Below, piece by piece: positions 1-64,000 of a stretch of DNA of 64,000 nt. Numbering within the stretch: the stretch's first letter is position 1; the number at the start of each line of letters is the position of its first letter. The notes below the pieces were generated by a model. The model made no database searches, had not been told where the DNA came from, and worked only from the letters and a program-made list of their open reading frames with translations. A program made the position numbers and the translations under genes. This DNA comes from Octopus vulgaris. Taxonomy: Eukaryota. The stretch is from NCBI GenBank assembly GCA_951406725.2, contig OX597818.1, forward strand, positions 8,680,001 through 8,744,000. Reading direction: 5' to 3'.

Positions 1-149
1 GATAGTACATCTTTGCCTGTTAGCAGCTTCAGCACATTTGACTGATCAACGGATCGACAATTCCACAACAATTTCTACAATTCCAGTAACAACATCCACA
101 ATGACAACAACCACAACGTCAACAACAATAACGATAACAAGACTGAAGA

Positions 150-1422
150 AGAAAAATTACAGAGAAAATTTTGAAAGAAACGCAAACTGCCATCGCTGCC
201 GCCGTTGCTGTCACTGCCAATGTCGCTGCTGCCGCCACAGTCACCATAGCCATGGCAAGAGATACTGAAAAGGATATTTCTTTCGCGATGGCTAAGAATA
301 TCTGGAAAATTCCTGTGTAAATAAAGAAGAGGTTTGACCAGAAAATTAAGATTTAACTCTCAACACTCTATCCGTGATGATGCAACAAAAGATTTTGAGA
401 TGCACGGTTACATGCCGCTGCATCAACTCAAAATCACGCCGGATGCAAAATGCTACTGAGGGACATTAAAAAATACCTTTGACGCGTATGAGAAAACATG
501 AGACACATGGGTTGAGAGAAGAATTTTGGCACGATTGAATTGTTATTTGGGACTGAAGAAGCTATTAGGTCTCTTATCCCTTTTCTTATTGAAAGGAAGA
601 GTTCCAGTTGTTAATCGGTCAGTCTCCTGCAAGCAACGTCTGCTTGGCGTCTTATGCGCACACAAACGCTTAAGTGGAGCCACAAACAACAATTTGTGGG
701 TGTTGAATGGTTGTGCTCTCAATATGTCAGATGCGTCTTTCCGTGGCTCAACTACTTGGTGGAACCTAAAATGTTATCAGTTGCCTAGGAGTCGAACAAC
801 TGCTGTCGTGTATGGTTGGAGAAAGTCCATCGGCCGAGTCCTTATTGATCATTGCTCTCTGACTGCTTTTAATCATACTTTGGCACAGTGAAGGTGATAT
901 TCCCAACTGAAGAAACAGCAACAACCTTCAAAACGAATAATCGTCTCTAATTCCAACATACCTCGGTCGGGGGTGGTTTTAAATAAAGGTCGCATAGGCA
1001 CCACTAGAAGTGGACATCTTGTTGCTTCTGCCAGCTACATTGTTCGGCATAGAAAATAAGACAATTTTCCTCAAGTGCACAAAATAAGATAGAAACTTTG
1101 GCCAGGCATGGCATTGGAATTATTGATACAGGCGGATTAGATGTGCCGAAGCCATCACTGACCTGACCAGACTCCCTTATTGCTTGTACACAAGTATTCC
1201 GAGCAGTCGAGGGCGAATGCATAGATGCGACATTTGTGGAAAGACATATCGCCTAAATACTTTTCCTCCCGTGCAAATAAGAAAGCCCTCGCTGCTGCAG
1301 ACACCTGTCACACAACAATACCAGCTGCAAAAGCAACGAAGATGCAAAAGCAACAACTCAAACAACATCAGCACCAAGCGCAGCAACATCTAAAACAACA
1401 GTATCAGCAGGAAGAGGGTTGA
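150..1422 (+). pseudogene. Possible decayed C2H2 zinc-finger transcription factor sequence
   Basis: HRCDICGKTY at ~1219-1248; KKYL*RV*EN at 468-497 with TGA at both Cys-like positions; Ala-rich tract ~180-260 and Gln/His-rich tract ~1345-1410; many stops and frameshifts. Confidence 0.3.
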
Positions 1423-1679
1423 GAGGGTGGTGCAGTCTTCCAGTATGCTTACTGAATAGTGGTGAAAGTAGAGTGGAGAGAATGGTTCGTGTAAATGAGC
1501 CTAATCTGAACATATGCTTGTAACAAGTAGGAGGTCTGGAAGAGGTTTCATGGTTAGCCTTACGTGGAATTTTATTGTTTAAATTGTGTTGCAAATTATT
1601 ATAGTTTTTGTTGTATATACATATTGCTGCACTAAACCCCACTCATCACTTTTATTGTATTCTCACTTTTTGTTAAATT

Positions 1680-2421
1680 ATTATTATTATTATGATTATT
1701 ATTATTATTATTATTATCTTTTTTTTCTTCTTTCAAATTTGCTTCCATTGCTTGCCGAGTATCTTCCCGACTCCTAGGGCAAAGAAACTCATAGTATACA
1801 TCAGTAGGCCATTAAACTAAACTCACTAGTTCGTTCATTTTTTTTTTCTTTTAAAGTTAAATTACAATACATGGGTAGTAATAGTTCTCACATCGACAGT
1901 GCTCTTCTCAATACGTGTGATGTACCAGTTAAGACAATCTTTTGCACTTCTTGCAGGGATGGTAAGCCAGGGATCATTCTCATATAATTTTCGGTTCCCT
2001 TCTTGATCATTCCTAGTGCTCCTACGATCACTGGTATTGTAACCGCCTTGAGATGCAACATTTTCTCAAATTCAATGAGCAGGTCTTTATATTTTCTGAG
2101 CTTGTCAAACTCTTTCGCCGAGATATTATGATTACAGGGGATGCTCATGTCGATCAATAAGCAAACTTTATTGTTTTGGTCTTTCACAACAATATCTGGT
2201 TTATTGGCTTTGATGGTTCGGTCTGTATGTACTGGAAAGTCCCACATAATTGTTACATTTTCTCCTTCAGTTACAGCTTGAGGGTGGTGATTATACCACT
2301 TGTCGGCAGTTTTGATATTGTAATGCCGACTTATTAACCAGTGTAGATATTGGCCAACTCTGTCATGTCTTAATTTATACTCCACTGGTGCTAAGACTTT
2401 ACATCCAGAGATAGGTGGTCC
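1680..2421 (-). mobile_element. 5'-truncated R4/Dong-like non-LTR retrotransposon (RLE domain, 3'UTR, (TAA)n tail)
   Basis: ORF 1888-2385 has RHD, KPDIVV..DMSIP..K..KY and PVIVGALG restriction-like endonuclease motifs; TAA tail 1680-1716; flanked by TAA tracts. Confidence 0.9.
1888..2385 (-). CDS. RLE endonuclease C-terminal fragment of R4/Dong-like LINE
   Basis: RHDRV...KPDIVV...LIDMSIP...KLRKY motifs, ends LRRALSM*. Confidence 0.85.
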   Translation of the reverse strand: MEYKLRHDRVGQYLHWLISRHYNIKTADKWYNHHPQAVTEGENVTIMWDFPVHTDRTIKANKPDIVVKDQNNKVCLLIDMSIPCNHNISAKEFDKLRKYKDLLIEFEKMLHLKAVTIPVIVGALGMIKKGTENYMRMIPGLPSLQEVQKIVLTGTSHVLRRALSM

Positions 2422-5400
2422 TTATTATTATTATTATCATCATCATCATCGTCGTCGTCGTCGTCGTCGTCGTCATCATCATCATCATCAGCATAATTAT
2501 TATCATTATTATTATTATTATCATTATTATTATTATTATTATTACTTTTTTTTTCTTCTTTCAAATTTGCTTCCATTTCTTGCCGAGTGTCTTCCCGACT
2601 CCTACAGCAAAGAAACTCATAGTATACATTGGTAGGCCATTAAACCAAACTCAATAGTTCGTTAATTTTTTTGTCGGCAGTTTTGATAAAGTAATGCCGA
2701 CTTATTAGCCAGTGGAGATATTGGCCAACTCTGTCATGTCTTAATTTATACTCCACTGGTGCTAAGACTTTACATCCAGAGATTAGGTGGTCCACTGTTT
2801 CAATCATGTCGTTGCAGAATCGGCATTTTGGGTCTGCTTCATTTTTCATCACATTGGCCTGGTAGTTCCGGGTTAATAGGCTTTGATCTTGAGCAGCCAG
2901 GATGAAACCTTCGCTCTCTGCTTTTAGCCCTGAGCTCCGTAGCCACTGATGGGTTTGCTTCTGGTCAACATCAGCTTGTTTGCTGCGGGTCACATATTTG
3001 CCGTGCAGAGGTTTCTCCTCCCACCTATCAGCCAATTGCTCGTGCGCTTTTTTCATTGCCATCATTTTCACCTTCTTTGCAACAATAGTTGCCGTACTTC
3101 CCTCGGGTTGTTCAGTTTGGGTATCCTGCACGAGATCAATAGCAAATTTTTTGCTTTCCTTTATGTTAGAATGAAGCTTCTTTCGTCTCTCGTGATTTTC
3201 CACGAGCTTTAGCATCCAGTCATTCGATATTTCGAGATATTTGGCCAGTACAATTGTGGCTGTTTTGTAAGCTAGTTCAAATTGGATCAGGCCTCGACCT
3301 CCTTGGGCTCTGGGAAGGTAAAGGCGATCTACGTCTGCCTTTGGGTGGTGCATCCTATTACAACTCAGCAGCTTGCGTATTTTCCTATCTATATTCTTTA
3401 CTTCACTCATATTCCAGTTCAACACATTGTAGCTATAAGTAACAACTGGAACTGCTAAGGAATTTATAGCTAACACCTTGTTACGTGCATTTAGCTCAGA
3501 TTTCAGGACTGCATGAACAGTCCTATAACATTCCTTCCTGATTTTCTCTTTCATGCTTGCATGCTGAATACCAGAGCCTTCATTTATCCCTAAATATTTG
3601 TATGTTTGTTCTTGCTCAAGCTCTCTTATGACTGTATCAACATCTAACACGACTGAATTTGTGGTCTTCACTTTCCCTTTCTGGAAAGTGGCCTTGGCAC
3701 ACTTCTCAAGTCCAAACTCCATCCCGATGTCATCGCTGAATGCTTTCACGGTGCGCAATAGGGCTTCAAGTTCATTATTGTCTTTACCATAAAGTTTTAA
3801 GTCATCCATATAAAATAGATGGCTTTTTTTTTGACAATTTTATACCCATACCCTGTTCTGTTTAATTCACTTGTAAGGGGTATTAGGGCTATGCAGAATA
3901 TTAAAGGTGAAAGTGAGTCACCTTGAAAAATTCCACAGTTGATGTTTATATTTTCTGAGGCAAGTACTCCATTAGAGTGGTATAATTGGAGATTCGTATT
4001 CCACAACGACATATTGTGCTTCAGGAAGTTTGAAATCACAGGGGAAATTTTGAAGATGTCCAGCGATCTCAAGATCCATGGATGCGGTATACTGTCGAAG
4101 GCCTTTTTATAGTCAATCCATGCGGTGCTGAGATTTCTGCGCTTGTTGTGACAGTTCTCAAGGATCATACGATTGATTAGCAGTTGATCTTTGTATCCGT
4201 AAGAGCCCCGGCGGCACCCTTTTTGTTCAATGGGGAAAATATCGTTCTTCTCCATGAATGCATGTTTTCTCCGCTAGGATAGATGTTAGGATTTTATACG
4301 TGGTGGGTAGACAGGTTATAGGCCGATAGTTTTTTGGAAGGTTGGTTTCGTTATTCTTTGGGAGTAGGTAAGTAATGCCACTTGCTAACCATTCAGGTGT
4401 TTTCTTTGGGTCTCTCATAATTCCATTGAGCAGCTGAACTAGCTTACCGTGTGCGAATGGGAGCGATGCGAGCCAGAAATTCGGCACCCTATCTTTACCG
4501 GGGATTTCCAATTGTGGGCCTTCGTGAGTGCCTTTCTTAGGTCTGCTATTGTGATGTCTTCCCATGCTTGTTGTTGTAAATTTTGGTAGGATCCTTCAGT
4601 TTGTATAATCCAGTCTGCATTTATGTTGTACGTCTTCTTGTCACTCCAAATCCTTTTCCAAAAGTTTTGAACTTCTTCCATGGGAGGGGGGTCTTTAACG
4701 GTTACTTTCTCCTTCCCTATTTCTCTGTAGAATTTTTTGGCATTGGATGTGAACAGCTTATTTTGCTTGTAAAACTTGTTTCTCTTTTCAAATCTTCGTA
4801 TTCTTTGGGCTTTTGCTTGGACTTTTTGTTTCAGCGTTTCTTTTATTGATATCAGTTCTTCTCTTGGTGAGGATCCAAATTTTCTCTTCATCTTTCTTCC
4901 TGTTCTGGATCTTTCATCATTTCCACATATTAGTTCATTTAATATTGATATTTCCCCTCTCATAAATTCCATCTCTTTTTCAATTTTACTTCTCCAGGTT
5001 TGATTTCTTCCCAGGTTTTGTTTTCTTTGTTTTTTCGAGGGCATACAGCTGGTTTCAATTGCCCTAGCAGAAGCGTAAATAATTTCATTTAACTCAATAA
5101 AATCAGGTTTTAATTCTCGTATTATTTCATTTGTTACATAGTTGCCAATTTGGATTTGTTTTTTATTTTGGTTTGTATTTGAGAGTTTATGAAGTGGTTC
5201 TCTATCATTCATACTTGTATGCCTTACAACTTCAAGCGTATTCAGGATTTTCTGCCTCATTTCTGTATTAGACTATCTGTGTTCTTCAGCAAATGCGAGA
5301 TCTTCAGCTACTGTTGTTTTTTCGTTTTCCTGGCTATCTTTAACAGGTACAATATAATTTCTTGTATCTTCAGGCCTTTGCGTACTTTGGTCAGATGGTA

Positions 5401-6040
5401 GTCTTTCAGTTAAGCCTCGTGGCGGGCTATACTGTTCATCTGATTCTTCATTTCCTTTGTGTCTTATATTTATGTCATTTTCCATTGCGTGCTTGATCGC
5501 GCTTATTTCACTGTCTGTGAGTCTGTTATTTCTAAGGATATGCCTCCTACATTTGCTAATTTGTTCTCGTCCAAATAGGGCCTACTGTCTTGATTCCGTG
5601 TTCTCCATATACTGTAAGAGTTTGCGGTGTGTCTCTCTTGAGATGGCCTACCTAATGCATAGTAATAAGCGTATATTACTTCTTTATACTCTTCTCGGGT
5701 CCATTTGTTCCGCTTACATTTTTCTTTCTGTGGTGGTTGTGGTGGTGAACTTGGAGGGCTCGAGTTGGGGGATTTCCCGTTCAAGTGACCATCCATGTCC
5801 GTATTCGGAGAAGAGTTTGAGCCAGTTGATGACTTTTCGATTCCAGGCTGGCTCTTCCCTGGGGGACGCGCTTCCAGATTAACCATGGGACAAGCGATTT
5901 GGTATACTGATTTAGTTTTCCTTTTAGTTTCCAAAAACATTTTGGTGCTACGATAATGTTATCATTTTTGAGCTTTGATTGGCTCGTGGGGAGACGGCCA
6001 TCATTGCCGTTACAATTATAATCGTACCATTATAGCAGCC
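2422..6040 (-). mobile_element. Near full-length R4/Dong-like LINE with frameshifted single ORF and an internal RLE deletion
   Basis: Consecutive ORF pieces 5940-5503, 5485-5273, 5260-4439, 4565-4227, 4255-3797, 3809-2640 with RT motifs NYRPITCL, AWIDYKKAFDS, GIFQGDSLSPL, MDDLKLY, YKYLG and CRFC..H..C knuckle; 3'UTR ~2545-2671; mixed TAA/TGA/CGA tail 2422-2544. Confidence 0.92.
2640..3809 (-). CDS. RT C-terminal half plus CCHC knuckle of R4/Dong-like LINE
   Basis: MDDLKLY, FGLEKC, YKYLG, RLYLPRAQGGRGL, CRFCNDMIETVDHLISGC, RHD. Confidence 0.88.
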   Translation of the reverse strand: MDDLKLYGKDNNELEALLRTVKAFSDDIGMEFGLEKCAKATFQKGKVKTTNSVVLDVDTVIRELEQEQTYKYLGINEGSGIQHASMKEKIRKECYRTVHAVLKSELNARNKVLAINSLAVPVVTYSYNVLNWNMSEVKNIDRKIRKLLSCNRMHHPKADVDRLYLPRAQGGRGLIQFELAYKTATIVLAKYLEISNDWMLKLVENHERRKKLHSNIKESKKFAIDLVQDTQTEQPEGSTATIVAKKVKMMAMKKAHEQLADRWEEKPLHGKYVTRSKQADVDQKQTHQWLRSSGLKAESEGFILAAQDQSLLTRNYQANVMKNEADPKCRFCNDMIETVDHLISGCKVLAPVEYKLRHDRVGQYLHWLISRHYFIKTADKKINELLSLV

Positions 6041-6436
6041 GTAGTCGGCTTATTATTGTTATTATCATCACCATTATTATCACTATCATCATTATCACCA
6101 CCATTACCATCATCATTATCATCATCACCATCACCATCACCACCATCATCATCAATGATATTGTTTTATGTGTAGTCACAGCAGTATCTTATTATTGTTA
6201 TTTTTGTTTTTTTTATCATTATCACCATCACAGTAGTGTCTGTCTGTCTCGTTGGCTAGCTTGGTGGTTGGCTGGCTGACTGTCTTCAGCGCCAGAGTTC
6301 TTGCCTGTCAAATAATACTTTCATATTTGGTTAACAATAGAGCCGAGGTGAGGTTTGTGTTGGTTGAACTCTTTGAGTGTGTGTGTAGATAGATAGATAG
6401 ATTATCAGCACTATTACTATCATTATTATCATCATC

Positions 6437-6609
6437 ACCATCATCACCATCACCATCAGTGATATTTCTTTTTTAGGTGAGGTCCTATCGGTCAAAAAAT
6501 GTTGAGATGTTTACTACTTAATAGTAGTAAACATCTGAACTTTTTTGACCGATAAGACCCCACCTAAAAAAAAAAAAAAAAATATCACAGATGGTGATGG
6601 TGATGATGG
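6437..6609. repeat. ~170 bp imperfect palindrome (fold-back)
   Basis: Centre GATGTTTACTACT-taat-AGTAGTAAACATC; arms extend through TATCGGTCAAAAAA/TTTTTTGACCGATA, TAGGTG/CACCTA and CCATCACCATC/GATGGTGATGG. Confidence 0.9.
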
Positions 6610-7074
6610 CTTAAGAAAAATTAAGGAAGGGCTGTTCTGTATTGTTTGTGAATAGAGAAGTTGTGTTCGACCAGAGAGAATCTTAGCATCATCATTTTTT
6701 TTTCCATGTGCGTTTGTGTTATTGCAATAAAAAGTGTTTGTATATTTCGTGTAAGGTAATATTGTGGAGGTTGAGGTTGACTTTTCTAGAGATGTTTGTA
6801 TGTCCAGTTAGAAGAACAGGTGTGTTTTTACAATAAAAAGTATATGTTTACATTTATATTTGAATATTCAGGGAGGAAGCAAAGAAAAGTCAGATTTTCA
6901 TAGAAAGTTTTAGGGTTTTGTAAGTCCACGAAAAGAAAAGCGTGATGTTTTTAGAGAGAAGAAAAAATTTAAAAAAAGGATGTTTACAGAGGCAATTGTG
7001 GGTATCAAAGTTTTTAAAGCTGGTCGAATGTATGATTGAAAACTGTAGATATGTAAATTTGTAAATTTTCTTAA

Positions 7075-7084
7075 CTTATTATTA

Positions 7085-7164
<80 letters not shown>
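7075..7164. repeat. (TTA)n microsatellite, probably the tail of the adjacent Dong-like copy
   Basis: Direct reading. Confidence 0.95.
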
Positions 7165-7166
<2 letters not shown>

Positions 7167-8940
7167 TGGTAATTTCATTTTCAGTATTTCATCTTGAATG
7201 TTTGATGAACGCAAATCTCAAATATCAATAATCTTCGTTAGGACACTCGCGGAGCATAGGATGGTACTTTACCGCAGATCAACAATCCGAGTTTCAATTC
7301 CAATCACTTTCAGTTTTTTAAGTAGCATTTAGAGTGTTATGCCAACGAATTATTACAGGAATAATTGTTGTCTTGCTCTTCCTCAATCTCCTCAGCACTG
7401 GGTGGATCCTATCTTTGTCATGTTTTCGAGGTCTTTGGTATCGACTCTGAAATCATAGGGAATTCCAGTACTGATGATCTTACGCTGTTTATTTTTTCTA
7501 TAATGATTCCTTGCCTTCTTACTTCAATATTATGGTTAGTCTTCATGGGTAAATCCCTCAATATCATGTAATTATGACTTCCTATCACAGAATCTGCTTC
7601 GTGTTTATACCATGTTTCTGCTGTTTTGAAACTACAAATACCCCTAACGTCTCGATGTACTCTTCTACGCACACAGTCATGACTACGCTTATATTTCTTT
7701 CGTATTAGTATACTGTTCTCACTCAAAGGTGATCGATACATTCATCTCTGTTATTGAAGATTCTACATTTGCTGTCTGATTGAGTTTTGTTGATCTGTGT
7801 CGTTCTCAGAATTGTTGTTAGACATGTGCACGAACATGCACAATTAGCATTTCCTTATGATATTTGAAGTTTCCCAACGTAAACCAAATCATACAAAATT
7901 CTCGATTTCTCGCATGAATTGCCCAGGGAATTCCATTTCTCTGTATATATATAATATTATATTATATTATATTGAATTGTATTATTTTTTTCTTCCTTTT
8001 GCTCACTTTGAATTCTCCTACTATTTCGGTCACTTTTTCGCAATATCTGGTTACCGAATACATTCTGTCTTTGCTCTGTACAAAATAATTTTTCAGAGCC
8101 AGTATCGCAAACTAACAGTGTCTTCTGCGTTTAGTAATCATCTGCCACCTTCCTTATAGTTAGGCAGGGTCAGTTGGAAATACTTCGAGGGTGGAGTTCG
8201 TGTGCCCCGTGAGCAGCTTTCAAGTTTTATTCAAGTTCGGCAGCTAGACCCTTGTCCTTCTCAGAATATCTTAATACGGGCATAACGTATGCATTTGCCG
8301 CTTTGAAGATTCTTCCTCCATTTATTTTTTCAGAGCACCTGCCTATTTCTCAACGTGCAATCTTTAGTGACTTCTCCTTCCATTTCCCTTTCGATCATCC
8401 TACTTATCTGCAGCACTCCTAGATTTTTTTATCCCTCATAACTCCACAGTGATCTAATCTTGTGATAATTTTGTGTCATCAGAACGTACCTTCCGGCCTG
8501 TTTTCATAATTACTCCTACACACTTATCTATCCCAAACTGCGTTCCAGTATCTTCATTTAAAACTCTCACAGTTTGGATCAGAGACTTCAGGTTTGTTTC
8601 AAGTTTTGTATATAGTTTCAGGTTATCTACAGTAAGTAGGTGATTTATTCTCATCTTAGTTTTGCTCAGTTTTGCTCATGGGGACTAGCACAATGACAAA
8701 AAGTAACGGAGACCGAATCGCCCTAGAAAAGGCCGCTGCATATTTTCTTCCTACATCCTTTTTCCTTCTGTGGCAATAAATTCTTCTTTACCAGTAAATT
8801 CTACACTTCATATGCTATGAGGCAATTTACTGGCTTCCAGAGTAATATTAAATAAGTAATAGGTCTACAATTGTTGACTTCTCCTCTGTTTTCTTTGTCC
8901 TTCATCACCACTGTCCTTTTTACCAACATGTCGGTGCCCC
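7165..8940 (-). mobile_element. Degraded R4/Dong-like LINE (second subfamily)
   Basis: INHLLTVDNLKLY..FGIDKC (8454-8654); HD..WYKHE..ILRDLP (7418-7741); 3' end abuts (TAA)n. Confidence 0.75.
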
Positions 8941-10034
8941 ATGTTGGTTTAGAATTGTAACTAATATAATAAGTGTTTCATCAATTCTGATGAATATGGA
9001 TACAAAATATACATTCTCAAAGGAAATTAGGAACTTTTAAGGATCTGCTCAGCAATACTAATTAATATATGTACAAAAAATAGACTTAAAGTAGAGAGCA
9101 AGACCATTTAAAAATAACGGAGGTCAATAAGAAAGAATATCTAAACCAGAAAACTATTAGTAAATTAGGAAGGCACGAAAAATAGATGGAGGCTGATGGC
9201 GATTCAACTGGCACTAATTGGCGTACACAAGATAAAATTATAAAGAGAATAAAAAAAAATTTAATATGATATTTGATAAAAGTGATTAAGTTAACATCGC
9301 GAGGGCATATTCCTTTACCTTCAAACTGATGATAAACGATATTAGGAGTATGAAAACATAGGACTCGGAATACACGTTAGATGGTCATTATTTTGGATTT
9401 AATCAAAATAGCGCTAGCCTCTAAAGAAAGCTTAAACAATACAATGTGGTTAACTCACCGCACATAATGTGGATATTATCTTATCGATCATCCTCTTGTA
9501 TCGTTGCGAATTGATAATGTTGAAATGATCGTTTCTTTTGTTTCTATATTTATTGTATCAACAACGCCCAAAAGTTGGTGAGGAATTCTGACCTCTTTTG
9601 TCAACTTCGATTTTGTTTTGGTGTGTGTGTGGGAGTTGACTTATTCATTTGTTTATCTGTAACGGATCACAAGTAACACCAAAAAATCTAATGGAATTTT
9701 TACAATCGTGTAAAATGGTAAATGTCATCAGATTAATACGTCACGCCAACAGAAAGATAAATGTAGCACCTGAATAAGCATTTTAATGGAGGTCAAAAAC
9801 ATTATGCTCATGGATATTAAGAATAAACTTACATGATATCTTATTATTAGGAAAAATTATTAACTAGTGAACACGTGCTTTGCAGAAACATGGTCTGATT
9901 AATAAACAATATGGTTTTCCATCCGCAAGTTGTTTTGGTTATTAAATATATATATGTATGTATATATGTAATACATGTATGCATATATGTATGCATACAT
10001 GTATGTACACAAACAAATACAAACACACATACAC

Positions 10035-10069
<35 letters not shown>

Positions 10070-10149
10070 TGTATGTATGTATGTATGTATAGTAATACAA
10101 AGGAAGGAATTGCGATTATCCCCACGTGGTGAATTGTAAAACAATCAAT

Positions 10150-12699
10150 CAATATATATATATATAAAGTAAAAGGAAAATACACATAGTTTACATAGTT
10201 TTAATATATCTTTTGATATATTTTACACTGTTTGTCGACCGGTTTCGCTTTCGCTAAACATGGCATTGAAATTATTATAATTTCGTATTTTGTTAAGATT
10301 TTAGTCCATGTTGTGTGTGGAGAATTTTATGAGTGAATTATTCAACAAGTATAACAATCTAAGGGGAGGTAATTGGTGATCGTTATTTTTGGGTACAGAG
10401 GTTAAGTATTCGTCTTTCGGGGAGGGGATAAATAAATATACACAAAAACTCAGAAGCTAAATTAGTGAGATGAAATATGCAGTGATGGGTATGTGATCAT
10501 GAATTAAAATATATACTGAGATCAAAGTCGGTTATTCATTCATATCTAGACGTGTTCTGTATTTTTCGATGAACAAGTTTCCTTTTATTTAAATGTTCTT
10601 GTATAGAAATTGTTTCTTTGCACTGGTAGTTGAGAAAAACTGTGAAGTTTGGTTGGATATTACCTGCACATCTCTCTGTGTGTCTGTATTGCAGGAACTG
10701 GATCTGTTCCTTATGTAGTCTCTGTCTCAGTGCCATACTTATCTATGCCGTATAGCTATGTCAACTAACTGAGCAAATTATTACATAAATTAGATTCTCG
10801 GAAGCACAAGTGAAGTTGGTTTTAATTGTGAACCTCTCTCCTTGTTTGAATAGGAATTCCCAGTCTTCCAGTAGGTTGGGGCGTGTGCCACCGTTTTCGC
10901 GTCCAAATATTTTAACCGTTGGTTTTGTGGTTTTTCTGTAAAGCTTCGCATCTTTTATGTCATTTTTAGCGGTTTGTGTTGCTTTTTGCATTTGATGAAT
11001 ATATGTGTTTCGAAAATGTTGTTCATTTTTGGATCTTTATTGAGCATAGCTGGATTTTGTATAATAGCGTTCTATGCCGTATAGTTTCTATGGTTGTGAG
11101 TTGATATATACGGAGGTGTTTTGAGATGAGTTGTGGTGTTACGTTTTGTTGCTCTTAGTGTTTTAATGTCTAATTTCTTAGCACATTTTATTCAATCGTC
11201 TATAAGTGAGGGTTGATATTTACTTTCAGCTAGTGTTGTTCTGAGTTCTTGCATACGACGCTCCCGATTATTTTTATCAGACACAATTGGGAAAATCATT
11301 TTTGCTAAATTAAATGGAATATACCTTCTTTTTTCTTTTTTTGATGTTTCGGGTGGCATGATCTAAAGAAGAGATACTGCTTCGTTTATGATAAAGGCCA
11401 GTTATAATTTGGTTATTGATTTTTTTAATCGTAATATCCAAGAAACGGAGTTGTTCTTTGCTTATATTCCATTTTCAATTGAATATTAGGTTTTATATTA
11501 TTTAGTACTGATTTGAATTCCAAAAGTTTATCAGTGGTCTACTTTCAAATGATAAAGCAGTCATCCGTTTATCTTTTCCAGTTCTCTCTTATATAATGGT
11601 GAAATGGATATCCTTATTTTTGCAGTGAATCCAAAATATATGGTGAATCCAAAATAACCTGTTATTAGGTTCGCAAGAACTGTGGCTGCTTTCGTTCCCA
11701 ATGTAATTTCGAATTTTTGACGATAGTAGGTGTCATCAAATAGGAAATAATTTATCTGAAGTATAAATTTTAAAGATTCAATAATAAAGACCTGGTTTAT
11801 GCGTTCCGGGAGTACTTCTGGGTACTTTTCCGACCAGAATTTTATTGCTTCTATACCATATTCATGTGAAATAATGCTGTGAGGATTAACATTGAAGGAA
11901 ACCAATACATCCTCTACATCAGTTGTTTTTGGTAGGTGCTTTAGCATGTTTAGATCGTCTCTAATGAAAACTTTTGATGTATTTGCTTGGTGATTGTTGA
12001 TCGTTTCATTAACTATCTTGCTCTTATGCATTTAAGGTAGGCCGTAAAAAATCCTCTTAAATTTCATGGTATAATATATTTCTTTTTGTCAGGCTTTTCC
12101 CATGTTGAATTATTAGGGATGCAAGATTTTTCATTGTTTTTTCTTGTTTATAGTTTACAAATTTTTCGTAGAAGTTATAGTTTTCTAGTATACATAATAC
12201 TAGGTTTTTGTAGTATTCTGTTTCCATCAGAACTACCGCACTTCTTTAGTAGTAAGTTCCTTGTCGTTTTATACTTAATTAGATTTTCCATTCAAGATTG
12301 TTGAGGTCCGAATTAAATTTTCGCTGATGGAAATTATTTGGGAAATTTTGGATATGGTCTCAGAAGTCATCTAGTGTTTATTCCTACATTTAGGTGCATG
12401 ATAATTACTTCGGTTTTTAACCAGTGATTTATCCTCGTTGTTATAGTTAGTGCTTCTGTGAGTCATAGTTTTCTGCAGAATTCCGAAATATTGTATTTAA
12501 ATTCATTTTGGTTAGATCTTCGTTTAATCATTTAGCTAGTATGCTGATTTTTATTGCAGAGAGAGTTATCTTTCATATTTTTATTAATTTGGGTTTCTCT
12601 AGTATGTTATATTCCAACGTGTGACCCTGTTTCTCTCCACTCGGTCTAAAACAATGTTTACTGTTATTATTATTATTATCATCATCATTATTATTATTA

Positions 12700-12793
<94 letters not shown>

Positions 12794-13704
12794 GTATTAT
12801 TATTGTTATTACTTATATTAGGATTGCTGGGAGGCCGGTGTTGCTGTTTGGGTAAATTTGGGTGGATGTACGTAGTTCGGGTTTCTTCGTCGGAAAGATT
12901 TTTGGCGTTTTTAATTATGTTTGAGATGATGCGGAGATGGTTTTGCTACCTGGGTAAATAAGTTGGAATTCCGTAGGTTGAGTTTCATCAAAGAGGTGTA
13001 GAAGTCCCTTGGATGCTTCTAGCTGCTGGGGACAAATAATTACTCCTGGTCCAAGGTTACTTTCTTCTAGTATTTCTTATTTGTGAATTGTCCCTATTAC
13101 TAGATTAAGAACGGTTTACTTCCAAGTGAGAATTTATTTTTTTGTGTTTGTGTTCTTTTACATGTTTATAGTTTGATCTACTTGAACGTTTACATATTTC
13201 TGTAGAGGTATTTGTTCTAATTTTTTTCGGGAAGGGGTAATCTGAATTGTGCAAAGAAATAATTTATATATAAGAACTTTTAAATAAAGGGAATTTGTTC
13301 ATCGTAGAATATAGAACACGTCTAAATATTAACGAAGAAACAACTATGTATGTATATTAATTCATGCTAATATAGCCATCACCGTACCTATTTCCTCTCA
13401 CTATTTTAACTTTTGAGTTGTGTATATTCTTTCTCCCCTCCCGAAAGATGAACAATTCCCCCCATCATCCACAATAATAACGATCACTGAATACGTCCCC
13501 TTAGATATTTGTACTTGTTGAATCATTCATTCATAAAATTCTTCTCATAAATCTTGGACTGAAATCTTCTGCAGAAAATGCGAAATTACAATACTTTCAA
13601 TGTCATGATTAGTGAAATTGAAACAGGTCAAAAAACTAAATATAAAATATATAAAAAATATGCTAAAACTATGTGAAGTATGTGCATTTCCTTTGTTTAT
13701 TTTA

Positions 13705-13710
<6 letters not shown>
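10150..13710 (-). mobile_element. Degraded Penelope-like element with inverted terminal copy (arms ~10150-10625 and ~13248-13710)
   Basis: RT remnant LVSFNV..GIEAIKFW..LKFILQINYFLF (11561-12031); GIY-YIG FTCASENLIYVIIC (10761-10991); diverged inverted repeat; decayed hammerhead ~10236-10262. Confidence 0.8.
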
Positions 13711-13743
<33 letters not shown>

Positions 13744-13903
13744 GTGTGTGTGATTGTGTATAGAAGAATATATTAATAAAGAATTCCAACCTTGTCTGAT
13801 TTTCACGTTTTATTTACAATCTTATAATGATATATTATAAGATAATATATTATAATTGAGTAAAATAAAATGAAATAGTAGAATGTTAAATATTCATTCT
13901 GAT

Positions 13904-13947
13904 TGAACTAGTACTTTCATGCATTGAATTCTGCAACTTCGGGTTCA
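13904..13947 (-). ncRNA. Minimal type I hammerhead-like motif in Penelope terminal repeat (mirror copy ~16153-16191, + strand)
   Basis: TGAAC-CCGAAG(T/A)-TGCA gaattcaa TGCA T-GAAA-GTAC-TA-GTTCA: stem I, core, stem II, palindromic stem III. Confidence 0.6.
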
Positions 13948-14418
13948 TGTAGTAGTGTTGACAGTCATGCTTCACAATTTTTGACTGTAGCAAGATGAGT
14001 GATTCTTGCTATAAATACAGTGGTAGGCTCCAGAGTGCTAGGTTTTGCAAACTGTATTCTGACCAATCAGTGTGTGTATCACTCAATTACTTAAGCTGAT
14101 TGGTTGGTTGAGCTGATTGGTTTTATTTTATCAAGAGTCGTATCTTGACCCTGGCCGAAGCAGCAATTGTTGGGTTATTTTTAGAAATGTTGTAAATATC
14201 CTTTGTCAGAGATTTTTATATTTTTATATTTCAATTGTCATCATCATCATTGTCAGCACCTTAATTATTGTTGCTAGTGGTGATGGTGGTGGCAATAGAA
14301 CTTTTAACCCTAAATAAGATAATTTTCCTGCTATCTTCGTCTTGATCACCTTTAGTATTGTTGTTGTTGTTAGTGGTCATGGTCGTAGCAGTGGAAGTAA
14401 TACCTCTAAGTATTATTA

Positions 14419-15326
14419 TTATTGCTTATTTAGCTTGGGTTCGAATTTATCAATAAAATTCTTTTCTCTGATTTTCCTCTCGATTTCACTTGGGCTGTGT
14501 AATTTGTAGAATGGAAATATTATATATATTTTCCGACCACATGTTGCTAGGTGGTTACTCAAAGGTATCTGACGGACCTCTGGGTCTCTAATCTGTTGCC
14601 GGTGTACACGTGAGCGTTCTAATAGTGCGTTTCCCGTCTGACCTACATATATTTCTTCACAATTTGGGCATTTGATGCAGTAAATTAAATTTCTGCTTTT
14701 GCAGTTCATATTCGCGTTTGTGAATATTTTCCCGGTTTTGTGTTTATATATTGACCGGTATGTATGAATTGGCATGTGCCACATCGGCTATCATTGCATT
14801 TAGATACCGTGAATGTTTGGTCTTTGTTGCTGAGGTCAAATTTTGCCTTTGTTAGTAATGTTTTCAAGTTTTTAGGCTGTCTTTTACTAAGCACCATAGC
14901 TCGATCCTTGATTATGTCTTTTAATTCATTACTTTGGGCAATGATTGGTAGGTTTGCTTTGGCAATGTTGAAGATATTCTGGTGACATGGGTTGTGTGTC
15001 ACTATGAATGGTATGACTTGTTCTTGTTTTCCTCTTCCTTGGGTTGTCCTAAGTTGTTGTATAGGTATTTTTATAGCCCGCTGTATGCCATTTTCTATAA
15101 GTAGAGATGGGTATTTTTGTTTGAGCAAAAATTCTCTTAGTTCTATTAGGCGTTTGTTCCTGATATTTGCATCTTCTACAATAGTACAAATTCTTCTGGC
15201 TAGGCAGTATGGGATGTTACGTTTTGTATGTGGTGGATGGCACGACTTAAAATTTAGGTATTGATGTGTGTCTGTGTGTTTATAGTATATATCTGTGGTG
15301 ATGGTGGTGTCATTTTTAATTACCAT
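14419..15326 (-). pseudogene. Penelope RT thumb plus GIY-YIG endonuclease (one 1-bp frameshift at ~14737)
   Basis: Two overlapping ORFs; the inverted copy has the extra A that restores frame. Confidence 0.85.
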
Positions 15327-16317
15327 TATATCCAGGAATATTTAATTACCATTCATACATACCGGTCAATATATAAACACAAAAACCGGGAAAATATTCA
15401 CAAACGCGAATATGAACTGCAAAAGCAGAAATTTAATTTACTGCATCAAATGCCCAACCGGCAGACGGAAACGCACTATTACGTGTACACCGGCAACAGA
15501 TTAGAGACCCAGAGGTCCGTCAGATACCTTTGAGTAACCACCTAGCAACATGTGGTCGGAAAATATATATAATATTTCCATTCTACAAATTACACAGCCC
15601 AAGTGAAATCGAGAGGAAAATCAGAGAAAAGAATTTTATTGATAAATTCGAACCCAAGCTAAATAAGCAATAATAATAATACTTAGAGGTATTACTTCCA
15701 CTGCTACGACCATGACCACTAACAACAACAACAATACTAAAGGTGATCAAGACGAAGATAGCAGGAAAATTATCTTATTTAGGGTTAAAAGTTCTATTGC
15801 CACCACCATCACCACTAGCAACAATAATTAAGGTGCTGACAATGATGATGATGACAATTGAAATATAAAAATATAAAAATCTCTGACAAAGGATATTTAC
15901 AACATTTCTAAAAATAACCCAACAATTGCTGCTTCGGCCAGGGTCAAGATACAGGACTCTTGACCTGTCCAACAAAGCGTGATGCCTAAACCAATCAGCT
16001 CAACCAACCAATCAGCTTAAGTAATTGAGTGATACTACACACTGATTGGTCAGAATACAGTTTGCAAAACCTAGCACTCTGAGCCTACCCAGCTGTATTT
16101 ATAGCACAGAATCACTCATCTTGCTATCAAAAATATGATCAACACTACTACATGAACCCGAAGATGCAGAATTCAATGCATAGTACTATCAATCAGAATG
16201 AATATTTAACATTCTACTATTTCATTTTATTTTACTCAATTATAATATATTATCTTATAATATATCATTATAAGATTGTAAATAAAACGTGAAAATCAGA
16301 CAAGGTTGGAATTTTTA

Positions 16318-16373
<56 letters not shown>

Positions 16374-16494
16374 ATTTTAACATTTGTCATTTACTTAACG
16401 TCCCAAAGAGAAACACACGCCAAATGGTATGATTACAACCTTATTCAACTTTTCCTTTTTCTTCTCTAGGCTTTGCTTTTATTTATGCTTCACT

Positions 16495-16656
16495 CAAAGG
16501 TCTTCGTCGTAACTCAGCTCTGCTATCGCTAGACAGTAGTAGATAGGGACAGCGGGAATATCCTCTTCGAAGTTACTCCCGCCGTTTACCCGCGCTCGAT
16601 ACCGAGAACTTCTTTAAGCCCGTACCCTCGGCTCTGCATTCGCTAGACAGTAGATA
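16495..16656 (-). pseudogene. Rearranged 28S rRNA-derived fragments
   Basis: Reverse complement of 16571-16596 is AGCGCGGGTAAACGGCGGGAGTAACT (conserved 28S); two flanking diverged pieces of the TGTCCCTATCTACT..CTAGCGA..AGCC..GGG.ACGGGCTT 28S segment. Confidence 0.8.
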
Positions 16657-16830
16657 AATATTTTTAGCATATCAATGGCGATCACATACAAGATTGAAGC
16701 AGAAACAACTTTTAGATGGGATGCTTTTTATTTGTATTGAATTAATAAATAATAATTGATGTAAATCAACTATTGTTCATCAATATTTCTCCATTTTCTG
16801 TTTTCATTTAATATATATGTATATATATAA

Positions 16831-16865
<35 letters not shown>

Positions 16866-16888
16866 AATATATATATATATATATATAT

Positions 16889-17201
16889 GCGGGATAACCA
16901 CGAAGTGAACATCCAATATGCTAGATGTAGGCCCCATGTGGTCTGACCTCTAAGAAAAGATTGTTCTCAAGAAAATTCAGCAAATGCCAGAACGTAAGCG
17001 AGCAAAACAAATGAAAAGATACAAAATATAATGATTATTCACATACCTGGTATTTCAATACTCATATTTTGTATCATTACATCTTCTTGCTCACTTACGT
17101 TCTGGCGTTTGCTGAATTTTCTTGAGATTAATCTTTTCTTAGAGTTCAGAACATTGGGATCTACATCTAGCATATTGGATGTCCACTTAATGTCATCCCG
17201 C
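16889..17201. repeat. Fold-back / MITE-like element with ~130 bp imperfect inverted arms, between TA tracts
   Basis: CATCCAATATGCTAGATGTAG / CTACATCTAGCATATTGGATG; CTCAAGAAAATTCAGCAAA / TTTGCTGAATTTTCTTGAG; GCGGGAT / ATCCCGC termini. Confidence 0.85.
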
Positions 17202-17894
17202 TTATATATATGTAATATAAGTTTCTGAATTTTCAGACTTTTTTTATGTGGTAGGCCTCTGGATTAAATTGATATTAATCAAATTACTATTCAATTTTTA
17301 CACTTATTATCTAGATTTATATATATATGCATGCATATATGTATGTATGTTTACTTGTATTAATGTGTGTAGGTATATGATTTTCCGATCTGCCAGATAA
17401 TGCCGAGAAGTATCATGAAATTTTGATCAGTGTACATAAATTCCGATAATATCAGAATTTTAACGAAATGCATGGTAGGATTCTTCGCTCAATTTAAAAT
17501 CAGCCCTAACAAGTGCCGAAGGCACAATATATTTGATAATATAGAATACAAACTATAGCATCAATAGCTAAGAAATTTCATTTCTTGAAGCAGTTTCAGT
17601 ATCTAACATGGATCGTCACTATTATGTAATTATTAACAGCATAATTGTAAAGGACGTGAGATTTTAACTTCTCAAGGATATTTTCGAAATTAACCATTAA
17701 AAAGTAATTATCCTGTCTTGTACAATTAAGTTGTTAGTAATCAGATCATTGTGAATTGTGAAGACTCTAATGAATTAGTGAAACGTCTGTAGGAAATGAA
17801 AAATTTTGAAATCATAATTATATCGTTATCTTCTATTTTTCTTTTTTACAATTTATATATATATACATGCATGTGTGTCTGTGTGCAAGTATGG

Positions 17895-17967
<73 letters not shown>

Positions 17968-18099
17968 TATAATGTATGTATATATATATAGATAGATAGA
18001 TAGAGAAAGAGAGACAGACAGACAGAAACGCAGACAAGTAATTATATTTGTATATATATGGGGGGGGGGCGTATGTGTGTGTGTATTTTAGACCACCTC

Positions 18100-18860
18100 A
18101 TATATGTTGCGGTTTTTTCAATTACATAAACTGAAAGTCGGGGTTGTACGGTATAACCTACCTGCATCAACTTGCTCTAAATGCAGGTAGTAACTTTACG
18201 TGGTCCTTATTCTCAGTGCTAGTTTCGAAGAAAGCAGTTCGATTTTAACAGATATTTTTCAAAGCTATAATGGAAGTAACAAAGGAGCCTATTCGGCATA
18301 CTTTACTTTATGAGGCCAATAAAGGCTGCAACGCAAAGGAAAGTGCGAGGAATATTAATGCAGTATATGTGTACCGAACAACACGCATAAGCCAGTGTCA
18401 ACGGTGTTTCCAGAAATTCCGAGCCCAAAACTACAATCATCCTGAAAGATCCGTAGAGATCGACGAGGATATTCTGCACACCTTGGTGGAACAAAATCCC
18501 ATTGTAACTGCTGAGGAACTAGCAGAGAAGCTTGGATTTGGTCATTCAACCATTTGTCGACATCTCCGTACCATCGGAAAAGCCAACAAATTCGTTTAAT
18601 AGGTTTCTCACAAACTTCCTGAGTCTAATTGCGCGTAAAAGGTGAATGTGTGCTCTTCTTTGCTGTCACGTCTCACAAATGATCCGTTTTTGGACTGAAT
18701 AATGACTGGTAACGAGAAATGGGTTCTCGATAAAAATGCCAAGCGCCGAAGACTTTGGGTAGGGGAAGATGAAACGCCGGCATCCCAGGCTAAAGAAGGT
18801 CTTCATTCATGTAATGTGTTATCTGTTTGGTGAGATATGAAATGTTTAATCCACTTAGGA
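18100..18860 (+). mobile_element. Mariner transposon 5' fragment (HTH region and start of DDD domain)
   Basis: ORF 18270-18599 IRHTLLYE..ARNINAVY..EELAEKLG..STICRHL; downstream IMTGNEKWVL; related 5' fragment at ~33356-33500. Confidence 0.85.
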
Positions 18861-19049
18861 CTTTCAATGCTTTCGTCGGAACGAGTCGTCACAAGTAGTC
18901 ACTTGTTCAAGGTGCCATGCAGTGGGACTGAACTCAGAACTTTATGGCTTCTTACCACAGAGCCACACAGAGCGCGCGCGCACACACACACACACGCACA
19001 CACACACATATATATATAAAATAACAAACAAAGGAAAAGAATTCTTTCA

Positions 19050-19450
19050 AAGCGGTACTCTCTCTCACTCTCACATATAAACGCAATGCATTTTCCCTCA
19101 CCAATGCCTATAGATGAGTAAACTGAAACTATTTCCATACTACCTACTTGACAACTTGTGAGGCTGTTGGAGTGGTTGCAACTACTCACTCTATTGAGGA
19201 AATCCTCTGTGCTCATCCAGACATCTGGGAATATTTTAATGAGTGGTCGTAACACCTGCGAGAGAAACTAGGATGGCATATAATTGCTGGTGATATTCGC
19301 TCCATAAGCTGGGTTCGCGGCTCCATAACGTGGTTTACGTAGGGTTTATGGTCCTTAGATATCCTGTATAGCGTAGGAACATGGCTATTGAATACTTGGA
19401 AATTTTGTGCAGTCCGTTTCTTGAGTTGGAGTAGTTTGCGCCACATTCCC
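19050..19450 (-). mobile_element. Penelope-like RT remnant
   Basis: PTLYRISKDHK (cf. P.LYGLPKIHK) and TEDFLNRV..SMEIVSVYSSI (cf. SLDV.SLYTNI). Confidence 0.5.
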
Positions 19451-19759
19451 ATGTGTGCATTGCGGGTTTTTGTACCCTTTGTCTGCGTGTGTGTGGGAGT
19501 GGATGGGGTGTTGCTGTTATTGTTGTCATTGTTTTTGCTTTTATCATCACTATTGTTGTGGTTATAATTGTTGTAGTTTTGGTTCTGTATGTTTGTGCTT
19601 TTGTTATGGGTGTAGGTGGAGGTGATGTTGTGGGTATCATTGCTGTTATTGTTATTGTTATTGTTACCTTTATCGTGGTTGTTAATACTGCTATTGCTAT
19701 ATATGTACACATATATATACATATATATATATACATACATATATATATATTTTAGGAGT

Positions 19760-20225
19760 AAAACCCATCGTTGATCGGGTAATTACTTTTACTGTTTCTC
19801 TCGAGCCACATTGAATGTATTACTTTATGCATAATTTACTCCTGTAGGTGTGCATGTTTTGAAGAGAAAGCTATGTAATAAGTAGAAGAAAGATCAAGAT
19901 CAATATCATTCTTTCTTGATTATCTGCAAGTCTTTTTGCAGTTTCTTGCTCACGATGCGATGCTTTTCGAAGACGATCAGCTCCAAATCGTGTATGTATT
20001 TCGCCTTCGTTTTCTGCTGCATGTAGAGCTGTCATTCTTTGTTTACTGTCGGAAAGTCCTGCATTTCGTCTATGTTCAGTTTCAGATGCAGGTCGAGCTT
20101 TGTTTCGCTGTCGCTGATCTGCAAGTGGTGAGCGTGTCTTATCTCCGTTTTCTGATGCACGTCGTGCATTGTTTGCTGTTCGTTTTGTGACGGTCTTTAT
20201 CATGTTAAAGCGGGTAAGAATACTG

Positions 20226-20229
<4 letters not shown>
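19760..20229 (-). mobile_element. Helitron-like 5' remnant
   Basis: Repeated RASE..R.(A)RL-type charged units (19871-20203) typical of Helitron RepHel N-termini; TC..ACCCGC start next to a TA tract. Confidence 0.5.
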
Positions 20230-20291
<62 letters not shown>

Positions 20292-20292
<1 letters not shown>

Positions 20293-20694
20293 TCTTTACT
20301 CTTTACTCTTTTACTTGTTTCAGTCATTTTGACTGCGGCCATGCTGGAGCACCGCTTTAATCGAGCAACTCGACCCCGGGACTTATTCTTTTGTAAGCCC
20401 AGTACTTATTCTATCGGTCTCTTTTGCCGAACCGCTAAATAACGGGGACATAAACACACCAGCATCAGTTGTCAAGCAATGCTAGGGGGACAAACACAGA
20501 CACACAAACACACATGCGCATATATATATACATATATACAACGGGCTTCTTTCAGCTTCCGTCTACCACATCCACTCACAAGGCTTTGGTCAGCCCGAGG
20601 CTATAGTAGAAGACACTTACCCAAGGTGCCACGCAGTGGGACTGAACCCGGGACCATATGGTTGGTAAACAAGCTACTTACCACACAGCCACTC
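20292..20694 (-). mobile_element. tRNA-derived SINE, family A
   Basis: Head GAGTGGCTGTGTGGTAAGTAGCTTG..GGGTTCAGTCCC (A/B boxes), internal CA/TA tract, GTAAAAGAG-type tail; copies at 21903-22311, 40688-40843, 59727-64000. Confidence 0.9.
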
Positions 20695-20827
20695 TTGTAT
20701 ACATGCATACAAAAATACATACATTCATACATACATAGGTATGCATAAATAAATATTTATTTGCATGGCTGAGACGCTGGAATCTAATATGCATTTAACA
20801 TGGATCAAAAATATCAAGATTGTTGAT

Positions 20828-20926
20828 TTCTTCTTCTTCTTCTTCTTCTTCTTCTTCTTCTTCTTCTTCTTCTTCTTCTTCTTCTTCTTCTTCTTCTTCT
20901 TCTTCTTCTTCTTCTTCTTCTTCTTC

Positions 20927-21024
<98 letters not shown>
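20828..21024. repeat. Compound microsatellite (TTC)n(TTA)n(TAG)n
   Basis: Direct reading. Confidence 0.95.
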
Positions 21025-21360
21025 CGTTATCATCATCTTCATCACCAACGTCATCATCATTAATATAAGAGTTATTCTTCTGTGGGTTATTATGAATTCA
21101 CAGGTGAAAGCGTTGATTATAGTGACATTAATCGACAGCAACAACATCAGAGGAACAGCTTTATGACTCTCTTGTCTTTCTCATACTGTCATTTTCAGTG
21201 GTATTTTGTTACAAAGATTGCAAATCACACCATTTGTTATGAAATAAGGTTTCTTTTTCGATTTTTGACGCAGTTGTCTTGTTATTCTTCCTGCGTGCAT
21301 TGTTTCCACACTATTACACGCAAAACGTACACGCATATATCTGTCTGTGCATATATGCAT

Positions 21361-21392
<32 letters not shown>

Positions 21393-21458
21393 GTATATAT
21401 ATATACACACACATATTTGAATATACATATATATATATACACACATATATGTATATGT

Positions 21459-21838
21459 GGAGGCGCAATGGCCCAGTGGTTAGGGCAGCGGACTCGCGGT
21501 CATAGGATCGCGGTTTCGATTCCCAGACCGGGCGTTGTGAGTGTTTATTGAGCGAAAACACCTAATTCTCCACGAGGCTCCGGCAGGGATGGTGGTGATC
21601 CCTGCTGTACTCTTTCACCACAACTTTCTCTCACTCTTACTTCCTGTTTCTGTTGTACCTGTATTTCAAAGGGCCGGCCTTGTCACTCTCTGTGTCACGC
21701 TGAATGTCCCCGAGAACTACGTTAAGGGTACACGTGTCTGTGGAGTGCTCAGCCACTTACACGTTAATTTCCCAAGCAGGCTGTTCCGTTGATCGGATCA
21801 ACCGGAACCCTCATCGTCGTAACCGACGGAGTGCTTCC
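21459..21838 (+). mobile_element. tRNA-derived SINE, family B
   Basis: Head TGGCCCAGTGGTTAGGGCAGCGGACTCGCGG..GGTTTCGATTCCC; near-identical copy at 50026-50410. Confidence 0.9.
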
Positions 21839-21902
21839 ATTCCATTATATGTATATATATATATATATACTATATATATATATATATATATATATACGTA
21901 TA

Positions 21903-22311
21903 CTCTTACTCTTTACTCTTTTACTTGTTTCAGTCATTTGACTGCGGCCATGCTGGAGCACCGCCTTTACTCGAGCAAATCGACCCCGGAACTTATTCTT
22001 TGTAAGCCCAGTACTTATTCTATCGGTCTCTTTTGCCGAACCGCTAAGTGACGGGGACGTAAACACACCACCATCGGTTGTCAGGCAATGCTAGGGGGAC
22101 AAACACAGACACACAAACACACACACACATACATATATATATATACATATATACGACAGGCTTCTTTCAGTTTCCGTCTATCAAATCCACTCACAAGGCA
22201 TTGGTCGGCCCGGGGCTATAGCAGAGGACACTTGCCCAAGATGCCACGCAGTGGGACTGAACCTGGAACCATGTGGTTGGTTAGCAAGCTACTTACCACA
22301 CAGCCACTCCT
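21903..22311 (-). mobile_element. tRNA-derived SINE, family A
   Basis: Aligns along its length with 20292-20694. Confidence 0.9.
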
Positions 22312-22324
22312 ATGTATATATATG

Positions 22325-22379
<55 letters not shown>

Positions 22380-23045
22380 TTATAAGTGTCTATGTAAATA
22401 TATATATATGTGTGTGTGAGAGAATTTGTGTATATATACAATGTTTACATAAATATATTCATTCATGTGATATACGTTCATATATATGTATGTATACACA
22501 CACACCACACACATACATATAATATGTATATAATATATATACATATATCTATTCACACACACCGATATATGAACATACATTTAACATTAAATTAGATTTC
22601 ATTTTTTATTTTTCCTTCTATTTTTTTAAACTTGTCTGGCTTTCCATATCATTAATCTTTCGAGTATTGTTTACAGTGTTGATAGCATTTCGTTCCTGCT
22701 GGGGAAATATTAAAATAAATATAAGAAATAAATCTGTCTGAAGGCGTTAAAAGTTCAGCACATAAGTACATAGGAAAAGAATACAGGCTAGGAGAAATAA
22801 ATTAGAAGATACTCTCTCGTGATTTTCTATTTATTTCCTTTTCTTTTAAATTGAATAACTACCCACATAAATGAGAGATTAGAAACGTGTGCGTCTATAT
22901 AGGTTCGTTCGTAATTATATATGTCAATATTCATACGTGTTTGTGGAAGACAAACATGTGTGTGTGTGTGTGCTCGCACCTATGAATATCTAAACATATT
23001 TATATTAATTATTTGCTTCTGTGCCTGTATATATACATATGCATA

Positions 23046-23094
<49 letters not shown>

Positions 23095-24301
23095 ACACAT
23101 ATATGTATGTATAAGTGTATTTATTTTTCTGAAAGAACAGTGTCATTTGATCATCTGAAATAAATGCTAATGTGTTTTAATTATATGATTGAGGAATATT
23201 ATTCCAATGAGGTGGTGGATAGATGAATAATTTAGATCATGGAAAAATATTATTCTGCAATATGTTACCGCTCTGTTTTGTCTGAGATCAAATGCCACAG
23301 GCGTATTAGACTTCATACCTCTTCAGCTTGACACCACTGATCCATCTGAGCCTTTCATTAGTCAATCCCACTATGTTACAATCACTTGATCGTGGCTTCT
23401 TCCATTCTCATTATAGATTTCGCACTCATTCTCAACAGTTTAAGGCAAGATTAGCACCTCACATAATTAAGACAGCAAAATCTCAGAAAAGTAGCGGAGG
23501 ATATGCCTTTGGGTGCTATTAGACCAATCGTGCAAAACTGCAAATATGTCGCTAAAATGTGGACATTATTCTGTGTAGTTGGGCATTGTTGTAAAATCAA
23601 CCTTTTCTCAAAATTACATTTCTGACTATGTGCAGGTCACGATATCTCCGAGAATAATTGATTAAATAGAATGACATTTTGTATGTGTATTACGTTGTTA
23701 CCTGCCTAGATGCTGTTCTAGTTTCACTAGATCACTTCAATTATTCATCTCCTAGAGACACTTGGATGTTATTACCCAGGAGTCAAAAACGCATATGGCT
23801 ATGAGCGACGCCACTACGAAATCTAGGTCAACTTCATCAATATCTTTGATTCAATGTCGTCTGTACTCCAGTCTGTTGGCAATCCAAGTTAGAACGTATT
23901 TGTTTCCTATGGTGGAAAAAATTGACCTAAATTAAGAGTTTGCCTTGTCGGTTATTTTGAATTTAGGATTAGGTCATGAATACATAAAGTGGAAATATGA
24001 ATATCATGTTCTGGGATAAATCTAACATTGTTCTTGATGTATGTCATATTTGGTTTACTTGGGTTTTATTTCCTCTGAGTGAGAGCATATTCAATTTCGG
24101 AATGTGTTCCTACGTCTAAGGTGTTAGTCTTGCCCAAATTACACCCGTAGATAGTTGTAGATACACATTTCTATTCGTGTATCTAAAAATGTAAATTTTA
24201 CCTTAAAATTATCAAATGTCCCGGAAATATTTCGATTAAAAATACCTCCTGAAAACGTTGCAATAGAGCAAGAAAACATTTGGCTTCATCTGGTCTGCAT
24301 T

Positions 24302-27300
24302 TATTCTGTGGAAAGATTCCGACCAGTCCCATGTAACTAACAGGAGACCGATGCATTTCAATAAAATAAAGAGCTGTCGAGTTGACTGCAGCAATTGATT
24401 CTGAGCAATTGACTGTGAGCAGTTTACAAGGAGCGTTGAACCTCGTGTATCAGCAATCGTATCGTGTCGTGTGAATACTTTCTTTCCCACCGCTTCGTTA
24501 AATTACTTATCCAACAAGTGCTAGAATTAATGTTCAAGAAGTTTGAAAATACATCAGGATCGTACTCTCCCAGACAGCGTAGCAAATTCAATTGCAGAAT
24601 TCAGTTACACTCCAGATACGGAAAAATCTTCAAAGAAAAACGGAAAATTGGTCTCAGGAGAAAAATTACGACTACTTTAAAGAAAGTTATCCCCTGCCGA
24701 ACACGAAAAATATAGGAACTATATTCTGCCGAAGAAACCAACTTAGATTTTATTCAATCAAACAATTTTTTTTTTGAAACTTTTCAGTGAAAGTAGTTCC
24801 CTGTTTAATACTCGCTGGTAGTGTTTAAAATTGGTAAAAAATGATGATGGAGATTTCGTCACCTATGATGGGGTAGTTAAGTGTGGTAAGGTAAGTAATA
24901 CCATAGTAAAACAAAACCCCAAAACAGGTTCAACAGAAAAAATCACGTAAACAGGTTATCAGTGACAAGAAAAACGAACGCACCTCAAAGGAAATTTGTG
25001 TATGTAAAAATTGATAACACAAATGTAAAGTTACAATTGGATACAGGCACTAATATCTCGATAATTAACGCAGATACATGGGAAAATATCGGGAGACCTA
25101 TATTAAAAAAAAAGTTCGAAAAGTACACGTGATGTTTCAGGAAAGAAATTACATTTTAATGGCGAAATGTTAAGTGACGTTACATTTCGTGGAAAAACCT
25201 TAAAAGCCAAAGTTTTTGCGTGGAATAATAGAAATTTATTCGGGACAGATTGGATGGAACTATTTAACTTATGGGACCTGCTCATTAACATTTTCTGTAG
25301 AAATGTGAATTGTTTTTCAGCCAGTACAGATAAGCCGTCCCACAAATTAAAGAAAAAATTAAAAAAGATTTTTCCTCAAGTTTTGTCTGATGAATTAGGT
25401 CTTTGCACAAAAACAAAGGTGAAGTTTCGAGTAAAAGAAAATGCTCTTCCTGTATTTAAACCAACACGAATTTTACCTTTCGTAGCGTTGAGATAAGTCA
25501 AGGAAGAATTGGGTAAACTCGGAAAGCGTGGAGATATTGAAAGAATTTAGTCTGCTGAATAGGAATCACCAACAGTTTTCGTCTAGAAAAAAAACAATAA
25601 AATGTGTGTATGTACGGGTTTTATCAACTGGTTTAAACGAGTTTTTGATGATACAAAATTTCCGCTACCAAGTCCGTAAAGTTGAATGGAAGAAGTTTTT
25701 TTCAAAGTTGAACCTCAACATGAAAACCTTCACAGATTTTCACATGTAGAAATTTTCGACTACAGAATAATTATCGTTATTATCTATCTGGAGTCGAAGA
25801 ACGTGATTTCTNNNNNNNNNNNNNNNNNNNNNNNNNNNNNNNNNNNNNNNNNNNNNNNNNNNNNNNNNNNNNNNNNNNNNNNNNNNNNNNNNNNNNNNNN
25901 NNNNNNNNNNNGGAGTCGAAGAACGTGATTTCCTACCCATACTGGTAATAGGTTGCAACACGGGCACTACATTATTAAACTATGATCTTAAGATAGAGTA
26001 TATACCATATAAGAAATTAGGACATGCTGATTGTTTATCAAGACTGATTTCAGAAGGTGCTGCACGATTTGAAGATACTGTGATTGCTGCGTTGCGAGCG
26101 GAAAATGTAATTTTAAATCTCTCGTCTTGTGTTCATATATGAACTGCCAGAAAACACAAAATTACCAGCACAAAACGATAAATTCATGAACAAAATGAAA
26201 GAAATGCTGAGGGCTAAAAAAGATAGAAATATGCATTTTTCTGAATGCAACACAAATTTGAAACCATTCTGAATGTGTGACAATGTGTTGATGTGTGCAT
26301 GTAGATTTATAGTGCCAGCCACACTACAAAAGCAATTATCAAAGGATTTTCCATTGGTCGAGAATAAAATCGTCAATGAGAAGTTAAGTGCATTGGTCAA
26401 CAAGGGACTTTTATATCGAAGAACTATTGAAAGCATGCAGAGGGTCTGCCCTAGCTGCACAAGTACCTATCACTAAATGGCAACCGTGCCCAAAAACAGA
26501 TGTTCCATAGTCAAATCTGCATGTTGATTGCGCAGGTTCACTATATAGTTCATATTACCTTGTTGTGGTGGGCAGTTTTTCAAAGTGGCCTGAAGTGCAT
26601 AAGGGTAAAAAGCCGACATCTACGAGTACAGAATTTTTTTTTTACATAAGATGTTCGCTAGATATGGTATTCCTGATACCATTCCGTCTGATATTGGGAA
26701 TCAATTTATTGCAGACGAATTTAAAACCTTTTGTAAATTCCTCGTTCTCGAACCTGTAACCACTCCGCCGTATCATCGTAGGCCACAGGGAAAAGCAGCA
26801 CTTTTGTTGACACAGGATGTTATAGAGCTTTTTGTTGACACAGGACGTTATAGAAGGCGAAGAATTAAGTAATAGACAACCTTGCACTATAATTTAGAAG
26901 ATTATACCGAGGAACACTTAATACGAATGTCACCTGCTGAATTGATATTTGCCCAGAAAAATCAGATCCGTATTTGATAAGCTGATAGCGAGGGAAATTA
27001 GAAAAAAAGGCGAACAACAAATATCCTTCAAAATTCTTGAAGTTAGGAAACAAAGTTTTTGATTTTTTTCAAAACCTATAGATACGGTTAAGAAAGCTGG
27101 GAGAATGGTGATACTTATTAAACAGATTGGAAGACTGTTAAAAAAGAGGTAAAAGGAGAAAATGTCCTATAAAGACTTATAAACTAACTTTCACTGTAGA
27201 AACAGTTATGACGTATGAAATTCCCATGGAAGTATTGTACGACACGTTTGAGGTACCAACATCCAAGCAAATAAAACTAGCACAAGAAAAAAGGAAAAGA

Positions 27301-27612
27301 ACGGAAGCATTAAGCGTAAGAGACAAAAAAACTGGGAGTTTAATTCCCAGAAATGGGAGAAGTTGTGGGAGGCTAACTCTCAAAAGGAGATATGTTTTGG
27401 AAGGTTGCCGACCACCCCAATATGCCTAAAAGTAGACTGACGCATTTCAATAAACTAAAGAACTGTCAAGTTCACAGAGACAATTGTGAGCAATTAACTG
27501 TAAACAATTGACTGTGGGCAGTTGACAGAGAGTGTTAAACCTCGTGTAACGGTAATCTTATTGCGCTGTGTGAATATCTTTTCCCCCGCTTCGTTAAATT
27601 ATTTATCCAACT
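24302..27612 (+). mobile_element. Decayed Gypsy/Ty3 LTR retrotransposon (LTRs ~24302-24516 and ~27393-27612)
   Basis: Diverged ~210 bp direct repeats ending CCGCTTCGTTAAATTA.TTATCCAAC; purine tract before the 3' LTR; protease LQLDTG (~25030); RNase H HADCLSR (~26020); integrase FSKWPEV and FARYGIPDTIPSD in Gypsy order. Confidence 0.88.
25812..25911. other. Assembly gap (100 N)
   Basis: N run; the same 21-mer occurs on both sides. Confidence 0.99.
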
Positions 27613-28413
27613 CCAGGATATAAAAATTAAGTTAAAGGATTCTATTTTGTAGATATCTAAAAATTTTAAAAGGTATTTGCATCACATGTATTGTCTGTCA
27701 TCAGTGACCCCTTAGCTTATGTGCGTCGGCAAGAAACATATTGTAAAGTGACAGGTGACTTAGAATAGCTTAGCCTGCAGTTCACATTTAGTTACTATGT
27801 TCTTCTTAATACACATTTGTGATGTTTCATTCGAATGTTGTCTGTGAACCACATCTTTCGGTCATAATTGGCCTAACGTTTGTGAAAGTAACATTTGACT
27901 TAAGAAGCGCGTGCGTGGTTCATTTATTTCTTTCGTATGTCTACGTACCGAAAAAGCAATTCTGCATTTGATGCCCTCGATGCGTTGCATTGCATCTTTT
28001 CAGTTTGTTAGTTTGTTCAGAAAGTAGATGTGGCATCAGTCTAATTTGTTTCGCTTTTACTACTGGCATATTTGTAAGGGATGCCTTGAGTAATTCAAAT
28101 CATTTGCTTATCCTCTCTAACGGCTAGTCTTAAGGATAATCTATATCAGCAGTTAGAATACACCTTGTGTAGCCATTTCATGATTGAGACTTTGGTATTT
28201 ATTTTGACTCAAATTGTGATTGAAACTATTAAGAGATATTATTTATCTTTGAGTTTGTGGAAAACTTGTCCAATAGCTGGCTTCGTTTTGTCGCTCCGTC
28301 TGTTTTCGTTCAGTCTCCTTGTATTGTATTTCTCCACTGCCCTGTTTCTTTCCTAAATTTGACCCTCCATAAAACCCAAATTTCATTTTGGTACTTTTGG
28401 TACTCATGTCGAA

Positions 28414-28471
28414 GAACTATTGAACTATTAAAGAACTATTGAACTAAGAACTATTGAAGAACTATTGAACT
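28414..28471 (+). repeat. Short tandem array of GAACTATT units
   Basis: About six imperfect copies. Confidence 0.8.
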
Positions 28472-28857
28472 GCCTTCGAAGACTCATATTGTCGTTCAAT
28501 GCTCGAAATTAGTTAGATAGACATCCGACAACTGATGAAGGGCCGTTCTTTCTGTTCCTTGTTCGGTTTTCTATTTGTCTCTCTTGCGGTTAGCGTATTG
28601 AACTAATTTATTTTCGTATTTCAGGTTGTTTACTGTTAGTGATGTCCTGTACCCATATGTGTATGTGCAGGTACATATATGTATGTATATAAATATATAT
28701 ATACATATATATATACATATATATATACATATATACATACATATATATTATTTATATTATGATTTGATTGAGCGCCACGTATCCATTTCCAAGTAAGTTT
28801 ATCTTATATATCTTACATATATGCGTGTGTGTGTGTGTGTGCGTGTGTGTGTGTGTA

Positions 28858-28896
<39 letters not shown>

Positions 28897-28999
28897 GTTA
28901 ATAGTGTACTACTCAGTGATGGTAGGATCAACAAAATGTACCACGGCTTAACAAACTAAAATGGGACAATAGTTATTTCCGCTTTGATTGTAGAATATA

Positions 29000-29930
29000 A
29001 GGATAGAAAAAGAATAGGTTAGAGTCTGTGTTAAAGCTGTTCAATTCGTCAACAATCAATTATCCATATTCTTACAATCGCTGAAAATTTCTGATCTAGA
29101 TTTCAACAATGTGTTACAGATCTTAGATCTGAGGTATGGGGTGGGTGGAAATTTATATTACATTCCCCTTTATGTAGTATAGCATTCGACTTCATAGCCC
29201 GTACGGGGGTATCCAAGTTATTGGCTTTGCTTTGACCTTTTGCTGGAAGAGTTATATGATTAGCATAGCGATTTTTGAAACCGCTTTCACATATTCCGAT
29301 ATAGCTCTTATTATTTGTTGTGCAATCATCCTGCGTTGCTGTAATTTCTGTCTCATATGTGAAGAATATAATAATACATCCCTGGGTCTCGACATGTACA
29401 ACTAGGACTAGTTATTGGAGTTACTTTCCTGTAGTAATACTTTTCGTATTGGAGCAGCAGCTATATGATAATTTCATGCAATGCCTGCTAAGTAGTTTCT
29501 TCAATGATTTTCTGGAAACTTTTTTCTATGTGATACAAGAATCTTTTACCTATATAGGTTTTTGCATTAACGGAAAGAGAGGGTGGACCAACTTATTTTC
29601 CTAGATCTATTTTTAGGTCTATTAATGTTATTATTCCTTTTAGTATTAGTGGAGTTATATATTAATTTGTCCTTAAGGCCAATATTGGCTAAGGCATCGT
29701 AGTAGCAGGGGCTGCCTTCTCAAAAATTTCTTCACAAATGTTACCCACCAGGTTTTTAAATTCTAGACGGGGTTAAAAGACTGCTTATGTCTATAGGAAA
29801 GTTTCTCGTTGAGCTTATAGTAAGGCTCATAAGTGTAGGGAAACATAAACAAAAATAAACTTTATGCTGATTAGCAGCGATTGTGATTTTAAGGCCCATT
29901 TAACTGAAGGAAGAGGTAAGTTGTTACCTA
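29000..29930 (-). mobile_element. Penelope-like remnant (RT C-terminus plus GIY-YIG)
   Basis: Minus-strand KSYIGICESGFKNRYANH (~29260-29310), PPSLSVNAKTYIGKRFL (~29540-29590), EEIFEKAAP (~29710-29735). Confidence 0.7.
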
Positions 29931-32352
29931 AATTTATCTAAAGAAGTGTTATCTTGGTTTATATGCAGGCGAATTAAAAAATCACTATGCATATCACATA
30001 TCTTCTTTGCGACACAGGGACAAAAGTACATCTACGTGGCTAGTTACGTATGGAGTCTGAAGTCGTGCGCCATGCCACATACGATAAAGTGGAAAGTAGT
30101 TGAAACATTACACCATATGTTAACTGACCAAAATAATGTAAGCTATGCTTAGCTGAAAGAAAGCAGATCATTTTCAGTCCTAAGGACTCTAACACACTGC
30201 CGAATTCAAAACTTGAAATGTTCGGCGATTTTGATCAGGTGGTTAATTTCCTGTTGATGAACTGGAAAGATCCACCTTCTCCAGATTGAATAAATGTACC
30301 ACAGTTCATCTAGCCTTGTATTTTACTGTGAAAAGGTCAATAACTCTAATTCCTCCCTTCTGATTCTTTCTGCTTTCGTTTTCGCTTTCCACTTTTTCAG
30401 CTTTCTACTTTTTAGATGTACTTTATTTGCTTTTTCTCTCATCCTATCGTCCACTTTTAGTTTACTCTGTCGTGATTGCAGTGTTTGGAAGAATGTACTG
30501 AGACACCAAACGTGTTAAGTATATAGTCCGGCATACTCTCACCGCCTGAAACTAATAGCAAATAAAAATATATATTGTGTTTATTAAATAATATGTATCT
30601 ACATGTGTGTGTATGAGGGAAAGAGATAGAAAGAGGGAAAGGGAGAGAGAGAGAAATATATTATATGTATGCATGTGTATGAATTTGAACAGGAGCCAAG
30701 AATGCTGCATCGGCTAAGAAATATTGGCAGAATAAGAAAGCCATACAAACAGTGATATAGAGTTAATATTCTATAAATGACAGAGCGTGTGTGCATGAGA
30801 AAAGGACAAAGAAGAGTTTGAGAAAATGAGTTGTACCAATTATTTATTCTGTGATATATTTCCCAGCGTCTATAGGCGGTTAAACTAATTTATTAAATGT
30901 TCTGTGTGCGGATTTTAAAGAGAAGATATACATTTTCATGACAGCACAGCGCAGGAAGAGAAATTTAATTAATAAACATTGGTAAAATGCTGGAAATGGA
31001 TTATTGGGATATATAAACAAAAAGTACATATAATTTTCCTTTATATGCTAAGAAATAACAGAAAGAGGCAGAAAAGGATAAGAGAAAGAGTGGCATAATG
31101 GGAAAGCGGCAGTGTTAGTGCGTATGTGAACGGTGATGGAGGTGAGAATGTGTGATATGGAGGAGAAAGAGGGAAAGTTTACATAAATTGCTAAAGAAAT
31201 GACACGTGTTAGCAGAAAGAGAGTAATTTAAGTACTAAACTGAATGGAAGGCATGTACAGTGGATTTGCGTATAAAGTACATCTATACTGAAACCGATAA
31301 TCTGATATATAATGGAAATTCTCGAGGAAGTAACATTGCTTGGCACTGAGGTATAATTGAGATGTACAAATGGATGTCGTTATATACACAATGGTATTTG
31401 CAGAAATTCCAATTGGAAATGAGATTAAGACTCGTGTAATTGACCAAAAGTACAGGATTTATGGCTTCCTCTATTACTAAGCTGGGCACACGTTTTACGA
31501 TGGAATCTAGATTGTATATCTGTAGGTAGAAATTGTCGAAGTATCAAACCGAAGAAAAAAATAAAAGTAAAATGAAAAGCAATGTTAAAATTTCCATGAA
31601 TCTCAAAAGATGGATTACCATATTATTGAAACTTTTCATACTTGTAATGGCAGCGACAAACCAACACCAGTGGGATAATGTCTTGACAGTAGCACTTCTA
31701 CAATTTGTTTTTACAAAAATTTTCATCATCCTAAAGCACATAATTCTTCAGTTGTTTGTCTCAAATACACATTCATCGTTATTATACATCCTTCTTATAT
31801 TTACTCTTCCGGGTTTGTTTGCACATTCTTCTAGAGTCTATATCTTCTGATTTGTTTAGGCGATCTCACTGAATATTCTTTAAAATAAAATATCTAAGAT
31901 ATTCGGTAAAGAGTATAATTCTTTAAAATTTTAGCAGTAAGTCAGCATTATTAGGGGAAGGAAAGTCGATTCCATTGGCTTAGAGCTCAACTAGAATTTA
32001 TTTTACCCATCCACAAAAGACCAACGGTAAAGTCTACGCCAGTAAGATTTGAAACCACAGCAAAAAGAAGCCGAATGATACTGAAAAATACCTTGTTCAT
32101 CGTCATACTGAATCTACCACCTCACTTCCATAAGCATGCACACACACAATTATATTTATGCGTACCTAGCGTGTATGCATATATATAAAATTTGAAGTCA
32201 CTGTCAACAACATTCTTGTGTAATAATAGTAAATTTGTACTCTACTAAAGTATAGAGTGACCCATCAGATTCATATAAAGTTGTTTTTATTATTAGATAA
32301 CATAAAAACTCCAATCAAGCAGCCCCAATGCTCGCGCGCACACACATATACA

Positions 32353-32386
<34 letters not shown>

Positions 32387-32714
32387 CATACATACATACA
32401 TACATACATACATACATACATACATACATACGTACATACATACATACATACACACATATATGTATGTATGTGTGTATGTATGCATGCACGATCGCATGTA
32501 AAGCATATGTGTAGTAGATACGTAAATATGAACATTTTTTACTATTTGTGTAGATTGATAAAAATGATGAATAGCCTTAATCGATTTTTGAACTTTTCCT
32601 AAGAGGTGTGTACATCATTCACAATGATGTATTTCAATATATACATACAGATGCGTGTACACAGACATTTATGAAAGTCGGGAAAGAACATATTTCAAAG
32701 TATGTGATTATATA

Positions 32715-32752
<38 letters not shown>

Positions 32753-32758
32753 TATATA

Positions 32759-32944
32759 CCGGAGTAAACACATAAATGTGAAACAAGGTGGAAAAAGAGT
32801 ACTCAAATACCAGTGGTAGAGTAATATGCTTTATTTAAAGCAGCAGAAAATTCAACAAAACCTGTTACTCTGAGTTTCCCGTTGCCGTTCATCGGACAGT
32901 TTTTGCTAGCAAAACAGGTTTTGTTGAATTTTATGCTGCTTTAA

Positions 32945-32949
<5 letters not shown>
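32759..32949 (-). mobile_element. Short Penelope-terminus-derived fold-back element in (TA)n
   Basis: Inverted arms 32830-32866 / 32913-32949 enclosing a hammerhead motif; TA tracts on both sides. Confidence 0.7.
32862..32899 (-). ncRNA. Minimal type I hammerhead ribozyme
   Basis: CTGT-CCGATGA-ACG GCAA CGG-GAAA-CTCAGAG-TA-ACAG: perfect 4-bp stem I, GNRA-capped stem II, stem III, GUA cleavage triplet. Confidence 0.75.
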
Positions 32950-32983
<34 letters not shown>

Positions 32984-32985
<2 letters not shown>

Positions 32986-33043
32986 GATAGATAGCTAGCT
33001 AGCTAGATAGATAGCTAGCTAGCTAGCTAGCTAGCTAGCTAGC

Positions 33044-33136
<93 letters not shown>
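32984..33136. repeat. (AGCT)n/(GATA)n compound tetranucleotide repeat
   Basis: Direct reading. Confidence 0.95.
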
Positions 33137-33137
<1 letters not shown>

Positions 33138-35139
33138 TAAGGGATAAATTATTCTAGCATAACATATTGTCTAATATAATGGAATAGATGACGCCTATCC
33201 AAATGTAAAGCAATATTCAGTTGCTATAGTAGAAACATATGCTGGTCATCGTTAAATATGTTGTAGAAAAGTTTTAATAAAAGAGTTTGGACGTGATAAA
33301 ATCTTCAAACTCCTCTTGGTTTTCATTTAAACATTGTGTCTTCCCATAAATAATGCACATTTTTCAATTGCATAAACTAAAAGTCGGAGATGCACGAGAT
33401 AAAATACTTGCACCAACTTGCTCTAAAAGCTGGTAGTAATCTTACGTGGTCCTTATTCTTAGTGCAAGTGTTGAAGAGTGCAATCCAATTTTAACAGTTC
33501 TTTTTTTAGAACAAGATTATCAAAAGTAAAATGTAAAGCTTTGTATAAGCTTTGTTGTGTTAAAAATGGTTATCATAGTTGTATTAAAATACACTCATAA
33601 GTCTTTGATAATGATAAGAAAATGTTAAAAAATAGAATCTTTGACAATGATAAGAAAATGTTAAGAGGGTCTTTTTGTTTAAGCAGTTTACATGAAAGTG
33701 TTCAAAATAGCTAATAAAATAAATTTATAGATATTTTAAGTTCATCAAAAATCATGAGTGTATAGAATCATAATTAAGTATTTATACAGAATTTTAGGGG
33801 AGTGACCAACCTTTCCTTCCTTGCAATACCAAATCCGATACCAGTAAAAGGGAATGGGAACTCATCTACGAGTTACAAAACAATCATGACATCACACTCA
33901 AAGAAGCAAATAAGGGTAGCACTGTCGTAATTATGGACAAAGAACAAAAACTCTGTATCTCACCTCTTACAAGATAATACGTCCTATGAAAGAGTAGTCA
34001 ACTACCAACAATTAAAAACTGTTTCCAAATTAAACAAAACTCATTTTCCAACATCGAAATAGCTTAACGGCAAGAGAATCCGACTACCTAACAAATTTTG
34101 ACGGGAAAACCAGAAACCTCTAAGGGCTTCCGAAAATCCGCAAGAGCAAAATGATTACCGAAGCCTGGAAAGAGTCCGCCTCAACCTGCATCATTCTACT
34201 ACACCCCACGGATCTCAAACTGAGACCAATTGTGGTAGGTCCCAACTGTGAAACGCACAGATTAAGCAACTTCTTTGATATACTTTTAAAACCAATACTG
34301 AAACACATACCAAATACTGTAAGTGATGACCCGGCCCTCCTAAACCACCTCCCCAAACATACCAATAAAGACATTTTCATCGCCTCTTTTGATGTAATAA
34401 ACCTTTATATATCGATCGCACATCAATATACTCTGGAAGCCATTAAATTCTGGCTAGAAAAAGATATCCCACTAAGGTCCCGGAAAGAATAAAAAAGAAT
34501 TTATCATCGAGGGCCTTAAGTTTATCCTCCAAAACAACTTTTTAACCTATAATAACAATACCTACAGACTGTATCAGGGACTGCAATGGGTATTCATGTT
34601 ACCCCAATCTATGAACGATCCAAATCAAAATATGGGCTGCCTTTCCATATTGGAGAATTGGAAACGCTACTTGAATGACTGCTTCATCATATTGTCCCAC
34701 ACATTCGTCATTGAATTCAAAAATTTAATCAACAGTGACAACAACCATATCCAGTTTACAATGGAATATAGTCAAGACCAACCTCCATTTCTAGACATTC
34801 TTATAATAATGCACCAACGTTGAAACTGATATCCACTACAGCATCGTTAGTTGACAATGGAATAGAACGGGCCAAGATAATCGATATCCAAGACTTACGA
34901 AAACCGAAACACAATCAAGGTACATTAAATAGTCTTACATACCTCTCACCACACAATCCACGTCTACAAAAAGCACTCGAAACCCATAAAGTAATAAAAA
35001 GTCCCCCAAATTCCTAGTTTTCCCACTTCACCAATACCCAGACAGAACCACGGACCAAACATGAATAAATAAGGAAAATATACTTATTCAATAATGCAGA
35101 CCACAATTCAGCGTATTCTAACATATCCCCAGGTACACA

Positions 35140-36470
35140 TCTACAGCAAACACACACATCTGTACAAGCACACAGACAAATACAATACAAACCTCTTACA
35201 CAAACTCAGATAGACAAATGCAAATACATAGACGCATAAACACAATGTCCCCACGCTCGAGCATAAAACCCACACACATTCCAAGAAAAAACACATACAT
35301 ATATACACAAGCAATACGATTCTAGCAATCACAACTAACACTCAGAGAAACACACACATACACATATACGTAAACGCATACATTCACACACCACACACCG
35401 CCTTGACAATTACAAGACACACTCACACAAACATACTCACGCATACACAGATACACACAAACACGCAAATACAACACAACTCACCTCATTCACACACACG
35501 CATATATACCCACATACGTACACACACACAAACATAATATGCCCCTTCTCCAGTAAAACACCACACACACATACTTGAAGAAAAAAAACACACACACACA
35601 TATATACGCAATAAATCCCAACAATCCCAACATTCACAGACACACACACACATACATACACACACAACTTCGCACACACACAATAACACACACCACCCTG
35701 ACATATACAAGACACTTTGACAAACACACCCACACGTATACATACAGACTGCACAAATAAAACAAATAAAACACAATAATACACCTAAACATAAACACGC
35801 ACCACACAGAAAAAAAATAACATACACAGATGCATTCACAGGTACACACACACCCGAAAACTACATAAACCACACCCACATATACACACACACACAAACG
35901 CATACTCAGTGCAAGCATGCACAGTACGTACACGCACACACATACACACCATTCGGATAAACGTAACACACACGGACACACACAGAACCCCTGAAAATAC
36001 CACACAGTCACACACACATACATATGCACCCTCACACACACATACGGATGCACACACACCACCTAGACAATTATAACTCTACAAACATACAGAGACAAAC
36101 ACAGACACAGACTCACGCACACGCACATAACATCCCCACCAACATAGCACACACAAACATACACACGCACAGACACAAACGCACACATACACACACACGA
36201 AATAACACATATACACAAGCTCATACACACACATGCGCACACACAGCACCCTGACAAATACACATCACAGACATAAACATATATGCACACACACAAACAG
36301 GCACACATATACATGCACCCCCCTGCTAAATATAAAGCACACACATAAACAAGCCAATACACACACCACACTGTACTCTAAGACCAGTAAAAAAAAAAAC
36401 ACACATACAAATACAAGCACCTATACATACACAAACACATAGAAACGTGCACATCCACTCACACTATCTT
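35140..36470. repeat. ~1.3 kb degenerate CA-rich low-complexity tract inside the Penelope element
   Basis: Strongly A/C-biased with imperfect ACAC units. Confidence 0.85.
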
Positions 36471-36644
36471 GAACTCTAAGACCAGTACAAAAAGCATTGA
36501 AATATGACAGACTAACCCAGAAACAAGATCCTTTTGATTCCAGAATGCTCTCCCCACCTTCGAACCTCCAACACTATTTCTAAAAATAACAAACATCCCT
36601 TAAACACATATTACAAGACAGGAGATGAAGGAAGAAAAGGTTGG

Positions 36645-37925
36645 TACGAGGGACGTTCAATAAGTAATGCCTCTAACCCATTTGCAGTTGTTTGATCTAG
36701 CTGAAATTTTGCATGTGCAATTATTTATATCTCTATAGAGTAAGTGACAAATTACAGCTCTGAACTAATTGTGGTTTATGATTTACAGGTGTTTGAACTG
36801 AGTCAAGTGTGAAATGGAGCCTGTTGAGTGTCGAGCAGTGATCCGGTTTTTGTATTTGAAAGGACGCACACCGCAGGAGACTTTTGATGAAATGAAAGTA
36901 ACTTATGGTGATGATGCCCCATCATATGACCTTGTAAAACGCTGGCATCGTGAATTCAAACATGGTCGGAACTCTGTGGAAACAGCTCCCAGATCTGGTC
37001 GCCCCCTTCTGCCATTGATGAGGCATCTGTCCGTCAAGTTGAGGCTGCCATATTGGAAGATCGACGCATAACTATTCGCCAAATAGCCCATGAGGTCAAG
37101 ATTAATACCGGGTCTGTGGAAACTATCATTCATGACAATTTGCATATGCAAAAGGTGCCTGCCAGATGGATTCCCAGGTTGCTCACGCCTTTTCAGAAGC
37201 AAGAACGCGTCGAGTGCTCGAGGATGAATTTGGAGATGTGCCAAGAAGATGAGTCAACATTTTTCAAAAGACTGATTACACAGGATGAAACCTGGGTCCA
37301 TCACGATGATCCAGAGACCAAAGCCCAGTTAATGCAGTGGAAGCACCGTGACTCACCCCCTCCAAATAAGGCAAGGGTGCAGCCCTCCGCTGGCAAGGTC
37401 ATGCTCACAGTCTTCTGGGACCAGGACGGAGTAGTGATGACAGATTTCCTGGCAAAGGGTACCACAATTACAGGAGCCTATTATGCTTCACTTCTGAGGA
37501 AATTAAGAGAAGTTATCAAAATCAAGTGGCGGGGCAAGATCAGCAAAGGCATCCTCCTCCTGCAGGACAACGCTCCGGTCCACAACTAGCTTGTCGCCAG
37601 ATCAGAAGCACAGGCGTATGGCTATGAACTCCTCCCCATCCCCCCTACTTTTCTGACCTTGCACCCTCTTATTTACACCTCTTCCCAGTTATGAAGTTGT
37701 TTTTGAAAGGAAAGCGTTTCCCAGATGATGCAGCCTTGATTTCTGAAGTCACGTTCAGGTTGGAGGACCAAGCTGGGGTCTTCTGCAAAACGGTCTCCAG
37801 AGCTGCATCAAACGATGGTAGAAATGCGTAACTCTGGGTGGTTCCTATGTAGACAAAGACTAATAACTGTGCCATGTTTCGTTGCTCTACTGCTATAGGA
37901 AGTGGGTCAGAGGCATTACTTATTG
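36645..37925 (+). mobile_element. Near full-length mariner (DD34D-type) transposon with pseudogenised transposase 36814-37863
   Basis: TA + TIR CGAGGGACGTTCAATAAGTAATGCCTCT; right TIR AGAGGCATTACTTATTG truncated; WIPRLL, TQDETW, LQDNAPVH, DLAPS motifs. Confidence 0.93.
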
Positions 37926-38342
37926 TGTAAATACTTAAATGAGATTCTTACTGCATATATGCATCTATAAAATCATGATTTTTGATGAACTTAAAATAAT
38001 TATAAATTTATTTTACTACCTATTTTGAACACTTTCATGTAAACTGCTTAAACAAAAAGACCCTCTTAATATTTTCTTATCATTGTCAAAGATTGTATGT
38101 TTTTAACATTTTCTTATCATTATAAAAAACTGTATGAGTGTATTTTAATACAACTTTATAACCATTTCTTTTAAACACAACAAAGGTTATATAAAGCTTT
38201 ACATTTTTCTTTTGATCATCTTTTTTTAAAGAAGGGAAACCGGTCAAGTCAATAAACATGTTTAAAAGATCTCTGCATCTTCAAATACTCTTCTCTACAT
38301 ATTTTCACTCGTGTAGTACCTTGAAAGTTTACTTTGTTTTAC

Positions 38343-38434
<92 letters not shown>

Positions 38435-38479
38435 GCACTAAAGAATTATAGGCCCAATTCGACCGAGATGCAGGAGATG

Positions 38480-39320
38480 AAAAAGAGCCTTGACCTAATT
38501 ACAACATTCGCAAAGGATATAGTGTAGGAGCTTGGCCGGGATAAATGCTATATGGTCCAGAACATGCGGAAAACTATGAAACAGACTTGCAGCCTGTCTA
38601 CACCAATGACTTGATTGTTTCCCCTATATTTGACGAGGAAGGTTACAGTTATCTATTGATGGATGAAAACATATCTTACAATGACACTTTTAACAAAACA
38701 CGTGTCACTAGTAAATATTACAACTGAATAAAATGATTTAGACCTCAGAACTCTGCAGTCAATTAAACAGCAGCCTGCAATGTGTTTGCAGTGCCAGTAC
38801 TCATACCAACATTTAGGCTGCTTTATTCGACGTTTCAGAACCATTGATGTGAAAACCCGAAAAATGCTAAAACGAGTACAAAGCGGCAGAGGCCTAACAT
38901 CGATCCAAAATGTCCTTGAATGTCGTATCATATCCCTTCGGCAACATCTTTTAAACACTAAATATGGAAGTGCATATCTTAACCAAGTTTTCATACATGT
39001 GGCTGATAACATCATAAGACATGAAAGGCAGCTCTTTGAGCTACAATCCTTGTTTAATAACCTTGAATACATGCCCAAATAAGTCACATGACTCCACCGT
39101 CACGTATCATCAGATGAAAGGATAAGCATATATAAGACTATGCATGGCTATGTTAGTATGGATATGTTAGTATGAAAGCTCCGAGATGCTAGTAACATCG
39201 ATCATCAAAGCAGTTCCTCATGGTACAATAGCCGTATTACAACCTGCAGCTTTGAAGGGTATGCGTTTGCAATACAGGAACATGAAATATTAAACAAATA
39301 CTTGATGCACAGAAGGGATA
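38480..39320 (+). mobile_element. R4/Dong-like LINE fragment
   Basis: IDVKTRKML..GRGLTSI, MHGY, EGYAFAIQE motifs colinear with the 2640-3809 ORF. Confidence 0.65.
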
Positions 39321-39329
39321 GAGGTTGAC

Positions 39330-40600
39330 ACAACCTCATCTGCTGGCCCTGATGAGTTCCAGCAATTCTTCGTGGAACGCGCCCTTGTAAAATCACTGTA
39401 GCGTCTTTTTCAAAGCTTTCTTGCAAGAAGTAAGCTCCCAGACAAACTGAAGGAAGGAATAATATTCCTTGTCCCTCAAGGAGGAAGCAGTGCGGATGCC
39501 AAAAATTATAGTCTTATCTCATTGACCACACACATCAGCAAAGTCATGGAACGAACAGTCCGCAAGAAACTGATGGCATCCCTTGAAGAAAATTACTTGC
39601 TGGGGGGCACCCAGCATGGGTTTCTTCCAGGTAGAAGCTGCCTGACAGAACTCTTACAACATTACGATTGAATGTTAGAACAGCTACTAGACGATTTCAG
39701 TGTGGATGTGATATATGTAGACTTTACAAGAGCCTTTGATAAAGCCGACCGTTGTATATGTCACAAACTGCGTGAATTCGGCATATTCAGAAAACTTGGA
39801 GAGTAGCTACACAGCTTTCTAAAACACAGACCACCTGAAAGGAAGCAAAATAGCAAATGTTCCATAGGGCACTGTCGTAGGGCCACTGATATGTATAGTG
39901 GCCCTCTGAGACATGATCTCAGCTGCTCAGATAGCGAGACTTGCTAACTATGCAGATGACACAAAATTCTCTAAGACACTACACCATCGTAGAAATATTG
40001 TGCATCTGCATCGGGAATTCAATGAAATATACAGATGAACTGAGGACAGTTTAATGCAGGATACACTTGCCCGGGAGGGATTGTAATCTTTGAATCAAAA
40101 TCGGTGCGTGTCATGGGTATGTTTAGGATGCATATTTGCAGGTGCATATTACTAATTCGGTCATAAAGTGCAGACAGCTGGTTTGATAAATCTTCCGACC
40201 TTTCAAATCTTGAGAAAATGGAACTATGATGGCCCGTCCGAGGGTAAACATAATTAGCCGCTTGTACAACTGCTCCTAACTATGGCCACCAGTACACAGT
40301 ATAAATTTAATGGCGGAACTCGAAGCTATCCAACGAAGCTACACAAAGAAAATCGTTTCACTGCAACATACCAAGACTAGACACTGCAACAGCTCGGGTT
40401 TCAAGGGCTCACAGCTCTTCAATATTCTTTGAAAGTGCATGAGAGTCTTGCATGGGGCGGATATAGGTGTTTTCAAAACAAAACTGGATCACCACCAGTC
40501 AAGAGTTCCAGATGAGCCTAGCACACGGCAGGAAACATAGATGAAAGCAGCAGTATCAAACACCCTCCTTCACCAAATGCCACATATCAGAAGAGGTTTC
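39330..40600 (+). mobile_element. CR1/L2-like LINE RT remnant
   Basis: ISLTTHISKVMER, QHGFLPGRSCLT, DVIYVDFTRAFDK, GTVVGPL, YADDTK in order. Confidence 0.8.
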
Positions 40601-40687
40601 AAATAATAGTGTAGCATATCCAAAAATAGTGTCCCAGGATGACCGCAGCTTTAAAGTTGAAACAATTTAAAGATTGAAAATTATCGC

Positions 40688-40843
40688 AGCTGCGGCCGTG
40701 GAGTAAGAAGCTTGCTTCCCAACCACATGGTTTCTGGCTCAGTGCCACAGTGTGACACCTTGGGCAAGTGTCTTCTACTATAGCCTCGAGCAACTAAAGC
40801 CTTGAGTTGATCTGGTAGATGGAAACTGAAAGAAACCCGTCGT
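40688..40843 (+). mobile_element. SINE family A 5' fragment
   Basis: Diverged head and GGGCAAGTGTCTTCTACTATAGCCTCG core. Confidence 0.8.
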
Positions 40844-41055
40844 TGTAAACATTATTATTAAGATTACAATAAAAATGTTCGCCTCAAAAAAACGTTTTTA
40901 CGTTACTTGTCTTGTGTTTCATTTGTTTCTTTAGTTGTTCACAAAAAGTGTTCGTATTCTATGTTTTCGTATTTATTTACATTTTATGATGCCCTGTACC
41001 CACATATGCATATGTATATACATATATGTATGTATATATGCATACATATATGTAA

Positions 41056-41113
<58 letters not shown>

Positions 41114-41349
41114 TTTATTATTATTATTTTATGATTTAACGCCACGCATCAACTTCCAAGTAAGTTTATATATATATATTATTTTATTTGTTTCATTTTA
41201 ATTAGTCGAACAAATCGACCCCAGGACTTATTCTTTGTAAGCCTAGTACTTATTCTATCGTTTCTTTTGCCGAACTGATAATCGACCCTTCCTCTTCCCC
41301 AAACTAGTTGGCCTTGTGCCAAAATTTGAAATTATTGTGATAATTAATT

Positions 41350-41600
41350 AAGGCGGCGTCGTGGCAGAATCATTAGCAGGTCGGAGAGAAGTACTAGGTG
41401 ACATATTGTGTGGGGTCGTGGCAGAATCATTAGCAGGCCGGAGAGAAGTACTAGGTGACATTTTGTGCATATATACATTCTAAGTTCAAATTCCGAGTTT
41501 GACTTTCATCACATCAAGGTTAATGAAATATATACTAGAGGAGCACTGGGGGCGAATTCACTCCTCGCTCAAAATTTCTGGTCTTCTGCCACAATTTGAA
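41350..41600 (+). mobile_element. Degraded tRNA-like SINE (third family) with ~59 bp tandem duplication of the head
   Basis: GTCGTGGCAGAATCATTAGCAGG.CGGAGAGAAGTACTAGGTGACAT twice; GTTCAAATTCCG B-box-like motif. Confidence 0.55.
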
Positions 41601-41891
41601 ACCGTACTATGAAAAATCCCGGTGTATGTTTGGGTTTTATACACAATTGCACATACTTTGTGCATGAGAAACCCGTATCATTTTAACTAGTTGTCCATCT
41701 TCACATGTCATAATATGTCATATTAACACTACGAATTACATTATATCTATGCGTATACTTGTTTATGCATACACTTTTCTCTATATATATCATCTGCTTA
41801 TTAATATGAAATAATCAGATTCGATATCTGTTGCTTGCCTGCCTACCATTATAAATACCTACATAGCTATATCCATAAATACATACATACA

Positions 41892-42012
<121 letters not shown>

Positions 42013-42363
42013 GCATATACATGCACACAAACACGTGCAAACGCGTACATGTATATGTACGTATGTATATATGCCTCGTATTTCTATTCGCTTTTGATCT
42101 CTTACTCCGTACAATTTGTTGTTCAAAAGATTCGTTCCTAGAATATTTAGAGACACTGCGATTCATTAAAAATTATTTCTATACTTTTCAGTACCCTTAA
42201 GACATGTTATTGGTCCAAAATCATTTTTACATTGACAGGCGTAACAGACGAAAATAGATGTCTCACTCGAGAAATATGTTTCAACATTTAGACGTCGATT
42301 CCAGAAATATCATAGATTTATCAATACATATACCCATTTGTAGGCATACATACGCATATATAT

Positions 42364-42428
<65 letters not shown>

Positions 42429-42437
42429 TATATATAC

Positions 42438-42484
<47 letters not shown>

Positions 42485-44289
42485 TAAATATATATATATA
42501 AATATATAAATACATGTATATATATATGAACACATACATTTGTATATGCATACATACGCACACACTCACACACACATATATTCTTTGTGTTCTCATAATT
42601 TTAGCTGAAATAGTATTGAATACATTGCAAGTAAAATAGAAATTTTTTTAATTTTATTTTTTCATTTTTTTCGTTGATGGTTCAATAAATTTGCAAGTAA
42701 AGACCCCAGTCCACAAAGAAAGGATTTTATAAGTCTATACTATAGAGGAAAAGAAAATACAGAAAAGAGCTACGTAATAAGATATTCTATCGTTCAGAAA
42801 AAATTAAAATAAAACAATTTTAATTCTTAAAATAGTTTAGTTTATTATTCTTCAAATTTATCAATGTAGCCAGACGTCGTATGGTTGGAAGAGATGGATG
42901 AGTTTGCCTCTGCTCTTTGAATTACAGAGAATGGAAATATTGAAATCAATGTCTATTCAAAGAATGCATCAATACGTCAGAGATGAAAATAATCAAAGAA
43001 TTGCCACATTGATTAAAGTTGTGTTCTATGTAAAATACTCTGATTACCAAATATCAAAATACAGCCAGATACTATTTGTTTGATGAATTTATCAAGAGGA
43101 ATTAAACAAATAACAAATGAAAAAGAGGGAAAATAAAGAGAAAGATGAAGTAAGAGAAAGCAAAACAGAGAGATAAAGAATGACGAGGAACATTTTCCAA
43201 AATATGATTAAGTTACTGGACATTTTCAGTTTTCGTTTTTATTTTCGTTTTTGATTTTTGTTTTTCTTTCTATTTGATACGTTTTTCAAAAAGTCATTGT
43301 GAAGTTAGAAGATAGAAATATATAATGCCTAATGGTTAATATGCTTTTCCAAACGGCTTCATATGATTCTTTGCAAAATCTTCAGCGATATTATATCGAT
43401 TACTATAGTTAAGAAGAAAGAAACGTAAGACGTAACAAACAATTCAGCTGCCACTACTACTGAACACTGCTTAAGTTGTTATATTTTATTATTGTTTTCT
43501 TCTTCTTTTTTTTCATCTATTACATGCTATAATAGGACGCAGAGCATGGGCCTTGAGGTGACACCAAATCTTCTCAAAAAATAAGAATCTCCTGAAGATC
43601 GATAATTTGAGTTTCAAATATAAAATACCCAAGCGTTGAAGCTCGTTCCAAGTTTTAAAGAATATGCATCACCATTACACTTCCTCAATCTCTTCATTTC
43701 TTTGACTATGTCCTAACATCTATCAATTTTCTCAATTATTTGTAACTACCTCATTATGATATGGTATTGCATTGTGTGGTTGTTGCTATAGTTATCATAT
43801 AATAATCTCCATTATTATTATTGGAGAGACCAGCACATGCTATCATAGTGACGATGGGGTACAAATATACGAAGTGCAATATGTCCGTTATGAGTATTCG
43901 TCAGCTAAGCGTATCACATGTATCACACATGTATCACGCACATGTATCACAACTATATGTGTACGACATGCTGACCTCATATGAGGATAAACAGTGCATA
44001 TCCTTGTAGGTGGGGCCCAGTTACAATTTTCATGTCGAGTAGCCATCCCGCTCAAAATGGTCCTGAATAACAGTTGTTTAAAATGCTAAACGAAATACCC
44101 GTTTCCAAGGATGAAACATTCATATTCCAAAGTATGCATGTACATCATAACACTTCCAATCAGAAAAGATCAAACTCCGTGAGAGCCGCTACCTGTAACT
44201 GTATATTATCATTCTTGTTATTATTTCTCTTTATCACAAGTTTTCTTGGAGCTCCTGGAATCATGCATGCATAGCGGACTTACTACATG

Positions 44290-44620
44290 CAGCCTACACT
44301 ACCATGCTATCCGTTCTTTTCAGCTATCTAATATTTTCCTGGTTATTCCGGCCGTGTCAAAGAGGCAAATCTTTTGTAACAGTTCTACTGGGCACTCTAT
44401 TCCAATTTATATTCCCCTTGATGCTTTCTGATACTGTTCCCAAGGACCCTGCAATAATTGGCACTATCTTCACATTTTTCATTTTCCATAGCCAAGCTAT
44501 TTCATACTTAAGTGGATTCTATTTACCTATATTTTCGCATTCTTCCTTAACTATTCGTGGTTCAAAGGGGTATGCAACATCAACTATATATCGTATGTGG
44601 TGCACCTTGTCCACCACTAC
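44290..44620 (-). mobile_element. 3' RLE fragment of R4/Dong-like LINE
   Basis: Minus-strand PVVVDK..IVDVAYPF, IVPIIAGSLGTV, TAGITRKIL. Confidence 0.65.
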
Positions 44621-44779
44621 TGGGTCCGATTTTGCTAGTCTCCGACTCCGCCACTCTCTGCCTCCAGAAAACTTAACTTTTGTGTCCAAAAATTCAACGC
44701 TAATTTTTGAAAAAATAGACGTAAATTTTATGTTCGACTTAAAGCCTTATTTTTTAGCATAACACTAACAGAAATGCAA

Positions 44780-46760
44780 GAAGTCAATTAAACTATCCAG
44801 TGATCCTTTCCAGACAAAAATGACGTTATCACTGAATCGTAAGCAGAGTATTGGTTCATGACCATGTAGGGATTTGAATGTATTCAGTAACTGTGTCTCG
44901 AATTTCGTCATGAAGTCATTTGCGAAATTAACTGCCATGGAGGTAATACAAACTTCAATAACCTACAGAGAAAATTTGATGGAATAATTTTTGACCGCTT
45001 TTCGAAGGCATCAATGCATGCTTCTACCCCTTCATGGTGTTCAATATTTAGATATAACGAACAAATATTCATTGTTACCAAAAGACAGTTTTCGACATGG
45101 ATTCAGTGCTAAAAAATGTTGTTGATTTTAGACACAAAATCAAAAGTATCCCGAATATGTGAACTTGATCTTTTGGCAACAGAGAGTTGAAGGCCATCCA
45201 GCCAATTCGAAATCTTGGCTGTACAGCATTCATATCCACTGCAAATTGGGTATATTGGAGGAAATCTATCGAACTTTTTGTGTAATTGAGGAAAACCATA
45301 AAATACGGCTGTTCTTTCTCACCGTAAAATCCTATATTTTGCCTTATTAATGAAATGGTTTTCCTCCATTTCCAGAATTATTTTGTCAAGTTTCTCTCTG
45401 TAATTGGGGTTTGGATCGACAGGTAATTATTCATGTCAAGTTTTGTCACTTAAAACTTCTGCATAAGCCGAAATATACTCAACTTTCTTCATAATGACTA
45501 TAGCGCCTCCTTTATCCGCCATTTCATTAACAATAGACACAGTGTGCGTAACGTTGGGAATTTATGAGGTTATTCCGAGATTTCTTTCCAATTGTTTTAA
45601 GACTTTCCCTCATGCCTGTCTGACAAGATTCAAGGATTCAAGTAGTGCTTAACAACGTTCGTCCCGAACTTTATCTGGATACCAGTTGGGATTCTATTCA
45701 ATCCAGTTATGCCAGATGCTATCATAATTTTGTATATCCTTATGTGAAACGCGGTTACAGTGCATCACCATTAAAGGAAATCGCAAATGAAATAGCTAAG
45801 ATTAGCAAAGATAATTAAAACTTCAAGCAAACACAATACAATATGTGATAGAATTCCTTTAGTGATTAACTGGCACCGAAATTTCGCAAGCATTTCAAGT
45901 GTTTCATGAACGTTACCAACACGGGGTAGAAAAATATCCTCATTTCAAACAGATATTTCCTCAGCCGCCCATTTAACCTTTAGACGGAATAAGAACATGA
46001 GAAAATTTTTACTTCAATTTTTGACTCCAAGAAAACTAACAATGGAGTAACTGCACGCTGTTCATTAAAAAACAGCCGCAAGAGAAGTAAGCCCTGTTCA
46101 TTGTGCGACAACATGTGTCAAGTGAATTCCATCAAGAACAATAACAGAAATGTAATGATTTATAGAGAAGGTGGGACATGTAGAGATTCCCATTTGGTGT
46201 ACCTGGCAGAATGCTCGAAACAACTTGATTTATGTTGGTTGTACAACAGAACAACTATACAAATGATTTAATGGGCACCAATTCGACGTCAGGCAAAATA
46301 ACAGTAGTTCGACATAACTTGCCGAACATTTCGTTTCAATCTGCTGCAATTTTGAAAAAGACTTGAAAGTGCATATTCTCCAAAAATAGTCTGAATCTAC
46401 TTCACTTTTACTTCTCAAAATGCATGAGGAGAAATATGTTTGCGGGTTATTAACATCACGCCCTGGAAGAATGAATAAAATAAATAATACGACAGGAGAC
46501 TATCACCAAATTTACACAAAATTGTTTGATTAAATATTTTTCTTTTTTTCTTTTATGTTTTTTTCTGTCTTTTTCTTTTCCTCTGTTATAAAACTGAAAC
46601 TCAAAAACTGATGATGACATTCTATGAACTTGTGGACGCTTGCTGCTCTCATTCAGACTTTAGATCTGAATTCTATAATTTTGAATTTTTATCACTTTCT
46701 ATTTTGAACTCGCCAAAGACAGGCTTGCTGTTGAAATATCGTTCAACCAATAAAATATTT
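44780..46760. mobile_element. Penelope-like remnants (RT on - at ~44780-45650; C-terminus/GIY-YIG and terminus on + at ~45700-46760)
   Basis: ADKGGAIVIM (~45490-45520, -); YLAEC (~46200, +); hammerhead-like TTGAAC..GAAATATC-GTTCAA at 46704-46746. Confidence 0.55.
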
Positions 46761-46799
46761 ATTGTTATCGCATCGCGCTTTTCGTCTTGTCTATTATTA

Positions 46800-49490
46800 T
46801 TGTTGATGTTCTATATTTTGTAGTTTCAGGAATATTTCTACTGCCTCACCCGCTACACCTCTGGTTCCTGAGGTGTGATCAACATTGTGTTCTTTTCTGC
46901 TGTTGGGAGTGTACAAACTCTTCCTGGTATTGTATTTTATCAGATTTGTTTTCTCTTGGAGTGTGTTGCAGTATTTTGTTGTATTACTGCTTGTATTGTT
47001 TTTTTTGCGTTGAGTAATGCGTTTGTTATAAGGCTTGCCGATGGAAGTTTATTTCACTGCATAATTATTGTATAGAGTGTGTCTTGCGTTTCTGGGTTGT
47101 TCTTTTCGGTTGTATTATTGAATTGGTAGTCTCTTGTGTAGGATGTGGACTATTTTTTGGATCATACTGTTGAGGATCCAGGTATAGCTTCTAGGTTTTT
47201 GTTCGTATGATATCTATATCATGTCCAATGCTCCAATTATTATTGGTATTGGTTTTACCATCATACTCTTTCGGGGTGTAGTTCCATGTTAATTATCATG
47301 TTTGTAGTTTTTCTGTCCATTTCACCAAGCTCATTCTTTGTGCATCTAACAAAACCTGCGCTGTATCTCATAAAGGAAACAGCACAACTGTTCATTATCC
47401 TGACTTTATTTTTCTGCATGCAGTCTACATCCCATAATTAACCTGGTTCTTCTGAGATATTCTCATTGAAAGATATATCTCATTTTACTTTCATTGATTT
47501 TGTCGTATTCTAAAATTTCCAGATATTTATATCCTTTAGTCTCAATATCCTTGATTTTCACGGCGGTTCCACATTGGTAACCCATCGTAACTTTCCTAAG
47601 TGTCATTGTAAGGGGCTATTAGTACAATTACAAGACGTAACGGACAAAACGAGTCGCCTTGAAATATTGCACTTTTGATATTATCTTCTCCAGGGAATAC
47701 ACTACTTGGATACAATTTGTTTTTCCACTATTTCATGTTATGCATCAGAACATTTGTGATGTTGTAAGTAACACTAAATAACTGCATGTATTTAACAATC
47801 TAAGAATGGGGCACCATATCATATGACTTCTTAAAGTCAATCCAAGTTATATACATGTTTGTATGATGATTTTTGCAATGCCTCAGAATTGTTTTATCGA
47901 TGACCAGGTGATTTTTGGTGCCCTAAGAACTCTTCCTACGTCCTTTGTGTTCCCTTGGTAGTATTTCTTCCTGTGCCAGGAAAGTATGTCTTTGCCGCAT
48001 ATATTCCAGTGAGTATCTTCCAGATTATGTTTAGGCATGATATGGAACAGTAATTTCCCACTATAGTCCCCTTCTATCTTTCATTACAAGTTTTGTCCTC
48101 CCAGTCACCATCCATGCGAATTCGGCTGCTAGTCTTTCATGCACCACATGACACCTTTTCTGACAGAATCCATGAATCCCATCTGGTCCGGGGTTTTCCA
48201 GTTAGGCACTTCTTTCACATCACCCGTGCTTATGACAATATTCCATTGTTTCTTTCATCCTTGTAATTCTGTCATGAACGTTTCTATCTATATTGCATCC
48301 CTTTTTGTGCACCAACTTGTTTACCCATATTTCTCTCTAGAACTCCTTGGCTTGATTTGCATCAGGAACAACATTTCCCCATTGTCTCCTTCTAATGTTC
48401 GAAAGAATTGCTTAGGGTCATTTTTGAACAATCAATTTTCCTCAAAGTGTTCGCAAATCTTTTGATCTTCTGGCTTGTTGCCATGATCCTCTGTTTTAAC
48501 TGCTCTATTACTGCATGAAACCGTTCTTCCGTACTTTATATTTCTTCTCTAATTTTCTCAGTCGGTCTTTTTTCCCATTTTCCATTGCTCAATATTTCCT
48601 AGATCTTGTCTTGCCCGCATTATGTTCCTTTCCATGCGTCGTTTTCAACATAATTCTTTTGCTCCATCATTTTTTCTTCTTTTATGTTGTAATTTCCCCA
48701 CATCTAGTAGGGCACAAGCTCGGAGAAGATTCCTTGTTTGTGTTATGTCCTCCATATGGATGTATAGTATGCCAATATTTATCTTTTGTGTTACTTTATT
48801 TATCATAGTCCTATCCACCCTTCTCTTATTCATGGGGATTTTTCTTCTGGAGCATTCAAGTCGGTGGGTCGTCTTTGAAATTCAAATAATTCATTAACTA
48901 GATGGTTCACTTCCCCTGCATGTCCACCCAACACTGTATCAAGGTTCACTGTATAATGTTCCTGTTCCTCATCCTTAACAGCCCCATCATCATTCCCCAA
49001 TTCCTCCCGTCTACTCTTCTCCCTGCTTCCAATTCCTACCTCTGTGTTTTGAAATCCGACCATCCTTTGTAGCCCATCCACAGAGGCTCTCCGACTCTCA
49101 CTAATCCGAGATATTTCTACTCCAGTTAAGTAAACTTTCCTCCTAATCACTCTCACTTGGTTCATTAGTTTATTTTCTGACGTTGGACACATATCCTTTT
49201 CCATCCAAACTTTCAAGGTACGCTGACCTACTCTGCGACTTCCTTGAAGCTTTGCACTTTCATGACTTTCAATAAGTGTGTCGTACTCTTCCTTCGTCCA
49301 CTTATGTCTGTTTTTGCGCACACCGTGTATGTGAACTGTTGTGATATAACCACCGTCCGAGGCCAGATCACTGCCCCTCATGCGGACGGATTTGGACGTG
49401 CCAGGTGGGAAACTTCACCATTATCGGCTATAGCTTCATTCTCACTGTTAATTCTTTCCTTTTGTTGAATCATGATTTCATGAGTTGTTC
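46800..49490 (-). mobile_element. Degraded R4/Dong-like LINE (third subfamily)
   Basis: N-terminal RHKWTKEEY matches RNKWTREEY at 5503-5940; RT ITWIDFKKSYDMVPH (~47810-47855), ISCLNIIWKILTG (~48005-48045), YKYLG (~47520). Confidence 0.8.
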
Positions 49491-49736
49491 ATGGGGTTCC
49501 CACGAGAGTTGTTATTGAGATCCCATCTTTCTCTTCCTCTCTTTATTTGTATATACACGCGCACATCTATGTACATATATACACACACACACACAGATTT
49601 ATATATATATAACGTGCTTGCATTGTCGCCTCAATAATCACAGCGATTATCATTACCACCATCGTTCTACCTATAGCATCAAAAATGATCATTAATAATA
49701 TTGGTCACATATATTGATTGCAGCATATCTTCGTCA

Positions 49737-50024
<288 letters not shown>

Positions 50025-50025
50025 C

Positions 50026-50410
50026 GGAGGCGCAATGACCCAGTGGTTAGGGCAGCGGACTCGCGGTCATAGGATTGCGGTTTCGATTCCCAGACCGAGC
50101 GTTGTGAGTGTTTATTGAACGAAAACACCTAAAAAAGCTCCACGCGGCTCCGGCAGGGGATGGTGGTGATCCCTGCTGTACTCTTTCACCACAACTTTCT
50201 CTCACTCTTACTTCCTGTTTCTGTTGTACCTGTATTTCAAGGGGCCGGCCTTGTCACTCTCTGTGTCACGCTGAATATCCCCGAGAACTACGTTAAGGGT
50301 GCACGTGTCTGTGGAGTGCTCAGCCACTTACACGTTAATTTCACGAGCTTGCTGTTCCGTTGATTCGGATCAACCGGAACCCTCATCGTCGTAACCGACG
50401 GAGTGCTTCC
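50026..50410 (+). mobile_element. tRNA-derived SINE, family B, inserted in (TTA)n
   Basis: Near-identical to 21459-21838. Confidence 0.9.
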
Positions 50411-50423
50411 TTCCTTAATTATT

Positions 50424-50581
<158 letters not shown>

Positions 50582-50599
50582 CATTATTATTATTATTAT

Positions 50600-51050
50600 A
50601 CTTTTACTTCGCATCTTTGTTACAGTCACTTTCCAAAACACACCCAGCTTCCTAGGGCGAGTGGAAGATAAGAGATCTTACAATAAGACTGAAAGCATGG
50701 GGAGTTAAGATAGTTCATGTAATACAACAAAGACATTAAAATGAATAGGGTTTCTCTAAGGATGTGGGCAGTACTTGTCCGCACAATCTTTGGGATTTTT
50801 CTGAGACATGTTTTTCTGTGATCTTATGTAGTTGTTTCTGACATCCCTGTTTTTATCATACCTAGGGTACCTACAATAACAGGAAAATTCTTGTTTTAGG
50901 ATGCCACATCTTTTGTATTTCAGTTTTCAGTTCCTTATATTTAATTAGTTTGTCAAATTCCTTGACAGATATATATTTATCAGTAGGAAGACTTACTTCT
51001 ATTAGTGTACAAGTATTTTCTTCCCAGTCTTTAATAATTATGTCTGCTCG
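50600..51050 (-). mobile_element. 5'-truncated Dong-like RLE fragment flanked by (TAA)n on both sides
   Basis: Minus-strand RADIIIKD..IEVSLPTD..KEFDKLIKYKEL..PVIVGTLGMIK. Confidence 0.8.
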
Positions 51051-51129
<79 letters not shown>

Positions 51130-52398
51130 TACAACATACTGTGGCATCGAGGATGTCCTTGTTTAAGTATATGTCAGATGTGTCTTAAAAAACAACTGTG
51201 GTATGTATTTTTAATAACGCATATTGTATTGCCTAATTTATTTATGGTCTATTTGTATTCCAATATGATGTTACCTCCTACTAACAACTTTTAACTTTTT
51301 AATACTATCACAGCATGAAAGTAATTGCTTTACTTGTGTCTCGTTAATTCCCACCTATCCCCTGAAAATTTGTTGGATTTCATATTTTCGTTTTCACTAG
51401 TATAGTTACCTTTGAAATACAGGTTATTAGCATATAAAACTGATGCATTCCATTTCAGTTTATTGATAGGAAAAGCATTTTTCTGCTCAAAACCCTATAT
51501 TTTTTAGAGGCTTCCCGCCCCTATAGATAGATGGGGTTCATTAATCGTAGATAGGTGAATAGATGGAAGTAGACCATATATACTAAATAAATTTTGTTCA
51601 ATTTAGTTTCAAACATTTCACATGGTCCGATCACCTACACGAATCACAAATATAGTCCTATAAAAGAGTTTTACACACTTGCCAAATAACTTCAAGATGT
51701 ATTTTATGGTTTTAGTCGCAAACGAGGGACACTGCAAAATTGTTCTGATAATTTAGTCAATAGCCATCTTCCATACCCACTAGTCATCAACTCGATGATA
51801 AAAAGAAATGGCGGGCAAGTAGTTTTCAGCGGTGTAATGCACCGGAAAGGATTTCGAGTAAACATCTGTGTGTAAACATTCTCCCTTCCCCTCACCATGA
51901 AATGTAAGTTAATAAAGACCATTCTTGAAACTTTCAATGGAAAAATTAAATGCTCTTAAACTACGGTGCATTTTTTCAGCACTCTTTAGGGATGATGATG
52001 AAGACAATGAGGACGACGCATACCGTAATGATGATGATGATGAAGATGAAGGTAACGACTACGACAACGACGACGTCGTCGACAACGGTGGGAGTACTCA
52101 GTCTGCTGGCCTTGTCATCGTCATAATGATGATAATGGTGGTGATGCTCTGTGCTAGAGATGATTCTGATGATTATGATTATATGTGCTGTTTAAATACT
52201 GTGCCTTAGCTGTAAAGCCTAGGACCAACTGCATTCAAAATGTGATTTCATGTCTTCTACTTTCAAACGTACTGAGTCTAGAATTGTACCAACTATAGAA
52301 TGTATTCATCCGTCTTTCTAAAAGATAAATAATGGCTAAATGGAAATTGCATTTCTATTTCTCGATGTAGAAGCTACCCAGATTTCCTCTTCTGTTAA

Positions 52399-52445
<47 letters not shown>

Positions 52446-54788
52446 GGCAGAGATTGTAACAGTTCATAATACACTTCTTTATCACCGAATTTTAAAACAT
52501 GTTTTAGAAACTTATACCAACTACAAGGTGGGAATGTATCAGAGTATAATTTAAAGTAGTAGTCTTACTAGGAAATGGTATTCAACCAGAATCTTTTACA
52601 TTGGTTAAACAATTTTATAGAACTGGATTCGATTGCACATTGTTTATACAGATATCTCATTTCATTTACTTAATATCTTGTTTTTTAGAAAAGCAAAACT
52701 CACAAATGAATACGAATAGAAACACAAATGACTAAATGTAAAATATAATTCACAAAGAGACCTTGCTAGGGATTGGTTTATAAAGATGTTCTATGAAAAA
52801 AGTGATAGAATGAGACATGAAAGAATCTAATGAAATTGATTTAGAAAAAAGAATCTATGGAACATGAGAAAGAAAAGGAAGTCTAGTATAAATTAGGAAG
52901 AAGAAAAAAAGAAAAAGAGGAGATAATAATAAGCGGATCAACAACAGAATCAAAGTCCGTAAAATTTTTGTTAGGTATGATGCAAAAGATCTATTGTGAA
53001 TATTTGCCAACAAACAGTATTATTCTTAACTTAATCTGTATGGCATTGTTAAAATAGGAAAAGACTCGCTAATAGACAATTCTTAGACAACTGTCGCCCA
53101 GTCGCAGTTCATGAAAAGTTGGTCAATCTCACTGGTGGTAGCATACAATGGTATGGACACAGAAGAATCATCTCTGAAAGAAGTAAATCTATAGAATATC
53201 AGAAAAGGTCATCCCTTGTCATTTCAGTAGTATTCAACAACCACTGAAGAATGAAGAAGCTATGTTTGGAGTTAACAGTAAATATCAATGACTGTATCAA
53301 TGAAGCTGGCTTTACTGTTCTTCGATGTGTATCCTTTGTTGAAAATGTTCTTCTGCAATGAAGCAATATACATGTAAATAGCTAATTACGTATCTAAATG
53401 GACAACGACAAAAAAAGTTTATTTTCATCCATTGTATATCTACTTACAACTTATCGTTGTGTTTTTTCTCCCATTTTCTCCCAGCTTTTCTTTAATTCAT
53501 TGATCTGTAACTTTATATAACATTCACTGTTTACACACATGTGCACACAAACACATACACACACACATACACACACACATTCACGAATAAATACAGAGAC
53601 TCACACAGATACATACAAATGTACTCGTGCGTATATGTGCTTGCTGTATGTATATATATATATGTGTGTGTGTGTGTATGTGTGCGTTCATGCATATAAA
53701 TATATATCTGTGTGTATGAGTGCGTACATGCATATAAATATATATCTACATATAGACACGTATATATGCACACACACACACACAGGTATATATGTAAACA
53801 AACGCAATAAAAGAAAAGGTAGTATAAACATTGATTGATCGTCTTCGTATGCTTTGCCGATTGAGGCAGCAGCTCTTTTATAGCTTTCATGAGGCAAATT
53901 CTTACAGAAATAATCGGAGGCTGCAGTGTTGGTTATCCTGTTCACATTCCAACTTATATTCGATGCGAATTCTCTTTATAGCTTGGGATCTTTCAGCTTT
54001 CTTTATTTAGTAATATTCTGCACGATTCCGCTACTGCCTGTCTACATAGTTAAGTTCTCTTCGCAGCCAAGTTGTTTTGCGTTCAGTTAAATAACGTGCT
54101 ACAGTGCCTTTTACTCAAAACCTGGGGCAACCAATGTCTTATGAGAGAATCGGGTAAATGAGAACTGCGATGTAGCTAATGATGTGTGTATGTGTGTGTT
54201 TGTGCGTATAAATGTATGCATGAATATATGTAAGTGCATCTTGAGTTTGACATGAGAACCGGTGTAGTTTTGTTCACGTCGTGGTAAAACAGAAGTTGAG
54301 TAAAAATGGCCGATGTAATTACTCTAATTTAAAATATGCGTTGAGATCAAATTATTTAACTAAATACTTGGAGGCCCTCATAAATTATGACGGCTGTCTA
54401 ACGATGGAAATACGTGAGATAATAAACAAATGAAAATCATCTATTTCATGCTGCTCATTTATAATCACGGGTGGAAAGATATTCTCATTTCGATAGCAAC
54501 GTGGGACAATTCTCAAATTCATTCATATTAATCTATATACATAGGGAATATAGGTCTCTGTATATCTAGATCTATATCTATACGTCTGTCGATCGATATA
54601 TCTACTTCTCTGTATTCGTAAATATCTACGTATATAAATGTATATGTGTGTATGCGTATACATATGTGTGTGTGTATGTATATGCATATATACATGTGTA
54701 TATGTGAATGCATGCATATATGCATGTGCATATTTTCGTTAGTGTGTATATTTATAGGTATGTGTACGTGTGTATATATATATATATA

Positions 54789-55085
54789 TCACATGATCAC
54801 GTGACCGACCAGACCATCAGATGGTGTTACACATCGCTGGTCACTATGCATTCGCATTGTTTTAGCCTTCGAATGACGTCACCCCGCTGGCTAGGCGAGC
54901 AGGCCAACAGAAGAAAGAGTGAAAGAAAGAGTGGTGAAAGAGTACAGCAGGGATCACCACCCACCGCCGGAGCCTCGTGGAGCTTTAAGGTGTTTTCGCT
55001 CAATAAACACCCACAACGCCCGGTCTGGGAATCGAAACCGCAATCCTACGACCGCGAGTCCGCTGCCCTAACCAGTGGGCCATTG
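54789..55085 (-). mobile_element. SINE sharing the family B head and body but with a different 3' tail
   Basis: First ~190 nt match 21465-21645, then unrelated tail ..CATCTGATGGTCTGGTCGGTCACGTGATCATGTGA. Confidence 0.88.
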
Positions 55086-55781
55086 TATATATGTGTGTAT
55101 ATATGTGTGTATGCGTATATGTGTATATTTGTACATAACTATATGTGCGTGTACGTATATATAGAAGGATGCATATGGCTGTTTATATGTTTATGATATG
55201 TGTATATATACGCGCGTGTGTATGTGTGTGTATTTATGTAACTATATGCGTTTTATATTGATTTCAGAATTTGGCTCAAGGCCAGCAATTTCGGGTGAGG
55301 GGATTATCCGATAAAGCCGATCCCAGTTTTCAACTGATATATCGACCCCGATGGGATGAAAGGCAAATTCCACTTCAGCAGAATATATATGTATTATATT
55401 ACAATATAATAATATACAGAATACATATATCTATCAAATATCATTCACGTTCACGCACTTATATATATTACCTCATCTACAAATTCACTTAGTAAATTAC
55501 TGTTATAATTATTAAAAGAATTTCCCTTATGCCATTAATAAATTCTCTTTATTTAAGGTTTAATATTTATTATTGCTTTTGGTGTAAATATATGTATCTG
55601 TCTTCAAGTACATACCTATTTAAAAATTTATGTACAATAAAAAGTATGCGTATATGTGTGTCGGTGTACATATGTAAATGAGTGTCTGGTTTCACTTTTT
55701 GCTTTGTGATTTTTGTTATGTATATAAAAAATTTTACTTTCCTTCCCCTAATAAAATTTTACTTTCCCTCCCCACAAATTA

Positions 55782-55838
<57 letters not shown>

Positions 55839-56249
55839 GTAAAGTTGTGTATATGAATTATGATATAAACAGCTGGTAGAACGGGCACAGGAGTACTGAG
55901 TGAGGCCACGTCTAAGCTGAGAGGATATTGGTTAATTCTAAATAGAATGATCATTAAGATATGGTCGACTTTTTCACCTTCTGGTTGGAGTTGTTTACGT
56001 ATTCTGGAAGTGTTTGTATAAGGCTTTGAGGATCTCATAAAGGAGTCAGCAAAATTTGTAAAACGGAGCGACAATTCTCGAGAATATAGGTCTGATATTA
56101 AGTTTGGACCCTCGTTTGTCGATCGTTGTTGTCACCATCATCATCATCATCGCCAGGTTTTCCTTCTTCTTCTTCTTCTTCTTCTTCTTCTTCTTCTTCT
56201 TCTTCTTCTTCTTCTTCTTCTTCTTCTTCTTCATTACGAGTCTGCCCTG

Positions 56250-56950
56250 CCCATTAGATCTAAAGCCGCATACGTGCAAAATGAAATCACACGCAAAAGC
56301 GACTGAAAACGTTATCAACGCCGAGCGGCTCCTCAAGAATTTAACACGCAATAGCTATCTGTCATTCGTAAGCAAACGACTACATCTATAAAACAGGAAA
56401 ACGAGTAAACCACATAAGAAGGCAAATAGACCCAAGCCTTTAAATGTGCTTCCTTAAACTGCTCTGCCTCGATGACAGAACAACTGCAGCTTTACAAATT
56501 GTGATCTGCAAGGCGATGTTCAACATGATGCACATTGCTTTATCGCTGAGGAAATTTCTCTGGGAGAATAATACCACTGATAGCACACTATATAATTGCC
56601 CCATCAATAACCTTAAAACATGCCCGAGGGTCTATATGATATACGATGAAGTCTTCAGTAAATGTGGGGCATCCTGTGTTCAGAACACCACCAAGAAATT
56701 GCACGCTCGTGTACAAGAACAAACACTTAAAAATAAACCCTAAAATGTGCCAGATTTTAATCTAACTATCAGGTCCACTCAATGTGACAGGGTAATCGCA
56801 GAGTTATGGAGATCCTCCTAAAAATAAACTGGGACCAGCTATTAACAACAAGAAAGGACTACGCGAATCAAACCGGTTACTATAACAACAATGTGCAAAT
56901 GTCACCTTCCTCACCATTCCCCTCCATACAAGTGATCAGCAGCTTTTCCA
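56250..56950 (+). mobile_element. Penelope-like GIY-YIG remnant
   Basis: MIYDEVFSKCGASCVQNTTKKLHARVQEQ resembles IY.F.C.C...YVG.T.R.L..R..EH. Confidence 0.45.
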
Positions 56951-57188
56951 TCCATCCCTTTCATATATTTCTTGAAGTAAACATTATAACCCCTAAACAT
57001 AGAAATACTTGGTTAATAGGAAATTTGCAATGATTGCTTTCCTTTCCTTTTCCTTTTGTAGTTTAAAAATCATTTTCAATACCACAAATAGCTTCATATA
57101 AACTACTCTTCGCGTTTGGCACAGTGGTTAGGATGCTGTAATCATGGACGCGCGATAGGAGATCCGTGGTATATATATACATGTGTAT

Positions 57189-57250
<62 letters not shown>

Positions 57251-57469
57251 GGAATAATTACTATGAAGCATTACGTGGCATTTCTTGAAAAATGGGGTCA
57301 TAAACCTAAAATATTGAATACAAGGAAAGTACATTAATTCACATGTTTCCTTGTGATGTACCTTGCATGTACCTTGCATTAACTTCGCATTGTTTTGGCC
57401 TTACCCACAATACCTTATACAATAATATATATATATAACAGAATGAGATAAAAATCCATATATATAAAA

Positions 57470-58190
57470 GAATGAGATAAAAAAGTCCAAGGTTGTGAAA
57501 GATTACAGAACATTTATAAACATAATGACTTATAGCTGTTTCCGGGATATTTTATAAATCCCTTCATCAGAGACGGTGCGAGAACATGGTTAAGCAATAG
57601 TTGTTATTATAGAGAAGATATGAAATGCAGAGTGAAGTGGAGGAAGGAAAATAGAAGTGAGATAATTAAGCATATTTTATCCGCCGTTTCATTATTTGAG
57701 CCGAATGGTGTATATAAGTTTCCTGTACCTTGTGTGTGGGTTCCAACGTTGCTTATAATTGTTCATTCAATGACCAGTTATATGCAACATTGGAACTTCC
57801 ACACAAGGTACAGTATTATTATTTTATCCGAAAGTCAATTAGAAAGGCGTCGACCTCATGTAGTTATTATTTTTATAATTTGACTGTCGGAAACATTGAG
57901 TCTTGAGTTATTACACGTTGTATCATTTACAGGCTTGTATATGTTTTACGTTTTGTGATCTCTTGTCAGCACATCGTTCAATGGTATGGTCCCTGTGAAT
58001 AGGATATGTTTCACCACATGCTGGTTAGGAGTGACTTAAGAGATTCCTGTTGGATATGTGAATTTGTCCTGTATCAGTATGTACGTTATCGTCCGCAGTT
58101 CTATTGCATCCTTTCTATACAACAGCCTCTTTTCCGCAAATGAATTTTTAACTCAGGGATATTTTATGTAGTTGTTTTAATATTAATATT
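57470..58190 (-). mobile_element. Penelope-like 3' terminal remnant
   Basis: Hammerhead near the end; terminus abuts TA-rich duplicated motif; weak GIY-YIG-like remnant upstream. Confidence 0.5.
57527..57574 (-). ncRNA. Minimal type I hammerhead ribozyme motif
   Basis: GTCT-CTGATGA-AGGGAT ttataaaat ATCCCG-GAAA-CAGCTA-TA-AGTC: canonical CUGAUGA/GAAA core, 5-bp stem II, near-palindromic stem III. Confidence 0.72.
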
Positions 58191-59574
58191 GAAATGACAA
58201 ACATTATTAGCAGTTAACCCAAACCTTTGCATGTCTTAATTTCGCGACTGTTGTTGATGATACTCTTGTAGCTTTTGTTAGACTGCAAGTAACTGACATC
58301 TCTTTCGCATTTCTACATTATGTAAATTTAAAAGATGCAATGACGAAATAACACCTTCGCCACTGGCTACCCAAGCGTAATAAAAGATATACGAATTCAC
58401 AAGAGTCGCAGTGCTGGGACATATATATCAGAACAATGCAACATAGAACTATAATGTAGTCCTCGAGATACTGTCGTTAAGAAAGGACAAGAGTGGAAAT
58501 TCCATCTGATCGACGAATTTATCCCAACAGATGCTAAGTCAGCGCTGAAAGTATTTTTTTTAAATATTTAAATATAAAGATCACAGCATAAAATAATTTG
58601 AATGTTAGGGCTGAAAATACAAATAAACTTTATAATAATTGTTGATTGGGAATTATCACAAAGTGTCCATAAAAATTCAGAAATAAAACACAAAAACATA
58701 CATATACAATCAACTCACAGAATATAAAATAATATCTACTACACTGACATTAGTTGCCAACTAAAACAAACAAAATGAAATGTATCTGCAGAAAGGATGA
58801 CACACAAAAATGCATTCAATAGTGTAGAGAAAGCACGCCATAGAAAGATTACTTAGCAACATTAATAATGGTATTGGTGTCATTGTTGTTGTTGTTGTTG
58901 TTATTGGTGATGGTGATGGTGGTGCTGGCGGGGGGTGATGTTGATGATGATAATGCAACATTAGTAGATATCTGGGATTGCTCATTTTTATAATTTGGAA
59001 TATTCTTCTAGTACTCTATCATTATTTTTGTATTTTTCCGGTTCCTTTATTAGTTTGAATGAAATCTACATAAAAGCATAAAGTAATCCGTTCTATGCAT
59101 GGATACACTCTTATATAGTTATTTTATTTCTAAGACATTGTCAGTCTTTTATTGCAACAATGACATATAGCTTAAGAGGAAAAGAAAACTTTCGCAAACG
59201 TAATAATATATGGAAAAAAAAACTATAAACCCGAATCACATGTGTAAGTGTTACTATGAATACGTAATACTTTCGTTACCTTGGTTACTTATCTCTCGGT
59301 AAAGAAAGAAAGCAAAAAAGAGACCACAATAATGGAAATCTCGGTAAAAGAATTATAGGTTACATTTTAAGATATATCGCTGAACACAAGAAAGAATAAT
59401 GTGTAAAAGAAAGAGATGTACATGAAGAGGGTTCCTGTATTTCTGTGAATGTGATTGTGAGTGTAAAGATGTGGAATTTCACACCGAGACGCGTGTGCGC
59501 GCTCACACACATGTGCACAGACACATGCACACTGGCAAATCCACGCATATATACACATATATACTGATATACAC

Positions 59575-59631
<57 letters not shown>

Positions 59632-59726
59632 GGCAAAACCAGGTACAAAAACGAACTCATTTTTTAGCTTACTTTTTCATTGAATGATCTTGGCACTATT
59701 AATTATTATTTTTTTTTAATAGTAGA

Positions 59727-59755
59727 AGGAGTGGCTGCATTGTAAGTAGCTTGCT
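59727..59755 (+). mobile_element. 5' piece (A-box region) of an interrupted family A SINE
   Basis: AGGAGTGGCTGCATTGTAAGTAGCTTGCT matches the start of family A; the continuation is at 63618. Confidence 0.8.
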
Positions 59756-61996
59756 AATAGGTTGCTTCAACGCATGTGCAAGTCAATGTGGTTTTGATAC
59801 CGAAGATTGAAGACGTGTTTTTGAAAACCGTCTTAACTTGAAGACTTTTGAATACTCAGCCGTAAGGTAAGAATTTTGGGGGTCTAGTGGGGACCTGTTG
59901 TATGTTGCAAATTATTTTTACAAGCAAGAAGTCCTCACTAGACTCTGGTCTACCTGAGGCTGAGTGAAAATATTCACTTAATTGTGAAAATTATTGGCTT
60001 GGTGGGCGTATCCTGCCAAACTTTCGTTTGAAAATAGTGTTAACCCTTTTGGATTACCTTTTGGACCAATTTTTGTGGAAGTTGTGTTCCAGTTGCGGCG
60101 TTCCAGGTTCAACTCAGGCCGGGAGTACCGTAGGGCCAGAAGATTTTTGCTGTGTTTTGCTGTTTATTGACTTTCTTTTGAACTTTATTTAACTCCCCTA
60201 TCTGTTTTTTTTTTGTTTATTGTGACTCTCCGTTGATTTCTTCCCTTCTGTTGTGCTTTCTCCCTTTTGTATCTTCCCTATTTTTTTCAAAAAATCTATC
60301 GAATTTTATTTGGACTTTTGAACTTTTTTCTTCTCGCTTTTTAAGTCTATTTTGAATATATTAAAAAAAAAACATGGCAATGAAAAATGACAAAATTTTG
60401 GAATGGGAGATTATACCGCCTAAAAAGTGGTTAAAAGACAGTGAAGATAGGACAGTGGTGTTGAGAACCTACTCCAAGGCACTCGACACCATCACCCTAT
60501 TCGAAAAGACGGCAATTGAAAAGGAGCTGGCAGAGTATTTGCCAACAATTAAATTCATTTCCAAGGGTGTCAGATATGCAACGGTGTGGTTGCTATTTGA
60601 CACTCGTGAAGAGGCTTGCAAATTTTCTTGTAAACCCCTACAGGGTAAGGAAATTTTATTTCTGCCCACGTACCATGGAAAGAGACTGATGAAAGCTTGG
60701 AACTGCGGGCTGCCATCCGGAATAAAACCCGAGTGGATAGAGAAGACTAGCCGCCGGGGTCTGGGTAGCAGCGGAACTAAGCTTCTTAATGTGAAAGTTC
60801 TTCCTGCGGCTGTTTGGGTTGGGTCAAAAGCAATTTTGACCCTTTGGACCCAATCAGCCAATCTGGTTCTTCCAGATTTTTGAAAATGGCCGGGTGCAGG
60901 TACCCGGTGATACTTGAGGGTCGCCCCCCTAGGTGTCATCGGTGCTTGGAGTCCGGCCATATAAAGAAAAACTGTCCCCGGGAACAAAATAGAATCCCGA
61001 AGCAGTTAAGTGAAATCCCTGTAGAAGAGGGAATGAAGACGGCCGAGGAAGCGGAGGACTCCTCAAACAGAGGCTGAAAGAGGAAGGTGAGCAACAATGG
61101 GTGCTCACCAAAGGATACTAGGGATGAGGAGAGAAAGGCGAATCTTCCGGCCACGGAGGAGGCACACCCTCCCTCAGCTGAAAAGAAAAAAAGAAAAAGA
61201 GGAAGAGAAACGGGACATTGCCGGCAGTCGGTGACATAGTACCGGAATGTCCCGGAACTACGTCGGTTGGGGTTGTGCCACCGACAGGAGAAGAAACACC
61301 ATTGGCGGGAACTGTGCCGCCAACGAAAGAATTGAATATCCCGCCCCCGAGGAAAAACGATGTATTGATCCTCTTCCATAGAGGCGGAGAAATTGAAAAG
61401 GTGATGGAAAAGTACCATAAGGGAGCACCTTTAGCCTTCACACAGAGTCCTGTGGTAGCTGTGGAGGCCGTGGCATTCGACGTGACGCTTGGGCTGAAGG
61501 AGCTCAATGAGGATTATAGCTTGGTCCCGGGCGACGCTAACACGGAACTCGATTACATTCTGAGGGAGGCGTGGTGGATGACGGAGGGTGCGGGCACAAG
61601 TTGTTTTGAGGACGAGTCATAAATTGTGATACGACTTGGGGGGCCCCAACCTAGAGCTGGCGCGTTCCTAAGGGAAGTGTAAGCCAGGTCAGGGAGGAGG
61701 GGCTTTGTGTATTGTATTTATATCATATGTAATTATTGAACTATGTCGTTGTTAGTAATAGACTGTTAAGTCCAAAAATTGAGAAGTTGTAAAAATTGTA
61801 AGAGGTTTAATACCTTGTTTGTGTTTGTTTTTAAAAGAACAATGTTTTAGAGAAACAGAAGTCGGCGGGCGCTTTTTGTCTTCTCCCATCCCCATCATCT
61901 TTCTTTCATTATCATTCATTTCATTAATGTCCTCGTCCAGCCCGCAAAGCTAACTTACTCTATGTACTGCCTTTATGGCAAATGTTATGAAATAAA
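59756..61996 (+). mobile_element. ORF1-only non-autonomous L1/Tx1-like retroelement, copy 1
   Basis: ~620 bp 5'UTR, ORF1 60374-61622, ~370 bp 3'UTR ending AATAAA, flanked by AAGTAGCTTGCT / AAGTAGCTTCCT. Confidence 0.8.
60374..61622 (+). pseudogene. Gag-like ORF1 (RRM-like region + CCHC zinc knuckle + low-complexity tail); two frameshifts and one stop
   Basis: Three ORF pieces 60374-60883, 60814-61077, 61218-61622; ATVWLLFDTREEA; GRPPRCHRCLESGHIKKNCP (CX2CX4HX4C). Confidence 0.8.
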
Positions 61997-62009
61997 GTAG
62001 CTTCCTTAC

Positions 62010-63619
62010 TACTATGTTGTTGACGCGTTTATTCTGCGCTGAGAAAATAACGTCATTCGACGTTGAAATTGAACATTTGAAGTATGACCACAGGTAAGGC
62101 TATTGTTTTTTGGAAGCTTAGTGAGCTCCATTGTCCGTATTGTTAATTATTTTTTCTAACAAGGGTCTCCACTGGATTCCAGAGATTTGTTTGCCAGTGG
62201 TCGTACTAAAAGATTCACTTTTTAGTAAAAATTGTGTGTTTTCGGGAGGAGAGTCCCTCCCAAAATTTATGATTTTATGTGACTGTGTGCACTTTGTGGA
62301 TTTTACCATTTCGAGTTCAACCAGAATTGGAGGAATTTCTGGCTGCTATTTTTGTGCTCCAAGGGATGTTTAACTGTGATACAAAGGATTACCAGAGTTC
62401 AATTTTGTTGTCATTTGAACGTTTGTTGTCTTCCTTCGTCCTTTTTTCTCTTGTCTGTCTTTCCGCTCTTTTTTGTGTTAGCATTAGAGACTTTTATTTG
62501 AACATTTTTGATTTTGTTGTGGACTTTTATATTATAGTTTATTTTAATAATATCAACCAAATGTAAGAAAACCTTCTAGTGGCAAATTGTGGCCTCCAAA
62601 CAGTGACTAAAAAACTATGATGAGAGAATGGTGGTGTTGCAGACCTATTGCAAGGTCCGCGACACCATCTGTGTATTCTCTCAGACTGAAATTGAAGTAG
62701 AGTCGGCGGGCTTACAGCCAACTTATAAGTTCATTCTTAGCAGTGCAAAGTACGCAATGGTGTGCGTGCTTTTCGACACACCTACGGTGGCTTAGAAATT
62801 TGCGAGCCAACATATAGCCAACATATATACCGTCGCCCGGTATAGAGGCTGTATGGATAGAAGATTCTCTTCGTCGAGGAATGGGTGGTAGCCCTGTCAG
62901 GTTCTCGAATGTAAAAATACTGCCTGCAGACGATTGGGTCGGGTCAAAAGCAATTTTAACCCTGTGGGTTCAATAGGCCGAAGATCTGGTTTTACCATAT
63001 TTCTTGATAATGGCCGGTTCCAGGCACCCAGTGATGATTGAAGGATGCCCCCCCCCACCAAGAGTCACCTGTGCCTGGAATCAGGACACATGAAGAAGAA
63101 CTGTTGCCGGAACCTGGCAAAGGTCCAGGAACAGTTGATTAATGATAACTGTAATCCTCCTGGTCCCCAACAGAGCCCCCTGCTACTTCACTGGTGGCTA
63201 CATTGGTACTGGAAAGAAAAGATTTTTCCCACAGGTCCAGATCCTTCCCAAAGGAGGACTAGAGATTACTTTTTTTGGCTCCGATTGGTGGTTGCAGGAA
63301 TACCTGCAGGCTGCAAAAGAGTTAATTGAGGGAGTAATGTAAGAGGTTTATCGCCTCCATATATATGTGTAGAAATTTTGGTTTCTTTGTGATGGACTTC
63401 TAGTCCAACTTTCTGTATATATTTGTAAGAGGTTTAATACCTCTCAATATGTTGTTTTTAACGAATATTGTTTTAGAGAAGCAGAGGTTCGGCGGGCGCT
63501 TTCTGTCTTCTCCTATCTTTATCATCTTGTATTATTATCATTCGCCTCATTAATGTCTTGTCCAGCCCGCAAAGCTACATATCTGCGTACTGCTTTTATG
63601 GCAAATGATATAAAATAAA
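62010..63619 (+). mobile_element. ORF1-only element, copy 2 (diverged, internally deleted)
   Basis: ORF1 remnants colinear with copy 1 (VVLQTY, WVGSKAILTLW, CLESGHMKKNC); 3'UTR 63420-63619 aligns with 61795-61996; ends AATAAA. Confidence 0.8.
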
Positions 63620-64000
63620 GTAGTTTGCTTACGAACTACATTGTTCCGGGTTCAGTCCACCGCGTAGAAACTTGGACAAGTGTCTTCTATCATAGCCTCG
63701 GGCTGACCAAAGACTTCTGAGTGGATTTGGTCGAAGGAAACTGAAAGAATTCCGTCGTATATATATATGTATATATATGTATGTGTGTATATGTTTGTGT
63801 GTCTGTGTTTTTCCTTCAACATCACTTGACAACCGATGCTGGTGTGTTTACGTTCCCGTAAGTTAGCGGTTCGACAAAGCGACCTATAGAATCAGTACTA
63901 GGTTTACAAAGAATAAGTCCTCGGGTCGATTTGCTCGACTAAAGACGGTGCTGCAGCATGGCAACAGTCAAATAACTGAAACAAGTAAAAGGGTAAGAGT
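63618..64000 (+). mobile_element. Remainder of the interrupted family A SINE
   Basis: AAGTAGTTTGCTTACGAACTACATTGTTCCGGGTTCAGTCC then the full family A body through the GTAAAAG tail. Confidence 0.9.

What the first reader, a model, noticed from the sequence alone, without database searches (positions are those of the whole stretch)
59727..64000. Two ORF1-only 'half-LINEs' inserted in tandem at the same site inside a SINE's tRNA head: candidate site-specific SINE/tRNA parasite
Seen: a family A SINE is split between its A and B boxes by ~3.86 kb. The target occurs three times: AAGTAGCTTGCT (59744-59755), AAGTAGCTTCCTTAC (61995-62009) and AAGTAGTTTGCTTAC (63618-63632), like successive ~12-15 bp target-site duplications. 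Between them lie two clearly diverged relatives, each with 5'UTR, a gag-like ORF1 with a CCHC knuckle, and a 3'UTR ending in AATAAA directly fused to the target. Neither has room for RT or endonuclease. Established: Tx1-clade LINEs can be sequence-specific for multicopy small-RNA genes (Keno in U2 snRNA, Mutsu in 5S rRNA), and mammalian HAL1 elements are ORF1-only L1 derivatives. Inference: two independent insertions at one position imply a sequence-specific, ORF1-only element mobilised in trans that uses abundant SINE/tRNA heads as safe harbour and breaks their Pol III promoter. I do not recognise this combination as described.
Basis: partly seen in the sequence, partly recalled or inferred. 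Interest (0 to 1): 0.88.

Follow-up and report, generated by a model that had tools for sequence, protein, structure and literature searches.

The report
Half-LINEs targeting an octopus SINE
Two broken copies of a jumping gene that lacks its own copying enzyme sit one behind the other at the same spot inside a common short repeat; hundreds of relatives occupy exactly that spot across the genome, likely placed there by the enzyme of a full-size helper element that uses the same site.

Summary
Confirmed and extended. A tRNA-like SINE is split between its A and B boxes by two ORF1-only retroposons (59759-61994, 62010-63617), with the target repeated at 59744, 61995 and 63618. They belong to different subfamilies (61% in ORF1), so they are not a local duplication. 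Genome-wide, 257 of 267 exact copy-1-type 3' ends are followed by the target's first bases, and 30 of 30 position-ordered copies continue into the SINE; 0 of 27 related L1/Tx1-type ends do. A 5.7-kb autonomous APE+RT element uses the same site, shares the last ~40 nt with a conserved hairpin, and sits in the same arrays. It is the likely helper. ORF1 (predicted two RRMs plus a zinc knuckle) is under purifying selection and only 28-31% identical to the helper's ORF1. About 1% of exact sites are occupied, mostly by ORF1-only elements. No true tRNA gene was seen as target, and the promoter effect is untested. Each ingredient has precedents (Tx1-Mar/SINEU, HAL1, HeT-A, TRE5-A.2). A SINE head as target was not found in the papers searched; Repbase and Dfam could not be checked. 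New variant of a known kind.

The parts
59727..59758 (+). 5' piece of the host SINE head, with A-box-like motif at 59732-59742 and first target copy
   Evidence: 28 of 31 bases match the uninterrupted SINE at window 21908-22311 (-)
59744..59758 (+). Target copy T1
   Evidence: boundary set by 5' junctions of relatives
59759..61994 (+). Copy 1: ORF1-only retroposon, subfamily A, 2.24 kb
   Evidence: about 94% identical to dispersed relatives; 40 best of 2195 candidates scored; ORF1 tree
59759..60373 (+). 5' UTR of copy 1; the first ~285 nt is a module shared at 88-91% with subfamilies B and D
60374..61622 (+). Broken ORF1 of copy 1 (three frames, stops); intact relatives are 416-418 aa; CCHC knuckle at about 60931-60978
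   Evidence: predicted fold RRM-RRM-CCHC
61969..61994 (+). 3' terminus of copy 1: 3-bp stem, 5-nt loop hairpin (61969-61979) and A-rich end, shared with the autonomous helper
61995..62009 (+). Target copy T2, between the two elements
62010..63617 (+). Copy 2: ORF1-only retroposon, subfamily E, more decayed and internally deleted, 1.61 kb
   Evidence: about 90% identical to nearest relatives in the 3' part; ORF1 tree
62580..63137 (+). ORF1 remnant of copy 2 (35% to P0001, 4 stops in the aligned part)
63592..63617 (+). 3' hairpin and A-rich end of copy 2
63618..64000 (+). Target copy T3 (63618-63632) and the rest of the host SINE, with B-box-like motif at 63649-63658; the SINE ends a few bases past the window
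   Evidence: 84% to the uninterrupted copy; continuation read in L061

Best explanation
The two inserts are decayed copies of an ORF1-only, non-autonomous L1/Tx1-type retroposon family that sits at one fixed position in the head of an abundant SINE, and they were likely inserted by the endonuclease and reverse transcriptase of a full-length helper that occupies the same site. Shown: fixed site, ORF1-only structure, several subfamilies, a helper with intact APE+RT, a shared 3' terminal hairpin, mixed tandem arrays, and purifying selection on ORF1. Inferred mechanism: the element is transcribed from its own 5' UTR and makes ORF1p, which coats its RNA. Helper ORF2p binds the shared 3' hairpin, nicks the bottom strand at the left edge of the target and reverse-transcribes in place (TPRT). 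Second-strand joining 13-15 nt downstream, helped by target-like bases at the RNA 5' end, recreates the target on both sides. Both new junctions can therefore be hit again, which builds arrays. In the window, copy 2 likely came first and copy 1 then entered its 5' junction. The SINE serves as a harmless, very abundant landing pad; the insertion would separate its A and B boxes.
For: Specificity: 257 of 267 exact copy-1-type 3' ends are followed by the first five target bases; the first 30 by position all continue into the SINE. Similarity-ranked sets: 26 of 29 (copy-1 family), 21 of 29 (copy-2 family), and for the helper 23 of 30 plus 5 followed by target and another element. Control: 0 of 27 located 3' ends of related L1/Tx1-type families continue into the SINE. 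5' side: target at the junction in 27 of 29 loci (by eye). Insertion into pre-existing SINEs: 13 of 16 helper copies examined join the SINE head directly to varied internal positions; both SINE subfamilies lie downstream of one element subfamily. Helper: 5.5-5.9 kb, ORF1 plus 1133-aa ORF2 with APE, RT and zf-RVT, catalytic motifs present, best PDB match human L1 ORF2p at E 8e-66; 12 SINE-site RTs form one branch, SH-aLRT 99. One SINE on C2 holds ORF1-only, intact helper and ORF1-only in a row (L284, L195, L285). Shared last ~40 nt; the stem pairs fully in 44 of 45 ends, with a two-sided change in 4. dN/dS between subfamilies 0.10-0.26; full-length ORF1s in three subfamilies. 54,990 exact empty sites against 570 exact occupied junctions.
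Against: Trans-mobilisation was not observed; it rests on shared site, shared 3' end and co-occurrence. The ORF1 of this clade is only 28-31% identical to the helper's, and 35% to a non-targeting family, so the helper found is not its direct parent; in Dictyostelium a 25%-identical foreign ORF1 did not support TRE5-A transposition (PMC3159450, passage read). 6 of 29 copy-2-family and 2 of 29 copy-1-family ends show no target. The hairpin count selected ends by a hairpin-like pattern, so it leans towards pairing. The dN/dS script dropped windows under 33% identity and saturated pairs (for example 142 of 176 A-B pairs kept), which lowers dN; dS of 1.0-2.4 is near saturation. Several similarity-ranked loci are near-duplicate segments (L009/L012/L013; L025-L028) and are not independent insertions.
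Confidence: 0.88

Rival explanations
1. Composite element: SINE head, ORF1 unit and SINE tail move together as one long SINE-like unit, so the fixed position reflects descent from one chimeric master, not targeting.
For: Target-like bases at the 5' junction often follow the element: 13 of 44 pairs differ at position 12 between the 5' and 3' target copies (two rows there are neighbouring intact SINEs picked up by the script). Off-target copies often still begin with the first two or three target bases, so a few target bases may be carried on the RNA.
Against: 5'-truncated helper copies abut the SINE head at many internal positions (13 of 16). The 3' target letter follows the host SINE subfamily (A with T71 in 9 of 9). 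One element subfamily sits in both SINE subfamilies. Arrays mix unrelated subfamilies with a single head and tail. Two different ORF1 lineages and the helper use the same site.
Confidence: 0.03
2. The ORF1-only elements are deletion derivatives of an autonomous family with the same ORF1 clade that exists but was not sampled, or went extinct recently, as with TRE5-A.2; that family, not the helper found, mobilised them.
For: The ORF1 clade is far from every autonomous ORF1 sampled, so its parent is missing. Only part of the genome's copies were read. One more divergent SINE-site RT exists (L362, 76% in ORF2) whose ORF1 is mostly deleted.
Against: 0 of 24 such ORF1s in a position-ordered sample were followed by ORF2; the full-length autonomous copies in that sample (L328, L341, L350, L363) carry the other ORF1 type. 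At least five subfamilies with dS about 1-2.4 are all ORF1-only, which favours one old loss of ORF2.
Confidence: 0.08
3. Copy 2 is a local tandem duplicate of copy 1, or both are chance insertions in a common repeat.
For: The SINE is abundant (three uninterrupted heads in the 64-kb window). Local duplication does occur in arrays (322 nt at 97% in L290).
Against: The two copies are 61% identical in ORF1 but 94% and about 90% identical to dispersed relatives and fall in different subfamilies. At about one site per 20-50 kb, 257 of 267 hits at one position cannot be chance.
Confidence: 0.01

Closest known systems
Tx1-clade target-specific LINEs: Tx1 in Tx1D, Keno in U2 snRNA genes, Tx1-Mar in Mariner-N4_AMi with its passengers SINEU (PMC4494074, passages and section 15 read); Mutsu in 5S rRNA genes, Dewa in a tRNA spacer (PMC3706591, passages read)
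   Same: APE-type LINE with a fixed target in a multicopy sequence, including another mobile element; non-autonomous passengers share the target; tandem insertions sandwich a target copy (reported for SINEU-3).
   Different: The target here is the head of a SINE, between its A and B boxes; the passengers are 1.5-2.6 kb protein-coding ORF1 elements, not snRNA-derived SINEs. Clade placement against named Tx1 families was not tested.
HAL1 (half-L1) of mammals (PMC5753468, passage read; the primary paper PMC2923044 was not held)
   Same: Non-autonomous L1-type derivative encoding only ORF1p, arising more than once (a second ORF1 lineage is seen here in L281); 5' UTR replacement as in L1.
   Different: HAL1 is not described there as site-specific; the ORF1 here is predicted RRM-RRM-CCHC, not the mammalian coiled coil-RRM-CTD type (recalled); invertebrate host.
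TRE5-A.2 of Dictyostelium (PMC3159450, passages read)
   Same: ORF1-only, site-directed, mobilised in trans by the ORF2 of a full-length element, needs a short structured 3' end; target linked to a Pol III gene.
   Different: TRE5-A.2 is a direct deletion derivative with its helper's ORF1 and lands about 50 bp upstream of tRNA genes through TFIIIB contact; here the site is a fixed sequence inside the promoter region of a SINE, and ORF1 is 28-31% identical to the helper's.
HeT-A and other ORF1-only telomeric retrotransposons of Drosophila (PMC13534243, passages read: about 40% of telomeric families carry ORF1 only)
   Same: ORF1-only LINE lineages living beside autonomous partners in a shared niche, in head-to-tail arrays.
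   Different: Jockey clade, chromosome ends, no internal sequence target; here dispersed arrays of 1-3 or more elements inside SINEs.

Membership tests
ORF1-only non-autonomous LINE (HAL1-like) | Encodes ORF1 homologous to the ORF1 of autonomous L1-type elements | tested here: met
   P0001 matches ORF1s of autonomous APE+RT elements at 26-35%, best E 8e-29
ORF1-only non-autonomous LINE (HAL1-like) | No ORF2 in full-length copies | tested here: met
   0 of 24 in a position-ordered sample; units of about 2.0-2.6 kb between head and tail; none in the window
ORF1-only non-autonomous LINE (HAL1-like) | Amplified as its own multicopy family with a 3' end related to the partner LINE | tested here: met
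   267 exact 3' ends of one subfamily type; last ~40 nt shared with the helper
HAL1 proper | Descent from mammalian L1 | tested here: not met
   Nearest named homologues are octopod proteins; ORF1 model is two RRMs plus CCHC, with no sequence match to L1 ORF1p in the PDB
Tx1 clade (helper) | ORF2 with APE endonuclease, RT and C-terminal zinc motif, L1-related | tested here: met
   PF03372, PF00078, PF13966 over cut-off; human L1 ORF2p is the best solved match
Tx1 clade (helper) | RT groups with named Tx1 families (Tx1L, Keno, Tx1-Mar) rather than other L1 lineages | not testable with these tools
   No named Tx1 reference sequences were returned; the tree holds only this genome's elements and unnamed or hypothetical homologues
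Tx1 clade (helper) | Target preference (over 20% of flanks in one repeat, the criterion in PMC4494074) | tested here: met
   28 of 30 helper ends at the target
TRE5-A.2-type deletion derivative | Shares ORF1 and UTRs with its autonomous helper | tested here: not met
   ORF1 28-31% identical and on a separate branch; 5' UTR shared for only 37 nt in one copy. An unsampled parent is not excluded.
tRNA-derived SINE (host) | tRNA-related head with A and B boxes | tested here: inconclusive
   Aligns to this genome's tRNA-Lys at z 5.6 over shuffles among 35 tRNA sequences of few isotypes, and relaxed ARAGORN folds it; no Rfam tRNA match
tRNA-derived SINE (host) | Short, non-coding, very high copy number, simple-repeat tail | tested here: met
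   About 400 nt; 54,990 exact matches to a 32-nt head pattern

The most novel reading that the evidence does not exclude
Octopus genomes hold a three-tier parasite chain not described before: a SINE, a LINE whose endonuclease recognises a 14-nt site in that SINE's promoter region, and an old radiation of ORF1-only elements that outnumber the LINE about three to one. These keep their own, unrelated ORF1p under selection to win the helper's ORF2p, and use the tandem arrays as a place to swap 5' promoter modules.
Probability: 0.45. Interest if true: 0.78.

Novelty: new variant of a known kind. Interest (0 to 1): 0.64.

Why it matters
It adds a SINE head to the known targets of sequence-specific LINEs, and shows a mobile element using another retroposon as a renewable safe harbour. 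It gives a clean system for the open question of why half-LINEs keep ORF1: the passenger's ORF1 is far from the helper's yet conserved, and intact copies of both exist, so cis preference and ORF1-ORF2 compatibility can be tested directly. Sister families in the same genome lack the specificity, which allows mapping of how an APE endonuclease gains a 14-nt target. For annotation, such loci will be mislabelled as fragments of SINE plus unknown repeat or as uncharacterised genes (one such protein is named in Octopus sinensis). The effect on the host is probably small: about 1% of exact sites are occupied.

Tried and rejected
Repeat finder on the whole window was swamped by microsatellites. ARAGORN found no tRNA in the window; Rfam gave only chance microsatellite matches on the SINE head. 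The first zf-RVT search returned many L1/Tx1-type families that do not use this site; the helper was found instead from an array neighbour. A search of the genome with an ORF1 profile was not possible, so exhaustive exclusion of an autonomous parent stays open; position-ordered pattern samples were used. Protein database searches gave no named Tx1 references and only two ORF1 hits. Sequence search of the PDB with the ORF1 profile hit only zinc knuckles; the structural matches are RRMs at Z 6.4-8.0, a range that is common, so they support the fold only together with the secondary-structure pattern and the ZCCHC3-type RNA-binding clusters at 0.90. Expression: no RNA holder listed; laid contigs of four runs covered 25-30 of 30 bins, including two DNA-sized runs labelled as other organisms, which shows presence of the family, not transcription. 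The careful ORF1 tree did not finish; the quick tree is used. Earlier scan notes held nothing on this genome or protein. The HAL1 primary paper was not held. Literature searches without a report of a SINE-targeted LINE or of this family: (listings only, except papers cited as read).
Full report
Setting. The window is G000:C5:8680001-8744000 in a 2.8-Gb genome of 227 contigs. The host is likely an octopus: the nearest named ORF1 homologue is an Octopus sinensis protein at 74% and the nearest named RT homologue is from Argonauta hians, an octopod.

Observation. The target occurs at 59744, 61995 and 63618. A SINE head lies before the first and the rest of the SINE after the third; both match an uninterrupted copy elsewhere in the window. 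Copy 1 (59759-61994) and copy 2 (62010-63617) are 61% identical in ORF1 and 76% at the 3' end. Neither holds ORF2. Both ORF1s are broken. The SINE head has A- and B-box-like motifs at tRNA spacing, aligns best to tRNA-Lys among 35 tRNA sequences tested and folds under relaxed ARAGORN settings; Rfam gives no tRNA match. The insertion point falls in the stretch that aligns to the anticodon arm.

Site specificity. Among loci ranked by similarity, the SINE continues exactly at the target after 26 of 29 copy-1-family ends and 21 of 29 copy-2-family ends; 2 and 6 show no target. Some of these loci are near-duplicate segments. An unbiased count avoids this: 267 exact matches to the copy-1-type 3' end, 257 of them followed by the first five target bases. 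The first 30 by position all continue into the SINE, in both of its subfamilies. Of 30 related L1/Tx1-type loci, 27 had a locatable 3' end; none continues into the SINE, and one lands 4 nt before a target copy in an array. On the 5' side the target is at the junction in 27 of 29 loci (by eye). The genome has 54,990 exact empty sites and 570 exact occupied 3' junctions, so about 1% are occupied; both counts are lower bounds.

The helper. Upstream of one copy-1 relative lay an ORF2-bearing element ending at the same target. Of its 30 best relatives, 23 continue into the SINE and 5 are followed by the target and another element. Full-length copies are 5.5-5.9 kb between SINE head and tail. L195 has an uninterrupted 1133-aa ORF2 with APE, RT and zf-RVT domains and the expected catalytic motifs; its best solved relative is human L1 ORF2p. 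Twelve SINE-site RTs form one branch (SH-aLRT 99) nested among non-targeting families of the same genome, which suggests the specificity arose once within this radiation. In 13 of 16 helper copies examined, the SINE head joins directly to different internal positions, with anything from a 13-nt duplication to loss of part of the head. That is the pattern of target-primed reverse transcription into a pre-existing SINE and excludes a composite unit.

Link between helper and passengers. They share the site, and the last ~40 nt including a 3-bp-stem, 5-nt-loop hairpin. In 45 pattern-selected ends the stem pairs fully in 44, with a two-sided change in 4. They occur in the same arrays: one SINE on C2 holds an ORF1-only element, the intact helper and another ORF1-only element; others hold two or three ORF1-only elements of different subfamilies. 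In 70 of the 570 occupied sites, taken from the first 100 listed by position, the script classed 46 as ORF1-only type, 16 as helper type and 8 as short or other; by hand five rows move, giving 51, 15 and 4. Among the 40 read 6.5 kb upstream, 24 showed an ORF1 of this clade and none had ORF2 behind it. Mobilisation in trans is inferred, not observed.

ORF1. Intact copies are 416-418 aa and occur in three subfamilies. The first 190 residues fold with mean pLDDT 82.6 into two domains that match RRMs (Z 6.4-8.0, no standout hit), followed by one CCHC knuckle; language-model neighbours include ZCCHC3-type RNA-binding domains. In a quick tree of 82 rows, 56 rows from ORF1-only elements form one side of a branch (SH-aLRT 100), apart from all autonomous ORF1s sampled. 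Identity to helper ORF1s is 28-31%. Between five subfamilies dN/dS is 0.10-0.26 with dS 1.0-2.4; within subfamilies 0.26-0.69 (filter and saturation caveats in the Against line). So ORF1 was kept by selection while the lineage diversified without ORF2. A second ORF1-only lineage with a different ORF1 (26% to P0001) and the same 3' end fills the same site in L281 (1.47 kb).

5' ends. The same subfamily-A body carries at least three unrelated 5' modules of 280-450 nt, two of them shared with other subfamilies, and one copy begins with 37 nt of the helper's 5' end. In L290 an A body carries 322 nt that are 97% identical to the 5' end of the element directly behind it, including its altered target copy; this single case suggests that modules are captured within arrays. 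The 5' and 3' target copies differ at position 12 in 13 of 44 pairs, while the 3' copy tracks the host SINE subfamily. The element RNA therefore likely starts with a few target-like bases. This explains why T1 differs from T2 and T3 in the window.

Order in the window. Copy 1 is about 94% and copy 2 about 90% identical to nearest relatives, so copy 2 likely inserted first and copy 1 entered its 5' junction (inference).

Comparison with what is known. Tx1-clade LINEs target multicopy RNA genes, microsatellites and DNA or LTR transposons, and SINEU rides with Tx1-Mar into Mariner-N4_AMi, often in tandem (PMC4494074, passages and section 15; PMC3706591, passages). ORF1-only LINEs are known as HAL1 (PMC5753468, passages), TRE5-A.2 (PMC3159450, passages) and Drosophila telomeric families (PMC13534243, passages). 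The element works like TRE5-A.2 or HeT-A and is built like HAL1, but is a member of none. A recent Octopus vulgaris repeat annotation lists 13 recently active L1-Tx1 families; its main text has no occurrence of 'target', 'nested', 'ORF1' or 'non-autonomous' (PMC13282606, first third read and term search; supplements not seen). Nine searches showed no report of a LINE specific for a SINE head. Subscription journals, Repbase and Dfam were out of reach, so a prior database note is possible.

Verdict. Real, well supported, and a new variant of a known kind. Confidence in the main explanation 0.88; interest 0.64.

Noticed in passing
L282 (G000:C19:67429000-67436000) and L283 (G000:C12:42855500-42862500): ORF1-only units of other L1/Tx1-type lineages, outside this SINE: two units about 1.77 kb apart upstream of autonomous L127, and a 497-aa ORF upstream of autonomous L134. 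ORF1-only derivatives may be common in this genome.
   Followed up: partly
L281:4364-5830 on the minus strand (G000:C14, about 29.19 Mb): A second ORF1-only lineage, 1.47 kb, in the same SINE site with the same 3' end but a different ORF1.
   Followed up: partly
G000:C2:73046133-73068136: Five zf-RVT hits spaced about 5.4 kb apart, three with 1140-aa open frames: a tandem array of an autonomous L1/Tx1-type family.
   Followed up: no
L100, L105, L107, L119 (3' flanks): 3' ends of non-SINE-targeting families abut the same unidentified repeat at nearby positions, possibly another preferred target.
   Followed up: no
L291 (G000:C7:13473000-13480000): A non-targeting autonomous family sits 4 nt before a target copy at the head of an array of ORF1-only elements, followed by a third ORF1 type.
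   Followed up: no
L328, L341, L350, L363: A second helper subfamily: ORF2 about 91% identical to P0002 but ORF1 only 52-59% and 3' UTR 70% identical to the first, so ORF1 and UTRs turn over faster than ORF2 or were exchanged.
   Followed up: partly
window 14140-14611 and 15481-15952: Perfect 472-nt inverted repeat with 869 nt between the arms, inside a second pair at 13779-13906 and 16189-16316; possibly a young DNA transposon.
   Followed up: no
L009, L012, L013 (C28) and L025-L028 (C31, C39): The same insertion with the same flanks repeated about 20 kb apart or on small contigs: segmental or tandem duplications carrying the element.
   Followed up: no
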